Source of the DNA: an uncultured Erysipelotrichaceae bacterium
GTDB taxonomy: Bacteria; Bacillota_I; Bacilli_A; RF39; UBA660
NCBI GenBank assembly: GCA_902801825.1
Contig: CADCJS010000001.1
Span: forward strand, 40,872 to 104,871
Length of the DNA: 64,000 bases
Direction of reading: 5' to 3'
The notes below the pieces were generated by a model, which was not told where the DNA came from, searched no databases, and saw only the letters and a program-made list of their open reading frames with translations. Positions 1 through 64,000 of this stretch are shown here, one piece after another. Made by a program: the position numbers and the translations under genes. Each line of letters starts with the position of its first letter. The first letter of the stretch is position 1.

Positions 1-1
1 A

Positions 2-253
2 ATGATAAAATATGAAGGATATATTAAAAAATCAATAAAAGAAGCAGAAAAAATGAGAAAATTAGAAAATAAAAAAATTCCGGATAATATTGATTATGAT
101 AAAATTCCTAATTTAGCAAGTGAAGCTAGAGTAAAATTAAAAGAAGTAAGACCTTTGTCTTTTGGTCAAGCAATAAGAATAAGTGGTGTAAATCCGTCAG
201 ATATATCAATATTATCAGTATATATGAAGAGGTATTTTAATGAATTTAGATGA
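2..253 (+). CDS. mnmG: tRNA uridine 5-carboxymethylaminomethyl modification enzyme MnmG (GidA), C-terminal fragment; 5' end lies outside the window
   Basis: The ORF runs off the left edge. It has a GidA-type C-terminus ([17 protein letters not shown]). It overlaps the following rsmG, as in the conserved mnmG-rsmG pair. Confidence 0.85.
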
Positions 254-944
254 TTTAAAAAATGAATTAAGTAAAATTGGTATAACATTAACAAAGAAAC
301 AAGGAAAAAAATTACATAAATTTTATGATTTAGTTATAGAAGAAAATGAAAAAATTAATTTAACTAGAATTATAGATAAAAAAGAATTCTATTTAAAACA
401 TTTTTATGATAGTTTAACTTTAATTAAAGCAATAGATTTAAATCAAGAATTAAAATTATTAGATTTTGGTACAGGAGCTGGATTTCCAGGAATAGTATTA
501 AAAATATGTTTTCCAAATATAAAAATCACTTTAATTGATGCTTTAGAAAAAAGATGTAATTTTTTAGAATATGTTATTAATGAACTTGAACTTGAAGATA
601 TAGAAGTTATTCATCAAAGAGGTGAAGATTTTTCAAAAAGACATAGAGAAAAATATGATATAGTAACTTCTAGAGCAGTTGCTAAATTAAATGTTTTAAA
701 TGAAATATGTTTACCAATGGTTAAAGTAAATGGTTATTTTATTCCTATGAAAGGTAATATAGATGAAGAATTAGATTCATCTTTAAAATCAATTGAGTTA
801 CTTAATTCAAAAATAGAAGAAATAATTAATTTTAATTTACCAATAGAAAATAGTGTTAGAAATTTAATAAAAATAAAAAAATTAGGGAAAAATAAAAGAA
901 TATATCCAAGAAATTTTGATAAAATCAAAAAAAATCCATTGTAA
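240..944 (+). CDS. rsmG: 16S rRNA (guanine527-N7)-methyltransferase RsmG (GidB)
   Basis: 234 aa with SAM-binding motif [13 protein letters not shown]. Sits directly after mnmG. Confidence 0.9.
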
Positions 945-1006
945 AAAATGGATTTTTATTATATTATAATAATGTATACTAAAAAGAATAGAAAAGAGGT
1001 ATTTTT

Positions 1007-1966
1007 ATGAATGGAATGGATAAAGAAATTATAGAAGTTTCACTAGATGATATTATTCCTAATAGATTTCAACCTAGATTAGCATTTGATGAACAAGCTT
1101 TAAATGAACTTGCTAAGTCTATAAGACAACATGGTATTATTCAACCATTAGTTTTAAGAAAAATAGGGGATAAGTATGAAATAATAGCTGGTGAAAGAAG
1201 ATATAAAGCATCTTATATTGCTGGCCTTTCTAAAGTACCTGCTGTTATTATAAATTTAGATGATAATGAATCTGCTGAAGTAGCAATCGTAGAAAACATT
1301 CAAAGAAAAAATTTGTCTCCAATAGAAGAAGCTAAATCATATAAAAAATTATTAGATAGAGGTTACTTAACACAAGATCAATTAGCAACTAGAATGGGAA
1401 AAACACAAGCTACTATTTCAAATAAATTAAGATTATTAAATTTAGCTGAAGAAGTACAAGATGCTTTATTAAATAATAGAATTAGTGAAAGACATGCAAG
1501 AAGTTTATTAAAAATAGATGACAAAAAACAACAAGTAGATTTATTAGATACTATTATTGATCAAAGATTAAATGTAAGAGATACAGAAGAATTAATTAAT
1601 AAAAGAATTAATGATAAAGAAATATATGATATTGAAAATATATCTCCTTCATATGAATATGAGTCAAATAAACCAATAGATTTTAATACATTTTTTGATA
1701 TTAGTGAAGAGAATAAAGAAGACAATAAAGATAATGAAAACTTAGATGTTTTATTAAAAGAACCAGAAAAAGATTTTAATAACCTATTAGAAAATACTAA
1801 TGTGGATTTATTAGAAGATTTAGATGATTCAATAATCGCAAATGATAGAATTAAAAAATTATTAGATGATTTGAATAATCAAGGTATAAAAACAACATAT
1901 GATTATTTTGAATTTAATGATTCATATCAATATATAATTAAAATAGATAAGAATAAAAAAGACTAG
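1007..1966 (+). CDS. noc: ParB-family nucleoid occlusion protein (Noc-like)
   Basis: ParB N-terminal box (IPNRFQPR, GERRYKAS) and an HTH region. It occupies the noc position after rsmG. A second ParB paralogue (spo0J) lies at 57962. Confidence 0.75.
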   Translation: MNGMDKEIIEVSLDDIIPNRFQPRLAFDEQALNELAKSIRQHGIIQPLVLRKIGDKYEIIAGERRYKASYIAGLSKVPAVIINLDDNESAEVAIVENIQRKNLSPIEEAKSYKKLLDRGYLTQDQLATRMGKTQATISNKLRLLNLAEEVQDALLNNRISERHARSLLKIDDKKQQVDLLDTIIDQRLNVRDTEELINKRINDKEIYDIENISPSYEYESNKPIDFNTFFDISEENKEDNKDNENLDVLLKEPEKDFNNLLENTNVDLLEDLDDSIIANDRIKKLLDDLNNQGIKTTYDYFEFNDSYQYIIKIDKNKKD

Positions 1967-1985
1967 TTTTAACTAGTCTTTATCT
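1954..1985. terminator. Bidirectional intrinsic terminator between convergent noc and the PBP gene
   Basis: Palindrome AGACTAGTT/AACTAGTCT, flanked by an A-run on the left and a T-run on the right. Confidence 0.7.
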
Positions 1986-3901
1986 TTTTTTATAGGTTCT
2001 GTTCCTTTAATATAATATATTATTTGTTTTCTTTTTGATTTATTAGTTGCTAATTTTCCATTTAAAGGATTTACTAGTACTGGAGATACGTTTTTAGGTT
2101 TAGTATACCAAGAATCATTTTTATCTCTTAAGTAGTTTTCCATAGTATCAACCCAAATATTTCTAGAAATAGTATTATCTTTTTTTTCAAGATATTTATT
2201 ATTATCATATCCAGACCATACTCCTAAAGTATAATCTTTATTATATCCAACAATAAGTGAATCAGTATTAGTACTTCCTGTTTTAATAGCGTATTTTTTT
2301 GTAATTTTTGGCTTAATACTTAAACAAGTAGGTTGTGAATAATCAATTAAATTACTATCATAACAATTAGATAATAATTCTGATAAAATATAAGTATAAT
2401 CTGAATTCAATACTTTTTCTTCTTTTTTTTCATGTCTATAAATAAATTTATTTTTATCAGTTTTAACACTTCTTATTAAGTAAGGATTAACTTTTATTCC
2501 TTCATTAGCAATAGTAGAATAACCTGTGGATAAATCTTTAATACTTAATTCACTAGTTCCTAATGGTAGAGACATATTATTATCAATTTTTTTATTAATT
2601 CCAACTTTCTTTATAGTATTAATTAAACTGTTATTTCCTAAAAATATATTTGTTTTAATCGCATATATATTATCTGAATATGAAATAGCTATTATTAAAG
2701 GAATCTTTTTATTTGCATATATATTTCCATAATTAGATGGATTATATTTTAATCCATTTATATTAAATGTAGTTTTTTCTGATAAAAAAGTAGATGAAGG
2801 AGTAAAACCATTTTCTAAAGCTGAATAATATAAAAATGTTTTAATTGTAGATCCAACTTGTCTTTTTGCATTAATTGCTCTATTAAACTGACTTTTTTCA
2901 TAATCTTTTCCACCAGATAAAGCAATAATTTTATTTGATTTATTTTCTATCATAATCGCTGCATTTTGAATACTATTATCCTTATTTATATTATTATTTA
3001 TGGAATCTTCTAATGCTTTTTGTGCATCTATATCCAAATTAGTATAAATCTTTATATTATTATTTTGTAAATAATCTTTCATTAAAATATTTAAATCATT
3101 TAATTCACTAATTACAGCATCTTTGTAATACATCAAAGTTGATAGATTTAAATCATCTTTTTTGCCATAAAAAACAAGTTTTTCTTTATATGCATTATTC
3201 ATTTCTTTTTTTGTAATATATCCATTTTTATACATATTATTTAATACTTTAAATTGTCTTTTTTTCGCATTTTTATAATTATTAATAGGTGAATAATTTT
3301 GTGGAGAACTTGGTATTCCAGCTAGCATAGAAGCTTCTGCTAAAGAAAGATTATTCGCATCTTTATTAAAATAATAATTAGATGCTCTTTGAATACCTAA
3401 TACACCATTACCATAATTTATAGTATTTAAATACCCTTCTAATATTTCATTTTTAGAATAATTAATTTCAATTCTTGATGCTAAAAAAGCTTCTTTAATT
3501 TTTCTATTAAAAGTTCTATCAAAATTTAAATATAAATTTCTAGCATATTGTTGTGTGATTGTAGAAGCTCCTTCAACAATTCTTTTATTTTTTATATTAA
3601 CAAAAAAAGATTTAAAAATTCTTAAATAATCAAAACCATTGTGTTTATAAAATCTTTTATCTTCAGTTGCAATAGTCGCATTAATTAAATTTTTATCAAT
3701 ATTTTCTAATTTAATCCATTCTTTTGTACCATTTCCCTTAAAAAATATCTTATTATTCTTATCATACATTATAATATTATTAGTTTTCTTTAAATCAATC
3801 TTATCTTGACTTTTAATGTAAAAATAAAAAATAGTGCCAATAATACATAAAAAAAACATAAAAAATACGTAAATTTTTAATAATACTTGTTTTTTTTTCA
3901 T
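1973..3901 (-). CDS. Class A penicillin-binding protein (glycosyltransferase GT51 plus transpeptidase)
   Basis: 642 aa with an N-terminal TM helix. GT51 motifs EDKRFYKHNGFD and GASTITQQ. Transpeptidase motifs STIK (SxxK) and KTGST. Confidence 0.85.
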   Translation of the reverse strand: MKKKQVLLKIYVFFMFFLCIIGTIFYFYIKSQDKIDLKKTNNIIMYDKNNKIFFKGNGTKEWIKLENIDKNLINATIATEDKRFYKHNGFDYLRIFKSFFVNIKNKRIVEGASTITQQYARNLYLNFDRTFNRKIKEAFLASRIEINYSKNEILEGYLNTINYGNGVLGIQRASNYYFNKDANNLSLAEASMLAGIPSSPQNYSPINNYKNAKKRQFKVLNNMYKNGYITKKEMNNAYKEKLVFYGKKDDLNLSTLMYYKDAVISELNDLNILMKDYLQNNNIKIYTNLDIDAQKALEDSINNNINKDNSIQNAAIMIENKSNKIIALSGGKDYEKSQFNRAINAKRQVGSTIKTFLYYSALENGFTPSSTFLSEKTTFNINGLKYNPSNYGNIYANKKIPLIIAISYSDNIYAIKTNIFLGNNSLINTIKKVGINKKIDNNMSLPLGTSELSIKDLSTGYSTIANEGIKVNPYLIRSVKTDKNKFIYRHEKKEEKVLNSDYTYILSELLSNCYDSNLIDYSQPTCLSIKPKITKKYAIKTGSTNTDSLIVGYNKDYTLGVWSGYDNNKYLEKKDNTISRNIWVDTMENYLRDKNDSWYTKPKNVSPVLVNPLNGKLATNKSKRKQIIYYIKGTEPIKKDKD

Positions 3902-4383
3902 AGAATCACCATTCTTCTATTAATATTATTAACAAAATATCTTAAATTATTATATTTTTAAAATTATTTATAGAATAAATCAAAGGAAAAGTGTAATGAA
4001 AAAAATAAGTAAAGTTATTAATATTATTAACAAATTCGATAAAAAAATAATTGATGAAAATTTGGCTTTAAATTTAGAAAATAATGATTATACAGTGCCT
4101 AAAGCAAAAAAATTATATTACTAATATAATAGAATCATAAACAGTATATGAGTTTGAAGAAGTTTCATAAATAATAATTGATAATATTTTATCTAAAAAA
4201 GTATTTAATGGTATTGGATTTAAGTCTATAGGTAATACTTTATATAAAATAGAAATAATTAACCTTAAAAAATGGAGTAATATGTAATAACATATTATTT
4301 CTTTTTATTATGTCAAAAAATAATAAAAATATAAGTGCATTTTTATAATATCTATGTTATAATGCTTCTTGTAAAAGTTGGTG

Positions 4384-4758
4384 ATGAAATTGAAAAGAAC
4401 CAAGGTTGATTTATATATAAATAATAAAGAAGACAAGATATATTTTAAAGATATAGAAGCTCAAATAAATGAAGATAAATTATTATTTGATGTTGAAAAT
4501 GAAAAATATGAAATAATAAAAAATGATAATTTACAATTAAAAAAAGAAAATAAAGATAGTATTATAAATTTTATATTTAAAGAAAACAAAAAAACAAATT
4601 CAATTTATTTTATAAAAGAATATAATACTAATATAAATATATATGTTAAAACTAATATGTTATATATTAAAGATAATAATATAGAAGTTAATTATACATT
4701 ATGGATAGAAGAAGAATTAATTGGTGATTTTTATTTTAGAATTAATATAAAGGAGTAG
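4384..4758 (+). CDS. DUF1934 (YwiB-like) beta-barrel protein
   Basis: A small protein immediately upstream of, and nearly abutting, argS, which is the conserved ywiB-argS arrangement of Firmicutes. Start chosen at the first ATG of the ORF. Confidence 0.55.
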   Translation: MKLKRTKVDLYINNKEDKIYFKDIEAQINEDKLLFDVENEKYEIIKNDNLQLKKENKDSIINFIFKENKKTNSIYFIKEYNTNINIYVKTNMLYIKDNNIEVNYTLWIEEELIGDFYFRINIKE

Positions 4759-4762
4759 TTAT

Positions 4763-6463
4763 ATGGAAAATATAAAAAAGAAAATTGAAGAAACATTAAA
4801 AGAAATATTAGATATAGATAATATATTTGAAAATATTAGTGAAATAAAAGAAGAAAAAAAGGGTGATTATACATTTCCTTGTTTTATTCTTTCAAAAACT
4901 TATAAAAAAGCACCAAATATAATTGCAGCTGAATTAAAAGAAAAAATAGAAAAAAAAGATTTTATTGAAAAAATTGAAAGCGTGAATGGTTATTTAAACT
5001 TTTATGTTGATAAAAAATATTTAACAAAAATAGTATTTGAAGAATATGATAAAAAGAAAGAAGATTATGGAAAAAATAATAATTGTAATAAGACAGTTTT
5101 AATAGAATATTCTTCACCAAATATATCTAAACCATTTCATATAGGTCATTTAAGAACTACTGTAATAGGTCATGCTTTATATAATATTTATAAATTTCTA
5201 GGATATAATACTATTGGTATTAATCATTTAGGAGATTATGGTACTCACTTAGGAAAAATAATAGAAGCTTATAAACTTTGGGGAAATGAGTATAATATAG
5301 AAGAAAATCCTATAGATGAATTAACAAAAATGTATGTTAGAATTAATAAATTATGTGAAGAAGATGAAACTGTACTTGAAAATTGTAGAAATAATTTTAA
5401 ACTTTTAGAAGAAGGCGATGAATACTGTAATAGTTTATGCAAAAAAATAAGTGATTTAAGCTTAATAGAATTTAATAGAGTATATGATTTATTAGGAATA
5501 AAATTTGATAGTATTAAAGGTGAATCTACTTATGTTAAATATATGAATGATATTTTAAAAGTTTTAGAAAAAAACAACAAATTACTAAATAGTGAAGGCG
5601 CTAAGATAGTTGATTTAGAAGAAGATGGAATTAAAACACCATGTATTATTCAAAAAAATAACGGTTCAAGTATATATGCAACACGTGATTTAGGAGCTAT
5701 TCTTTATAGATCAAAAACATATGATTATGATAAATCATTATATGTAACTGGTTATGAACAAGAACTTCATTTTAAACAAGTTTTTGCAGTAGCAAAATAT
5801 CTTGATTTAAATGAAAAATATATAAATGGGTTAGAACATATTTCTTATGGTATGTATAGATTAAAAGAAGGAAAGATGTCTACAAGAAAAGGAAACTTCG
5901 TTAAACTTGAAGATATTTTAATTGAATCAATTAATAAAGCAAAAGAAATAATTAAAGAAAAAAATCCAAATTTAGAAAATATAGACGAAGTAGCTAAAAA
6001 AGTTGGTGTAGGTGCCGTAGTATTTAGTGATTTATATAATTCAAGAATAAAAGATGAAGTATTTGATTTAGATGAAATGCTTTCATTTCAAGGTGAAACT
6101 TGTCCTTATATTCAATATATGTATGTTAGGATTAACAGTATATTAAGTAAAGTAGATAATAAAGTATTGCTTAATAATGTAAGTTATGATAAATTAACTG
6201 ATGAAGAAACTTTTAACATTATTAAATTAATTTATAAATTTAATGATATTGTTTCTTTAGCAGCAGAAAAAAATGAACCTTATATTATTTCTAGATATTT
6301 AATTAAATTATCAAATGCATATAGTAGTTTTTATACAAAAAATAAAGTTTTATCAGATGATATAGAAGAAAGAAATTCTAGATTATACTTAATTAAAGTT
6401 GTTGGAAATATTATAAAAACAGGATCAAATCTTTTAGGTATTGAAATGCCAGAAAAAATGTAA
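4763..6463 (+). CDS. argS: Arginine--tRNA ligase
   Basis: 566 aa. Class I HIGH motif (PFHIGHLR) and KMSK-like MSTRKG. SD GGAG upstream. Confidence 0.95.
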   Translation: MENIKKKIEETLKEILDIDNIFENISEIKEEKKGDYTFPCFILSKTYKKAPNIIAAELKEKIEKKDFIEKIESVNGYLNFYVDKKYLTKIVFEEYDKKKEDYGKNNNCNKTVLIEYSSPNISKPFHIGHLRTTVIGHALYNIYKFLGYNTIGINHLGDYGTHLGKIIEAYKLWGNEYNIEENPIDELTKMYVRINKLCEEDETVLENCRNNFKLLEEGDEYCNSLCKKISDLSLIEFNRVYDLLGIKFDSIKGESTYVKYMNDILKVLEKNNKLLNSEGAKIVDLEEDGIKTPCIIQKNNGSSIYATRDLGAILYRSKTYDYDKSLYVTGYEQELHFKQVFAVAKYLDLNEKYINGLEHISYGMYRLKEGKMSTRKGNFVKLEDILIESINKAKEIIKEKNPNLENIDEVAKKVGVGAVVFSDLYNSRIKDEVFDLDEMLSFQGETCPYIQYMYVRINSILSKVDNKVLLNNVSYDKLTDEETFNIIKLIYKFNDIVSLAAEKNEPYIISRYLIKLSNAYSSFYTKNKVLSDDIEERNSRLYLIKVVGNIIKTGSNLLGIEMPEKM

Positions 6464-6474
6464 AGGAGATAATT

Positions 6475-6921
6475 ATGAAAATAAGAAAGAAAAGTATAGA
6501 TGAATTAGAATTAATGAGTTATACTGATATAGCTTATGAGATAATAAAAGAGGATAAAAAACAATATAATACTCCTAGTTTATTTAAAGAAGTATGTGAT
6601 TTATTAAATTTAAGTAATGAAGAATTTGAAGAAAAAATTGGAGATTTCTTTACTGCACTTACTACAGATAAAAGATTTATATTAATAGATAGTATAAATT
6701 GGGATTTAAAAGAAAATCATAAAGTTAATGTTGTAATTGACAATGGTGATGAAGAAGATATATCTTCTGAAGAAATAAATGAAGATGAAGAATTAGAAGA
6801 TGATAGTTTAGAAGAATCAGAAGAAGATGATTATAGTGATGAATCAATTGATGATTCACAAAATGCAGAAGAAGATATTCAAGAATTAACTATTATTGAT
6901 GAAGACGATTTAGAGGAATAG
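6475..6921 (+). CDS. rpoE: DNA-directed RNA polymerase delta subunit
   Basis: N-terminal HARE-HTH-like domain (SYTDIAYEIIKE...) followed by a long Asp/Glu-rich tail, the hallmark of RpoE. Confidence 0.85.
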   Translation: MKIRKKSIDELELMSYTDIAYEIIKEDKKQYNTPSLFKEVCDLLNLSNEEFEEKIGDFFTALTTDKRFILIDSINWDLKENHKVNVVIDNGDEEDISSEEINEDEELEDDSLEESEEDDYSDESIDDSQNAEEDIQELTIIDEDDLEE

Positions 6922-6929
6922 GTGAGAAT

Positions 6930-7988
6930 ATGATAGAGAGATTAGAAACAACATTAAAAAGATATAATGAACTTGGTGAAGAATTAAGTAAGATGGAAGT
7001 AATAAATGATGTTAAACTTATGACTTCTCTATCAAAAGAGCAAGCATCTATATCTGAAATTGTTGAAAAATATAAAGAATATAAGAAAGTATTAAATGAT
7101 ATAGAAGAAGCAAATGAATTATTAAATGATAAGGAAATGCAAGAACTTGCAAAAGAAGATTTAAATAGATTATCAGAAGAAAAAGAATCTTTAGAAAAAG
7201 AATTAGAAATATTATTAATTCCCAAGGATCCTAATGATGATAAAAATATTATAGTAGAAATTAGAGGAGCTGCAGGAGGAGATGAAGCAAATATTTTTGC
7301 AGGTGATTTATTTGATATGTATTCTAGATATTCTGAAAATATGGGATGGAAAATAGAAGTATTAAATGAAGAACCAGGTACTGCAGGTGGTTTTTCTCAA
7401 ATAGAATTTATGGTAAGAGGAGAAAATGTTTATTCTAAGTTAAAATATGAGTCTGGTGCACATAGAGTTCAAAGGGTTCCAGCAACTGAATCTCAAGGAA
7501 GAGTTCACACATCTACCGCAACAGTATTAGTAATGCCAGAAGTTAATGATGTTGATGTAGAAGTAAATGAACAGGACTTAAGAATAGATGTATATAGAAG
7601 TAGTGGAGCTGGAGGACAAGGAGTAAACACAACAGATAGTGCTGTTAGAGTTACACATATACCTACTGGAATAGTAGTAACTTGTCAAAATGAAAGAAGT
7701 CAATTAAAAAATAAACAAAGAGCAATAGAAGTATTAAAAAGTAGACTATATGATTTAGAAAAACAAAAGCAAGAAGAAACATTAGGTTCTGAAAGAAAAA
7801 ATAAAATAGGAACTGGAGATAGATCTGAAAAAATAAGAACTTATAATTATCCACAAAATAGAGTAACTGATCATAGAATTAATTTAACTTTAATGCAACT
7901 AGATAGAATTATGGCAGGAAAAATGGATGATTTAATAGAAGCTTTAATTAATGAAGATCAAAAAAGAAAACTTGCCGGTGAAGAATAA
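6930..7988 (+). CDS. prfA: Peptide chain release factor 1
   Basis: GGQ motif (SGAGGQGVN) and the RF1-type PAT tripeptide (RVPATES). Followed by prmC. Confidence 0.95.
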   Translation: MIERLETTLKRYNELGEELSKMEVINDVKLMTSLSKEQASISEIVEKYKEYKKVLNDIEEANELLNDKEMQELAKEDLNRLSEEKESLEKELEILLIPKDPNDDKNIIVEIRGAAGGDEANIFAGDLFDMYSRYSENMGWKIEVLNEEPGTAGGFSQIEFMVRGENVYSKLKYESGAHRVQRVPATESQGRVHTSTATVLVMPEVNDVDVEVNEQDLRIDVYRSSGAGGQGVNTTDSAVRVTHIPTGIVVTCQNERSQLKNKQRAIEVLKSRLYDLEKQKQEETLGSERKNKIGTGDRSEKIRTYNYPQNRVTDHRINLTLMQLDRIMAGKMDDLIEALINEDQKRKLAGEE

Positions 7989-8701
7989 TGAATAATATTG
8001 AATATTTAAAAAAATATTATAAAGGCAATATAAACGAAGCTATAGAAAGATTAAATAAAAATGAACCTATACAATATATTATTGGAGATGTTGATTTTTA
8101 TGGTAATAAAATAAAAGTTAATAAAAATGTATTAATTCCTAGATTTGAAACTGAAGAATTAGTTGAAAATACTATAAAAATAATAAAAGAAAGATTTAAT
8201 AAAAATATAAAACTACTTGATATTGGAACTGGTTCGGGATGCATAATAATATCTATAAAAAAAGAATTAAATAATATAAATGCTTATGCATTAGATATAT
8301 CTAAAGAAGCTTTAGAAGTTGCTGAAGAAAATGCAAAAAATAATAATGTTAAAATTAATTTTATTAATTCCAATGTGTTTTCTAATATAAAAGAAAAATT
8401 TGATGTAATTATTAGTAATCCACCATATATCGCATATGATGAAGAAATAATGGATATTGTTAAGAATAATGAACCACATTTAGCATTATATGCTGAGAAT
8501 AATGGATTATATTTTTATGAAGAAATTCTATCTAATGCAAATAAGTATCTAAATGAAAAATATTTAATCGCATTCGAAATAGGAATGAATCAATTTAAAT
8601 ATATAAATGAACTAAGAAAGAAATATTTAAAAGATTCAAAAATATTATTAAAGAAAGATTTACAAGGTAGAGATAGAATGGTTTTTATTTATAATGAATA
8701 A
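7988..8701 (+). CDS. prmC: Release factor glutamine N5-methyltransferase PrmC
   Basis: Start overlaps the prfA stop. SAM motif IGTGSGCI and catalytic NPPY. Confidence 0.9.
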   Translation: MNNIEYLKKYYKGNINEAIERLNKNEPIQYIIGDVDFYGNKIKVNKNVLIPRFETEELVENTIKIIKERFNKNIKLLDIGTGSGCIIISIKKELNNINAYALDISKEALEVAEENAKNNNVKINFINSNVFSNIKEKFDVIISNPPYIAYDEEIMDIVKNNEPHLALYAENNGLYFYEEILSNANKYLNEKYLIAFEIGMNQFKYINELRKKYLKDSKILLKKDLQGRDRMVFIYNE

Positions 8702-8747
8702 AAATATATTAATCATCCATAAAGAAATTGAAAGGATGATTTTTTTT

Positions 8748-9275
8748 ATGAAAAAAATAATTATATTTATTTTAACAATAGTTACATTATTTAGTGTAAT
8801 AACTAATATTAAAGCAAAAGAATCTATAATTAGAGATAATACAATTAGATTTAGAATTTTAGCAAATTCAAATAGTATTTATGATCAAAATATAAAAATT
8901 CAAGTTAGAAATGTTATTCAAAATGAAATTTTAAAATTAGTAAAAGATTGTAATAATAAAGAAGAAACCAGAAAAGTATTAATAAATAACAAAATTCATT
9001 TAGAAGAATTAACTAGAAAGACATTAAATGAATTAAATTATGATAAAGATTTTGAAATTAATTATGGGTATAATTACTTTCCTAAAAAGAAATACAATAA
9101 TAATATATATAAAGAAGGTAAATATGAATCTTTAGTTATAAAATTAGGAGAAGGAAAAGGAGATAATTTTTGGTGTATATTATTTCCTCCATTATGTCTT
9201 TTAGAATCAGAAGATAATAGTAATACTAAGTATTCATTTTATTTAAAAGATTTATATAAAAAAATAGTAAAATAA
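8748..9275 (+). CDS. spoIIR: Stage II sporulation protein R
   Basis: Signal/TM segment, then IRFRILANSNSIYDQNIKIQVRN and C-terminal FWCILFPPLC, both characteristic of SpoIIR. Start taken at the internal ATG preceding the signal peptide. Confidence 0.7.
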   Translation: MKKIIIFILTIVTLFSVITNIKAKESIIRDNTIRFRILANSNSIYDQNIKIQVRNVIQNEILKLVKDCNNKEETRKVLINNKIHLEELTRKTLNELNYDKDFEINYGYNYFPKKKYNNNIYKEGKYESLVIKLGEGKGDNFWCILFPPLCLLESEDNSNTKYSFYLKDLYKKIVK

Positions 9276-9375
9276 TTATACTTTACATATATTTAACAAT
9301 AAAGAAAATGATTACTTGATTGTTTATATATATTAATGTATAATTTAATTAACATTATACTAAGGAGGAATATAT

Positions 9376-9651
9376 ATGAAAGTTACATCAGTAAATGTTA
9401 AAAAAATTGAAAAAGAAGGTTCAAGAATGAAAGGTATTGCATCTATATTATTAGATGATTTAATCGCAATTCATGATATAAGAATCATTTCAGGTGATAA
9501 TGGTTTATTTGTTGCAATGCCAAGTAGAAAGACACCAACAGGAGGATATAGAGATATAGTTCATCCAATTACTACTGAAGGTAGAGAAATGATAGAAACT
9601 GCTATTTTAAGTGAATATGAAAAAGCAGAAGATAATAAAGAAGAAGAATAA
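9376..9651 (+). CDS. spoVG: Septation/sporulation regulator SpoVG
   Basis: 91 aa. Conserved IHDIRII...GLFVAMPSRKT...YRDIVHPI. Strong SD AAGGAGG. Confidence 0.9.
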   Translation: MKVTSVNVKKIEKEGSRMKGIASILLDDLIAIHDIRIISGDNGLFVAMPSRKTPTGGYRDIVHPITTEGREMIETAILSEYEKAEDNKEEE

Positions 9652-9709
9652 TTCTTCTTTTTTTCATATTTTATAATCTTTTTAATATAATTTAATGAAA
9701 GGATAAAAT

Positions 9710-9997
9710 ATGGAAAAAATTAGAGAAATTGATACAAACTTAAATCATTCTTATTCAGTTTCAGAAAGAAAAAATATAATTATTTCAGGTATTATACGAA
9801 TTGATAGTTTTGATAGTGAAGAATTTTTAATTGATACAGTACAAGGTTTTATGAATATAAAAGGAGAAAATTTAGAAGTAATAAAATTAGATACATATCA
9901 AGGTAATATAACTATAAAAGGAAAAATTAATTCAGTTACGTATATAGATGAAAACATAAAGAAAGAATCAACCATATTTAATAAACTTTTTAAATGA
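9710..9997 (+). CDS. yabP: Sporulation protein YabP
   Basis: 95 aa YabP-like sequence. Overlaps yabQ by ATGA, as in Bacillus. Confidence 0.7.
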   Translation: MEKIREIDTNLNHSYSVSERKNIIISGIIRIDSFDSEEFLIDTVQGFMNIKGENLEVIKLDTYQGNITIKGKINSVTYIDENIKKESTIFNKLFK

Positions 9998-10302
9998 TAT
10001 TAGAATATCAATTAAAAGGAATACTATTTTCATTTATATATGGATTACTTTTTTTTGTGTTATTTTATTTTAATAAAAAATATTTATTAAACAAAACTAA
10101 ATATATTCAGTTTATATCAAATTTATTTTTTATGATAGATAATATACTTATTTATTATATTTTGTTAAGAAAAATTAATAATAATATTCTTCATTATTAT
10201 TTTCTATTATTCTTTATTTTAGGAGTGTTCTTTTCAAAATATTACTTTTTAAATACTTTACATAAAATTAAAAGTAAAATTGACTCATTAATTTTAAAGT
10301 GA
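9994..10302 (+). CDS. yabQ: Spore cortex biosynthesis membrane protein YabQ
   Basis: Small polytopic membrane protein translationally coupled to yabP and followed by divIC (conserved order). Confidence 0.55.
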   Translation: MILEYQLKGILFSFIYGLLFFVLFYFNKKYLLNKTKYIQFISNLFFMIDNILIYYILLRKINNNILHYYFLLFFILGVFFSKYYFLNTLHKIKSKIDSLILK

Positions 10303-10325
10303 TATTATTAAATAAGAGGTAAAAT

Positions 10326-10613
10326 ATGAAAAGAAAAAGAATAAAGAAAAATTTATTATTTTTTTCAGTATTATACTTAGTTGTAGGTTTAGTATTATTA
10401 CAAAGTGTTTTTAGTACATTTTATAATATATATTTAAAAACAAAGGAAAAAAGAAATTTTGAAAAGCAATTAATTGAATTAAAAGAAAAAGAAGAGGAAT
10501 TAAATGGAACTGTAACAAAATTACAAAATCCAGATTATGTAGCAAGATATGCTAGAGAAAAATATTTATATTCTAAAGACGGAGAGATAATAATAAGAAT
10601 ACCAGAAGAATAA
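10326..10613 (+). CDS. divIC: Septum formation initiator (DivIC/FtsB family)
   Basis: N-terminal TM helix, a coiled coil, and C-terminal PDYVARYAREKY...GE motif. Confidence 0.75.
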   Translation: MKRKRIKKNLLFFSVLYLVVGLVLLQSVFSTFYNIYLKTKEKRNFEKQLIELKEKEEELNGTVTKLQNPDYVARYAREKYLYSKDGEIIIRIPEE

Positions 10614-10675
10614 TACAATTACGTAAAATTGTATTATTTTTTGCATTTTTTAAAATTTATGATATTATATTACCG

Positions 10676-11065
10676 GTGAAAAAAATGGGGATTAATGAAG
10701 AAAATGTTTTAGCATTAGCGTATTTGGGAGATTCAGTATATGAATTAAGAATAAGAGATTATTTATTATCTTTAAATATACATAAAGTAAATAAATTACA
10801 AAAAGAAGCATTAAAATATGTAACTGCTAAGAAACAATGTATATTTATAAATTATTTTTTAGATAATAATTTACTAACAGAAGAAGAAATTGATATAGTT
10901 AAAAGAGGAAGAAATAAAAAGGTAAATTCACATCCTAAAAATACAGATATAGTTACTTATAAATGGGCTACTGCATTAGAATGTTTATTTGGGTATTTAT
11001 ATTTAAAGAAAGATAAAAATAGGATAGATGAATTAATAAAAATAATAATAGAGGTAAATTTATGA
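10676..11065 (+). CDS. mrnC: Mini-ribonuclease III
   Basis: ALAYLGDSVYELRIR catalytic signature. Sits upstream of rlmB-sigH, as in Bacillus yazC-yacO. Confidence 0.85.
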   Translation: MKKMGINEENVLALAYLGDSVYELRIRDYLLSLNIHKVNKLQKEALKYVTAKKQCIFINYFLDNNLLTEEEIDIVKRGRNKKVNSHPKNTDIVTYKWATALECLFGYLYLKKDKNRIDELIKIIIEVNL

Positions 11066-11754
11066 TAGTATTTGGAAGAAATGTATTTAATGAAATTATT
11101 AATAGTAATAAGAAAATATTAAAAGTATATTTACAAAATGATTTTAAAGATAAGGGAATATTAGAAAAAATAGATAATAATAATATTGAAGTCATAAAAA
11201 TGAATAAAAAGCAAATGAATAATAAGTTTGTTGGTAATCATCAAGGAATTGCTTTAGAAATAGAAGATTATAATTATTATAAATTAGATGATATCCTTGA
11301 TGAAGAAACAGTAGTATTATTAGATCATTTAGAAGATCCTCATAATTTAGGTGCAATAATTAGAACATGTGAAGCTGCAGGAATAAAATCTATAATTATT
11401 CCTAAAAAAAGAAGTGTAGATATTAATTATACGGTAATGAAAGTATCTGCAGGGGCTTTAAATAATGTTAAAATTGTTGAAACTAGTAATATAGTGAATG
11501 CTATAGAGAAATTAAAGAAAAATAATTATTGGATTTATTCGGCTGATATGAAAGGCACTAAATATACTGAAGTAGATTATAGTGGAAAAACAGCTATTGT
11601 TGTTGGAGCTGAAGGAAATGGTGTTAGTAGATTAGTTAAAGAAAAAAGTGATTTTTTAATAAGTATACCTATGGTAGGAAAAATAAATAGTTTAAATGCT
11701 TCTGTTGCAGCTGCTATAGTAATATATGAAGTATTTAGGCAAAAAAACAGGTGA
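11062..11754 (+). CDS. rlmB: 23S rRNA 2'-O-ribose methyltransferase, SpoU/TrmH family (RlmB/YacO)
   Basis: SpoU motifs DPHNLGAIIRT, VGAEGNGV and SLNASVAAAI. Confidence 0.85.
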   Translation: MIVFGRNVFNEIINSNKKILKVYLQNDFKDKGILEKIDNNNIEVIKMNKKQMNNKFVGNHQGIALEIEDYNYYKLDDILDEETVVLLDHLEDPHNLGAIIRTCEAAGIKSIIIPKKRSVDINYTVMKVSAGALNNVKIVETSNIVNAIEKLKKNNYWIYSADMKGTKYTEVDYSGKTAIVVGAEGNGVSRLVKEKSDFLISIPMVGKINSLNASVAAAIVIYEVFRQKNR

Positions 11755-11758
11755 TATA

Positions 11759-12370
11759 ATGTATAATAAAGAAAATGATAATGAATTAATTTACTTAGTT
11801 TCTGAAAGTAATGAAGATGCAAAAGAATTAATTTATGAAAAATATAGACCAATTATAGAAATGAAAGCAAAAAAATATGTTAAATTTGTTGTTAGTAAAG
11901 GTTATGATATGAATGATTTAATACAAGAAGGTATGATTGGTTTAACACAAGCAATAAATGATTTTAAAGAACAAAAAAATGTTCAATTTCAAACATTCGC
12001 AAATTTATGTATTGATAGAAAAATATTTAGTTTTATTAGAAATATTACAAGAGATAAACATAGATTATTAAATGAATCTATTTCTATTGATGCATCTTAT
12101 TCATCAACAGGAAAACCTTTAATAGAAATGTTATTTGATGAAAATAATATAAATCCTGAAGAAATATTTATTGAAAGAGAAACAAAATATGAACTATTTA
12201 ATAAAATAGATGAAAAATTAAGTAAGTCTGAAAAAGAAGTTTTTGATTTAAGAATGCAAGGATTTAGTTATAAAGAAATATCCGAATTATTAAATATTAC
12301 TTCTAAGGCAGTTGATGGAACTTTATCAAGAATTAAAAATAAAATAACAAATATATTAGAAAAAGATTGA
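11759..12370 (+). CDS. sigH: RNA polymerase sigma factor SigH
   Basis: Sigma-70 region 2 (DLIQEGMIGL) and a region 4 HTH (YKEISELLNITSKAVDGTLSRIK). Position upstream of secE-nusG. Start at the ATG preceded by AGGTGA. Confidence 0.8.
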   Translation: MYNKENDNELIYLVSESNEDAKELIYEKYRPIIEMKAKKYVKFVVSKGYDMNDLIQEGMIGLTQAINDFKEQKNVQFQTFANLCIDRKIFSFIRNITRDKHRLLNESISIDASYSSTGKPLIEMLFDENNINPEEIFIERETKYELFNKIDEKLSKSEKEVFDLRMQGFSYKEISELLNITSKAVDGTLSRIKNKITNILEKD

Positions 12371-12452
12371 CTAAGATAGTATTTTGTGATATTTTAGGAA
12401 TTAAGAAAGCACTTAAAGTGTTTTTTATTTTGAAAAAAGTTAAGGTGAAATT

Positions 12453-12665
12453 ATGTCAAAAATCAAAGATATCTTTTTAGATTTAAAAAAAGAAATAAAA
12501 AGAATAAGATGGTGTAAAGGAAAAAAACTAGTAAAAAATGTTATTGTTACATTAGGAACTATAGTATTTTTTGCAATATTTTTTGTATTAATACAATATG
12601 TGATTGTACTTGTTAAAATGATAGATTTTAAATCTATATTTGATACAATCAGTAATTGGTTTTAG
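12453..12665 (+). CDS. secE: Preprotein translocase subunit SecE
   Basis: 70 aa with a single C-terminal TM helix and the KEIKRIRW motif. Immediately upstream of nusG. Confidence 0.8.
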   Translation: MSKIKDIFLDLKKEIKRIRWCKGKKLVKNVIVTLGTIVFFAIFFVLIQYVIVLVKMIDFKSIFDTISNWF

Positions 12666-12674
12666 GAGTGAATT

Positions 12675-13214
12675 ATGGAAGAAAAACAATGGTATGTCGT
12701 AAATACTTATTCTGGACATGAAAATAAAGTAAAAGAAAAATTAGATATGCGTATCCAATCTATGAATATGCAAGATTATATTTTTAGAGTAATAGTTCCT
12801 GAAGTAACAGAAACTGAAATTAAAGATGGTAAGAAAAAAGAAAAAGTAAAGAAACTATTTCCAGGATATGTATTAGTAGAAATGATAATGACAGATGAAG
12901 CATGGTATGTTATAAGAAATACTCCAGGTGTTACTGGATTCTTAGGATCATCAGGTAAAGGTGCTAAACCATTTCCTTTAATGAAATCAGATATAGATAA
13001 TATATTTAAAATTATGGGTATATCTGATAAGAAGGTTACAGTTGATCTTAATGAGGGAGATAGAGTTAAAATAACTGATGGACCATTTAAATTAATGGTA
13101 GGTAAAGTTTTAGAAATAGATAAAGATAATTCTATTGCAAAAGTATCAATAGATTTATTTGGTCAAGAGACTACAGTTGAAGTAAATTTAACAGATGTAG
13201 AGATTGATAAATAG
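12675..13214 (+). CDS. nusG: Transcription termination/antitermination factor NusG
   Basis: NGN domain (WYVVNTYSGHENKV) and KOW domain (GDRVKITDGPF). Confidence 0.95.
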   Translation: MEEKQWYVVNTYSGHENKVKEKLDMRIQSMNMQDYIFRVIVPEVTETEIKDGKKKEKVKKLFPGYVLVEMIMTDEAWYVIRNTPGVTGFLGSSGKGAKPFPLMKSDIDNIFKIMGISDKKVTVDLNEGDRVKITDGPFKLMVGKVLEIDKDNSIAKVSIDLFGQETTVEVNLTDVEIDK

Positions 13215-13280
13215 TAGTTGCATTTTTTATTTAAAAATGCTAAAATAATTTCGCACTATATTTTTTTAGATATAGATGAA

Positions 13281-13310
13281 AGTGGGAGGCAGAAAGTCAT
13301 TTGTACCACT
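13281..13310 (+). promoter_or_regulatory. Candidate L1-binding autoregulatory stem-loop in the rplK leader
   Basis: AGTGG-GAGGCAGAAAGTC...-CCACT hairpin. A near copy of the same GTGGGAGG...CCAC element lies upstream of rplA. Confidence 0.35.
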
Positions 13311-13338
13311 CACGAAAATATTATAGGAGGTGTTTTTC

Positions 13339-13764
13339 GTGGCAAAGGAAATAATTAATAAAATTAAACTTCAAATTCCTGCTGGAAGAGCAACAGCTGC
13401 ACCACCAGTTGGAACTGCATTAGGTCCTGCCGGTATTGCACTACCAGATTTTATCAATAGATTTAATGAAGCAACTAAAGATAAAATGGGTGATGTATTA
13501 CCAGTTGAAGTATATGTTTATGATGACAGATCTTTTGATTTCAAAGTAAAAACTCCACCTGCTGCATTCTTAATTAAGAAAGCTGCTGGAGTTAAAAAAG
13601 CATCAAGTACTGGTTCAAAAGAAATTGCTGGATCAATTACAAAAGATCAATTACGTCAAATTGCAGAAACAAAATTACCAGATTTAAATGCGAACGATAT
13701 TGAAGGCGCTATGAGAATTATTGAAGGTACTGCTAGAAATATGGGTATCGAAATTAAGGATTAA
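13339..13764 (+). CDS. rplK: 50S ribosomal protein L11
   Basis: GTG start 7 nt after AGGAGG. Conserved KLQIPAG...APPVG...LG sequence. Confidence 0.95.
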   Translation: MAKEIINKIKLQIPAGRATAAPPVGTALGPAGIALPDFINRFNEATKDKMGDVLPVEVYVYDDRSFDFKVKTPPAAFLIKKAAGVKKASSTGSKEIAGSITKDQLRQIAETKLPDLNANDIEGAMRIIEGTARNMGIEIKD

Positions 13765-13783
13765 GAAACATATAGTATAACTA

Positions 13784-13812
13784 TGTGGGAGGAAAAATCC
13801 GTTAAAACCACA
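13784..13812 (+). promoter_or_regulatory. Candidate L1-binding autoregulatory stem-loop abutting the rplA SD
   Basis: TGTGG-GAGGAAAAATCC...-CCACA hairpin ending 1 nt before the rplA SD AAGGAGG. Confidence 0.4.
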
Positions 13813-13825
13813 AAGGAGGATTAAA

Positions 13826-14530
13826 ATGAAGAAAGGTAAAAAATATATTAAAGCATCTGAATTAGTAGAAAAAAATAAATTATATACTAAAGAAGAAGCA
13901 GTTAAATTAGTTAAAGAAACTTCAACTTCAAAATTTGATGGAACAGTTGAAATAGCTATGAATTTAAATGTTGATCCTAAAAAAACTGATCAACAAATTA
14001 GAGGAGCAGTTGTTTTACCAAATGGAACTGGAAAATCAAAAAAAGTTTTAGTTTTAACAAAAAATACTGATCAAAAAAATGCTGCTAAAGAAGCAGGTGC
14101 TGATTTTATTGGGGATGACGACTTAATTGAAAAAATGCAAAAAGAAAATTGGTTTGATTTTGATATTATAGTTGCAACTCCAGAAATGATGCCTAGTTTA
14201 GGTAAATTAGGAAAAGTTTTAGGTCCTAAAGGATTAATGCCAAATCCAAAAACAGGAACAGTTACTACTGATACAAAGAAAGCTGTTGAGGATGTTAAAA
14301 AAGGTAGAGTAGAATTTAGAACAGATAGTTATGGTAATATTCATGCACTTGTTGGTAAAGTTTCATTCGATGAAAAAAAATTAATCGAAAACTTAAATAC
14401 AATTGTAAGAGTTATAGTTAAATCTAAACCAGTAGCTGTTAAAGGAAATTTTGTTAAAAATATTTCTATATCTTCTACAATGGGTCCTGGAATTAAAGTT
14501 GATATTAATTCATTTGACAAATTAAATTAA
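13826..14530 (+). CDS. rplA: 50S ribosomal protein L1
   Basis: 234 aa with canonical L1 sequence ([17 protein letters not shown]..., [10 protein letters not shown]). Confidence 0.95.
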
Positions 14531-14689
14531 TTAATATATAATATTGATTGTTGAAAAAGTTTATGTACCGAAGACAGTAAGTGTTTTTAAACTTAATATC
14601 TTACCGAGGACAATACTTATTACTTATATATAATAGGTCTTTGTTCTTAGTACAAAGACTTTTTTAATTAAACAAGCAAGGAGGAAAGT
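14531..14689 (+). promoter_or_regulatory. Ribosomal protein L10 leader with attenuator terminator
   Basis: 160-nt untranslated leader before rplJ containing ACCGAAGACAG...ACCGAGGACA elements. It ends in a GTCTTTGT/ACAAAGAC hairpin (14637-14659) plus a T-run. Confidence 0.6.
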
Positions 14690-15181
14690 ATGGCTAATTC
14701 AAAGATACTTGAAGCAAAACAACAAGTTATTAATGAAATTTCAGAAATAGCAAAGAATAGTGCTTCATTTATATTATTTGATTATCGTGGTCTTACAGCC
14801 GAAGAAACTACAATGCTTCGTAGAAAACTTCGCGAAAGTGGAGCTACATACAAAGTATGGAAAAATACTTTAGCTAAAAGAGCAATGGATAGTTTAAATT
14901 ATGATCTTGATTATTGTCTTAATGGTCCTAGTGCAATGGCATATTCTGATGATTCTGTTGCAGCAATCAAAGTATTAAGTGATTTTGCAAAAGAACATCC
15001 AGCCTTAGAAATTAAGGGAGGAATTGTTGACGGAAAAGTAGCTACTTTAGAAGAAATAAAAGAATTATCTACTATTCCATCAAGAGAAGGATTACTTACT
15101 ATGCTTGCTGCTGGACTTTATGGTACAGTTAAAGATTTATCAATCGCTTTAAATTTACTTAGCGAACAAAAAAGTGAATAA
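14690..15181 (+). CDS. rplJ: 50S ribosomal protein L10
   Basis: 163 aa of canonical L10. SD AAGGAGG. Confidence 0.95.
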   Translation: MANSKILEAKQQVINEISEIAKNSASFILFDYRGLTAEETTMLRRKLRESGATYKVWKNTLAKRAMDSLNYDLDYCLNGPSAMAYSDDSVAAIKVLSDFAKEHPALEIKGGIVDGKVATLEEIKELSTIPSREGLLTMLAAGLYGTVKDLSIALNLLSEQKSE

Positions 15182-15203
15182 TTATTAAAGGAGGAAATTT
15201 ATT

Positions 15204-15572
15204 ATGGCTAAATTAAATGCAAAAGATTTTATTGCTTCATTAAATGAAATGAATTTATTAGAAATTAAAGAATTAGTAGACGCTATGAAAGAAGAATATG
15301 GTATTGATCCAACTGCTGTTGCAGCTGCTGCTGCTCCTGCTGCTGGTGCTGCTGCTGATGAACCAACTGCAGTTACTGTTAATTTAGTAAATGCTGGAGC
15401 ATCAAAAATCCCAGTTATTAAAGTAATTAAAGAAATTACTGGATTAGGATTAAAAGAAGCTAAAGATATAGCTGATAATGGCGGAGCTATTAAAGAAAAT
15501 ATTTCTAAAGATGAAGCTAATGATATTAAAGCTAAGCTTGAAGAAGCTGGAGCTACTGTAGAAATAGCATAA
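15204..15572 (+). CDS. rplL: 50S ribosomal protein L7/L12
   Basis: Ala-rich hinge (AAAAAPAAGAAA) and a conserved C-terminal domain. Confidence 0.95.
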   Translation: MAKLNAKDFIASLNEMNLLEIKELVDAMKEEYGIDPTAVAAAAAPAAGAAADEPTAVTVNLVNAGASKIPVIKVIKEITGLGLKEAKDIADNGGAIKENISKDEANDIKAKLEEAGATVEIA

Positions 15573-15573
15573 T

Positions 15574-15604
15574 AAAAAAAGACTTTTAAATAAGTCTTTT
15601 TTTT
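15574..15604 (+). terminator. Intrinsic terminator after rplL
   Basis: AGACTT-N6-AAGTCT hairpin followed by T8. Confidence 0.75.
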
Positions 15605-15620
15605 GTTATTATATTTTTAG

Positions 15621-16217
15621 GTGAATGAAATGAATCAATATTTTAATAATAATTCTAATTTAGAAAGTAATATTGTGGAAAACAAAGTTAATATTAACGG
15701 TTTTGATTATATATTTTATACAGATAATGGAGTATTTAATAAAAAAGGTTTAGATTTTGGTACAAGATTATTATTAGAAAATATTAATTTAAATGGTAAA
15801 AATAGTTTTTTAGATATGGGATGTGGTTGTGGTGTTGTTGGATTATTTTTATTAAAAAATAATCCACAGTATATTATTGATATGGTAGATGTTAATAATA
15901 GAGCACTTGAATTAACTAAAAAATCATTAAATAAAAATAAGTTAGAAGCAAATGTTTTTTATAGTGATACTTATATTAATATAAATAAAAAATATGATTG
16001 TATAATAACTAATCCACCTATTCATGCTGGAAAAAAAGTTGTATATGACATAATTAAAAATGGAAAAAATTATTTAAATAATAATGGTGAAATATGGATA
16101 GTTATGAGAAAGGATCAAGGTGCTTTATCTATGATGAAAGATATGATAGATTATTATAATTTTGAAATAATTAAAAAGGCTAAAGGCTTTTATATTATTT
16201 GTGGAAAAATTAAGTAA
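15621..16217 (+). CDS. Class I SAM-dependent rRNA methyltransferase (RsmC/YbxB-like)
   Basis: DMGCGCGVVG SAM motif and the NPPIHAG catalytic motif. Occupies the ybxB position between rplL and rpoB. Confidence 0.8.
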   Translation: MNEMNQYFNNNSNLESNIVENKVNINGFDYIFYTDNGVFNKKGLDFGTRLLLENINLNGKNSFLDMGCGCGVVGLFLLKNNPQYIIDMVDVNNRALELTKKSLNKNKLEANVFYSDTYININKKYDCIITNPPIHAGKKVVYDIIKNGKNYLNNNGEIWIVMRKDQGALSMMKDMIDYYNFEIIKKAKGFYIICGKIK

Positions 16218-16350
16218 TCTTTTTTTTATTTTTTATTAAAATATATTGACTTATTTGCTTATTTTTGATAACATCTTAAATTGGTACTATGTCCTTTTCT
16301 AACCTTTTTGGACATGTTCTTTGAAATATTATTGTTAGGGGTGAAGACGC

Positions 16351-19300
16351 GTGGCTTTTAAAATAAAAAAAGTATGTAAAGATCGTGAAAGAAGAGATTT
16401 TTCTAGAATGTCTAATTCTTTAGAATTAAAGGGATTATTAGACATTCAAAAAGAATCTTATGATTGGTTAATAACTGAAGGAATAAAAGAAGTTATTGAA
16501 GAACAATTTCCTGTTGAAAACTTTTCAGGAACTATGTCGTTAGAAATAACTGATTATTCTTTTGATGAACCAAGATTTAGTATTAAGGAATGCAAAGAAA
16601 GAAAAACTACTTATGCAGCACCTTTAAAAGTACAAGCAAGATTATTTAATAATGAAACTGGAGAAGTTAAAGAACAAGAATTATTCTTTGGTGATTTACC
16701 ATTAATGACTGATAGTGGTACATTCATTATTAATGGTGCAGAGAGAGTTATTGTATCTCAACTTGTACGTTCACCTAGTGCTTATTTTGGCGTAGAAACA
16801 GATAAAAATGGAAGAAAAATATTTACATCTCAAATAATTCCAAATAGAGGTACTTGGCTTGAATTTAAATTAAATAGCAAAGATGGAGTAGATATTAAAA
16901 TTGATAGAAACAGAAAAGTAACTGTTACTACTTTTTTAAGAGCTTTTGGTTTGTCTTCAAACGAGGATATATTAGATTTATTTGGTGAAGATGAATATTT
17001 ATTAAACACATTAGAAAAAGATTCTACAACAAATACTGATGAATCATTAATAGAAATATATGAGAAATTAAAACCAGGAGAACCAGCAACATTAGATAGT
17101 GCTAAAAACCATTTAATAACTCATTTCTTTGATCAATTTAGATATGATCTATCTAAAGTTGGTAGATATAAATTTAATAAAAAATTAGATGTATGTGATA
17201 GAATATATAATCAAGTTTTAGCTGAAGATATAAAAGTAGATGGTAAAGTAAAATTTGCTAAAGGAACTTTAGTTGATAGAGAAGTATTTAATGAATTAAA
17301 AGAATTATTACATAATGGATTAAATTTAGTTGAAGTTAAAATAAATGATGAATTAGATTCTTATAATAAAGTTCAAATAGTTAAAGTATATGCACCTAAT
17401 GATAAAGAAAAAATTGTTAAAATAATTGGTAATGATCCAAGTATTACTGTCAAAAGATTAACAATTTCTGATATATATGCATGTGTATCTTATTATTTAA
17501 ACTTATTACAAGGTATTGGGCATATAGATGAAATAGACCATTTATCAAACAGAAGAGTTAAACAAGTTGGTGAATTAATTCAAAATCAATTTAGAATTGG
17601 TGTAACTCGTATGGAAAGAGTTATTCGTGAAAGAATGACAACTATTGAAGAAGCAGATGCAACACCAAAATCATTAATAAATATTAGACCAATAACTGCT
17701 GTTATTAAAGAATTTTTTGGTAGTTCACAATTATCACAATTCATGGATCAAGTTAATCCAATATCAGAATTAACAAATAAGAGACGTTTATCAAGTTTAG
17801 GACCTGGAGGATTATCAAGAGAAAGAGCTGCTATGGAAGTTCGTGACGTTAACGAGTCACACTATGGTAGAATTTGTCCAATTGAATCACCTGAAGGACA
17901 AAACATCGGTCTTATTACATCTCTTGCAAACTATGCAAAAGTAAATGAATATGGATTTATTATGTCACCATATAGAAGAGTAAAAGATGGTGTTTTACAA
18001 GAAGAAATAGATTATTTAACTGCCGATGAAGAATTAGACTATATTATTTCACAAGCAACAGTTAAAGTTGATAAAGATAAAATTGTAGATGAAGAAGTTG
18101 CAGCAAGATATAGAGGAGAAAATATAATTGCAAAAACTAAAGATGTTAATTATATAGATGTTTCTCCACAACAAATTATATCTGTAACTGCATCTTGTAT
18201 TCCATTCCTAGATCACGATGATGCCCACAGAGCATTAATGGGTGCAAACATGCAACGTCAAGCATTACCTTTATTAAAGGCTGAAGCTCCATTTGTAGGT
18301 ACTGGTGGAGAATACATGATAGCAAGAGATTCAGGTGCAACAGTAGTAGCAAAAGCTGATGGTGTAGTTGAATATGCTGATGGTAAAAAGATAGTTGTTA
18401 AAACTGTTGGTGGAAAAGATGTTTATACATTAATGAACTTTGAAGGTTCAAACAACAATACATGTTATCATCAAAAACCAATAGTTAAAGCTGGAGAAAA
18501 AGTTACTAGAGGTATGATAATTGCTGATGGACCAAGTACTGATAAAGGTGAATTAGCACTTGGTAAAAATATGACAGTAGCATTTACAACATTTGATGGA
18601 TACAACTACGAAGATGCGATTGTATTAAATGAAAGATTAGTTAAAGATGATGCATTTACATCTATTCATATTGAAAGTTTCTCTATTCAATGTAGAGATA
18701 CAAAATTAGGACCTGAAGAAATTACTAGAGATATTCCTAACGTTTCTGAAGATGCAATTAAGAACTTAGATGCAAATGGTATTATTAGAATAGGTACAGA
18801 AGTTAAAGAAAATGATATATTAGTAGGTAAAGTAACTCCTAAAGGTATGGTTGAATTAACTTCAGAAGAAAAATTGTTACATGCTATATTTGGTGAAAAA
18901 ACAAGAGAAGTTCGTGACACATCTCTACGTGTTCCAAATGGTGCAGCTGGTATTGTTCACGATATTAAAGTATATACTAAGAAAGATAATGATGAACTTC
19001 CAAGTGGAGTAAGTAAAGAAATAAGAGTATATATAATTCAAAAGAGAAAAATTCAAGTTGGAGATAAAATGGCAGGTAGACATGGTAACAAAGGTGTTAT
19101 TTCATTAGTATTACCAGAAGCTGATATGCCATTTTTACCAGATGGTACTCCAGTTGATATTTGTTTAAACCCACAAGGTGTTCCATCAAGAATGAACCTT
19201 GGACAAGTTCTAGAATTACACTTAGGTATGGCTGCAAAAGAACTTGGAGTATATTGTTCAACTCCAAACTTCGATGGTGCTAAAATAGAAGATATTCAAG

Positions 19301-19914
19301 AAATGATGAAAGAAGCAAATTTACCTGAAGATGGTAAAACAGTATTATATGATGGTAGAACTGGTGAACCATTTGAACAAAAAGTTGCAGTAGGTGTTAT
19401 GTACATGATTAAACTTGATCACATGGTTGATGATAAGTTACATGCACGTTCAACTGGTCCATATTCATTAGTTACTCAACAACCATTAGGAGGTAAAGCT
19501 CAATTTGGTGGTCAAAGATTTGGTGAAATGGAGGTTTGGGCTTTATACGCGTATGGAGCTGCAAATGTCTTACAAGAAATCTTAACTATTAAATCAGATG
19601 ATGTTGTTGGAAGAGTAAAAGTATATGAAGATATAGTAAAAGGAAACAGAATACATCAAGCTGGAGTTCCAGAAAGCTTTAGAGTATTAATAAAAGAATT
19701 CCAAGCATTAGGTCTAGATATAAGTATGATAAATGATAAAGGTGAAGAAATAGGTATTACTGAATTAGAATCTTTAGAAAATAAAGAGAATAATGCTTTA
19801 TCTTTAGATGAAATTGAAATAAATAATATTAAGAAAAATGAATTAGAAAATAAAGAAATAGTTGATTCAGAAGAAACTGAAGAATCTATAGATGAAGGGG
19901 AGGTTAATGAATAA
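16351..19914 (+). CDS. rpoB: DNA-directed RNA polymerase beta subunit
   Basis: 1187 aa, unmistakable RpoB. GTG start after GGGGTGAAG. Acidic C-terminal tail. Confidence 0.98.
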
Positions 19915-22900
19915 TGGATGCAAATAAATTTGAAGGATTAAAAATATCAATAGCGTCTCCTGAAAAAATCAGAAAATGGTCTTATGGTGAAGTTAAAAAA
20001 CCAGAAACAATAAATTATAGAACTTTAAAACCAGAAAAAGATGGATTATTTTGTGAAAAAATATTTGGTCCATCAAAGGATTATGAATGTTCATGTGGAA
20101 AATATAAAAGATTAAGATATAAAGATATAATATGTGATAGATGTGGAGTTGAAGTTACTTCTTCTAAAGTTAGAAGAGAACGTATGGGACATATTGAACT
20201 AGCAACTCCTGTATCTCATATTTGGTTCTTTAAGGGAGTACCTTCTAGAATGGGATTAGTTTTAGACATGTCTCCTAGAGAATTAGAAGAAGTATTATAC
20301 TTTGTTAGTTACGTAGTTATTGATCCAGGTAAAGCCCCATTAACTAAAAAACAAACTTTATCTGATAAAGAATATAGAGTATATTATGAAAAATATGGAG
20401 ATTCTTTTGAAGTAGGTATGGGTGCTGAAGCCATTAAGAAATTATTACAAGAAGTTGATATTCAAGAAGAAATCAATAAATTACAAAAAGAATTAGAAGA
20501 TGCACAAGAACAAAAAAGGGTTAGATTATTAAAAAGGTTAGAAATATTAGATGCATTTAATGAATCAGGTAATAAGCCAGAATGGATGATTTTAGATTGT
20601 ATACCAGTTATTCCTCCAGAACTTAGACCTATGATTCAATTAGATGGTGGAAGATTTGCAACATCTGATTTAAATGATTTATATAGAAGAGTTATTAATA
20701 GAAATAATCGTTTAAAGAAATTATTAGAATTAAATGCTCCTTCAATTATTGTTCAAAACGAAAAGAGAATGTTACAAGAAGCAGTTGATGCATTATTTGA
20801 TAATGGTAGACGTGGAAGAAATGTAACTGGTCCATCTAATAGAGCATTAAAATCTTTAAGTAGTATGCTTAAAGGTAAACAAGGTAGATTTAGACAAAAC
20901 TTATTAGGAAAACGTGTTGACTATTCAGGACGTTCAGTTATAGTTGTTGGTCCAAATTTAAAAATGTATCAATGCGGTATTCCAAAAGAAATGGCATTAG
21001 AATTATTTAAACCTCATGTTATTAGAGGATTAGTAGAAAAAGAAATAGTTCATAATATTAAATCTGCTAAAAAAATGATTGAAAATCAAGATGATAGAGT
21101 ATGGGATATCGTTGAGGAAGTTATTCAAGGACATCCAGTATTATTAAACCGTGCTCCAACATTACATAGACTTGGTATTCAAGCATTTGAACCTAAATTA
21201 ATTGATGGAAAAGCTATTAGATTACATCCACTTGTTTGTCCTGCATTTAATGCTGACTTCGATGGTGATCAAATGGCAGTTCATGTTCCATTAAGTTTAG
21301 AAGCACAAGCAGAAGCTAAAATATTAATGCTTGGTTCAAATAATATCTTAAAACCTAGTAGTGGTGAACCAGTAGTTGCACCAGCACAAGACATGGTTTT
21401 AGGTAACTACTTCTTATCAATTGAAAAGAAAAATGATAATGAAGGAAGAATATTTAAAAATAGTAATGAAGCTTTAATGGCTTATGAAAGAGGAGAACTA
21501 GATTTACATACTAGAATTGTGGTTCCAGTTAATTCTTTCCATCATAAAGTATTTTTAGATAATCAAAAAGATAAATATTTAATAACAACAATTGGTAAAT
21601 TAACATTTAATGAAATTTTACCTGATACTTATCAATATATAAATGAAGGAACAAATGAAAATATAGAAAAAGCAACTCCAGATAAATATTTAGTAAAGAT
21701 GGGTACAAATTTAAAAGAATATATTAATTCATTAGATTTAGCTGAACCAATTAAAAAGAAAAATTTAGTTAATATTATCGCACAAATATTTAAGAGATAT
21801 AAAACTAATGAAACATCTCAAATGTTAGATGCATTAAAAGATTTAGGATTTAAATATTCTACTTTATCAGGTATTACTATGTCATTATTTGATGTTGTAA
21901 CTAGTGATAAAAAAGAAAAAATTATTGAAGATGGTAAAAATAAAGTTGAACAAATAGCTAAACAATATAAAAGAGGATTAATTACTGAAGATGAAAGATA
22001 TGAAAAAACATTGGAAGTATGGTCAAAAGCAAAAGAAGATGTTATTGAAGAACTTGCTAATATAGCAAATGAAAATAGCGATAATCCAGTATTTATAATG
22101 ATGAATTCTGGTGCACGTGGATCTTTAGACCAATTCTCACAAATGGCTGGTATGCGTGGATTAATGGCTAAGCCAAATGGTAAAACCGTTGAAATTCCTA
22201 TTACTTCAAACTTTAAAGAAGGTATGAGCGTATCTGAATACTTCTTATCTACACATGGAACTCGTAAAGGTAACGTTGATACAGCATTAAAAACTGCAAA
22301 CTCTGGTTACTTAACTAGAAGATTAGTTGATGTTGTACAAGATATAGTAGTTAAAGAAGCAGATTGTGGAACAATCCAAGGTGTATTAGTTAAAGCGCTT
22401 GTAAATGAAAAAGATGGAAGTATAATTGAATCTTTAAAACAAAGAATAGTTGGAAGATTTACTAATAAAAAAGTTATTAATCCAAAAACAAAAGATTTAA
22501 TAATTGATAAAAATGAATATATAACTGAACAAATAGCAGATAAAATAATAGCTGCTGGAATAGAAGAATTAGAAATAAGAACAACACTAACTTGTAAAAC
22601 TCATGACGGTGTTTGTCAAAAATGTTATGGTAGAAACTTAGCTACTAATAATATTGTAGAAATTGGTGAAGCTGTAGGTATTATGGCAGCTCAATCAATT
22701 GGTGAACCAGGTACTCAGTTAACAATGAGAACATTCCACAGTGGTGGTGTTGCTTCAGGCGAAGATATAACTCAAGGTTTACCTCGTGTTGAAGAAGTAT
22801 TTGAAGCTAGAATTCCTAAAATTAAAGCATCAGTTGCAGAAGTTGCAGGAAAAATTACAAATATTGAAAATCTAAATGGTAAATTTAAAATTAGTATATC

Positions 22901-23540
22901 TACTGATAAAGAAGTTCATGAACAAACTACAAATTATGGTGTTAAACTTAGAGTTGAAGTTGGAGATGAAGTTAAAGCTGGTGATATGCTTAATGAAGGA
23001 TCTATTTCTCCTAAAGAATTATTAGCAGTAACTGACCCAATAACAGTTCAAAATTATATAGTTCAAGAAGTACAAAAAGTATATAGTTCTCAAGGTGTTG
23101 ATATTTCAGATAAACATATTGAAATGATTGCTAGAAAAATGATTTCAAGAATTAGAATAGTAGATGCTGGAGATACTTCATTACTTGTTGGAAAAGTTGT
23201 ATCAATTAATAACTTTAGAGACGTTAATAAGAAAGTAATACTTGAAGGTAAAAAACCAGCTACTGGTAGACCAGTATTATTAGGTATAACAAAAGCATCA
23301 TTAGAAACAGATTCGTTCTTATCTGCTGCATCATTCCAAGAAACAACTAGAGTATTAACAGATGCTGCAATTAAAGGAAAAGTTGATGAATTAAAAGGAT
23401 TAAAAGAAAATGTTATCATTGGTAAATTAATCCCAGCAGGTACTGGATTAAAGAAATATTCAAATGATGAATATACAATGGTTAATGAATATTATGATGA
23501 AGAACCATTAGATGTTTTAGAAGAAGAATTAGTAGATTAA
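19914..23540 (+). CDS. rpoC: DNA-directed RNA polymerase beta' subunit
   Basis: 1208 aa with the NADFDGD catalytic motif. The start codon overlaps the rpoB stop. Confidence 0.98.
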
Positions 23541-23580
23541 TTCTTCTTTTTTTATGATATAATAATTCTTAGGTGATTTT

Positions 23581-24909
23581 ATGGATAAATCAATTGATTT
23601 TATTACAAGTAATATTGTTAATAATAGTACAATTGTAGTCGCAGTATCTGGTGGACCAGATTCAATTGTATTATTAAATATATTAAATAATTTAAAAGAA
23701 AAATATAATTACAAAATAGTATGTGCACATGTTAATCATAAATTAAGACAAGAAAGTGAAGAAGAAGAAATATTTGTAAAAAATATTTGTATAAATAATA
23801 ATATTATTTTTGAAAAAATAGATTTTGATACATATATAACTACAAATATTGAAAGTGAAGCACATGATAGAAGATATACTTTTTTTGAAGAAATAATAAA
23901 AAAATATAACTCTAATTATTTATTAACCGCGCATCATGGAGATGACTTAGTTGAAACTATTTTAATGAAATTAACTAGAGGTTCTTCATTAGATGGGTAT
24001 ATTGGTTTTAATAAAATTAGTAATAGAAATAATTATAAAATAATAAGACCTTTAATCTTTTATACTAAAGAAGAAATATTAAAATATGCAGATGATAATA
24101 ATATAGAGTATAGAATTGATAAAACTAATTTTGATAAAAAAATAACAAGGAATAGATATAGATTAAATATTTTACCTTTATTAAAAAAAGAAAATAATAA
24201 TATTCATTTAAAATATTTAAAATTTAGTGAAGAATTAGAAGAGAATAATGAATTTATTAGAGAATATATTAATGAAAGGTATTATATCATTATTAAAGAA
24301 AATGTTATAAATATTAAAGAATTAGTAAATGAAAAAACTTTTATTATAAAAAAAATAATTTATAAATTTTTATTAGAAAATTATAAAAATGAAATAAAAC
24401 TAATTAATGATAAACATATTGATAGTATTTTTAATTTGGTTAGTAATAAAAAATCAGGATTTATTTCATTACCAAGTAATAAGCAAATATATGTAAGTAG
24501 TGAAAGTATTTATTTTATAAATGATAAAAATAAGGAATCTTATAAATTATTATTAACAGAAGAAATGATAGATATTCCTTATGGAAAAATAGGAATTATA
24601 AAGGATACAAATCTTACTAATAATTATGTAACACATTTAGATAGTAATAATATTAAATTACCATTATATGTCAGAAATATTAAAGATAATGATTTTATTG
24701 AAGTATTAAATTTAAATGGAACAAAAAAAGTTAAAGATGTTTTAAAAGATTGTAAGGTTGATAAAGATAAAAGAGATAATTATCCTGTAGTGATAGATAG
24801 TAATAATAAAATTATTTTTATTCCAGGTTTAAAAAAATCAAAATATGATACATTAAAACAAGGAAAGTATGATATAATAGTATGGTATAACAAGGAGGAA
24901 AATAAATGA
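23581..24909 (+). CDS. tilS: tRNA(Ile)-lysidine synthase
   Basis: PP-loop SGGPDS. Sits upstream of ftsH. Confidence 0.9.
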   Translation: MDKSIDFITSNIVNNSTIVVAVSGGPDSIVLLNILNNLKEKYNYKIVCAHVNHKLRQESEEEEIFVKNICINNNIIFEKIDFDTYITTNIESEAHDRRYTFFEEIIKKYNSNYLLTAHHGDDLVETILMKLTRGSSLDGYIGFNKISNRNNYKIIRPLIFYTKEEILKYADDNNIEYRIDKTNFDKKITRNRYRLNILPLLKKENNNIHLKYLKFSEELEENNEFIREYINERYYIIIKENVINIKELVNEKTFIIKKIIYKFLLENYKNEIKLINDKHIDSIFNLVSNKKSGFISLPSNKQIYVSSESIYFINDKNKESYKLLLTEEMIDIPYGKIGIIKDTNLTNNYVTHLDSNNIKLPLYVRNIKDNDFIEVLNLNGTKKVKDVLKDCKVDKDKRDNYPVVIDSNNKIIFIPGLKKSKYDTLKQGKYDIIVWYNKEENK

Positions 24910-26765
24910 GTAAAAATACAAGAAAAAATATAAGTCCTTATTTAGCTTTAGCTATAATATTAATAGTTGTATATTTTATAAGTAGTACTTTTGGTACTAA
25001 TATTCATAAGATATCTTATAGTAAATTTCAAACTTATTTAAAGAAAGATAAAGTTGAAACAATAAATATTTCTACAAATGCTAAAGGTGGAACTTATGAT
25101 ATTACTGGTAAAATTAAAGGTTATAAAAATAATGAAAGTTATTATGTAATTGCACCTTTATCAGATGAAACTATGGTAGTTATAAATAAGTATCAAGATA
25201 AAAATAAAATAAAGGTAGATGTTAAATCAGATCCTACATCAGGATTATTCTTTACTTTTATAATAAATGTACTTCCATATTTATTAATTGGTGGAGCTTT
25301 ATTGTGGTTTTTAGGAAGACAATTATCTTCAAATAATAAATCAATGGATTTTGGTAAAAGTAGAGCAAAATTACAAAGTGACAAGAATAAAGTAACATTT
25401 GAAAATGTTGCAGGTTTAACTGAAGAAAAAGAAGAATTACAAGAATTAATAGATTTTTTAAAGAATCCAAAAAAATTTACTAAAATGGGAGCTAGAATAC
25501 CAAAAGGTGTATTATTAGTTGGTTCTCCAGGTACAGGTAAAACATTATTAGCAAAAGCAGTTGCTGGTGAAGCAAATGTACCATTTTATTATATAAGTGG
25601 TTCAGATTTCGTTGAATTATTTGTAGGTATTGGTGCATCACGTGTTAGAGATATGTTTAAACAAGCAAAACAATCCGCACCTTGTTTAATATTTATAGAT
25701 GAAATAGATGCTGTTGGTAGACAAAGAGGTACTGGTCTAGGTGGGGGACATGATGAAAGAGAACAAACATTAAATCAATTATTAACTGAAATGGATGGAT
25801 TTGGTTCAAATGAAGGAATAATCATAATTGCTGCAACTAATAGACCAGATGTATTAGATCCAGCATTATTAAGACCAGGAAGATTTGATAGACAAATTAC
25901 AGTTGGATTACCAGATAAAACTGAAAGAGAAGATATATTAAGAGTTCATGCAAAAGATAAAAAATTAGAAGAAGGTATTACTCTAGAAAATATTGCTAAA
26001 AGAACAGTTGGATTTAGTGGTGCAGATTTAGAAAATTTATTAAATGAAGCAGCATTATTAACTGTAAGAAGAGATAAAGAAGCTATAACAAGTGCTGAAA
26101 TAGATGAAGCATATGATAGAGTTATAATGGGACCGGCAAAAAGAACTAGAAAATATACTGATCATGAAAAGAAAGTTGTTGCTTATCATGAAGCAGGACA
26201 TGCTGTTGTAGGATTAAAATTAGATGGTGCAGATGATGTACAAAAAATAACTATTATTCCTAGAGGTCAAGCGGGTGGTTATAATTTAATGCTTCCTAAA
26301 GAAGAAAAATTCCTTGCAACTAAAAATGAATTATTAGATAAAATTAGTGGTTATTTAGGTGGTAGAGTTTCTGAAGAATTTATATTTAATGAAGTTACTA
26401 CAGGAGCTTCTAATGATTTTGAAAAAGCAACTAAAATCGCAAGAGCAATGGTTACTGAATATGGAATGAGTGAACTTGGACCTATTCAATTAGAAGAGGG
26501 AGAATCAAGTGTATTCTTAGGAAGAGATTATAATAAAATTAAGAATTTCTCATCACAAGTCGCTTATCAAATAGATGAAGAAGTAAGAAAAATAATTTCA
26601 GAACAATATGAAATTACTAAAAAAATCATAAAAGATAATAAAGATTTATTAGATTTAATCGCTAATAAATTAATTGATCAAGAAACTTTAACAAAAGAAG
26701 AAATAGATGAATTAGTTTCAAACTATAAAAATAAGCCTAAATCTAAAAAGAAAACAAATAATTAA
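24906..26765 (+). CDS. ftsH: ATP-dependent zinc metalloprotease FtsH
   Basis: Two TM helices, Walker A GSPGTGKT, second region of homology, and HEAGHA zinc site. Confidence 0.97.
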   Translation: MSKNTRKNISPYLALAIILIVVYFISSTFGTNIHKISYSKFQTYLKKDKVETINISTNAKGGTYDITGKIKGYKNNESYYVIAPLSDETMVVINKYQDKNKIKVDVKSDPTSGLFFTFIINVLPYLLIGGALLWFLGRQLSSNNKSMDFGKSRAKLQSDKNKVTFENVAGLTEEKEELQELIDFLKNPKKFTKMGARIPKGVLLVGSPGTGKTLLAKAVAGEANVPFYYISGSDFVELFVGIGASRVRDMFKQAKQSAPCLIFIDEIDAVGRQRGTGLGGGHDEREQTLNQLLTEMDGFGSNEGIIIIAATNRPDVLDPALLRPGRFDRQITVGLPDKTEREDILRVHAKDKKLEEGITLENIAKRTVGFSGADLENLLNEAALLTVRRDKEAITSAEIDEAYDRVIMGPAKRTRKYTDHEKKVVAYHEAGHAVVGLKLDGADDVQKITIIPRGQAGGYNLMLPKEEKFLATKNELLDKISGYLGGRVSEEFIFNEVTTGASNDFEKATKIARAMVTEYGMSELGPIQLEEGESSVFLGRDYNKIKNFSSQVAYQIDEEVRKIISEQYEITKKIIKDNKDLLDLIANKLIDQETLTKEEIDELVSNYKNKPKSKKKTNN

Positions 26766-26819
26766 TTGATTATTTGTTTTTTTTATAATAAAATATACTT
26801 AATTTGGTGGTTTGATAAT

Positions 26820-27389
26820 ATGAAAATAAAAAAGGTAAAAGATGTATTTATGAGAGAAGTAATAGATAGTGAAATAAATACATATTTAAATGATGAATTA
26901 AATGCTTTTGTTACAATTAAAAATATTAAAAAAACAAAAGGAAAAAGCATATTAACGTGTGTTAATAAAAAAATAGTATTTGTTGATGATAATTACTTTA
27001 TAATTGAGTATTCTCCAATAGAAGAAAACTATAATGTTAGAATTTTTATTAATGATAAAGGAGAAATAATACAATATTATTTTGATATAGTTAATAAGTT
27101 TATATATAAAGATGATGAAATATATTATGAAGACTTATATTTAGATGTTACATATAACTCAAATATTATTACCACTAATAAGAAAAATAAAATAAAATTA
27201 CTTGATCAAAGTGATTTATATATGGCTTATTTAAATTATGATATCTCAAGTGAAGAATATAATTTGGCATATAGAACTGCATATAAAATAATTAATGAAT
27301 TAGAGTATAAGAAAAATATATTTTATAATAGAGGATTAATTGATTATTATGATTATAAAAATAATAAAAAACTAGTAAAAAAACATTGA
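26820..27389 (+). CDS. Hypothetical cytoplasmic protein (possibly DUF402-like)
   Basis: 190-codon ORF with ordinary amino-acid composition. Start chosen at the ATG after GGTGG. No motif I can name with certainty. Confidence 0.5.
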   Translation: MKIKKVKDVFMREVIDSEINTYLNDELNAFVTIKNIKKTKGKSILTCVNKKIVFVDDNYFIIEYSPIEENYNVRIFINDKGEIIQYYFDIVNKFIYKDDEIYYEDLYLDVTYNSNIITTNKKNKIKLLDQSDLYMAYLNYDISSEEYNLAYRTAYKIINELEYKKNIFYNRGLIDYYDYKNNKKLVKKH

Positions 27390-27510
27390 CATTTTAAGGT
27401 TTATAATGTTATATTAGTATTGCTGATTTATTAGAGTTTTGTTTTATGCAAAACTTTAATTTATATCAAAAATGAAACACCAGGTAGTGTGTTAAGAAAG
27501 GAGTAATAAA

Positions 27511-27930
27511 ATGCCTACTATTAATCAGTTAGTTAGAAAAAATCGTAAAGATAAAGTTAGAAAGAGTAAATCACCTGTTTTAAATGTTAGATTAAATAGT
27601 TTAACTAAAAAAACAAGAAATTTATCTTCTCCTCAAAAACGTGGAGTATGTACTCGTGTTGGTGTTACTACACCTAAAAAACCAAACTCAGCATTACGTA
27701 AATATGCTCGTGTTAAATTAAGTAATGGAAGAGAGGTTAATGCATACATTCCAGGTGAAGGACATAACTTACAAGAACATAGTGTTGTTTTAATTCGTGG
27801 AGGACGTGTTAAAGACTTAATCGGTGTACGTTATCATGTAATTAGAGGAACTTTAGATACTGCTGGAGTTCAAGATAGAAAACAAGGTCGTTCTAAATAC
27901 GGTGCTAAAAAACCTAAATCAAATAAATAA
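27511..27930 (+). CDS. rpsL: 30S ribosomal protein S12
   Basis: Canonical S12 ([19 protein letters not shown]). The motif reads KDLIGVRY rather than KDLPGVRY. Confidence 0.97.
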
Positions 27931-27945
27931 TGAAAGGAGATATTT

Positions 27946-28413
27946 ATGAGAAAAAGACATTCATTTAAAAGAGATGTACTTGCTGATCCAATATATAACA
28001 CAAAAACTGTTACTAAATTAATTAACAGAATTATGTTAGATGGAAAAAGAGGAAAAGCACAAAAAATCGTTTATAAAGCTTTCGATTTAGTTCAAAGCAA
28101 ATTAAATGAAAATCCAAATGATGTATTTACTAAAGCAATGGAAAACATTACCCCTTCTTTAGAAGTTAAATCTAGAAGAGTTGGTGGATCAAATGTACAA
28201 GTTCCAATTGAAGTATCTGCAACAAGAGGTGAAACATTAGCTTTACGTTGGTTAGTTAATGCTTCTAGAGCTAGAGGCGGAAAATCAATGGCTGAAAAAT
28301 TAGCTAATGAAATTATAGATGCTGCAAATGAAACAGGAGCTGCATTTAAGAAAAAAGAAGATGTTCATAAAATGGCAGAAGCTAATAAAGCATTTGCTCA
28401 TTATAGATGGTAA
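27946..28413 (+). CDS. rpsG: 30S ribosomal protein S7
   Basis: 155 aa of canonical S7. Confidence 0.97.
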
Positions 28414-28427
28414 GAAAGGAATAAATT

Positions 28428-30500
28428 ATGGCTCGTGAATATTCGTTAGAAAAAACAAGAAACTTTGGAATAATGGCTCACATAGATGCTGGTAAAACAA
28501 CTACTACTGAGCGTATATTATTTCTTACACATAGAATTCATAAAATTGGTGAAACACATGATGGTGAATCACAAATGGACTGGATGGATCAAGAAAAAGA
28601 AAGAGGTATAACTATTACATCTGCTGCTACTACTGCATTCTGGGATGGTTATAGACTTAATATTATCGATACTCCAGGACACGTTGATTTTACTGTTGAA
28701 GTATCTAGATCTTTAAGAGTATTAGATGGTGCTGTTGCATTATTAGATGCACAAGCAGGTGTTGAACCACAAACAGAAACAGTTTGGAGACAAGCTACAG
28801 AGTTTAAAGTACCTAGAATTATTTGCTGTAATAAAATGGGTAAAATAGGTGCAGACTTTGCTTATAGTTTAAAAACTATAAAAGATAGATTAGGAGTTAA
28901 TGCTAAACCTATTCAATGGCCAATTGGTTCAGGAAATGAATTTAATGGTGTTATTGATTTACTAGAAATGAAAGCTTATCATTATGAAGGTGATGATAAT
29001 GAAACAACTACTGAAATTGAAATACCTGAAGAATTAAAAGATATTGCTACAGAAAAAAGAGCAGAATTAATCGATTCAATTGTTGAATTTGATGATGAAA
29101 TAATGGAAAAATATCTTGGCGGAGAAGAATTAACTCTAGAAGAAATTAAAAAATGTATTAGAAAAGGAACATTAGCCGCAGAATTCTTCCCAGTATTATG
29201 TTCAGATGCATTAGGTAATATGGGAGTTAGATTCTTATTAAATGCTGTTATTGATTATTTACCAGCTCCAACTGATATTGCTTCAGTTAAAGGAACAGAT
29301 ATGAATGGTAATGAAATTGAAAGACATCCATCAGATAATGAACCATTTAGTGCATTAGCATTCAAAGTAATGACTGATCCTTTTGTTGGAAAATTAACAT
29401 TCTTTAGAGTTTACTCAGGAAAATTAAGTAGTGGTTCTTATGTACTTAACTCAAGTAAAGATACTAAAGAAAGAGTTGGACGTATATTACAAATGCATGC
29501 TAACTCAAGAACAGAAATATCAGAAGTTTATACTGGTGATATAGCTGCTGCAGTTGGTTTAAAAAATACTACAACTGGTAATACCTTATGTGATGAAAAA
29601 CATGCATGTATACTTGAATCAATGGAATTTCCTGATCCAGTTATTGAATTAACTGTTGAACCAAAATCAAAAGCTGACCAAGAAAAAATGGGTATTGCTC
29701 TTCAAAAACTTGCTGAAGAAGATCCAACATTTAAAGCTTCTACTAATGTAGAAACTGGTCAAACTATTATTGCTGGTATGGGTGAACTTCATCTTGATAT
29801 TATTGTTGATAGAATGAAGAGAGAATTTAATGTTGAATGTAACGTAGGAGCTCCACAAGTTGCTTACAGAGAAACTATTACAGTTGCTGGCGATTGTGAA
29901 GGTAAATATATTAAACAATCAGGTGGACGTGGACAATACGGACATGTTTGGATTAAATTTGAACCAAATAAAGATAAAGGTTATGAATTCGTTGATGCTA
30001 TCGTTGGTGGTGTAGTTCCTAGAGAATATATACCAGTAACTGATAAAGGTCTACAAGAAGCTATGCAAACTGGTATTCTTGCTGGATATCCAATGATAGA
30101 TATTAAAGCAACATTATTTGATGGTTCATATCATGATGTAGACTCATCAGAAATGGCATTTAAAATTGCTGCTTCAATGGCTTTAAAAGAAGCTAAGAAT
30201 AAATGTAAACCTGTATTACTAGAACCAATAATGAACGTTGCAATTACAGTTCCAGAAGAATACTTAGGAAGTGTTATGGGTGATGTTACTTCAAGACGTG
30301 GTAAACCAATGGGTCAAGAATCAATTGGTAATGCTCTTAGAATATCTGCAATGGTTCCATTATCAGAAATGTTTGGTTATGTAACTACATTAAGAAGTAA
30401 TACACAAGGAAGAGGAACATATCAAATGACATTCGATCACTATGAAGAAGTTCCAAGAAATATTACCGAAGAAATAATCAAAAAAAATGGTAAAAATTAA
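28428..30500 (+). CDS. fusA: Elongation factor G
   Basis: 690 aa with G1 AHIDAGKTT and G3 DTPGH. G4 reads NKMG and the G5 region reads CSDALG (atypical). Canonical str-operon position. Confidence 0.95.
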
Positions 30501-30580
30501 TATAATATTTGAATAATACTTGATATTTTTTCAAGAATTAGATAAAATAATTTTGTACATTAAAAAAGGAGGAAATTTAA

Positions 30581-31765
30581 ATGGCAAAAGAAAAATTTAA
30601 TCGTGCTAAACCACATGTAAATATTGGTACAATTGGACACGTAGACCATGGTAAAACTACTTTATCTGCTGCTATTTCTAAAAGACAAGCAGAAAAAGGT
30701 TTAGGTCAATTTAAAGATTACGCTGATATCGATGGTACTCCAGAAGAAAGAACAAGAGGAATTACTATCACTACAGCACACATTGAATATGAAACTGAAA
30801 AACGTCACTATGCACACGTTGACTGTCCAGGACATGCTGACTATGTTAAAAACATGATCACTGGTGCAGCTCAAATGGATGGAGCTATCTTAGTTATAGC
30901 TGCTACTGATGGTGCTATGGCACAAACTAGAGAACATATCTTACTTGCTCACCAAGTTGGTGTTCCTAGAATCGTTGTATTCATTAACAAATGTGATATG
31001 GTTGACGATCCAGAAATGTTAGAATTAATTGAAATGGACGTTAGAGAATTATTATCTAAATATGGATATGATGGAGACAATACACCATTTGTTTATGGTT
31101 CTGCATTAAAAGCTCTTGAAGGAGATCCAAAATATGTAGAAAAAATTGACGAATTAATGGATATTATTGATGAATACATCCCAACTCCAGAAAGAGATGT
31201 TGATAAACCATTCTTAATGAGTATCGAAGATGTATTCACTATCACAGGACGTGGTACAGTTGTTACTGGTCGTGTTGAAAGAGGAAGATTAAATATTAAC
31301 GAAGAAGTTGAAATCGTTGGTATTAAAGAAACTAAAAAAACAGTTGCTACAGGTATCGAAATGTTCAGAAAACAATTAGATTACGCTGAAGCTGGAGATA
31401 ATGCTGGTGTATTACTTCGTGGTATTAACAGAGATGACGTTGAAAGAGGTCAAGTTCTTGCTAAACCAGGATCAGTTACTCCACATACTAACTTCGAATG
31501 CCAAGTTTATGTACTTGCTAAAGAAGAAGGTGGAAGACATACTCCATTCTTTACAAATTATCGTCCACAATTCTATTTTAGAACTACAGACGTAACTGGT
31601 ACTGTAACATTACCAGAAGGAACTGAAATGGTTATGCCAGGTGATAATGTTTCAATGACTGTTGAATTAATTTCACCAATCGCACTTGAAGAAGGAACTG
31701 AATTCTCAATCAGAGAAGGCGGAAGAACTGTTGGTGCTGGTAAAGTTACTAAAATAATTAAATAA
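30581..31765 (+). CDS. tuf: Elongation factor Tu
   Basis: 394 aa with [18 protein letters not shown] and SAL motifs, all canonical. Confidence 0.98.
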
Positions 31766-31768
31766 TTA

Positions 31769-31797
31769 AAGAAAGCAATTAAGCTTTCTTTTTTTTT
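31769..31797 (+). terminator. Intrinsic terminator after tuf
   Basis: AAGAAAGC-N6-GCTTTCTT hairpin followed by a T-run. Confidence 0.75.
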
Positions 31798-31812
31798 GCA
31801 AAAAAAAACCAG

Positions 31813-33078
31813 TTATAAAACAGGTTCATTTAACCATTCAATAACTGGATTTATTTTTTTATAAGTTGATGTTTTATTCTTATTAATAATTAAACTAAAC
31901 TCTCCTAAATATTCTTCAATATGTGCTCCAAATCCAAGTTTAAATCTAGTTAATCCTAAGTATTCTGAATTCTTATTAAAGTCTAATGAAATTCCATTTA
32001 GATTAAATCTATTATAACCTTCTTGATGATATTTATTCATTAATTGATATATAACATAATGATTCGCACAATATGATTTATATTCACTATTTATTCCATC
32101 TATTAAGAAATATATTTCATTATTATATTTAATAATAACAGTAGCGCTAACAATTATTCCAGTAGGATTTTCCTTATATAAATCAGTTGCTAATACCATA
32201 TTTTTTTTATAATTATTTAATAAGCTATCTGAATACATTTTTCTCTTTATTATATTATTTGTATTATTACTATTTATATTTTCTTCTAATTCTTGATTAA
32301 TATCATTATTTCTTTTTTCTTCTTCTTCAAATAATTGTTTACTTTTTTCTATGTATTTAGTAGTATTAATTACTCCAAAATATAATTCAAACATATCTGA
32401 ATTACCAAATATTTCAAACATGTCTAAATAATAATTTAATTTTCTTTTTTCATTTTTATATTTAATAATATTATAAAATTGTTTAATATCTTGTGGAGTA
32501 CCTTTAACAACTTCTATACCTTTTTTTTCTGCTTTTCTAATTTTATTTCTAATTTCTTTAGTATATTTATTAAATACTATGTCATCTTTATTTAATGTAG
32601 TAACGGCACATGTTCTAGGTTTTATGTTTTCAAAATTAAGATTAAATCCACTATGTTCATATCCTAATGATACTAAATTTTCTAATATTTTTGTATTATT
32701 AATTTCATTTGTTATTTCACCTTTATTATTTCTTGATCTATATATAATATCTGGATCAATCTTAACAAACATAAAATTTCTTCTTTTTAAATATAATTTT
32801 AATTTTTCAGTAAATATACTTAATAAATTAAAATCATTATAATCTATTAAATATCCCCTTGGACAGTAACCCCATTTATATCCTATAAATACTTTATTAA
32901 CAAGAATTAATGTTGCGGCTAATATGTTATTATTATCATCAATTAATCCTAAATAATAATCATCAAAATTATGTCTATCCATTAAAGTACCATATTCAAC
33001 AGTTTGATTAAAATTTTTAATGTTATAATTTTTAGAAAAATTTTCAAATTGTTCATTAGTTAATTGTACTATTTCCAT
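31813..33078 (-). CDS. FemAB-family peptidoglycan interpeptide-bridge aminoacyltransferase
   Basis: 421 aa. The two-lobe length with a central coiled-coil insertion (EEEKRNNDINQELEEN) is typical of FemA/FemB/FemX. Confidence 0.75.
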   Translation of the reverse strand: MEIVQLTNEQFENFSKNYNIKNFNQTVEYGTLMDRHNFDDYYLGLIDDNNNILAATLILVNKVFIGYKWGYCPRGYLIDYNDFNLLSIFTEKLKLYLKRRNFMFVKIDPDIIYRSRNNKGEITNEINNTKILENLVSLGYEHSGFNLNFENIKPRTCAVTTLNKDDIVFNKYTKEIRNKIRKAEKKGIEVVKGTPQDIKQFYNIIKYKNEKRKLNYYLDMFEIFGNSDMFELYFGVINTTKYIEKSKQLFEEEEKRNNDINQELEENINSNNTNNIIKRKMYSDSLLNNYKKNMVLATDLYKENPTGIIVSATVIIKYNNEIYFLIDGINSEYKSYCANHYVIYQLMNKYHQEGYNRFNLNGISLDFNKNSEYLGLTRFKLGFGAHIEEYLGEFSLIINKNKTSTYKKINPVIEWLNEPVL

Positions 33079-33181
33079 ATCATCACCTATTTATATAATT
33101 ATAACATATTAAAAGTAAAATTTTGTATAATAAATATATTTTTATTAAAAAATATATTATAATTATAATAGGAGTGATACT

Positions 33182-34426
33182 ATGGGTAAGATAAATAATA
33201 TATATGCTCGTGAAATTATTGATTCTAGAGGTAATCCAACTATTGAAGTATATGTTTATACAGATAAAGCAGTTGGTAAAGCTAGTGTACCTTCTGGAGC
33301 ATCTACTGGTTCAAAAGAAGCATTAGAGTTAAGAGATAATGATAATAATAGATATTTAGGTAAAGGAGTTTTAAAAGCTATTAATAATGTTAATACAGAG
33401 ATTAAGAATAAACTATTAGGTATAGAAGTAACAAATCAAGAACTAATAGATGATTTATTAATAAAACTAGATGGTACTAAAAATAAATCAAGATTAGGAG
33501 CTAATGCTATTTTAGGTGTATCTTTAGCGTGTATAAAAGCTTCTGCTATAGAAAATAATATGGAATTATATGAATATGTTAGTAAAAAATATAATACTAA
33601 TTATTATATGCCTTATCCAATAATGAATATTATTAATGGAAATATGCATGCGGATAATAATTTAGATTTTCAAGAATTTCATATTATACCATTACAAAAA
33701 ACAATAAAAGAAAGAATTAGAACAAGTAGTGAAATATATAATAATTTAAAAATATTATTAAAAAATGATAATAAAGGAACAAATATAGGTGATGAAGGTG
33801 GATTCGCGCCTAATTTATCATCAAATATAGAAGCCTTAGACTATATATTAAAAGCAATAATAATATCTAATTATAAGCCATATGATGATGTTATGATAGG
33901 TATAGATGCTGCTGCAAGTTATTTATATGATAAGAATAAAGAATTATATAAAGTAGATAATAATTATATTAATAGTGAAGAATTATTAAATTATTACAAA
34001 AATATAGTTGATAATTATCCAATATTATGTATTGAAGATCCATTTGATGAAAATGATAAAGATTCTTTTAAAATGATTAATAAGGAATTAGGTAATAAAA
34101 TAATGATTGTTGGAGATGACTTATATGCAACTAATAAAGAATTATTACAAGAAGGAATAAATAATAATCTTACTAATTCTATACTTATTAAATTTAATCA
34201 AATTGGTACTGTTACTGAAACATTAAATACTATCTCATTAGCAAAAAACTATAATTTTAATAATATTATTTCTCATAGAAGCGGAGAAACTGATGATACA
34301 TTTATATCAGATTTTTGTGTAGGTTTAGGAATAAGGTTTATAAAAGCTGGACCTTTATGTCGCCTAGAAAGAGTTATTAAGTACAATAGATTAGTAAAAA
34401 TAGAAGAAGAATTAAATAATAAATAA
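33182..34426 (+). CDS. eno: Enolase (phosphopyruvate hydratase)
   Basis: ARE(I)IDSRGNPT, DDLYATN, IKFNQIGTVTET and SHRSGETDD motifs. Confidence 0.93.
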   Translation: MGKINNIYAREIIDSRGNPTIEVYVYTDKAVGKASVPSGASTGSKEALELRDNDNNRYLGKGVLKAINNVNTEIKNKLLGIEVTNQELIDDLLIKLDGTKNKSRLGANAILGVSLACIKASAIENNMELYEYVSKKYNTNYYMPYPIMNIINGNMHADNNLDFQEFHIIPLQKTIKERIRTSSEIYNNLKILLKNDNKGTNIGDEGGFAPNLSSNIEALDYILKAIIISNYKPYDDVMIGIDAAASYLYDKNKELYKVDNNYINSEELLNYYKNIVDNYPILCIEDPFDENDKDSFKMINKELGNKIMIVGDDLYATNKELLQEGINNNLTNSILIKFNQIGTVTETLNTISLAKNYNFNNIISHRSGETDDTFISDFCVGLGIRFIKAGPLCRLERVIKYNRLVKIEEELNNK

Positions 34427-34471
34427 TATTTTATTCATAGTTTGAATATACTTTTATAAAGGAGAAAAACT

Positions 34472-35407
34472 ATGGATGAAATATTTTTTTTATTACTCGC
34501 ATTTTTAACATCTATTTCAAGTATTAAGTTATCATATTATGGTGATGCTTTAAGTAAACAAAGTAAACTAGGTTCTGTATTAATTGGTGGATTATTAATC
34601 GCCTCTATTACTAGTTTACCTGAATTAATAACGTGTATTTCATCAGTTTTAATAAATAATCCTTCTTTATCTTTTGGTGATATTTTAGGTAGTAATATGT
34701 TTAATATATTTATATTATCAATTTTTAATATTTATTTTTTTAAAAAAAATATATTTAAGAATATAAAAAAAGAATATTTATTTGAAACATTTATATTGAT
34801 ATTAGAATATATATTTATAATTATAGGATGTACCCATAAATTTATGTCTTTAATAACATTATTATTATTTATAATATATTTTCTATATACTTTAGTTATT
34901 CTTTTTATTAAGAATAATAAAAACAAAGAAATTAGAACTTCTAAAGTAAAATATGTTTCATTAAAATTTATAGTGTGTTCTTTTTTATTAATTATTTTAA
35001 GTGTTTTACTAACTTTACAAGTTGATAAAATATCACACTTATATCCTAATTTTTCATCCTCATCTTTAGGTGCGATATTACTAGGAATAACAACAAGTTT
35101 ACCAGAGGTAGTAACTACTTTTGAATTATTTAGAATAAATAATGTTAATATGGCTATATCTAATATGCTTGGTAGTAATATTTTTAATTTTCTAGTACTG
35201 TCTTTAGCAGATATTTTTATTAAAAATGGACATGTATATTCTTATTCTGATAAATATAGTATGATGTATGTTTATGGAGGTTTAATAATAACTTTTTTCT
35301 TAAGTATTATTATTTTAAATAAATATAAAAATAAATTATTTTATTTGTTATTATCTTTGATAATGAGTTTAATTTATTTATTAGTTTGGTATTTTCAATT
35401 TGTTTAA
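34472..35407 (+). CDS. CaCA-family sodium/calcium exchanger membrane protein
   Basis: About 10 TM helices. Two alpha-repeat signatures: GDILGSNMFNI and SNMLGSNIFNF. Confidence 0.75.
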   Translation: MDEIFFLLLAFLTSISSIKLSYYGDALSKQSKLGSVLIGGLLIASITSLPELITCISSVLINNPSLSFGDILGSNMFNIFILSIFNIYFFKKNIFKNIKKEYLFETFILILEYIFIIIGCTHKFMSLITLLLFIIYFLYTLVILFIKNNKNKEIRTSKVKYVSLKFIVCSFLLIILSVLLTLQVDKISHLYPNFSSSSLGAILLGITTSLPEVVTTFELFRINNVNMAISNMLGSNIFNFLVLSLADIFIKNGHVYSYSDKYSMMYVYGGLIITFFLSIIILNKYKNKLFYLLLSLIMSLIYLLVWYFQFV

Positions 35408-35443
35408 AATATGTTAAAATATATTTTATTGGAGGAGATTTTA

Positions 35444-35659
35444 ATGGATGTAATTTTACTTATAATATCAATTCTATTAATAACTGTAGTTTTATTACAA
35501 AGTGATAAAGCAGAATCTGCCACTAATATTTTAATGGGCGCAAATTCAGAACTTTTTGCAAAAAGAAAAGAAAGAGGATTTGAATTATTTATTAGTAGAT
35601 TTACTTTAGTATTAGGTATATTATTTTTTGTAATATGTTTAGTTATGTCATTTATGTAA
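35444..35659 (+). CDS. secG: Preprotein translocase subunit SecG
   Basis: 71 aa, two TM helices, LLQS motif. ATG 5 nt after GGAGGAG. Sits upstream of rnr-smpB. Confidence 0.75.
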   Translation: MDVILLIISILLITVVLLQSDKAESATNILMGANSELFAKRKERGFELFISRFTLVLGILFFVICLVMSFM

Positions 35660-35711
35660 TAAAGACTTTTATTAAAAGTCTTTTTATTTTATAATATAAT
35701 TGGAGGAAGCT

Positions 35712-37847
35712 ATGAGAGAAAAGGTATTAGAATTATTTAAAAAAAGTGAAAAAGCTTTATCTTCTATAGAAGTGGGTAATTTGTTAAATTTAAATGAAGT
35801 TAATGAATTAACTAATTTACTTGAAGTATTAAATGAGTTAGAAGAAGAAAGTATTATTTATAGAACTAAAAAAGATAAATATATATTATTTGAAAAAAGT
35901 CATTTAAAAGTAGGAATTATATCTATAACAAAAAAAGGATATGGATTTGTATCTGTAAAAAATGAATCAGATGATATATATATAGAAGAATCAAATTTAA
36001 ATGGTGCTTTAAATAAAGATTTAGTTGCTATTGAAATATTAAAAAATACAACAAGATCTAATGAAGGAAAAGTAATTAAGGTTTTAAAGAAAAATACAAA
36101 ACTTATTATTGGTGAATTTATGATTAAAAATAATAAGCCATATTTTAAACCTGATGATGATAAATTAAATATTGAAGTTATTATAGATAAAGAAGATTTA
36201 AAAAATTTAGTGGATGGACATAAGATTCAAGTGTCTTTAGAAAAAGAATTATCAAAATATAAGTATATTGGTAAAGTTAATAGAATTATAGGTCATAAAA
36301 ATGATCCTGGAGTGGATATTTTATCAATAGTTTATAATTATGATATAAATGATAGATTTTCTGAAGAAGTTATGAATGAAGTCAATAATATTCCAGATAA
36401 GGTATCAGAAAGTGAAATAATTGGTAGAAAAGATTTAAGAAATGAAACTATTTTTACTATTGATGGTGATGATACTAAAGATATTGATGATGCTATTTCT
36501 ATTGAAAAAAATAATGACAACTATATTTTAGGTGTTCATATTGCTGATGTTTCTTATTATGTAAGAGAAAATACTAAGTTATATGAAGAAGCTAAAGATA
36601 GAGGAACTAGTGTTTATTTAGTAGATAGAGTTATACCTATGCTTCCACATAAATTAAGTAATGGTATTTGTTCTTTAAACCCAAATGAAGATAGATTAGC
36701 AATTACTTGTATGATGACAATTAATAAAAATGGTAAAGTTATTGATCATGATATTTTTGAAAGTGTTATTAAATCAAAAAAACAAATGACTTATAAAAAT
36801 GTAAATAAGATTTTAAATAATGAAGAAGTGCCTGAAGGATATGAAGAATTTGTAGACAAATTAAAATTAATGGAAGAATTATCTAATATTTTAAGAAAAG
36901 AAAAACTATCTAGAGGATTTTTAGAATTTGATTCAAGCGAAGCAAAAATATTAGTTGATGAAAAAGGTTTTCCTTATGAAATTAAAAAAAGAGAAGTAGG
37001 TAAAGGAGAAAATTTAATTGAAGACTTCATGATAGTCGCAAATGAAACAGTTGCGACTCATGTTTATTATTTACAATATCCATTTGTATATAGAATTCAT
37101 GAAGTACCAGATGATGAAAAAATACAAAACTTATTAAAACAAATAAGTTTATTAGGATATACAGTTAAGTCAAATAAACATTTTGAAAATCCATTAGAAT
37201 TAAAGAAGATTATAGATCAATTAAAAGATAAAAATGAATTCAATGTATTATCTATGCTTTTATTAAGATGTATGAAAAAAGCAGAATATAAAATGGAAAA
37301 TGTAGGTCATTATGGTTTAGGTTCTAAATGTTATACACATTTCACTTCACCAATAAGAAGATTTCCAGATACTACTGTACATACTTTATTAAGAAAATAT
37401 ATATTTAATAAACCTTCTGTGAAAGAATTAAATAAAATAATTGATAATAGTATTATAACTTTACCTGAAATATGTGCTCATTCTTCAAAAAAAGAAAGAG
37501 ATAGCATTGATTGTGAAAGAGATGTAGAAAATATGAAAATGGCTGAATATATGGAAAATCATATAGGTAAAGAATATGAAGGAATAATTGATAGTATTAT
37601 GAGTTTTGGTATGTTTATACAATTAGACAATTTAATAGAAGGTTTAGTACATGTAAAAGATTTAAAGGGAGACTTCTTTAATTATAATGAAGAAACAAAT
37701 TCCTTAATAGGACAAAGAACACATAAAATATATAAACTTGGTGATAGAGTAAAGGTTAAAGTAATATCTGCTAGTAAAGAAAATAGTACAATTGATTTTG
37801 AAATAATTGAAGATAAAAAAGGTGATGAAAATGGAAATACTAAATAG
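35712..37847 (+). CDS. rnr: Ribonuclease R
   Basis: RNB domain (TIDGDDTKDIDDA, HYGL...YTHFTSPIRRFPD) and a C-terminal S1 domain. Confidence 0.95.
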   Translation: MREKVLELFKKSEKALSSIEVGNLLNLNEVNELTNLLEVLNELEEESIIYRTKKDKYILFEKSHLKVGIISITKKGYGFVSVKNESDDIYIEESNLNGALNKDLVAIEILKNTTRSNEGKVIKVLKKNTKLIIGEFMIKNNKPYFKPDDDKLNIEVIIDKEDLKNLVDGHKIQVSLEKELSKYKYIGKVNRIIGHKNDPGVDILSIVYNYDINDRFSEEVMNEVNNIPDKVSESEIIGRKDLRNETIFTIDGDDTKDIDDAISIEKNNDNYILGVHIADVSYYVRENTKLYEEAKDRGTSVYLVDRVIPMLPHKLSNGICSLNPNEDRLAITCMMTINKNGKVIDHDIFESVIKSKKQMTYKNVNKILNNEEVPEGYEEFVDKLKLMEELSNILRKEKLSRGFLEFDSSEAKILVDEKGFPYEIKKREVGKGENLIEDFMIVANETVATHVYYLQYPFVYRIHEVPDDEKIQNLLKQISLLGYTVKSNKHFENPLELKKIIDQLKDKNEFNVLSMLLLRCMKKAEYKMENVGHYGLGSKCYTHFTSPIRRFPDTTVHTLLRKYIFNKPSVKELNKIIDNSIITLPEICAHSSKKERDSIDCERDVENMKMAEYMENHIGKEYEGIIDSIMSFGMFIQLDNLIEGLVHVKDLKGDFFNYNEETNSLIGQRTHKIYKLGDRVKVKVISASKENSTIDFEIIEDKKGDENGNTK

Positions 37848-38268
37848 AAAAGCAAGATATGATTACGAAATATTTGAAAAATATATCGCTGGTATTGTAT
37901 TAACAGGTACTGAGATAAAATCTATTAGAGAAGGAAAATGCAATCTTAAAGATAGTTATATTATTATTAATAATAATGAAGCATTTGTATTAAATATGCA
38001 TATATCTAATTATGAAAAAGGAAGTTTTAATAATTTAGATGAAAAAAGAACAAGAAAATTATTATTAAATAAAAAAGAAATATTAAAAATAAATGAAAAA
38101 ATAAAAGTAAAAGGATATACAATTATTCCTTTAAAATTATTTTTACAAAATTCTAAAGCAAAATTAGAAATAGGTATTTGTAAAGGTAAACATACTTATG
38201 ATAAAAGAGAAACAATTAAAGAAAGAGATATTAAAAGAGATGTAAACAAACAATTTAAATATTTATAA
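37831..38268 (+). CDS. smpB: SsrA-binding protein SmpB
   Basis: NRKARYDYEI and GTEIKS motifs. Overlaps the rnr 3' end. Start chosen at the ATG after AAGGTGA. Confidence 0.92.
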   Translation: MEILNRKARYDYEIFEKYIAGIVLTGTEIKSIREGKCNLKDSYIIINNNEAFVLNMHISNYEKGSFNNLDEKRTRKLLLNKKEILKINEKIKVKGYTIIPLKLFLQNSKAKLEIGICKGKHTYDKRETIKERDIKRDVNKQFKYL

Positions 38269-38319
38269 TTATTGATATAAAAATACTAATATGATATTAT
38301 AAAGATAATAGGAGGCACT

Positions 38320-38787
38320 ATGAAGAAGATTAATAAGTCCTTAATCCTATTATTTTTATTTATGATTTTTTTAACAACTGGATGTAAAAAAAAGGATAAT
38401 GTAACAGCAGATCAATTTAAAAAATATATGGAAAAAAAAGGTTATGTTATAGTTAATAAAAAAGATAATATATATAATAATAAATATTTTAATAATGTAT
38501 ATTATGCTGTGGAAAAAGAAGAAAAATATACTATCCAATTTTTTGAATTAAAAGATGAAGCTTCTTCAAAAGTTTTTTATAATAACTTAAAAAAAGATAT
38601 ATCTACTTCAAAAGTAAATAAATATAAGGAAAATTCAAAATCAATAAGTAATTATTCATATTATGAATTAAGTTATAATAATAATTATAAAAAAGTATCT
38701 AGGATAAATAATACTATTATATATATTAATACAGATATTGCATATTCAAATATAATTAATAGGCAATTAAAAAATTTAGAATTTTAA
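38320..38787 (+). CDS. Putative lipoprotein
   Basis: Signal peptide ending in lipobox LTTGC. SD GGAGG upstream. Confidence 0.65.
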   Translation: MKKINKSLILLFLFMIFLTTGCKKKDNVTADQFKKYMEKKGYVIVNKKDNIYNNKYFNNVYYAVEKEEKYTIQFFELKDEASSKVFYNNLKKDISTSKVNKYKENSKSISNYSYYELSYNNNYKKVSRINNTIIYINTDIAYSNIINRQLKNLEF

Positions 38788-38814
38788 AAAAAGAAATCTT
38801 ACGATTTCTTTTTT

Positions 38815-39429
38815 TTATTTAGTTATTTTTATTTTCTTAAGTGTTCCACTTTCAATTAACCTTTGGTAAGTACGATCATTTTCTGATTCATTAACACCGC
38901 CAGCATAAGAAGAAAATAAACTTTCTCTAGCTTTTCTTAACTGTTCTAAAGATTTTTTACTTTTCTTTTTATTATTAATTATTTCAAAATTTAAACATTG
39001 TGGAATAACAAATTTATGTAAGTTTAAGTATTTTTCTCCAGTTTCAGCATCTTTCTCATAGCTAAATAGTAGTAAAGCATCTGGCATAAACTTATAATAT
39101 TCTAGAGCTTTTTTATTATAATCTGCGATTTTTTGACATTTAGATGGATAAGCATTACTACAGTTATTACATTTATTATTATCTTTAGGATTTTTGTATA
39201 ATTCTACAATAGTTTCATATTCTTCTTTAGTAGCCTTTCTATATGTATCATTTTCTCTTATAGAAACTGCATATTCCTCATTAAGAATTTTTACATCTTT
39301 TAATCCTTTTTTGTCATAATAAGTTTTTTCCATAGTAATATAAACATCTAATTTAATATTTAATACATTAAAATTATGTTTATATTGTCCAAAATAACTT
39401 TTTTTCTTATTTTGCATTTTTGTTATCAT
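38815..39429 (-). CDS. Hypothetical protein with CxxC...C...C cysteine cluster
   Basis: 204-codon ORF with SD AAGGAG 8 nt upstream of the ATG. Cysteines fall in KCNNCSNAYPSKC...PQC. No family recognised. Confidence 0.55.
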   Translation of the reverse strand: MITKMQNKKKSYFGQYKHNFNVLNIKLDVYITMEKTYYDKKGLKDVKILNEEYAVSIRENDTYRKATKEEYETIVELYKNPKDNNKCNNCSNAYPSKCQKIADYNKKALEYYKFMPDALLLFSYEKDAETGEKYLNLHKFVIPQCLNFEIINNKKKSKKSLEQLRKARESLFSSYAGGVNESENDRTYQRLIESGTLKKIKITK

Positions 39430-39519
39430 ATAAAATTCTCCTTTTTTTTAAAGTAATAATATTATAATTATTTTTTATAATTTGTCAATTTTTTTGATAC
39501 ATTTTGAAATAAGGGAAAT

Positions 39520-39548
39520 TTGACATAAATAAAAAACTTTTATATAAT
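39520..39548 (+). promoter_or_regulatory. Consensus sigma-A promoter of ssrA
   Basis: TTGACA, 17 nt, TATAAT. The -10 ends 8 nt before the GGGG 5' end of tmRNA. Confidence 0.8.
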
Positions 39549-39556
39549 TTTTTTAT

Positions 39557-39933
39557 GGGGCTATATTGGTTTTGACAATTATATGAAGTTTATAGCTGCA
39601 AGCCGGAGGAACACGTTACGAACAAAAAACAATAAATGCAAACAATTTAAAAACTGCATTTGCTTCATTATTCAGAAGTAATAGTGTAGCTTTAGCCTAG
39701 TTTAAGGTAAATGCAACTTTCTTTTATTCTTTTCCACGTGAATAAATAGAAGGGTCATTTTTAGTGGAATATATTATTATTTTGTCTAAGAATAATAACG
39801 AATATTATTAGACTTACTAATCCTTATGATTGTTAGTTATTTAACGATTAGGAAAATCTTTAACTAACTAAGCTTGTAGACGCTATCTATGAATTATGAT
39901 TGGACAGGGGTTCAACTCCCCTTAGCTCCACCA
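39557..39933 (+). ncRNA. ssrA: Transfer-messenger RNA (tmRNA, SsrA)
   Basis: The 5' GGGGCT pairs with the 3' ...AGCTCCACCA acceptor end. T-arm GGGGTTCAACTCCCC. The internal tag frame ends ...AGT GTA GCT TTA GCC TAG (39698-39700), giving a C-terminal ...NSVALA tag. The candidate resume codon is GCA at 39638, and this is uncertain. Located next to smpB. Confidence 0.92.
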
Positions 39934-39947
39934 ATAATATTAATCAG

Positions 39948-39978
39948 AACCCAACATATATTATTGTGTAGGGTTTTT
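39948..39978 (+). terminator. Intrinsic terminator after ssrA
   Basis: AACCCAACA...TGTGTAGGGTT hairpin followed by T5. Confidence 0.6.
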
Positions 39979-40068
39979 AATTCTCTAAAAAATATAAGGA
40001 GGAATTATGGAAAATAATAATTGCCAATAATAATTCTTTATGTTAATATTATATAAACGAGGTGTAAT

Positions 40069-40302
40069 ATGGATAATTTAAAAAAATTTGATTATTTAAA
40101 TAATTCAAGTATAGAAGATTTAAAAGCATTAAAAGAAAGAGTTTTAAATGAATATAATGAAGATATTGAAAAATCTGAGAATAAGAATGAATCTAGTGTA
40201 TTAAGGAGTGAACTTAAGAATAGTGATATTCCATTTAATAGAGAATATTTAGAAGCAATAGATTCTTATATTGAAATTAAAAAAAATAAACAATTCAAAT
40301 AA
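40069..40302 (+). CDS. Hypothetical small acidic protein
   Basis: 77 codons with SD GAGGTG upstream. Followed by a 13-bp perfect hairpin terminator (AAATAAACAATTC/GAATTGTTTATTT). Confidence 0.45.
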   Translation: MDNLKKFDYLNNSSIEDLKALKERVLNEYNEDIEKSENKNESSVLRSELKNSDIPFNREYLEAIDSYIEIKKNKQFK

Positions 40303-40357
40303 GAATTGTTTATTTATTTTATTATAAAAAAGAACACAAGGAAAGGTTATAAAGAAT

Positions 40358-41461
40358 ATGAGAATAACAAAGGTATTATTATTTTTAATTTTATTATTAT
40401 TTTCTAATAAAGTGTATGCTTTAGATATAAATATTCAGTCAAAAAATGCAGTTTTATATAATTTAACAACTAATGAGATATTATATGAGAAGAATAAAGA
40501 TGAAAAAGTAAGTGTTGCTAGTTTACAAAAAATAATGACTGTAATTGTAGCTATAGAGAAAATAGATGATTATTCTAAAAAAGTAATAATTAAACAAGAT
40601 GATTTTAAAGATTTAGATAGTGATTTAGCAGTTATTGGATTTAAAGATAATGAAGAATTAACTTATGATGATTTATTATATGGTACTATTTTAAAATCAG
40701 GTGCTGATGCAGCATATAAACTGGCATTATCGATAAGTGGTAGTGAGGAAGAGTATGTTAAGTTAATGAATGAAAAAGCCCTTAAAATAGGCTTGAGAAA
40801 CACTAATTTTAAGAATGTAATAGGTTTAGATCAAGAAAATCAATATTCCAGTGCTAATGACATGTATATATTATTAAAATATGCATTAATGAATAATAAA
40901 TTTAAGGAAGTATTTACTAAAAGTTCTTACACAACATCAGATTCTATGTTTTCATTTAATGGACCAAAAGTAAAAGCAAAAAAATTAGATTTAAATTATT
41001 TTAATGGTGGAAAAACTGGTTATACAAATAATGCTGGTTTATGTTTAGCTTCTTATTCTTTATTTAATTCTAATGCATTTATTCTTATTACCTTAGGTGC
41101 ACCTTCTGAAAGTAAAAATCAAAATTATTTAGATCAAAAAGAAATATATGACTATTTTAAAAATAATTATTCAAATAAATTAATATTAAAAAAGAATACT
41201 TATATTACAGATATAAAATATTATAATAAGAAAATTAAAATATATTCGGATAAAAATGTTTACTTATTTTTAAATAATTATATAACAAATGATGATATTT
41301 ATATCAAATATAAAGGAAAAACTAAAGTAAATAGAAAGACTAATTTTAATAATAAAGTAGGTACTTATTATGTTATGAATAATAAAAAAATATTATATAA
41401 AAAAGATATATATTTAAAGAAAAAGAAAAGTAAATTTAATATTTTTAAATTAATAAAATAA
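40358..41461 (+). CDS. D-alanyl-D-alanine carboxypeptidase (peptidase S11, low-molecular-weight PBP)
   Basis: Signal peptide, SxxK (SLQK), SGAD (SxN-like) and KTG (GGKTGYT) motifs. Confidence 0.8.
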   Translation: MRITKVLLFLILLLFSNKVYALDINIQSKNAVLYNLTTNEILYEKNKDEKVSVASLQKIMTVIVAIEKIDDYSKKVIIKQDDFKDLDSDLAVIGFKDNEELTYDDLLYGTILKSGADAAYKLALSISGSEEEYVKLMNEKALKIGLRNTNFKNVIGLDQENQYSSANDMYILLKYALMNNKFKEVFTKSSYTTSDSMFSFNGPKVKAKKLDLNYFNGGKTGYTNNAGLCLASYSLFNSNAFILITLGAPSESKNQNYLDQKEIYDYFKNNYSNKLILKKNTYITDIKYYNKKIKIYSDKNVYLFLNNYITNDDIYIKYKGKTKVNRKTNFNNKVGTYYVMNNKKILYKKDIYLKKKKSKFNIFKLIK

Positions 41462-41823
41462 ATTATATTGTATTATTATATAAGGCTGTAATTATATGAT
41501 TATTTCAAAAGAAGAACTTAAATAATTTGAGAATAACTATGAATGATATAAAAAAGCTGATGAAGGTTATAGAATTGTATATTTTTACGAAGATGGAAAT
41601 TATTATGTGGGTGCCTACTAAAAAAAATATAGAAGGTTTTATGATTGAATTTTCAAAAACAGAACCTATTGAAGATGACACTGATATACCAAAATTTATA
41701 TCAATTGCTGATTTATTAGAAAGATATTTAAAAGATTTACCTAATAAATGTAGAAGTAGCAATATATAAAACTTATGGTACAATCATTGAATCAAAAAGA
41801 AGAGATAATAATTATTTAGAATA

Positions 41824-41856
41824 AAAAACTTCAAGACTTATTTTCTTGAAGTTTTT
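41824..41856. terminator. Intrinsic terminator closing the minus-strand adhesin operon
   Basis: AAAAACTTCAAGA-N7-TCTTGAAGTTTTT. The stem includes the last codons of the 41838 gene and has T-runs on both strands. Confidence 0.7.
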
Positions 41857-42497
41857 TTATTAACTCTTTGTTTATAATATAAAATAATAAATGTTAATGT
41901 AGATATTATTAATAATCCAACGTATAAATATATATTATCACCAGTTTTAGGTTGAATTAATTGTACTTCATTTTTTTCTACAATTACTTCATCTTTATCA
42001 TATTGTGAATAGAATTCAAAATCTATATAAGAATTAGTTGTATTATTATAATTATCATAACTTGCATCTAAGTATGTTTCAACTTTCATATTACTAATTT
42101 GATTTGGTTTGATATCTAATAATTTAATCGCATTTTTTAAATTAACATCTTCATAATTATTACCTTTAATATTTCCACTATATATTAATTCATTATCTAG
42201 ATATATATTCATATCGATATAATTTAAAAAACTATCTGCTTCTTCACTTTGTTGTCTTTCTTTTATTTTAAAATATAATGTATAAGTTTTTTTAGAAGAA
42301 TTTTCTAATATTAATTTATCAGTATATATTTCTCCAGGAAGCATATCTGTATGATTCATAAATAATTCTTCATCAAAACTTTTACTATCATAATATAACT
42401 TATCATTATCTTCTATAAAATATAATCTATTATCTTTTGCATATACATTACTAATAGATATAAAAAGAATTCCTATTAATAGTAATATTTTTTTCAT
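41838..42497 (-). CDS. TasA/camelysin-like secreted protein with C-terminal sortase-type sorting signal
   Basis: Signal peptide (ISNVYA/KD). TasA-like core motif MLPGEIYTDKLILENSSKKTYTLYF. The C-terminus has QPKTGD, a 20-residue hydrophobic stretch and a KQRVNKKTSRK tail. The ATG overlaps the upstream stop (TAATG). Confidence 0.6.
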   Translation of the reverse strand: MKKILLLIGILFISISNVYAKDNRLYFIEDNDKLYYDSKSFDEELFMNHTDMLPGEIYTDKLILENSSKKTYTLYFKIKERQQSEEADSFLNYIDMNIYLDNELIYSGNIKGNNYEDVNLKNAIKLLDIKPNQISNMKVETYLDASYDNYNNTTNSYIDFEFYSQYDKDEVIVEKNEVQLIQPKTGDNIYLYVGLLIISTLTFIILYYKQRVNKKTSRK

Positions 42498-43093
42498 TAT
42501 ATACCTTCTTCCCAATCTACATTATCATTATTTATTGTTATATCTTTATCCCATATTTCTTTAACAGCATTTTTAGTTGCTTGTATGGATTCAAAATTAA
42601 ATGATAAATTATAATCATATGATTTATATTCTTGATAATATGGACTAGTTAATATTAAATTTTCATTGAGACTAATGCTTTCTAGAATTTGTACTTTTTC
42701 AGTTGGTTTTAATATTTTTTTATAATAGTACCAACCATCATTCCCTTTTTCAAAATCATTTAAGAAATCATCTGTCCACACTTTATCAACAACATTTTGA
42801 TTATTAACAATGTTACTTAATGTTAATCTTTCATTATCCACAGTTTTACTAAAACTTTCATCATAATTAATTCTTAATACAACATTTGCATTACCTGTTT
42901 CATTATTTGCAATCCAGACTTTCTTAGTACCAAATTCATCATAAAACTCTTCTTCTAATACAACATTATAAGTAGCAGCTTTAAATTTATTTGGAATAAT
43001 ATAATTAGTTTGATAAAAAGAATATACTTTTTGCATTGAGAATATTATAAAAGGGATAATTAAAATAATTGAAAATTTCCTTACTTTATTCAT
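42497..43093 (-). CDS. TasA/CalY-class secreted protein with SipW-cognate-type signal peptide
   Basis: The N-terminus KVRKFSIILIIPFIIFSMQKVYSFYQTNYIIPNKFKAATYNVVLEEEF resembles the A-Y-F-T-D...N-x-F...L-x-E signal and mature-end pattern of SipW substrates (from memory). The ATG lies 9 nt after AAGGAG and 1 nt after the upstream stop. Confidence 0.5.
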   Translation of the reverse strand: MNKVRKFSIILIIPFIIFSMQKVYSFYQTNYIIPNKFKAATYNVVLEEEFYDEFGTKKVWIANNETGNANVVLRINYDESFSKTVDNERLTLSNIVNNQNVVDKVWTDDFLNDFEKGNDGWYYYKKILKPTEKVQILESISLNENLILTSPYYQEYKSYDYNLSFNFESIQATKNAVKEIWDKDITINNDNVDWEEGI

Positions 43094-43094
43094 T

Positions 43095-46000
43095 TTAATC
43101 ATCTCCTTTAATTAAATTAACAACTCTTCCAAAGGAATGCATAAATACTTTTTTAGTAAATATATTAGTATATCTAATATTATAATTATTTCCTTGAATA
43201 ACATTTAATTCTTCTTTATCTCTTGTTATTGAACCTTCAACTTTATCTATTTCATATTCCTGTGGAACAATCTCTTCTATAGAATATTTTCCAGGATCAA
43301 CATATACATTACTACATTCTTCTTTTTTAATTGCAATATAACTCTCATACTCATTATTAGTACCTTTTATTTTAAATTGGAATGTATTATTTAAAGATAA
43401 ATTATTTACTTTTTTACAAATTGTAATTTTACTTTGTAAATTAGCTGTTGCAGTATCTTTAATATCTTCATCATCATCAAATGTAGAATCAATATCAGCT
43501 TCAGCATCTATAACTTGTACTTCATTTATTACACGATTTGTATCATTTTTAGTAACTTTATATTTAGCATATACTATAACACTTGAATTAGCACTTATAG
43601 TAGGTATATTTACTAAATAATCATTAACTATTTCATAATTAGAGTTTTCCACAAAAGAAGCATTAATAGTGTTTTCTCTAACTTTAACATTTTTTATATC
43701 ATATGATTCATTATTTGTAATTGTAATTTTATAATCAATAGTATCATTAAATCTATAGTATGGTTTATTACTAGTTATTTCTTTTGTTATAGAAGGTTTA
43801 ATTTTACCTGTAACTTTTAATATTCCATTATTATATGTAATATCATAATTATCATTACTTATAACATTACTATTATTATCAGTAATTGTTATATTTTGAA
43901 TCTCTTTTTGAGTTATTCCAATATTAGTAATACTTCCAGTAACTTCACATCCAGATAATATTTGATTTTGACCTAAAGAACTACCTAGTTTTAAAGAACA
44001 TGTATTTTGTTCAGCATTTAAAGGAGTTCCATCATATACTTTTTCTTGATTAGTAGTAGTAACTACTATTTGTCTTTTATTTATTTTTAATGTTTTATTT
44101 ATTTTAGTAATATCATAGTTGTTTGTAATATCAACATTATTAGAATCTTTAATAACAACAGTATTAATTATTTTATTCACAGGATTTCCAACGTTAGTGA
44201 TAGAACCAGTATTAGTACATGTTAATGTTTGATCATTTAATAATTCATTACTAGAACAATCATTTTCAGCATTTAAAGGAGTTCCATCATAATCTTTAAT
44301 TTGGTTAGTAGTAGTAACAGTAATAGGTTTTTTAGTAATTGTTAAAGTACCATTTGTTTTTGTTATTTCATAATTATTTGTAACATCGGTATTATTAGAA
44401 TCTTTAATAACAACAGTATCTATTATTTTATTTTCAGTTCCAACATTAGTAATAGAACCAGTATTAGTACAACTAATATTATGATTAGTTACTAAACCGT
44501 CATTAGAACAATTATTATCAGCTTCTAGTGGAGAACCATCATATACTTTTTCTTGGTTAGTAGTAGTAACGGTAATAGGTTTTTTAGTAACAGTTAATGT
44601 ACCACTAATTTTATTTATATCATAATTATTAGTAACATCGATATTATTAGAATCTTTAATAGTTACTGAAGTAATTTTATTTTCTTTTGTTCCAACTTTT
44701 GTTATTGAACCTGAATTTACAAATGTAGGGGTATGATTATCAACAAGATTATTACAAGTACCATTACTATTTAATAATGGTGTACCATCATAAACTTTAC
44801 TATCACTAGCACTTGTACAATCAATAGGTCTTGGTTCAATAGTTAAACTAGCATTATTAACTTTAATTTTATAATTTAATAATGAAATATTATTATTATT
44901 CTTCTTAATTATTAACTCATTTAAAGTTTTTTCGGTAGATCCTACATCAGTAATACTTCCATTTGTATTACATGTAGATATAGTTTGACCATTAGGTAAC
45001 TGTGTATTTTGATCTATTAAACATTCATTAGTTGAATTTAAAGGAGTTCCATCATAAATCTTACTTTGATCAGAGAGATTAATAGTTAATTCACGTTGAT
45101 AAATAATCAATTTTCCATAATTATATGATATATCATAATTATTAGTAACATCTTGTTTATTTGAATTCTTTATTACTACTGAATCTATATGATTATCAGT
45201 CATTCCATAAGGTTCAGTAATTTCTGAACTTTCTCCTGAAACATAGTTTTGTAATAATGTTAAATCATTATTATCAATACTTCCGTCAATATTTATGTCT
45301 GCATTTTTTAATAAATTTTCATCAGTTATTACTTGAATATTATTAATATGATTTGATAATATTGCAACATCTCCAGAATTAATTGATCCATCATTATTTA
45401 CGTCCCCTGGAAGAACAGTTACTTCAGTTATACTTCCTGAGTTAGTAAGTTTTGCAGTATGGTTAGGAATTAAACCTGTGCATGTTCCATTTCCATTTGT
45501 TAATGGTGAACCATCATATTTTTTTATTAATGTATTACTAGTACAAGTTAGGGCGATTGGTTTAATTGTTAGATTTCCTTTTATAATTGTTACATTATAT
45601 AAACTAGTAACATCATCATTATCTTTCATTATTTTATAATTTAGTAATTCATTATTATATGTACCAACATTTACTATATTATTATTTTCTGTATTTAATG
45701 ATGTATTACAAATTGTAAATGATGCACCTGTATCTAAATAACCTGATGTTACATTACAACTAGTATTAATATTATCATTTCTATATATAGAATTACCATC
45801 ATAATTCTTTGTATAAGAAGGAGTTTTAATTGTAATATCTTTTGTGTAAATAGCATATAGTGTTGTTGTTTCTAATGATTCATTTACATGTAATTCTTCA
45901 GCAGAAGGTATATTATATGAATCTAATAAATTATTTCCATTATATAGTTGTTCTTTACTCCAACCTATAAATTTCCAACCATTTTTATTACATTTTTTAG

Positions 46001-47753
46001 TTAAATCTACATCATCATCAACATTATAATATTGTGTAGAAATAGCTGCATTACCCTGATATCCAGTTCCACCATTAGCTGAACAGTTATAAACAACCTT
46101 TGGACTTTTAATTGTAACGGATACATTATCAGTATTTTTTGTAACTTCAGTAGCATTATTGGAATCTTTTGTAGAAGATACACTAGCGGTATTATTTATT
46201 GTGATAGGACTACTAACTGGTGTATTATAAGAAACAGGAATTTTTAAAGTATATAAATTGTTATAAGCACTGGATGTATTAAAATATTCACTTGAATTCT
46301 TATAAGAAGCAGAAACTGTATTATTTTGATTTGATATATTAAAATTATTACTTATATCATTATTATTATTATCATAGATTGTAGTTCCATCTAAAACAGT
46401 TAATCCACTATCTATAGAATCTTCAATAACTAAGTTTTTTAATTTTTCACTTGTAGAAAAATTATTATAAACAGTTGAAAAACCTAATTCATTACTATAA
46501 TAGTTATTTGGAATATATTGTTTAATATAATAGTCAAATGATTCACCGGTATAAGCATAACCATCATTTGGCATTTCATACTGATAATCTACAGATTTTT
46601 TTGGATTATCAATATTACTCATATCATAACCTTGTGGAGAAAAGAATGCAAAATCCATTCCGCAAGATACACCTGCATAATTAAATGTATACACTCCTGA
46701 TAAATCAGAGGTTAATAATTCTGCTGAAGTAGCATAATAAATTCCATTAATATTACCAGTACTAGTAATATAAGGATTTGCTGCAGCGAAAACACCATTA
46801 CCATTTTCATTATGACTTAAATATAATTCACTGCTAGATTTTGTTTTAATTTCTCCATCAGAAGAAGTAGTATAATCCCTAACCTTCATAGATTTACTAT
46901 CACTTTTATAGTATAAATTTGTATATCCACTAGTAGGATAAATACCTTCTCTTCCTTTAAAAACTGATGCATTTTCATAATATACAGGCATATCTATATC
47001 ATAATAAAAAGAATTTACTTTAGTTATATTGGTTGCAATTTCACTATTATTTAAAATTGATTGTAATCCATTAACATATTTAATACTGTTACTATCAGGT
47101 GTATAGTTTCCACCAATTTGTATATCTTTATAATAAGAAACAGTAACTTGTGCTTCTGCATATCTTGCTATTAAATCAAACTGTATAGGATCATTATAAT
47201 CTAATTTTTTATTAGTGTAATTTGTTTTTTTAGTATCTATTCGGTCTTGTGAAGAAATATGTCCATCACTATCTGAATTAAATATGTAAGGGCTTAGTGA
47301 TATTTGTATATTACTATCATTATTCCATAAACTTACAGGTGTAATACTTACAACAACATCTATTAATTCATTATTATTATCGAGTGCACAATCAGTAATA
47401 ATATATTTTATTTCTTGATTTATATTATTCATTGTGAATATTGGTGTATTAGCTGTTCCTTTAGAAGCATTTGCATTATTAAAAACATCATCTCTTATAT
47501 CAACATTAATTGAATTTGAATTTTTATATGCATATATATTTGTATTCTTAGTATAAAAAATTGTTGAATGTGAATATGTATTATCAATAAGACTTAAATC
47601 ACTCCAATTATGAAAAGTTGTTGCTTGTGAAACAGAACTTTTAAGTTTGAAGAAGTTATTAACCATACTTAAATTTGATGAAAAAGAAAGAATAAGTGTT
47701 AGTAATACCAAACAAACAAATAATAAAAATTTTCTATATTTTATATTCTTCAT
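43095..47753 (-). CDS. Giant secreted surface protein with multiple recognisable domains
   Basis: 1552 aa with the following layout:
- Signal peptide.
- About 500 aa of unassigned N-terminal region.
- Listeria-Bacteroides (Flg_new-type) repeat, aa ~551-637 (NGWKFIGWS).
- Seven ~85-aa MBG-type repeats with a K-x-YDG(T/S)PL ... GSIT-x-VG ... NNYDI ... G-x-LTI pattern, aa ~643-1317.
- Dockerin at aa 780-840.
- DUF11-like then Cna-B/SpaA-like C-terminal domains (IVPQEYEI). Confidence 0.8.
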   Translation of the reverse strand: MKNIKYRKFLLFVCLVLLTLILSFSSNLSMVNNFFKLKSSVSQATTFHNWSDLSLIDNTYSHSTIFYTKNTNIYAYKNSNSINVDIRDDVFNNANASKGTANTPIFTMNNINQEIKYIITDCALDNNNELIDVVVSITPVSLWNNDSNIQISLSPYIFNSDSDGHISSQDRIDTKKTNYTNKKLDYNDPIQFDLIARYAEAQVTVSYYKDIQIGGNYTPDSNSIKYVNGLQSILNNSEIATNITKVNSFYYDIDMPVYYENASVFKGREGIYPTSGYTNLYYKSDSKSMKVRDYTTSSDGEIKTKSSSELYLSHNENGNGVFAAANPYITSTGNINGIYYATSAELLTSDLSGVYTFNYAGVSCGMDFAFFSPQGYDMSNIDNPKKSVDYQYEMPNDGYAYTGESFDYYIKQYIPNNYYSNELGFSTVYNNFSTSEKLKNLVIEDSIDSGLTVLDGTTIYDNNNNDISNNFNISNQNNTVSASYKNSSEYFNTSSAYNNLYTLKIPVSYNTPVSSPITINNTASVSSTKDSNNATEVTKNTDNVSVTIKSPKVVYNCSANGGTGYQGNAAISTQYYNVDDDVDLTKKCNKNGWKFIGWSKEQLYNGNNLLDSYNIPSAEELHVNESLETTTLYAIYTKDITIKTPSYTKNYDGNSIYRNDNINTSCNVTSGYLDTGASFTICNTSLNTENNNIVNVGTYNNELLNYKIMKDNDDVTSLYNVTIIKGNLTIKPIALTCTSNTLIKKYDGSPLTNGNGTCTGLIPNHTAKLTNSGSITEVTVLPGDVNNDGSINSGDVAILSNHINNIQVITDENLLKNADINIDGSIDNNDLTLLQNYVSGESSEITEPYGMTDNHIDSVVIKNSNKQDVTNNYDISYNYGKLIIYQRELTINLSDQSKIYDGTPLNSTNECLIDQNTQLPNGQTISTCNTNGSITDVGSTEKTLNELIIKKNNNNISLLNYKIKVNNASLTIEPRPIDCTSASDSKVYDGTPLLNSNGTCNNLVDNHTPTFVNSGSITKVGTKENKITSVTIKDSNNIDVTNNYDINKISGTLTVTKKPITVTTTNQEKVYDGSPLEADNNCSNDGLVTNHNISCTNTGSITNVGTENKIIDTVVIKDSNNTDVTNNYEITKTNGTLTITKKPITVTTTNQIKDYDGTPLNAENDCSSNELLNDQTLTCTNTGSITNVGNPVNKIINTVVIKDSNNVDITNNYDITKINKTLKINKRQIVVTTTNQEKVYDGTPLNAEQNTCSLKLGSSLGQNQILSGCEVTGSITNIGITQKEIQNITITDNNSNVISNDNYDITYNNGILKVTGKIKPSITKEITSNKPYYRFNDTIDYKITITNNESYDIKNVKVRENTINASFVENSNYEIVNDYLVNIPTISANSSVIVYAKYKVTKNDTNRVINEVQVIDAEADIDSTFDDDEDIKDTATANLQSKITICKKVNNLSLNNTFQFKIKGTNNEYESYIAIKKEECSNVYVDPGKYSIEEIVPQEYEIDKVEGSITRDKEELNVIQGNNYNIRYTNIFTKKVFMHSFGRVVNLIKGDD
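43803..45827 (-). repeat. Tandem array of seven ~255-bp coding repeats (MBG-type domains)
   Basis: Protein repeats read directly from the translation. Repeats 5 and 6 (44579-44325 and 44324-44070) share long identical stretches, such as ITVTTTNQ, TNTGSITNVG and TVVIKDSNN. Confidence 0.8.
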
Positions 47754-47875
47754 ATTAACCTCTATTCTATATAATTATAACATAAAATATAAAAAAATAT
47801 ATATAATTATCAAAATATCTTGAAAAATAATTTTGATAATGCTAAAATTGATTTAGAATAGAAAGAGGAATGTAT

Positions 47876-48466
47876 ATGAATAATGTATTACAAAATATTA
47901 TGTATTTTATTAATGATAATACAATTTTATTAATTTGTATTTGTGGGTTTTTAATTTTAGTATTAATTGGTTATTTAATCGATAGTAGTATAAAAGCTAG
48001 AAATTTAGAAAAAAGTATTAGTTTAACAAATAAAAATAATATTAATACTGAGACAGATAAATTTTATAATCAAACAAAAGAAGAAAATGTTGATATTCCT
48101 GTTAAAAAAAATATAGAAGATTCTAAAGAAGAATTTCCAAAGCAAGAAGAAATAAAAGAAGAACCAAAAGAAATAATAGAAACAAAAGTTGAGGAACCAG
48201 AGGAAGTAAAAAACGAAGTGCTTCCAGATTTCACTGAACAAAAACCTATAGAAGAAACTAAACCTCAAGAAGAAGTTGCAAAGGTTGAAGAACCAAAAAA
48301 TAATAATAAAAAATTATCTGAAATTCTTGGTGGTATTAATAAAAATACTGAAACAAAAATTGAAGATAATTCAGTAGATAATGAATTAGATAGAATAATG
48401 AAAAAACTAGATAGTAATAAAGATAGAACACTTGATGAAACAACAGATTTTAACAATATGTTTTAA
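47876..48466 (+). CDS. Hypothetical membrane-anchored protein with Glu/Lys/Pro-rich region
   Basis: N-terminal TM helix, then an EEP/KEE low-complexity stretch. Followed by a strong hairpin terminator (48466-48497). Confidence 0.5.
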   Translation: MNNVLQNIMYFINDNTILLICICGFLILVLIGYLIDSSIKARNLEKSISLTNKNNINTETDKFYNQTKEENVDIPVKKNIEDSKEEFPKQEEIKEEPKEIIETKVEEPEEVKNEVLPDFTEQKPIEETKPQEEVAKVEEPKNNNKKLSEILGGINKNTETKIEDNSVDNELDRIMKKLDSNKDRTLDETTDFNNMF

Positions 48467-48557
48467 TATATAGCTTAAAAAAGCTATATATTTTTTTCAT
48501 TTTTTATATATTAAAATTTATTTTTATGTTATAATTTTAGAGTACTGGGATGATGAT

Positions 48558-49256
48558 ATGAAAAATATTAAAAAAATTATATTTTTTTCATTTATTTTGT
48601 TTTTAACTGGGTGTAGTGTCGACTATAAATTAACAATTAATAAAGATTCAACAATTAATGAAAAAGTAGTTGCAAAAGAAAATACAAATAGGATGAAATC
48701 AAAAACAAACTTAGATGAAAAACAATCTGTTACTTTTTTAACAAATATTTATAATAGAAATAAATTAGATATTAAAACTAGTACTAAAAGTGATAACTAT
48801 AATACAGAAGTAACTGCTTTTTTATCATATGATTCAATTGAAAAATATAGGGATAATTTTTCATCAGATGTTATAAAAAAGGTAAAAGTTACTAGAGATG
48901 GGGATATAGTAACTTTAATTGCAAAACAAAATGTTAAACTTGATTCAAATGCTTCTAGAAGTTTAATATATGATGATATAACTGTACAAATAGAAGTTCC
49001 ATTTGTTGTTATAGATAATAATGCAGATCAAGTAGATGGTAATATTTATACATGGTATATTAAAAAAGATAAAGATATAAAAACAATTAGAATTAAATAT
49101 AAAGACAAAGAAATAAAAAATTCTATTAAAATTAATGTAAAAAACAAAGATATTAATATTAAATATGAAGTTATTTTTAGTGCTGTTATTGTTTTATTTT
49201 TAGGTTTTATATTTATAATATTAAATTATAAGAATAAGAAGAATAATAGAATTTAG
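48558..49256 (+). CDS. Putative lipoprotein with additional C-terminal TM helix
   Basis: Lipobox LTGCS. C-terminal hydrophobic segment followed by KNKKNNRI. Confidence 0.6.
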   Translation: MKNIKKIIFFSFILFLTGCSVDYKLTINKDSTINEKVVAKENTNRMKSKTNLDEKQSVTFLTNIYNRNKLDIKTSTKSDNYNTEVTAFLSYDSIEKYRDNFSSDVIKKVKVTRDGDIVTLIAKQNVKLDSNASRSLIYDDITVQIEVPFVVIDNNADQVDGNIYTWYIKKDKDIKTIRIKYKDKEIKNSIKINVKNKDINIKYEVIFSAVIVLFLGFIFIILNYKNKKNNRI

Positions 49257-49265
49257 GAGGAAGTT

Positions 49266-50090
49266 ATGAATTTAGATAGTTTTTTAACAATTTTTAAAAA
49301 AGTTGTTGATATATGTTTAGTATGGATAATGTCATACTATATTTTAAAAAATATTAGAAAAAATGTTAAATTTTCTTTATTATTTAAAGGAATATTAATA
49401 GTAGTATTAGTTAAGATTATTAGTGATTGGTTTGGATTAGTTACTATTGGATTATTATTTGAATATGTTATAACTTGGGGACCACTTGCTATAATTATTA
49501 TATTTCAACCAGAAATTAGAAGTGTATTAGAACAATTAGGTAAAACTAATTTATTAGGAAGACATAAAACATTAACTATTTCAGAAAGAGAAAAACTAGT
49601 ATATGAAATTGGTTTATCTTTAGAATATTTAAAGAAAAATAGAATAGGTGCTTTAATAGTTTTAGAAAGAGATTCATCTCTATTAAATTATATTGAAAAA
49701 GCAAAAAAAATATATGCTGATATTTCAAATGAATTATTATGTTCAATTTTCTTCCCAGATAATCCATTACATGATGGTGGAGTAATTATCCAAGGAGATA
49801 AGATTTCATGTGCTGGTGCAGTTTTCCCTACAACAGTAGATATGAAATTTAGTAAAAGACTAGGAACAAGACATAGAGCAGCAATAGGAATATCTGAAGA
49901 AAGTGATGCAATAGCAATTATCGTATCAGAAGAAACAGGAAGAGTTTCTGTGGCAGTAGATGGAAAATTAAATTATAATTTATCTATAAATGAAGTTAAA
50001 AAACTTATTTTAGAAGAATTAATGCCAAAATCTGAAACTTTTGTAGTTGAAACAGATGATGAGGAGGATGACATTGATGAGATTAATTAG
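49266..50090 (+). CDS. cdaA: Diadenylate cyclase CdaA (DisA_N domain)
   Basis: Three N-terminal TM helices. DAC motifs DGGVII and GTRHRAA. Confidence 0.92.
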   Translation: MNLDSFLTIFKKVVDICLVWIMSYYILKNIRKNVKFSLLFKGILIVVLVKIISDWFGLVTIGLLFEYVITWGPLAIIIIFQPEIRSVLEQLGKTNLLGRHKTLTISEREKLVYEIGLSLEYLKKNRIGALIVLERDSSLLNYIEKAKKIYADISNELLCSIFFPDNPLHDGGVIIQGDKISCAGAVFPTTVDMKFSKRLGTRHRAAIGISEESDAIAIIVSEETGRVSVAVDGKLNYNLSINEVKKLILEELMPKSETFVVETDDEEDDIDEIN

Positions 50091-51417
50091 AGGTATTGTA
50101 AGATTTTTTGATAGAAAAATAATATTACCTGTTACAAAATTTTTTGTTAATATAGGTAAAAAAATTAAAAAAATTAATAAACCATTAGAATCATTATTAA
50201 AAACAAAAAGTAGTTTAATAGTTGTTTCATTATTATTAGCTATGGTAATATTCTTAATAGTTGATTCAAAAAGTACAACTTTATTAGAAACAGATGCTGA
50301 AGTATTATATAACCAAAAAGTAACTGCAAATTATAATGATGAAGAATATGTTGTTACTGGTTTACCTAAAACTGTAGATATTACAATGATAGGAACTAAA
50401 GCAAATTTATATTTAGCTAAACAATTACCTGAACAACCAGTAACAGTAGATTTAAGTAATTTATCTCCAGGTGTTCATGAAGTAAAATTAAAATATAAAC
50501 AAGCAATAACTTCTGTTGAATATAAATTAGATCCTTCAACAGTAACAGTTAGTATTGATACTAAACAATCTATTACTAGAGAAATATCTTCAGAAATTGT
50601 AAATTTAGATAATTTAGATAGTAAGTATTCAGTATCTAGTGTTAAATTAGATTCAAACAATGTAATTATAAAAGGATCAGAGGCTAAATTAAAAGAAGTA
50701 GCAACAGTAAAGGCATTAATTAATATATCAAAAATAGTAGATGTTAAAGTAGGAGATAATGTTTTAAATGATGTAGAGTTAGTTGCTTATAATGAAAATG
50801 GTAAAAAAATAAATGTAGAATTAGTTCCAAAAAAACTAAATGCAACTGTAAAAATTGAATCTCCAAATAAGACAGTCCCATTAAAAATCAAACCAACTGG
50901 TGTTGATAAAATAGCTTTTGGTAAAGCAATATCATCAATAAAATCAAATGTTGATCAAGTTACTATTTATGGTAATGAAGAAGTATTAAATGAAATAGAT
51001 GCAATAACAGTTAATATAGATGTATCTAATTTAAAGAGTAATAAAAAATATACAAAAACTATTAAAAAGCCTAAAGGAATTAGAGAAATATCTTCAAAAA
51101 CAGTAACAGCTGAAATATCTATAGATGATGAAGCATCTACAGAAGTATCTGGTGTTAGATTAAGTTATATTAATTTAGGATCAAATTATACAGTACAAGC
51201 AACAGAATCTAGTACAACTGAAATTCCTGTAACTCTTAAAGGTGTTAAATCAGTTATAGAAAATATAACTGCAACTGATATAGAAGCATATGTGGATTTA
51301 AAAGATTTAGGTGTAGGAGAACATGAAGTTGATGTAAAAGTTAAAGGAAATGATCCAAAAGTTAATTATTCTCCAAGAATAACTAAAGTAAAAATTCAAA
51401 TTGCTGATAAACAATAG
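50077..51417 (+). CDS. cdaR: CdaA regulatory protein CdaR (YbbR-domain repeats)
   Basis: N-terminal TM helix plus repeated YbbR-like beta domains. Overlaps the cdaA 3' end. ATG 8 nt after GAGGAGGA. Confidence 0.8.
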   Translation: MRLIRGIVRFFDRKIILPVTKFFVNIGKKIKKINKPLESLLKTKSSLIVVSLLLAMVIFLIVDSKSTTLLETDAEVLYNQKVTANYNDEEYVVTGLPKTVDITMIGTKANLYLAKQLPEQPVTVDLSNLSPGVHEVKLKYKQAITSVEYKLDPSTVTVSIDTKQSITREISSEIVNLDNLDSKYSVSSVKLDSNNVIIKGSEAKLKEVATVKALINISKIVDVKVGDNVLNDVELVAYNENGKKINVELVPKKLNATVKIESPNKTVPLKIKPTGVDKIAFGKAISSIKSNVDQVTIYGNEEVLNEIDAITVNIDVSNLKSNKKYTKTIKKPKGIREISSKTVTAEISIDDEASTEVSGVRLSYINLGSNYTVQATESSTTEIPVTLKGVKSVIENITATDIEAYVDLKDLGVGEHEVDVKVKGNDPKVNYSPRITKVKIQIADKQ

Positions 51418-51553
51418 TCAAAAAGCATAATAATTATGCTTTTTTTGTTGACTTTAAACATAAAATTTAGTAAAATTAAAACTGGTACATTTATACCCCA
51501 CAAATAAATTAACTCTGGGAAAGTTAATTTAATTAAGAAAGGGAGAATTAAAT

Positions 51554-51985
51554 ATGAAAACATTTATGGCTAAAAAGTCAGATGTAAAACGTGATTGGTA
51601 TGTTATAGATGCTGAAGGTCAAACATTAGGTAGATTAGCATCTAAAGTAGCAACTGTATTACGTGGTAAACACAAAGCAATTTATACACCTCATGTAGAC
51701 TGTGGAGATTATGTAATTGTAATCAATGCTGAAAAAGTAAAATTAACTGGAAATAAACTTGATCAAAAAATGTATTATAATCATAGTGGATATCCAGGAG
51801 GATTAAGAGAAAGAAATGCTAAAGTTATGATTGAAAAATATCCTGAAGAAATGGTTGAAAGAGCAATTAAAGGAATGCTTCCACATGGAAGATTAGGAAG
51901 ACAAATGTACAAAAAATTATTTGTATATAAAGGTTCTGAACATAAACATCAAGCTCAACAACCTAAAGAATTAAAGATGGATTAA
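51554..51985 (+). CDS. rplM: 50S ribosomal protein L13
   Basis: 143 aa of canonical L13 ([19 protein letters not shown]). Confidence 0.97.
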
Positions 51986-51997
51986 GGAGGAATTTAA

Positions 51998-52414
51998 ATG
52001 GCAACAAAAAAATATTATGCTACTGGACATAGAAAATCTTCAATGGCTAAGGTTACTATGGTATCTGGTAAAGGTAAAATAACTATAAATGGAAAAGAAT
52101 TAAATGAATATCTTCCATTCCAAACTTTAATAATGAATTTAAAACAACCTTTAGAAGTTACAAATACTTTAGATAAGTTTGATATTGAAATAGTTGCAAC
52201 TGGTGGTGGTTTCTCTGGACAAACTGGTGCAGCTCGTCAAGGTATAACAAAAGCATTACTTGAATATGATAAAAATACAGATCCTAACTCAGAAAATTCT
52301 TTTAGAAAAATTCTTAAAGCTAAAGGATTTATTACTAGAGATTCAAGAATTAAAGAAAGAAAGAAACCAGGATTAAAGAAAGCAAGAAAAGCTCCACAAT
52401 TTTCAAAGAGATAA
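51998..52414 (+). CDS. rpsI: 30S ribosomal protein S9
   Basis: 138 aa of canonical S9 ending ...KAPQFSKR. The last 9 nt lie inside the left direct repeat of the islet. Confidence 0.97.
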   Translation: MATKKYYATGHRKSSMAKVTMVSGKGKITINGKELNEYLPFQTLIMNLKQPLEVTNTLDKFDIEIVATGGGFSGQTGAARQGITKALLEYDKNTDPNSENSFRKILKAKGFITRDSRIKERKKPGLKKARKAPQFSKR

Positions 52415-52468
52415 GATTATTGTTTATATTTTAAAAAAAGTCCATTTTATGGGCTTTTTTTTGATGTC
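52406..52468 (+). repeat. Left copy of 62/63-bp direct repeat (attL-like)
   Basis: AAGAGATAAGATTATTGTTTATATTTTAAAAAAAGTCCATTTTATGGGC-T8-GATGTC. It contains the rpsI stop codon and the rpsI intrinsic terminator (52433-52462). Identical to 54171-54232 except for T8 versus T7. Confidence 0.9.
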
Positions 52469-52500
52469 AAGATATACAAAATATGCACCTTTTAGAGGAC

Positions 52501-52521
52501 GTAGGCTACATGTAGGCTACA
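52501..52521 (+). repeat. Left pair of phased 10-mers
   Basis: GTAGGCTACA-t-GTAGGCTACA with an 11-bp period, starting 32 bp inside the left direct repeat. Confidence 0.8.
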
Positions 52522-52568
52522 AATTTAAGAATTTGTGATATAATTATATAAGAATGTAGGTGTTAAAT

Positions 52569-59668: not shown

Positions 59669-59837
59669 ATTAAATAGTAAAGTAATAATGAAAAAAGATC
59701 ATCCTTGTGGTACTAATCTATGGTTGATAACTAGGGTTGGTATTGATATTAAGATAAAATGTATTAATTGTAATAGAGAAATAATGCTTCCTAGAATTGA
59801 ATTTGAAAAGAAATTAAAAAAGGTTGTGGAGGAATAA
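59649..59837 (+). CDS. DUF951 (YyzM-like) small protein
   Basis: 62 aa with HPCG...W...CxxC pattern. The position between spo0J and ychF matches Bacillus yyzM. Confidence 0.65.
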   Translation: MMEKKYKLNSKVIMKKDHPCGTNLWLITRVGIDIKIKCINCNREIMLPRIEFEKKLKKVVEE

Positions 59838-59838
59838 A

Positions 59839-61350
59839 ATGAACGAAAAGGATAATAAAAAAAGTATTCATTTAATTTGGTTTTATATAATTTTAATAGT
59901 ATTAACAGTATTCTTTAGTGCATTATTTTCATTATTAAAATTACAAACTGTGGATTATACAGTATCTTCAAATTTAAGAACTGTATCATCTATTTCTACA
60001 GTTAATTCATTGTTTACTAGAACAGGTTTTAGATATATTATTTCTGAAGGAATAAATAATTTATTATCATATTTTCCTTTAGGAACAACTATAATAGGTT
60101 TAATAGGTATTGGATTTGCCATTAAATCTGGATTTTTAAAGGCAATAATTGAAAAAATAAATAAAATATTACCTAGAAAAGTTGCTTTCTTTGTATTTTC
60201 ATTATTATGTATTGTAATGGGATTTTCTTCTGATTTAGCATTTATAATAATGATACCAGCATCAGTTGTATTATTTAGTGAATACAAACGTAGTCAATTA
60301 GTTGGAATGACTTTTGCTTTTGTATCAGTTGCAGCAGGAAGTAATATTAATTTATTCATAACATCACTTGATTACAGTATTATAGAAATAGCTAAACCAG
60401 CTGTTAAAATATTAGATTCAAATTATAGTTATGTATATAATGGTAATTTATTCTTTATTGTAGTATCAACTTTATTGCTTGCTTTATTACTTACAATAAT
60501 AACTGAATTAATAATTAGAACAAAACCTGTTAGAATAGTTGAAGAAGAACAAATAGATGAAAAAATAAAAAATAAAGCATTAAAAAAATCATTTGTTGCA
60601 TTCTTTATCTTAGTAATAATTTTTGTATATTCAATAATACCTAATTTACCATTCTCTGGTATATTATTAGATGATACACAAGCATTATATGTTAATAGAT
60701 TATTTGGCATTAATTCACCATTTGTAGAAGGAATATTATTTATCGCATCATTTACTTTAGTTATTTGTAGTACTATTTATGGACTTATTACTAAACAAAT
60801 TAAAAATGATAAAGATATTGTAAAATTATTTAATGGTAGTTTAAATGGTATAGGAGAAATGCTTGTATTATTATTCTTCTCAGCAGAGTTTATTGCATTG
60901 TTTAAGTATACAAATATAGGTAATGTTATTTCATCATTACTATTTAATGTTATTAAAAATGGTCAATTTTCTTTTGGCATCTTAATTGGTTTTTCATTCC
61001 TATTTGTATTAATATCAAATATGTTCCTAACTTCATTTGCAAGTAAATGGACTTTATTTGTTCCTGGAATTATGCCATTATTTATGAAATCAAATATGAC
61101 ACCTGAATTTGCAGGAGCTGTGTTTAGATTAGCAAGTTCAGCTAGTAATATAATTACACCATTATTCCCATATTTTGCTGTATATTTAGGATTTATTGCA
61201 ATTTATAGTAAGAATAATTTTAATCTTAAAAATGTGTATAAATTATTACTACCATATTTTATTTCGGTAACACTTTTATTTTTATTTATAATATTTAGTT
61301 GGTATATTTTAAATATTCCAATTGGACCAAATATTTATCCCACAATTTAA
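59839..61350 (+). CDS. AbgT-family transporter
   Basis: About 500 aa, polytopic. The N-terminal region (FRYIISEGINNL...PLGTTIIGLIGIGFAIKSGF) resembles AbgT/MtrF proteins. ATG after GGAGGA. Confidence 0.6.
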   Translation: MNEKDNKKSIHLIWFYIILIVLTVFFSALFSLLKLQTVDYTVSSNLRTVSSISTVNSLFTRTGFRYIISEGINNLLSYFPLGTTIIGLIGIGFAIKSGFLKAIIEKINKILPRKVAFFVFSLLCIVMGFSSDLAFIIMIPASVVLFSEYKRSQLVGMTFAFVSVAAGSNINLFITSLDYSIIEIAKPAVKILDSNYSYVYNGNLFFIVVSTLLLALLLTIITELIIRTKPVRIVEEEQIDEKIKNKALKKSFVAFFILVIIFVYSIIPNLPFSGILLDDTQALYVNRLFGINSPFVEGILFIASFTLVICSTIYGLITKQIKNDKDIVKLFNGSLNGIGEMLVLLFFSAEFIALFKYTNIGNVISSLLFNVIKNGQFSFGILIGFSFLFVLISNMFLTSFASKWTLFVPGIMPLFMKSNMTPEFAGAVFRLASSASNIITPLFPYFAVYLGFIAIYSKNNFNLKNVYKLLLPYFISVTLLFLFIIFSWYILNIPIGPNIYPTI

Positions 61351-61425
61351 AAAGATATTTTATATCTTTTTTTATTGATAAATATTTATCTATATATTAT
61401 AATGATTATATAATAGGAGGAAGTT

Positions 61426-62691
61426 ATGAAGTGTAATAATTGTGGAAATGAAATATTGGAGAATAGTAAATTTTGTCCAAACTGTGGCACACCAGTAAGT
61501 GTTGTGCAAAATAATGACGAGATTAAAAAAACAATAAGTAATGAAAATTCTCAAAATGTTTCAAATAACAATGAAAATAGTATTGATAATATTGAGACTG
61601 TAGAAAGTTCTGCGTTTGTGAATAGTAATAATGATATATCAAATAATAATATAGAACAAGTAGTAGATAATAATATCAATAATCAAACTGATGTCCAATT
61701 ACAAACAAATGATTCTGTTATAAATAATGGGTTAAATCAAAGTGTTGAAGAACCTATTACATCAAATACTGAAATAAATTCAATACAACCAAATACAAAT
61801 CAAGTTAACGAGCAACCAATTGTTTATGAACAACCTAGTACAAATATTGTGAATAATAATAAAGAAAATAATTCAACTAATATTATTAGTGATAATAATG
61901 CAAGTATTTCTTCGAATAAAAAAGAAAAAACTATAGGATATGTTATCCTTGGATTCTTATTACCTTTAGTTGGTTTAATAGTATTCTTTGCTATTAGAAA
62001 AGATAAACCTAAAAGTGCTAAAGCATCTTTAATAGGTGCTATTATTAGTTTTGTTTTATCTATTATTATTTCAGTTATCTTAACAGTATTACCTATAATA
62101 AAAGGTGTTAACTCACTTTCAGGTAATAATATTATAACTACAAATTCAACAGTTAATTCAAAAACAACTACAACAAATACTATAAATAATAATTGGAAAG
62201 ATTATACTATTTCAATTAATGGTAAAACATTGTCATTACCAGTTTCATATGAAGAATTAAAAAATGCATCAGGATTTTCAATTAAATCTGTATATGATAA
62301 TACTACTATACCTACAAAACATTATGTTTTAGCAAATTTGTATAAAGATGATAAATTAGCAGTTTCAGTTGAATTAACAAATAAAACTGATAGTGATTTA
62401 AAATATGTTGATAGTAGTGTCACTAGAATATCTCAAGATAAATTTAGTACAGAACAAACTGGTATAGAAAATGTAATTTTTCCTGGAAATTTAAAAACAG
62501 GAATGAATATTACAAAAGAAGAAATATTTAAATTATTTGGAGAAATAGAAGTTAAGGAATATAAATCAGATAATTATGTTAGTGAAACTTATAAGTATAC
62601 TTCTGATGATACATGGAAAACATTAAATTATTATGAAATTAGAGTAGTAAATGGTGTAATTGATTCATTAACATTAGATCATAGAAATTAA
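61426..62691 (+). CDS. Zinc-ribbon membrane protein with Asn-rich linker and extracellular C-terminal domain
   Basis: N-terminal CNNCG...CPNCG zinc ribbon, two TM helices, C-terminal domain of unknown function. Confidence 0.6.
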   Translation: MKCNNCGNEILENSKFCPNCGTPVSVVQNNDEIKKTISNENSQNVSNNNENSIDNIETVESSAFVNSNNDISNNNIEQVVDNNINNQTDVQLQTNDSVINNGLNQSVEEPITSNTEINSIQPNTNQVNEQPIVYEQPSTNIVNNNKENNSTNIISDNNASISSNKKEKTIGYVILGFLLPLVGLIVFFAIRKDKPKSAKASLIGAIISFVLSIIISVILTVLPIIKGVNSLSGNNIITTNSTVNSKTTTTNTINNNWKDYTISINGKTLSLPVSYEELKNASGFSIKSVYDNTTIPTKHYVLANLYKDDKLAVSVELTNKTDSDLKYVDSSVTRISQDKFSTEQTGIENVIFPGNLKTGMNITKEEIFKLFGEIEVKEYKSDNYVSETYKYTSDDTWKTLNYYEIRVVNGVIDSLTLDHRN

Positions 62692-62791
62692 AAATAAAAA
62701 AGATATTTTATATCTTTTTTTATTTTTTAATAAATATTGATAATAATTTAATAAAATGTTATACTTTTTTAAGTGACTGAGAGGTGTTTTA

Positions 62792-63889
62792 ATGGGATTA
62801 AAAGCAGGAATAGTAGGACTTCCTAACGTTGGCAAATCAACATTATTTAATGCGATAACTAAAAAAAATATATTAGCAGCAAATTATCCATTTGCAACAA
62901 TTGATCCTAATGTAGGAATAGTTACTGTACCAGATAAAAGATTAGATGTGTTACAAGAAAGAGAAATTCCTAATCGTGTTGTTCCTACTTCTTTTGAGTT
63001 TACTGATATTGCAGGGTTAGTTAAAGGTGCTTCTAATGGTGAAGGTTTAGGTAATAAATTCTTATCTCATATAAGAGAAGTTGATGCAATATGTGAAGTA
63101 GTTAGATGTTTTGAAGATGATAATATTACTCATGTTGAAGGAAAAATTGATCCTTTAAGAGATATTGAAATAATAAATGTTGAATTAGTAATATCGGATT
63201 TAGAAATTGTTAATAATAGATTAAATAAGATTGAAAAGAAAGCTGTTACTACAAAAGATAAAGATGCATTATTTGAAGTTAACACATTAAAAAAATGTAT
63301 TGATTCTTTAGAAAAAAATATACCTTTAAGAAGATTAGAATTTACTGAAGAAGAAGATATAGTTTTAAAGAATTTTAATTTAATTACCAAAAAACCAATA
63401 ATATATATGGCTAATGTTAGTGAAAATGATATTTTAAATGGAAATGAATATGTAGATATAGTTAAAGATTATGCTTCTAAAGAAAATTCTAAAGTAGTTA
63501 TGTTATCTGCAAAAATAGAAAGTGAATTAAGTGAATTAAATGATGAAGACAAATTATTGTTTTTAGAAGATTTAGGAATTAATGAAAGTGGATTAGATAA
63601 ATTAATTAAGGCAACTTATGATTTATTAGGTTTAGCAACTTTCTTTACTGCAGGTAAAGACGAATGTAAAGCATGGACATTTAAAAAAGGAATGAAAGCA
63701 CCTCAATGTGCTGGAATTATTCATACTGATTTTGAAAAAGGATTTATAAAAGCAGAAGTAACATCATTTGAAGACTATTATAAATATGGTAGTGAAAAAG
63801 CTGCAAAAGAAAATGGAAAAATGAGATTAGAAGGTAAAGACTACATAATGCAAGATGGAGATATAGTATATTTTAGATTTAATGTATAA
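62792..63889 (+). CDS. ychF: Ribosome-binding ATPase YchF
   Basis: G1 GLPNVGKST, the NVSE variant G4 typical of YchF, and a C-terminal TGS-like domain. Confidence 0.95.
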   Translation: MGLKAGIVGLPNVGKSTLFNAITKKNILAANYPFATIDPNVGIVTVPDKRLDVLQEREIPNRVVPTSFEFTDIAGLVKGASNGEGLGNKFLSHIREVDAICEVVRCFEDDNITHVEGKIDPLRDIEIINVELVISDLEIVNNRLNKIEKKAVTTKDKDALFEVNTLKKCIDSLEKNIPLRRLEFTEEEDIVLKNFNLITKKPIIYMANVSENDILNGNEYVDIVKDYASKENSKVVMLSAKIESELSELNDEDKLLFLEDLGINESGLDKLIKATYDLLGLATFFTAGKDECKAWTFKKGMKAPQCAGIIHTDFEKGFIKAEVTSFEDYYKYGSEKAAKENGKMRLEGKDYIMQDGDIVYFRFNV

Positions 63890-64000
63890 AAAAAAGAATG
63901 TTACCATTCTTTTTTCTTATTTAAAAAAATAAATACACTTGAACCTATAAATACAAAACCAATCGCAGTTATATATAAAGATGTATAAGTTTTTTTAACA

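Follow-up and report, generated by a model that had tools for sequence, protein, structure and literature searches.

Three tightly coupled minus-strand genes in a 64-kb window (the whole stretch of DNA analyzed, 64,000 nucleotides) from an uncultured low-GC gut bacterium probably encode a wall-anchored stalk of strand-swapping subunits that carries a giant adhesin. The favored reading, held with moderate confidence, is that this operon (g1-g2-g3) specifies a cell-wall-anchored adhesin stalk assembled by donor-strand complementation within the TasA/BsaA superfamily, and that it represents a reduced copy of an operon widespread in Bacillota. This operon type has so far been predicted in preprints only. 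The genes and their signals are located as follows:

43095..47753, minus strand: g1, ORF of 1552 aa
42497..43093, minus strand: g2, 198 aa, subunit of the BsaA/TasA superfamily
41838..42497, minus strand: g3, 219 aa, beta-sandwich surface protein with predicted cell-wall sorting signal
43103..43108, minus strand: Shine-Dalgarno sequence AAGGAG for g2, within the end of g1 (from reading of the sequence)
41823..41857, minus strand: intrinsic terminator, an A/U-flanked hairpin of 14 bp followed by a U-run, with the g3 stop codon in the loop
47754..47869, no strand assigned: divergent intergenic region of 116 nt, presumed site of the operon promoter

An earlier note on this DNA had described the tight coupling of the genes and the strong terminator at their end, and this layout holds after small corrections of start codons. 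In the mechanical ORF list, g2 starts at 43102 (MIKMNKV), at an ATG with no gap to the AAGGAG at 43103-43108. A second ATG, at 43093-43091 (MNKVRKF, 198 aa), lies 9 nt past this Shine-Dalgarno sequence and 1 nt past the g1 stop codon TAA (43097-43095), and reading of the sequence bore out the earlier statements on this spacing and on the ribosome-binding site inside g1. The real start of g3 is the ATG at 42497-42495 (MKKILLL, 219 aa); as had been proposed, the g2 stop and the g3 start overlap as TAATG, with one base in common. The terminator RNA folds with -15.9 kcal/mol (z = -5.5; none of 200 shuffles folded as well), and the hairpin at 41823-41857 was not picked up by a simple terminator scan. 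The promoter presumably lies in the upstream intergenic region, which contains TTGATA-16-TATATT at 47813-47786; promoter-type matches were no more common than in shuffled sequences (66 found versus 74 expected). Because the same three genes occur in the same order and context in NCBI assembly GCA_015657165.1, and the exact g2 protein is found on 40 contigs, the operon is not a chance arrangement.

The second gene had been read as encoding a fiber subunit of the TasA/CalY type. The features of its product that bear on this assignment are:

43019-43093, minus strand: signal peptide within g2, residues 1-25
42977-43006, minus strand: candidate donor strand NYIIPNKFKA of g2, residues 30-39 (from the AF2 model)

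HMM and profile-profile comparisons, together with the disordered N-terminal strand of the predicted model, confirm that g2 belongs to the BsaA/TasA superfamily (camelysin; PF12389/TIGR04090). The g2 protein itself has no Pfam match and scores 30.8 bits (E = 2.4e-7) against TIGR04090, under the curated cut-off of 60, and all 43 of the 43 family members match this model (best E 6e-18). The homology is carried by such family-wide and profile-profile comparisons: hhalign of the g2 family (A1) against paralogues from the operons (A6) gave a probability of 100% (E = 9.5e-46, 197 columns), and 42 of the 75 A6 members match Pfam PF12389 (camelysin/TasA; best 1.5e-16). When the A6 profile was searched against PDB, the top two entries were TasA structures (8aur and 5of1), with a marginal E of 0.011 for TasA. 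The AF2 model of g2 is beta-rich (pLDDT 88), and residues 30-39 are the sole segment with pLDDT below 50 and no secondary structure, which predicts that the N-terminus, once past the signal peptide, provides a free donor strand; conservation of N35 and F37 reaches at least 90% in the family. A Foldseek search of this model against PDB returned no match with E < 0.05 and left TasA outside the top 50, which counts against the favored reading, as does the TIGR04090 score under the cut-off. The loss of a signature counts against it as well: the g2 signal peptide here is without the G-x-T-x-A-Y-Y signature of its relatives, and the SipW-type signal model TIGR04088, matched by five of 43 homologues, does not match g2 of the window. 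With respect to the isopeptide triad of BsaA (N35-E56-K74), the donor Asn35 is present in g2, whereas position 74, which corresponds to the BsaA acceptor only in its numbering, has an invariant Arg, so that an isopeptide lock between g2 copies is not indicated.

For the third gene, the earlier description as a TasA-like protein with a sortase signal stood for the signal and held only as probable for the TasA link. The parts of the g3 product are:

42438-42497, minus strand: signal peptide within g3, residues 1-20
41937-41954, minus strand: QPKTGD, sorting motif
41874-41936, minus strand: hydrophobic segment of 21 residues after QPKTGD
41841-41873, minus strand: basic tail KQRVNKKTSRK after the hydrophobic segment

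A sortase-type sorting signal in g3 is supported by a match to the NCBIfam model LPXTG_anchor (TIGR01167; 17.5 bits versus a cut-off of 15.9) and by the tripartite arrangement of motif, hydrophobic segment, and basic tail, and g3 is the sole ORF in the 64-kb window with such a C-terminus. The protein belongs to a large, unannotated family of beta-sandwich proteins of approximately 214 aa with an xPxT[G/N/M/S] motif (814 representative clusters). The P and T of the motif are invariant in the nine closest relatives and conserved in at least 70% of the 87-sequence family alignment.

The link of g3 to TasA is weak but consistent, and suggests that g3 is probably a very divergent TasA-like domain. 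In hhalign, the g3 family (A4) and the TasA-like proteins (A6) aligned with an E of 1.1e-4 and a probability of 56% over 67 columns, pairing g3 residues ~10-80 with a region of the TasA-like proteins that comprises the signal, the donor strand, and the first strands. Whole-domain Foldseek matches of the g3 model included AbpA (7ueg, 3.7e-3), a thread subunit (7pnb, 6.4e-3), and TasA (5of1, 1.1e-2), all with weak TM of ~0.3-0.36. Proteins of approximately 550 aa ending in LPKTGD combine two complete domains by fusion, one TasA-like (107-165 bits) and one g3-like, and several bridging proteins of 259-296 aa match the TasA-like and g3 profiles over one region. The direct profile comparison of the g2 and g3 families (A1 versus A2) was negative, and a PDB sequence search with g3 came back empty. 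This negative comparison and the modest hhalign probability and TM values count against the favored reading. So does the AF2 model of g3 (pLDDT 91.2, pTM 0.80): the strands of its N-terminal hairpin are confidently packed in the monomer (pLDDT 93-94), which makes an open groove in g3 uncertain. Taken together, the HMM and structure searches did not place g2 and g3 in unrelated families.

The first gene encodes a secreted multidomain adhesin of 1552 aa (1555 aa for the ortholog in GCA_015657165.1) with an N-terminal hydrophobic signal and a head of ~540 aa; beyond these, it contains repeats of two kinds (Flg_new-like and YDG, the latter ~84 aa long), a dockerin module, two domains that resemble DUF11 and CnaB/SpaA, respectively, and a conserved tail. 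The parts that could be delimited are:

45240..45410, minus strand: dockerin type I-like calcium-binding module, g1 residues 782-838 (Pfam PF00404, 47-51 bits, cut-off 22.9)
44011..44661, minus strand: tandem repeats of 252 nt (84 aa), 2.6 copies (Tandem Repeats Finder, 81% matches, score 813)
43482..43790, minus strand: DUF11/DUF7507-like Ig-type domain, g1 residues ~1322-1424 (Pfam, just under cut-off)
43158..43433, minus strand: last folded domain of g1, CnaB/SpaA-like, residues 1441-1532 (from alignment A5 and the PF17802 match of a relative)
43098..43157, minus strand: conserved C-terminal tail of g1, TKKVFMHSFGRVVNLIKGDD, residues 1533-1552, with the motif [FY][FLM][HK][ST].[GD]...N

Against Pfam, g1 matched Dockerin_1 (E = 2.8e-12), a module likewise called in the NCBI ortholog, and weakly AgI_II_C2. 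The 252-nt tandem repeats are part of its YDGTPL-type stalk repeats. For the Ig-type domain, PF01345 (E = 1.1e-4) and PF24346 (E = 7.3e-4) are both just under the cut-off in g1; in L004, PF24346/DUF7507 is over it (32.7 versus 27 bits) and PF01345/DUF11 under it (19.5 versus 24.6 bits), and both DUF11 and DUF7507 are precomputed for protein P0239. In the last domain, an alignment of 25 C-termini shows PQEY with an invariant Glu and TN.F with a nearly invariant Asn, and the equivalent protein of one relative has a weak SpaA match (PF17802). Knowledge of CnaB domains points to a candidate intradomain triad Lys...Glu1499...Asn1530 (KITICKK ... PQEY ... YTNIF) in this domain.

The earlier note had seen no recognizable anchor in the adhesin. 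Indeed, g1 has no sorting signal and neither an anchor nor a wall-binding domain; what had been overlooked is the conserved C-terminal tail, in which Asn1546 (codon at 43116-43118) is near-invariant. In 23 distinct Bacilli-type pairs, the protein encoded immediately before the g2-type gene has this motif at its extreme C-terminus; the motif is also present in Hespellia, Diplocloster, Robinsoniella, C. culturomicium, Gemmiger, and Oscillospiraceae. Its conservation spans Bacilli, Lachnospiraceae, and Oscillospiraceae. The tail-bearing protein is always translationally coupled to, and directly upstream of, the first TasA-like gene. One locus (L013) has two complete pairs of tail protein and g2, and another (L020) has one pair and a second tail protein that is truncated where the contig ends. 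The tail is likely the attachment element of the adhesin, and it is proposed to link the adhesin to g2 as a plug or donor element. The tail and its one-to-one pairing with a g2-type subunit appear not to have been described so far.

As the earlier note had stated for sortase and SipW, no sortase, S26 signal peptidase, or SipW ORF was found in the 64-kb window (ORF list and jackhmmer with verified seeds). The second TasA-like gene of the closest full operons is not present in the window either, and these absences also count against the favored reading. Among 57 distinct loci that extend 5 kb or more downstream, the same strand encodes a g3-family protein in 54, a SipW-type peptidase in 48, and a sortase in cis, directly downstream, in 23. 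A Pfam check of examples identified a Peptidase_S26 (1e-6) and a sortase (PF04203, 5.9e-21). Across other genomes, these genes show strong joint conservation with SipW-type peptidases and sortases. The usual order in the closest relatives is adhesin with tail, g2 type, SipW, second TasA-like gene, g3 type, and sortase, which makes the operon of the window a reduced version; the earlier label "self-contained" does not fit an operon whose close relatives hold these genes inside it. Genes for VWA giants are present in related loci.

The earlier logic of tip, shaft, and base can be retained as a tip adhesin, a TasA-like adaptor or shaft, and a sortase-anchored base. In the scheme that we infer for the physical contacts, the polarity, the anchoring, the acting peptidase and sortase, and any isopeptide lock, Sec would export all three proteins. 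The g3 protein would form the base, its QPKTG signal being cleaved by a sortase encoded elsewhere that links g3 to peptidoglycan. The g2 protein would be the connector: once the signal peptide is removed, its free N-terminal strand (residues ~30-39) could enter the next, cell-proximal subunit, which would be g3 here, or more g2 or second TasA-like copies where present. The g1 protein would be the distal tip, with the conserved tail and its Asn1546 filling the open groove of the first g2 subunit. Assembly would run from the tip first to the base last, consistent with the gene order and with published work on BsaA, which models growth at the base: the N-terminal strand left exposed on the oligomer enters a membrane-tethered monomer that has just been secreted. 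Polymerization of g2 is conceivable in this scheme; g2 may also be only an adaptor, given that the g2 type is always paired one-to-one with the adhesin.

The same parts may be joined with the opposite polarity, an alternative that appears possible but rather unlikely. Here, g3 would be a TapA-like base whose N-terminal beta-hairpin (residues 24-37) fills the g2 groove, and the free N-terminal strand of g2 would complete the adhesin, whose C-terminal domain and tail would be the acceptor. A precedent exists in B. subtilis, where TasA receives a strand from the accessory protein TapA, which also nucleates the fibers. The hhalign pairing of g3 residues ~10-80 described above is also in line with this polarity, as is the free N-terminal strand in the g2 model. 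However, in the ~550-aa fusions the g3-like domain, with its hairpin (A4 HMM from ~20), lies behind another domain, which suggests that the hairpin is an internal part of the fold and not a free donor. Its confident packing in the monomer model also argues against a donor role, and the published BsaA model points the donor strands to the newest, cell-proximal subunit.

Alternatively, the three genes may be co-transcribed and share no joint structure, in which case g1 would be an adhesin that is set free or attached loosely, g2 would be secreted as a matrix protein, and g3 would be a wall protein independent of the other two. Interaction of the three products is read here from genes and models, and the family members can occur apart: one locus (L077) has a solo g3 homologue without TasA-like neighbors, and another (L001) has the adhesin and g2 without g3. 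This alternative is nevertheless improbable in view of the g3-family gene that stands beside TasA-like genes in nearly all loci compared, the fusion proteins that unite both domain types, the start/stop overlaps that couple the genes, and the tail that the anchorless g1 keeps across families in strict adjacency to g2-type genes. A decaying, non-functional remnant of a full operon, left after loss of SipW, the second TasA-like gene, and the sortase, would account for their absence from the window and for the divergence of the g2 signal peptide from the SipW-type pattern. Such decay is very improbable, as all three ORFs are intact, including the 4.6-kb gene; the arrangement recurs in other assemblies and on many metagenome contigs, where g3 variants share 86-99% identity; the reduced layout occurs independently in L004/L019 and in L014; one MAG carries at least five such loci; and the missing enzymes can act in trans. 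Finally, a classical sortase-polymerized isopeptide pilus (SpaA type), in which g1 would form the tip, g2 the shaft, and g3 the base pilin, would match the gene order, the CnaB/SpaA-like last domain of g1, and the sorting signal of g3, but is contradicted by the absence of LPXTG-type signals from g1 and g2, which sortase polymerization needs on every subunit, and by the TasA/BsaA-like (not CnaA/CnaB) nature of g2, leaving it hardly any probability.

The favored reading, an anchored stalk joined by strand complementation, has several partial counterparts. The earlier note had regarded such an architecture as undescribed, but sortase-anchored (LPXTG) fibers of the TasA family are predicted in two preprints (PMC11580942, 2025; 10.64898/2026.01.04.697558, 2026). 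The closest comparison is the C. perfringens sipW-bsaA-bsaB-bsaC operon with the adjacent srtB (Obana 2020, PMC7395162; Kivimaki 2025 preprint, PMC11580942). Kivimaki et al. reported BsaA/TasA operons with LPxTG, SpaA, and sortase genes and speculated on SrtB anchoring via an LPXTG-bearing BsaB homologue (PMC11580942); in most C. perfringens strains, a bsaB-like LPXTG gene lies beside a sortase. The g2 protein matches the NCBIfam BsaA model and has its disordered N-terminal strand at the same residues, and BsaA residues 28-38, an experimentally supported donor strand, show the same model behavior as g2 residues 30-39 (PMC11580942). Both systems have large accessory surface proteins: BsaC is a VWA protein, like the VWA giants of the g2-related loci. 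In contrast, BsaA of C. perfringens strain 13 associates with the membrane and is released instead of being linked to the wall, and srtB is not required there. The window differs further in having no SipW or sortase in cis and in coupling a 1552-aa adhesin, whose C-terminal tail is conserved, to the TasA-like gene.

The B. subtilis tapA-sipW-tasA system (PDB 8aur/5of1) shares the superfamily, by transitive profile evidence, and the donor-strand logic, and also has an accessory protein at one fiber end, associated with the cell wall. However, TapA is not sortase-anchored, a tip adhesin is absent, and TasA fibers are a matrix scaffold; at the sequence level, the paralogue profile resembles TasA itself only marginally (E = 0.011). 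The AbpX preprint describes neighboring genes for LPXTG-anchor proteins and sortases, and its AF3 models predict that the anchor and the fibril subunit are joined by strand complementation (10.64898/2026.01.04.697558). Among the archaeal pili built by strand donation are ABP, threads, and Tafi, the last with a TafC tip, TafA/E pilins, a TafF anchor, and a TafD peptidase (PMC9245690, PMC12337348). These systems likewise have tip, pilin, and anchor modules with a dedicated signal peptidase, and AbpA and a thread subunit are among the best whole-domain fold matches of g3. Neither g2 nor g3 matched them at the sequence level, and the subfamilies differ. The archaeal anchors are membrane helices, and the tail motif of the adhesin is described in none of these reports. 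Finally, SpaA/FimA-type sortase pili share the gene logic of tip, shaft, and base, the CnaB/SpaA-like stalk domain in the adhesin, and covalent attachment of the base to the wall by sortase. Unlike in those pili, the sorting signal here is on the base only, and the subunits are proposed to be joined by strand complementation instead of sortase-made Lys-Thr isopeptide bonds.

The window, with a G+C content of about 22%, belongs to the core chromosome of a Bacillota lineage that has a cell wall; it encodes rpoB/C, fusA, tuf, a PBP, FemAB, cdaA, and parAB. Two ordinary RNA features lie on its plus strand, namely a tmRNA gene (39557-39933, 135 bits) about 1.3 kb downstream of smpB and a ribosomal L10 leader (14550-14674, 79 bits) upstream of rplJ. 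The genes of interest form one minus-strand unit with the following features.

41838-47753, minus strand: three-gene unit g1-g2-g3
43095-47753, minus strand: g1, adhesin of 1552 aa
43093, minus strand: ATG of g2 (MNKVRKF), TasA-like subunit of 198 aa
42497, minus strand: ATG of g3 (MKKILLL), sorting-signal protein of 219 aa
41823-41857, minus strand: terminator, 14-bp hairpin and U-run, with the g3 stop codon in the loop

The tight coupling and strong terminator described in the earlier note were borne out. By sequence reading, AAGGAG (43103-43108) is followed by the g1 stop codon TAA (43097-43095), a single base, and the g2 start codon, which the ORF listing places further upstream at the ATG at 43102; the g2 stop and g3 start share one base (TAATG). 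RNA folding gave the terminator hairpin -15.9 kcal/mol (z -5.5), and none of 200 shuffled sequences folded equally well. A promoter-site scan was uninformative in this AT-rich DNA (66 sites versus 74 expected). The same genes occur in the same context in NCBI assembly GCA_015657165.1, and the exact g2 protein is present on 40 contigs. Neither a sortase nor an S26 (SipW-type) peptidase was found within the 64-kb window by ORF list and profile search, as had been stated, and g3 is the only product among the window ORFs with a C-terminus resembling a sorting signal.

For g2, no Pfam family was found, and the NCBIfam model TIGR04090 ("BsaA family SipW-dependent biofilm matrix protein") was matched below its cut-off (E = 2.4e-7). 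A homologue search found 74 proteins, including two JGI entries named "alternate signal-mediated exported protein", and all 43 aligned homologues match TIGR04090 (best 6e-18). The g2 family also aligns with the other TasA-like paralogues of related operons over 197 columns (hhalign probability 100%, E = 9.5e-46). Among these paralogues, 42 of 75 match the camelysin/TasA family PF12389 (best 1.5e-16), and in a PDB search their profile placed the TasA fibre (8aur) and the TasA monomer (5of1) at the top, with E of only about 0.01. A PDB sequence search with the g2 profile was empty, and Foldseek found no significant PDB match for the confident AF2 model of g2 (pLDDT 88). The sole disordered segment in this model, residues 30-39 (NYIIPNKFKA), matches in place residues 28-38 of BsaA, for which a donor-strand role has been modelled and backed by mutagenesis (PMC11580942). 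Judged by these profiles, g2 is a member of the BsaA/TasA superfamily, so the earlier assignment to the TasA type holds. The end of its signal peptide (43019-43093; FSMQKVYS, then FYQT) has lost the pattern G-x-T-x-A-[YF]-[YF], which is kept in nearly all relatives in the g2-family alignment, including those from other loci that lack SipW in cis. This loss possibly reflects a switch to general signal peptidase.

The g3 protein ends in QPKTGD, a hydrophobic helix, and a basic tail, and passes the LPXTG_anchor model. Neither g3 nor its family has a Pfam model. The NCBI family NF053819 (EF2685/EF0750) was rejected because the match spans only the anchor segment. The g3 family grew from 15 matches in the first search to 814 representative clusters (50% identity level) at E <= 1e-3, and its members share a plan of a classical signal peptide, a domain of about 160 aa, the motif xPxT[G/N/M/S], a TM segment, and a basic tail. 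The AF2 model of g3 is a confident beta-sandwich (pLDDT 91.2, pTM 0.80). Its whole-domain Foldseek matches include AbpA of the archaeal bundling pilus (7ueg), the Sulfolobus thread subunit (7pnb), and TasA (5of1), all of them weak (E > 1e-3, TM about 0.3-0.36) and found among unrelated sandwiches such as laccases and CBMs. The family aligns with TasA-like paralogues over the N-terminal 67 columns (hhalign E = 1.1e-4, probability 56%), pairing g3 FMNHTDMLPGEIYTDKLILEN with the TasA-like core F..W.PG..V.K.V..NTG. In addition, several proteins of 259-296 aa match both profiles in the same region, and the Lachnospiraceae/Oscillospiraceae anchor protein, about 550 aa long, fuses a complete TasA-like domain (107-165 bits) to a complete g3-like domain and carries LPKTGD. 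A PDB sequence search with the g3 profile was empty, and direct hhalign comparison of the g2 and g3 families revealed no similarity. Thus, of the earlier description of g3 as a TasA-like protein with a sortase signal, the signal is secure and the link to TasA is weak but consistent. A solitary g3 homologue (48% identical) lies among housekeeping genes (L077/L078), with TasA-like, SipW, and sortase neighbours absent.

Screening one genome from each GTDB species yielded 67 related loci. Their hosts are uncultured gut/rumen Bacilli and "Erysipelotrichaceae", Lachnospiraceae, Oscillospiraceae, and, surprisingly, Candidatus Saccharibacteria. Among the closest relatives, the gene order is a giant VWA protein (about 1150 aa), a tail protein of about 700 aa, a g2-type gene, a SipW-type S26 peptidase (about 172 aa), a second TasA-like gene (about 217 aa), a g3-type gene with sorting signal, and a sortase (about 200 aa); the peptidase and sortase identities were confirmed by Pfam. 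Of the 57 distinct loci whose sequence extends 5 kb or more downstream, 54 have a g3-family gene (with a recognisable sorting signal in 43 of these), and on the same strand a SipW-type peptidase is encoded in 48 and a sortase in 23. The layout lacking both enzymes is found in the window, L004/L019, and L014, and L001 has only the adhesin and g2. The triad is therefore co-conserved. The description of the window unit as self-contained fails, since its closest relatives add SipW, a second TasA-like gene, and a sortase.

In Saccharibacteria (TM7) MAGs (L026, L029-L033, L035, and L036), the module comprises a g2-type gene, a gene of about 169 aa in the place of SipW, another TasA-like gene, and a g3-type gene whose signal is NP[KR]TND or APKTND, in which the motif ends in N-D rather than G. 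A few genes further downstream, L032, L033, L035, and L036 encode a sortase. No tail-type adhesin precedes the module. One uncultured Bacilli MAG (CASPWD01) has at least five separate g2-type loci; the upstream proteins in four (L022, L024, L027, and L052) lack the tail motif and have other endings, e.g., Pro-rich, and L028 begins at a contig edge with its upstream protein outside the contig. In loci with a small sortase (192-212 aa) immediately after the g3-type gene (L006, L008-L011, and L017), the sorting motif is [ST]P[ND]TM or VPNTM, and the Met in place of the canonical Gly suggests a dedicated sortase of unusual specificity. Beside a related operon, L075 encodes (42-2774) a protein of 910 aa whose Pfam matches are strong for SpaA and weak for TED (thioester); it is a different, covalent-adhesion type of surface protein.

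The g1 product is a secreted multidomain protein without an anchor, as had been noted. It has a dockerin-like module (E = 2.8e-12), a weak AgI/II-C2 match, tandem repeats of about 84 aa, a DUF11/DUF7507-like domain, and a last domain of the CnaB/SpaA type. The dockerin-like module is of type I and lies mid-adhesin (45240-45410, minus strand, 47-51 bits); its host lineage belongs to the gut Bacilli, and the window shows no evident cohesin. The last 20 residues of g1 (1533-1552) are TKKVFMHSFGRVVNLIKGDD and include the motif [FY][FLM][HK][ST].[GD]...N, which the earlier note did not recognise. In related loci, this motif forms the extreme C-terminus of the protein directly upstream of the g2-type gene, whose start overlaps the tail-protein gene or lies 1-30 nt away. 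It was found in 23 distinct adhesin/g2 pairs of the Bacilli type and is also recognisable in Hespellia, Diplocloster, Robinsoniella, Clostridium culturomicium, Gemmiger, and Oscillospiraceae MAGs; Hespellia stercorisuis DSM 15480 and Diplocloster spp. are cultured bearers of tail-type loci. A homologue search with the g1 C-terminal domain and tail region found only three proteins. In an alignment of 25 adhesin C-termini from related loci, Asn1546 of the tail is nearly invariant. Equally conserved are the PQEY Glu and the TN.F Asn, two residues that resemble the triad commonly found within CnaB domains. L013 has two complete adhesin/g2 pairs, and L020 has one pair and a second tail protein truncated at the edge of the contig. 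The g2 protein pairs one-to-one with an adhesin and may be only an adaptor; its earlier designation as a polymerising shaft does not stand as worded. Tail-paired and tail-less g2-type proteins differ mainly in the N-terminal region and at E65, but phylogeny confounds this comparison, as most of the tail-less set is from Saccharibacteria. A second C-terminal motif, G[VI]RP[AV][IV]SL.P...Y..GDGS...PY.[VI], ends the VWA giants of about 1150 aa that precede tail proteins, and a similar ending, LRPV[IV]S[LV]K...G[DN]G...P[YF].[IV], occurs in two Saccharibacteria loci, in the proteins encoded immediately before the g2-type genes (both endings seen across L004-L011, L014, L033, and L036). This motif may be another docking element.

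The best-supported interpretation is a donor-strand-assembled, sortase-anchored stalk. In this arrangement, g3 would form the base, linked to the wall, g1 would form the tip, and g2 would connect the two as an adaptor or possibly as a short polymer. The g1 tail would insert into the g2 groove, and the g2 N-terminal strand into the next proximal subunit or g3. We favour this polarity for the inferred contacts because the g2 donor strand is free in the AF2 model, because the g3 N-terminal hairpin is internal and well packed in its domain, even in fusions, because in the published BsaA model the exposed N-terminal strand of the growing oligomer enters the newest membrane-tethered monomer, and because gene order would then equal assembly order. 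The opposite, TapA-like polarity is possible though less probable. A classical sortase pilus is ruled out because g1 and g2 lack sorting signals. By numbering alone and without alignment to BsaA, g2 has an invariant Arg at the position of Lys74, the acceptor in BsaA. More tentatively, the g1 tail ([FY][FLM][HK]S.G...N) might be an unrecognised docking tag, a strand that enters a dedicated TasA/BsaA-like adaptor, maybe locked by the Asn, with the adaptor held at the wall by a sortase-anchored TasA-like base; we regard this as possible rather than probable.

If true, such docking would be a third general mount for large Gram-positive adhesins, besides direct LPXTG anchoring and non-covalent wall-binding domains. 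It would also be a modular mount, in which each adhesin has its own adaptor gene, spread across Bacilli, Lachnospiraceae, and Oscillospiraceae. A docking role of the tail would explain the cell retention of many giant "anchorless" adhesins of gut Bacillota, and a new protein-ligation or display tag may be possible.

Several parts of this architecture have precedents, and the earlier view that it was undescribed must be given up. BsaA polymers are SipW-dependent and SDS-resistant and do not need SrtB (Obana et al., 2020, PMC7395162). Donor-strand exchange and an N35-K74 isopeptide bond have been shown for BsaA (Kivimaki et al., 2025 preprint, PMC11580942), the oligomers of which are membrane-anchored, not wall-anchored, in strain 13. 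According to the same study, BsaA/TasA genes often lie beside LPxTG, SpaA, sortase, and signal-peptidase genes, and most C. perfringens strains have an LPXTG-bearing bsaB-like gene, for which the authors call SrtB anchoring speculative. Bacterial AbpX clusters include LPXTG-anchor proteins and sortases, and AF3 predicts strand complementation between anchor and fibril subunit, as well as tip and minor subunits (2026 preprint, 10.64898/2026.01.04.697558). Tip, pilin, anchor, and peptidase genes have been proposed for archaeal Tafi loci (PMC12337348). Published predictions therefore already include a TasA-type fibre that is tethered by sortase and has a tip and a base. In the literature searched, neither experiments on any sortase-tethered TasA-type system nor accounts of the tail motif of the adhesin, of the pairing of each such adhesin with one TasA-like gene, or of the g3 family were found. 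The experimental record of TasA-/BsaA-type fibres covers only released or membrane-associated biofilm matrix, and sortase wall anchoring and carriage of tip adhesins are so far proposals from gene neighbourhoods and AF3 models. To these, the present locus adds a large unannotated anchor-subunit family and an adhesin tail with a near-invariant Asn, paired one-to-one with a TasA-like subunit; with roughly 55 relatives, it is a compact, clearly bounded three-gene test case. Taken together, the earlier interpretation finds partial support: its families and tip-base logic stand, and its statements on self-containment, a polymerising shaft, and novelty fail as worded. The locus is a reduced variant of a widespread, computationally foreshadowed type of putative TasA/BsaA-family surface fibre, and its g2 shares with C. 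perfringens BsaA a disordered N-terminal segment at the same place.
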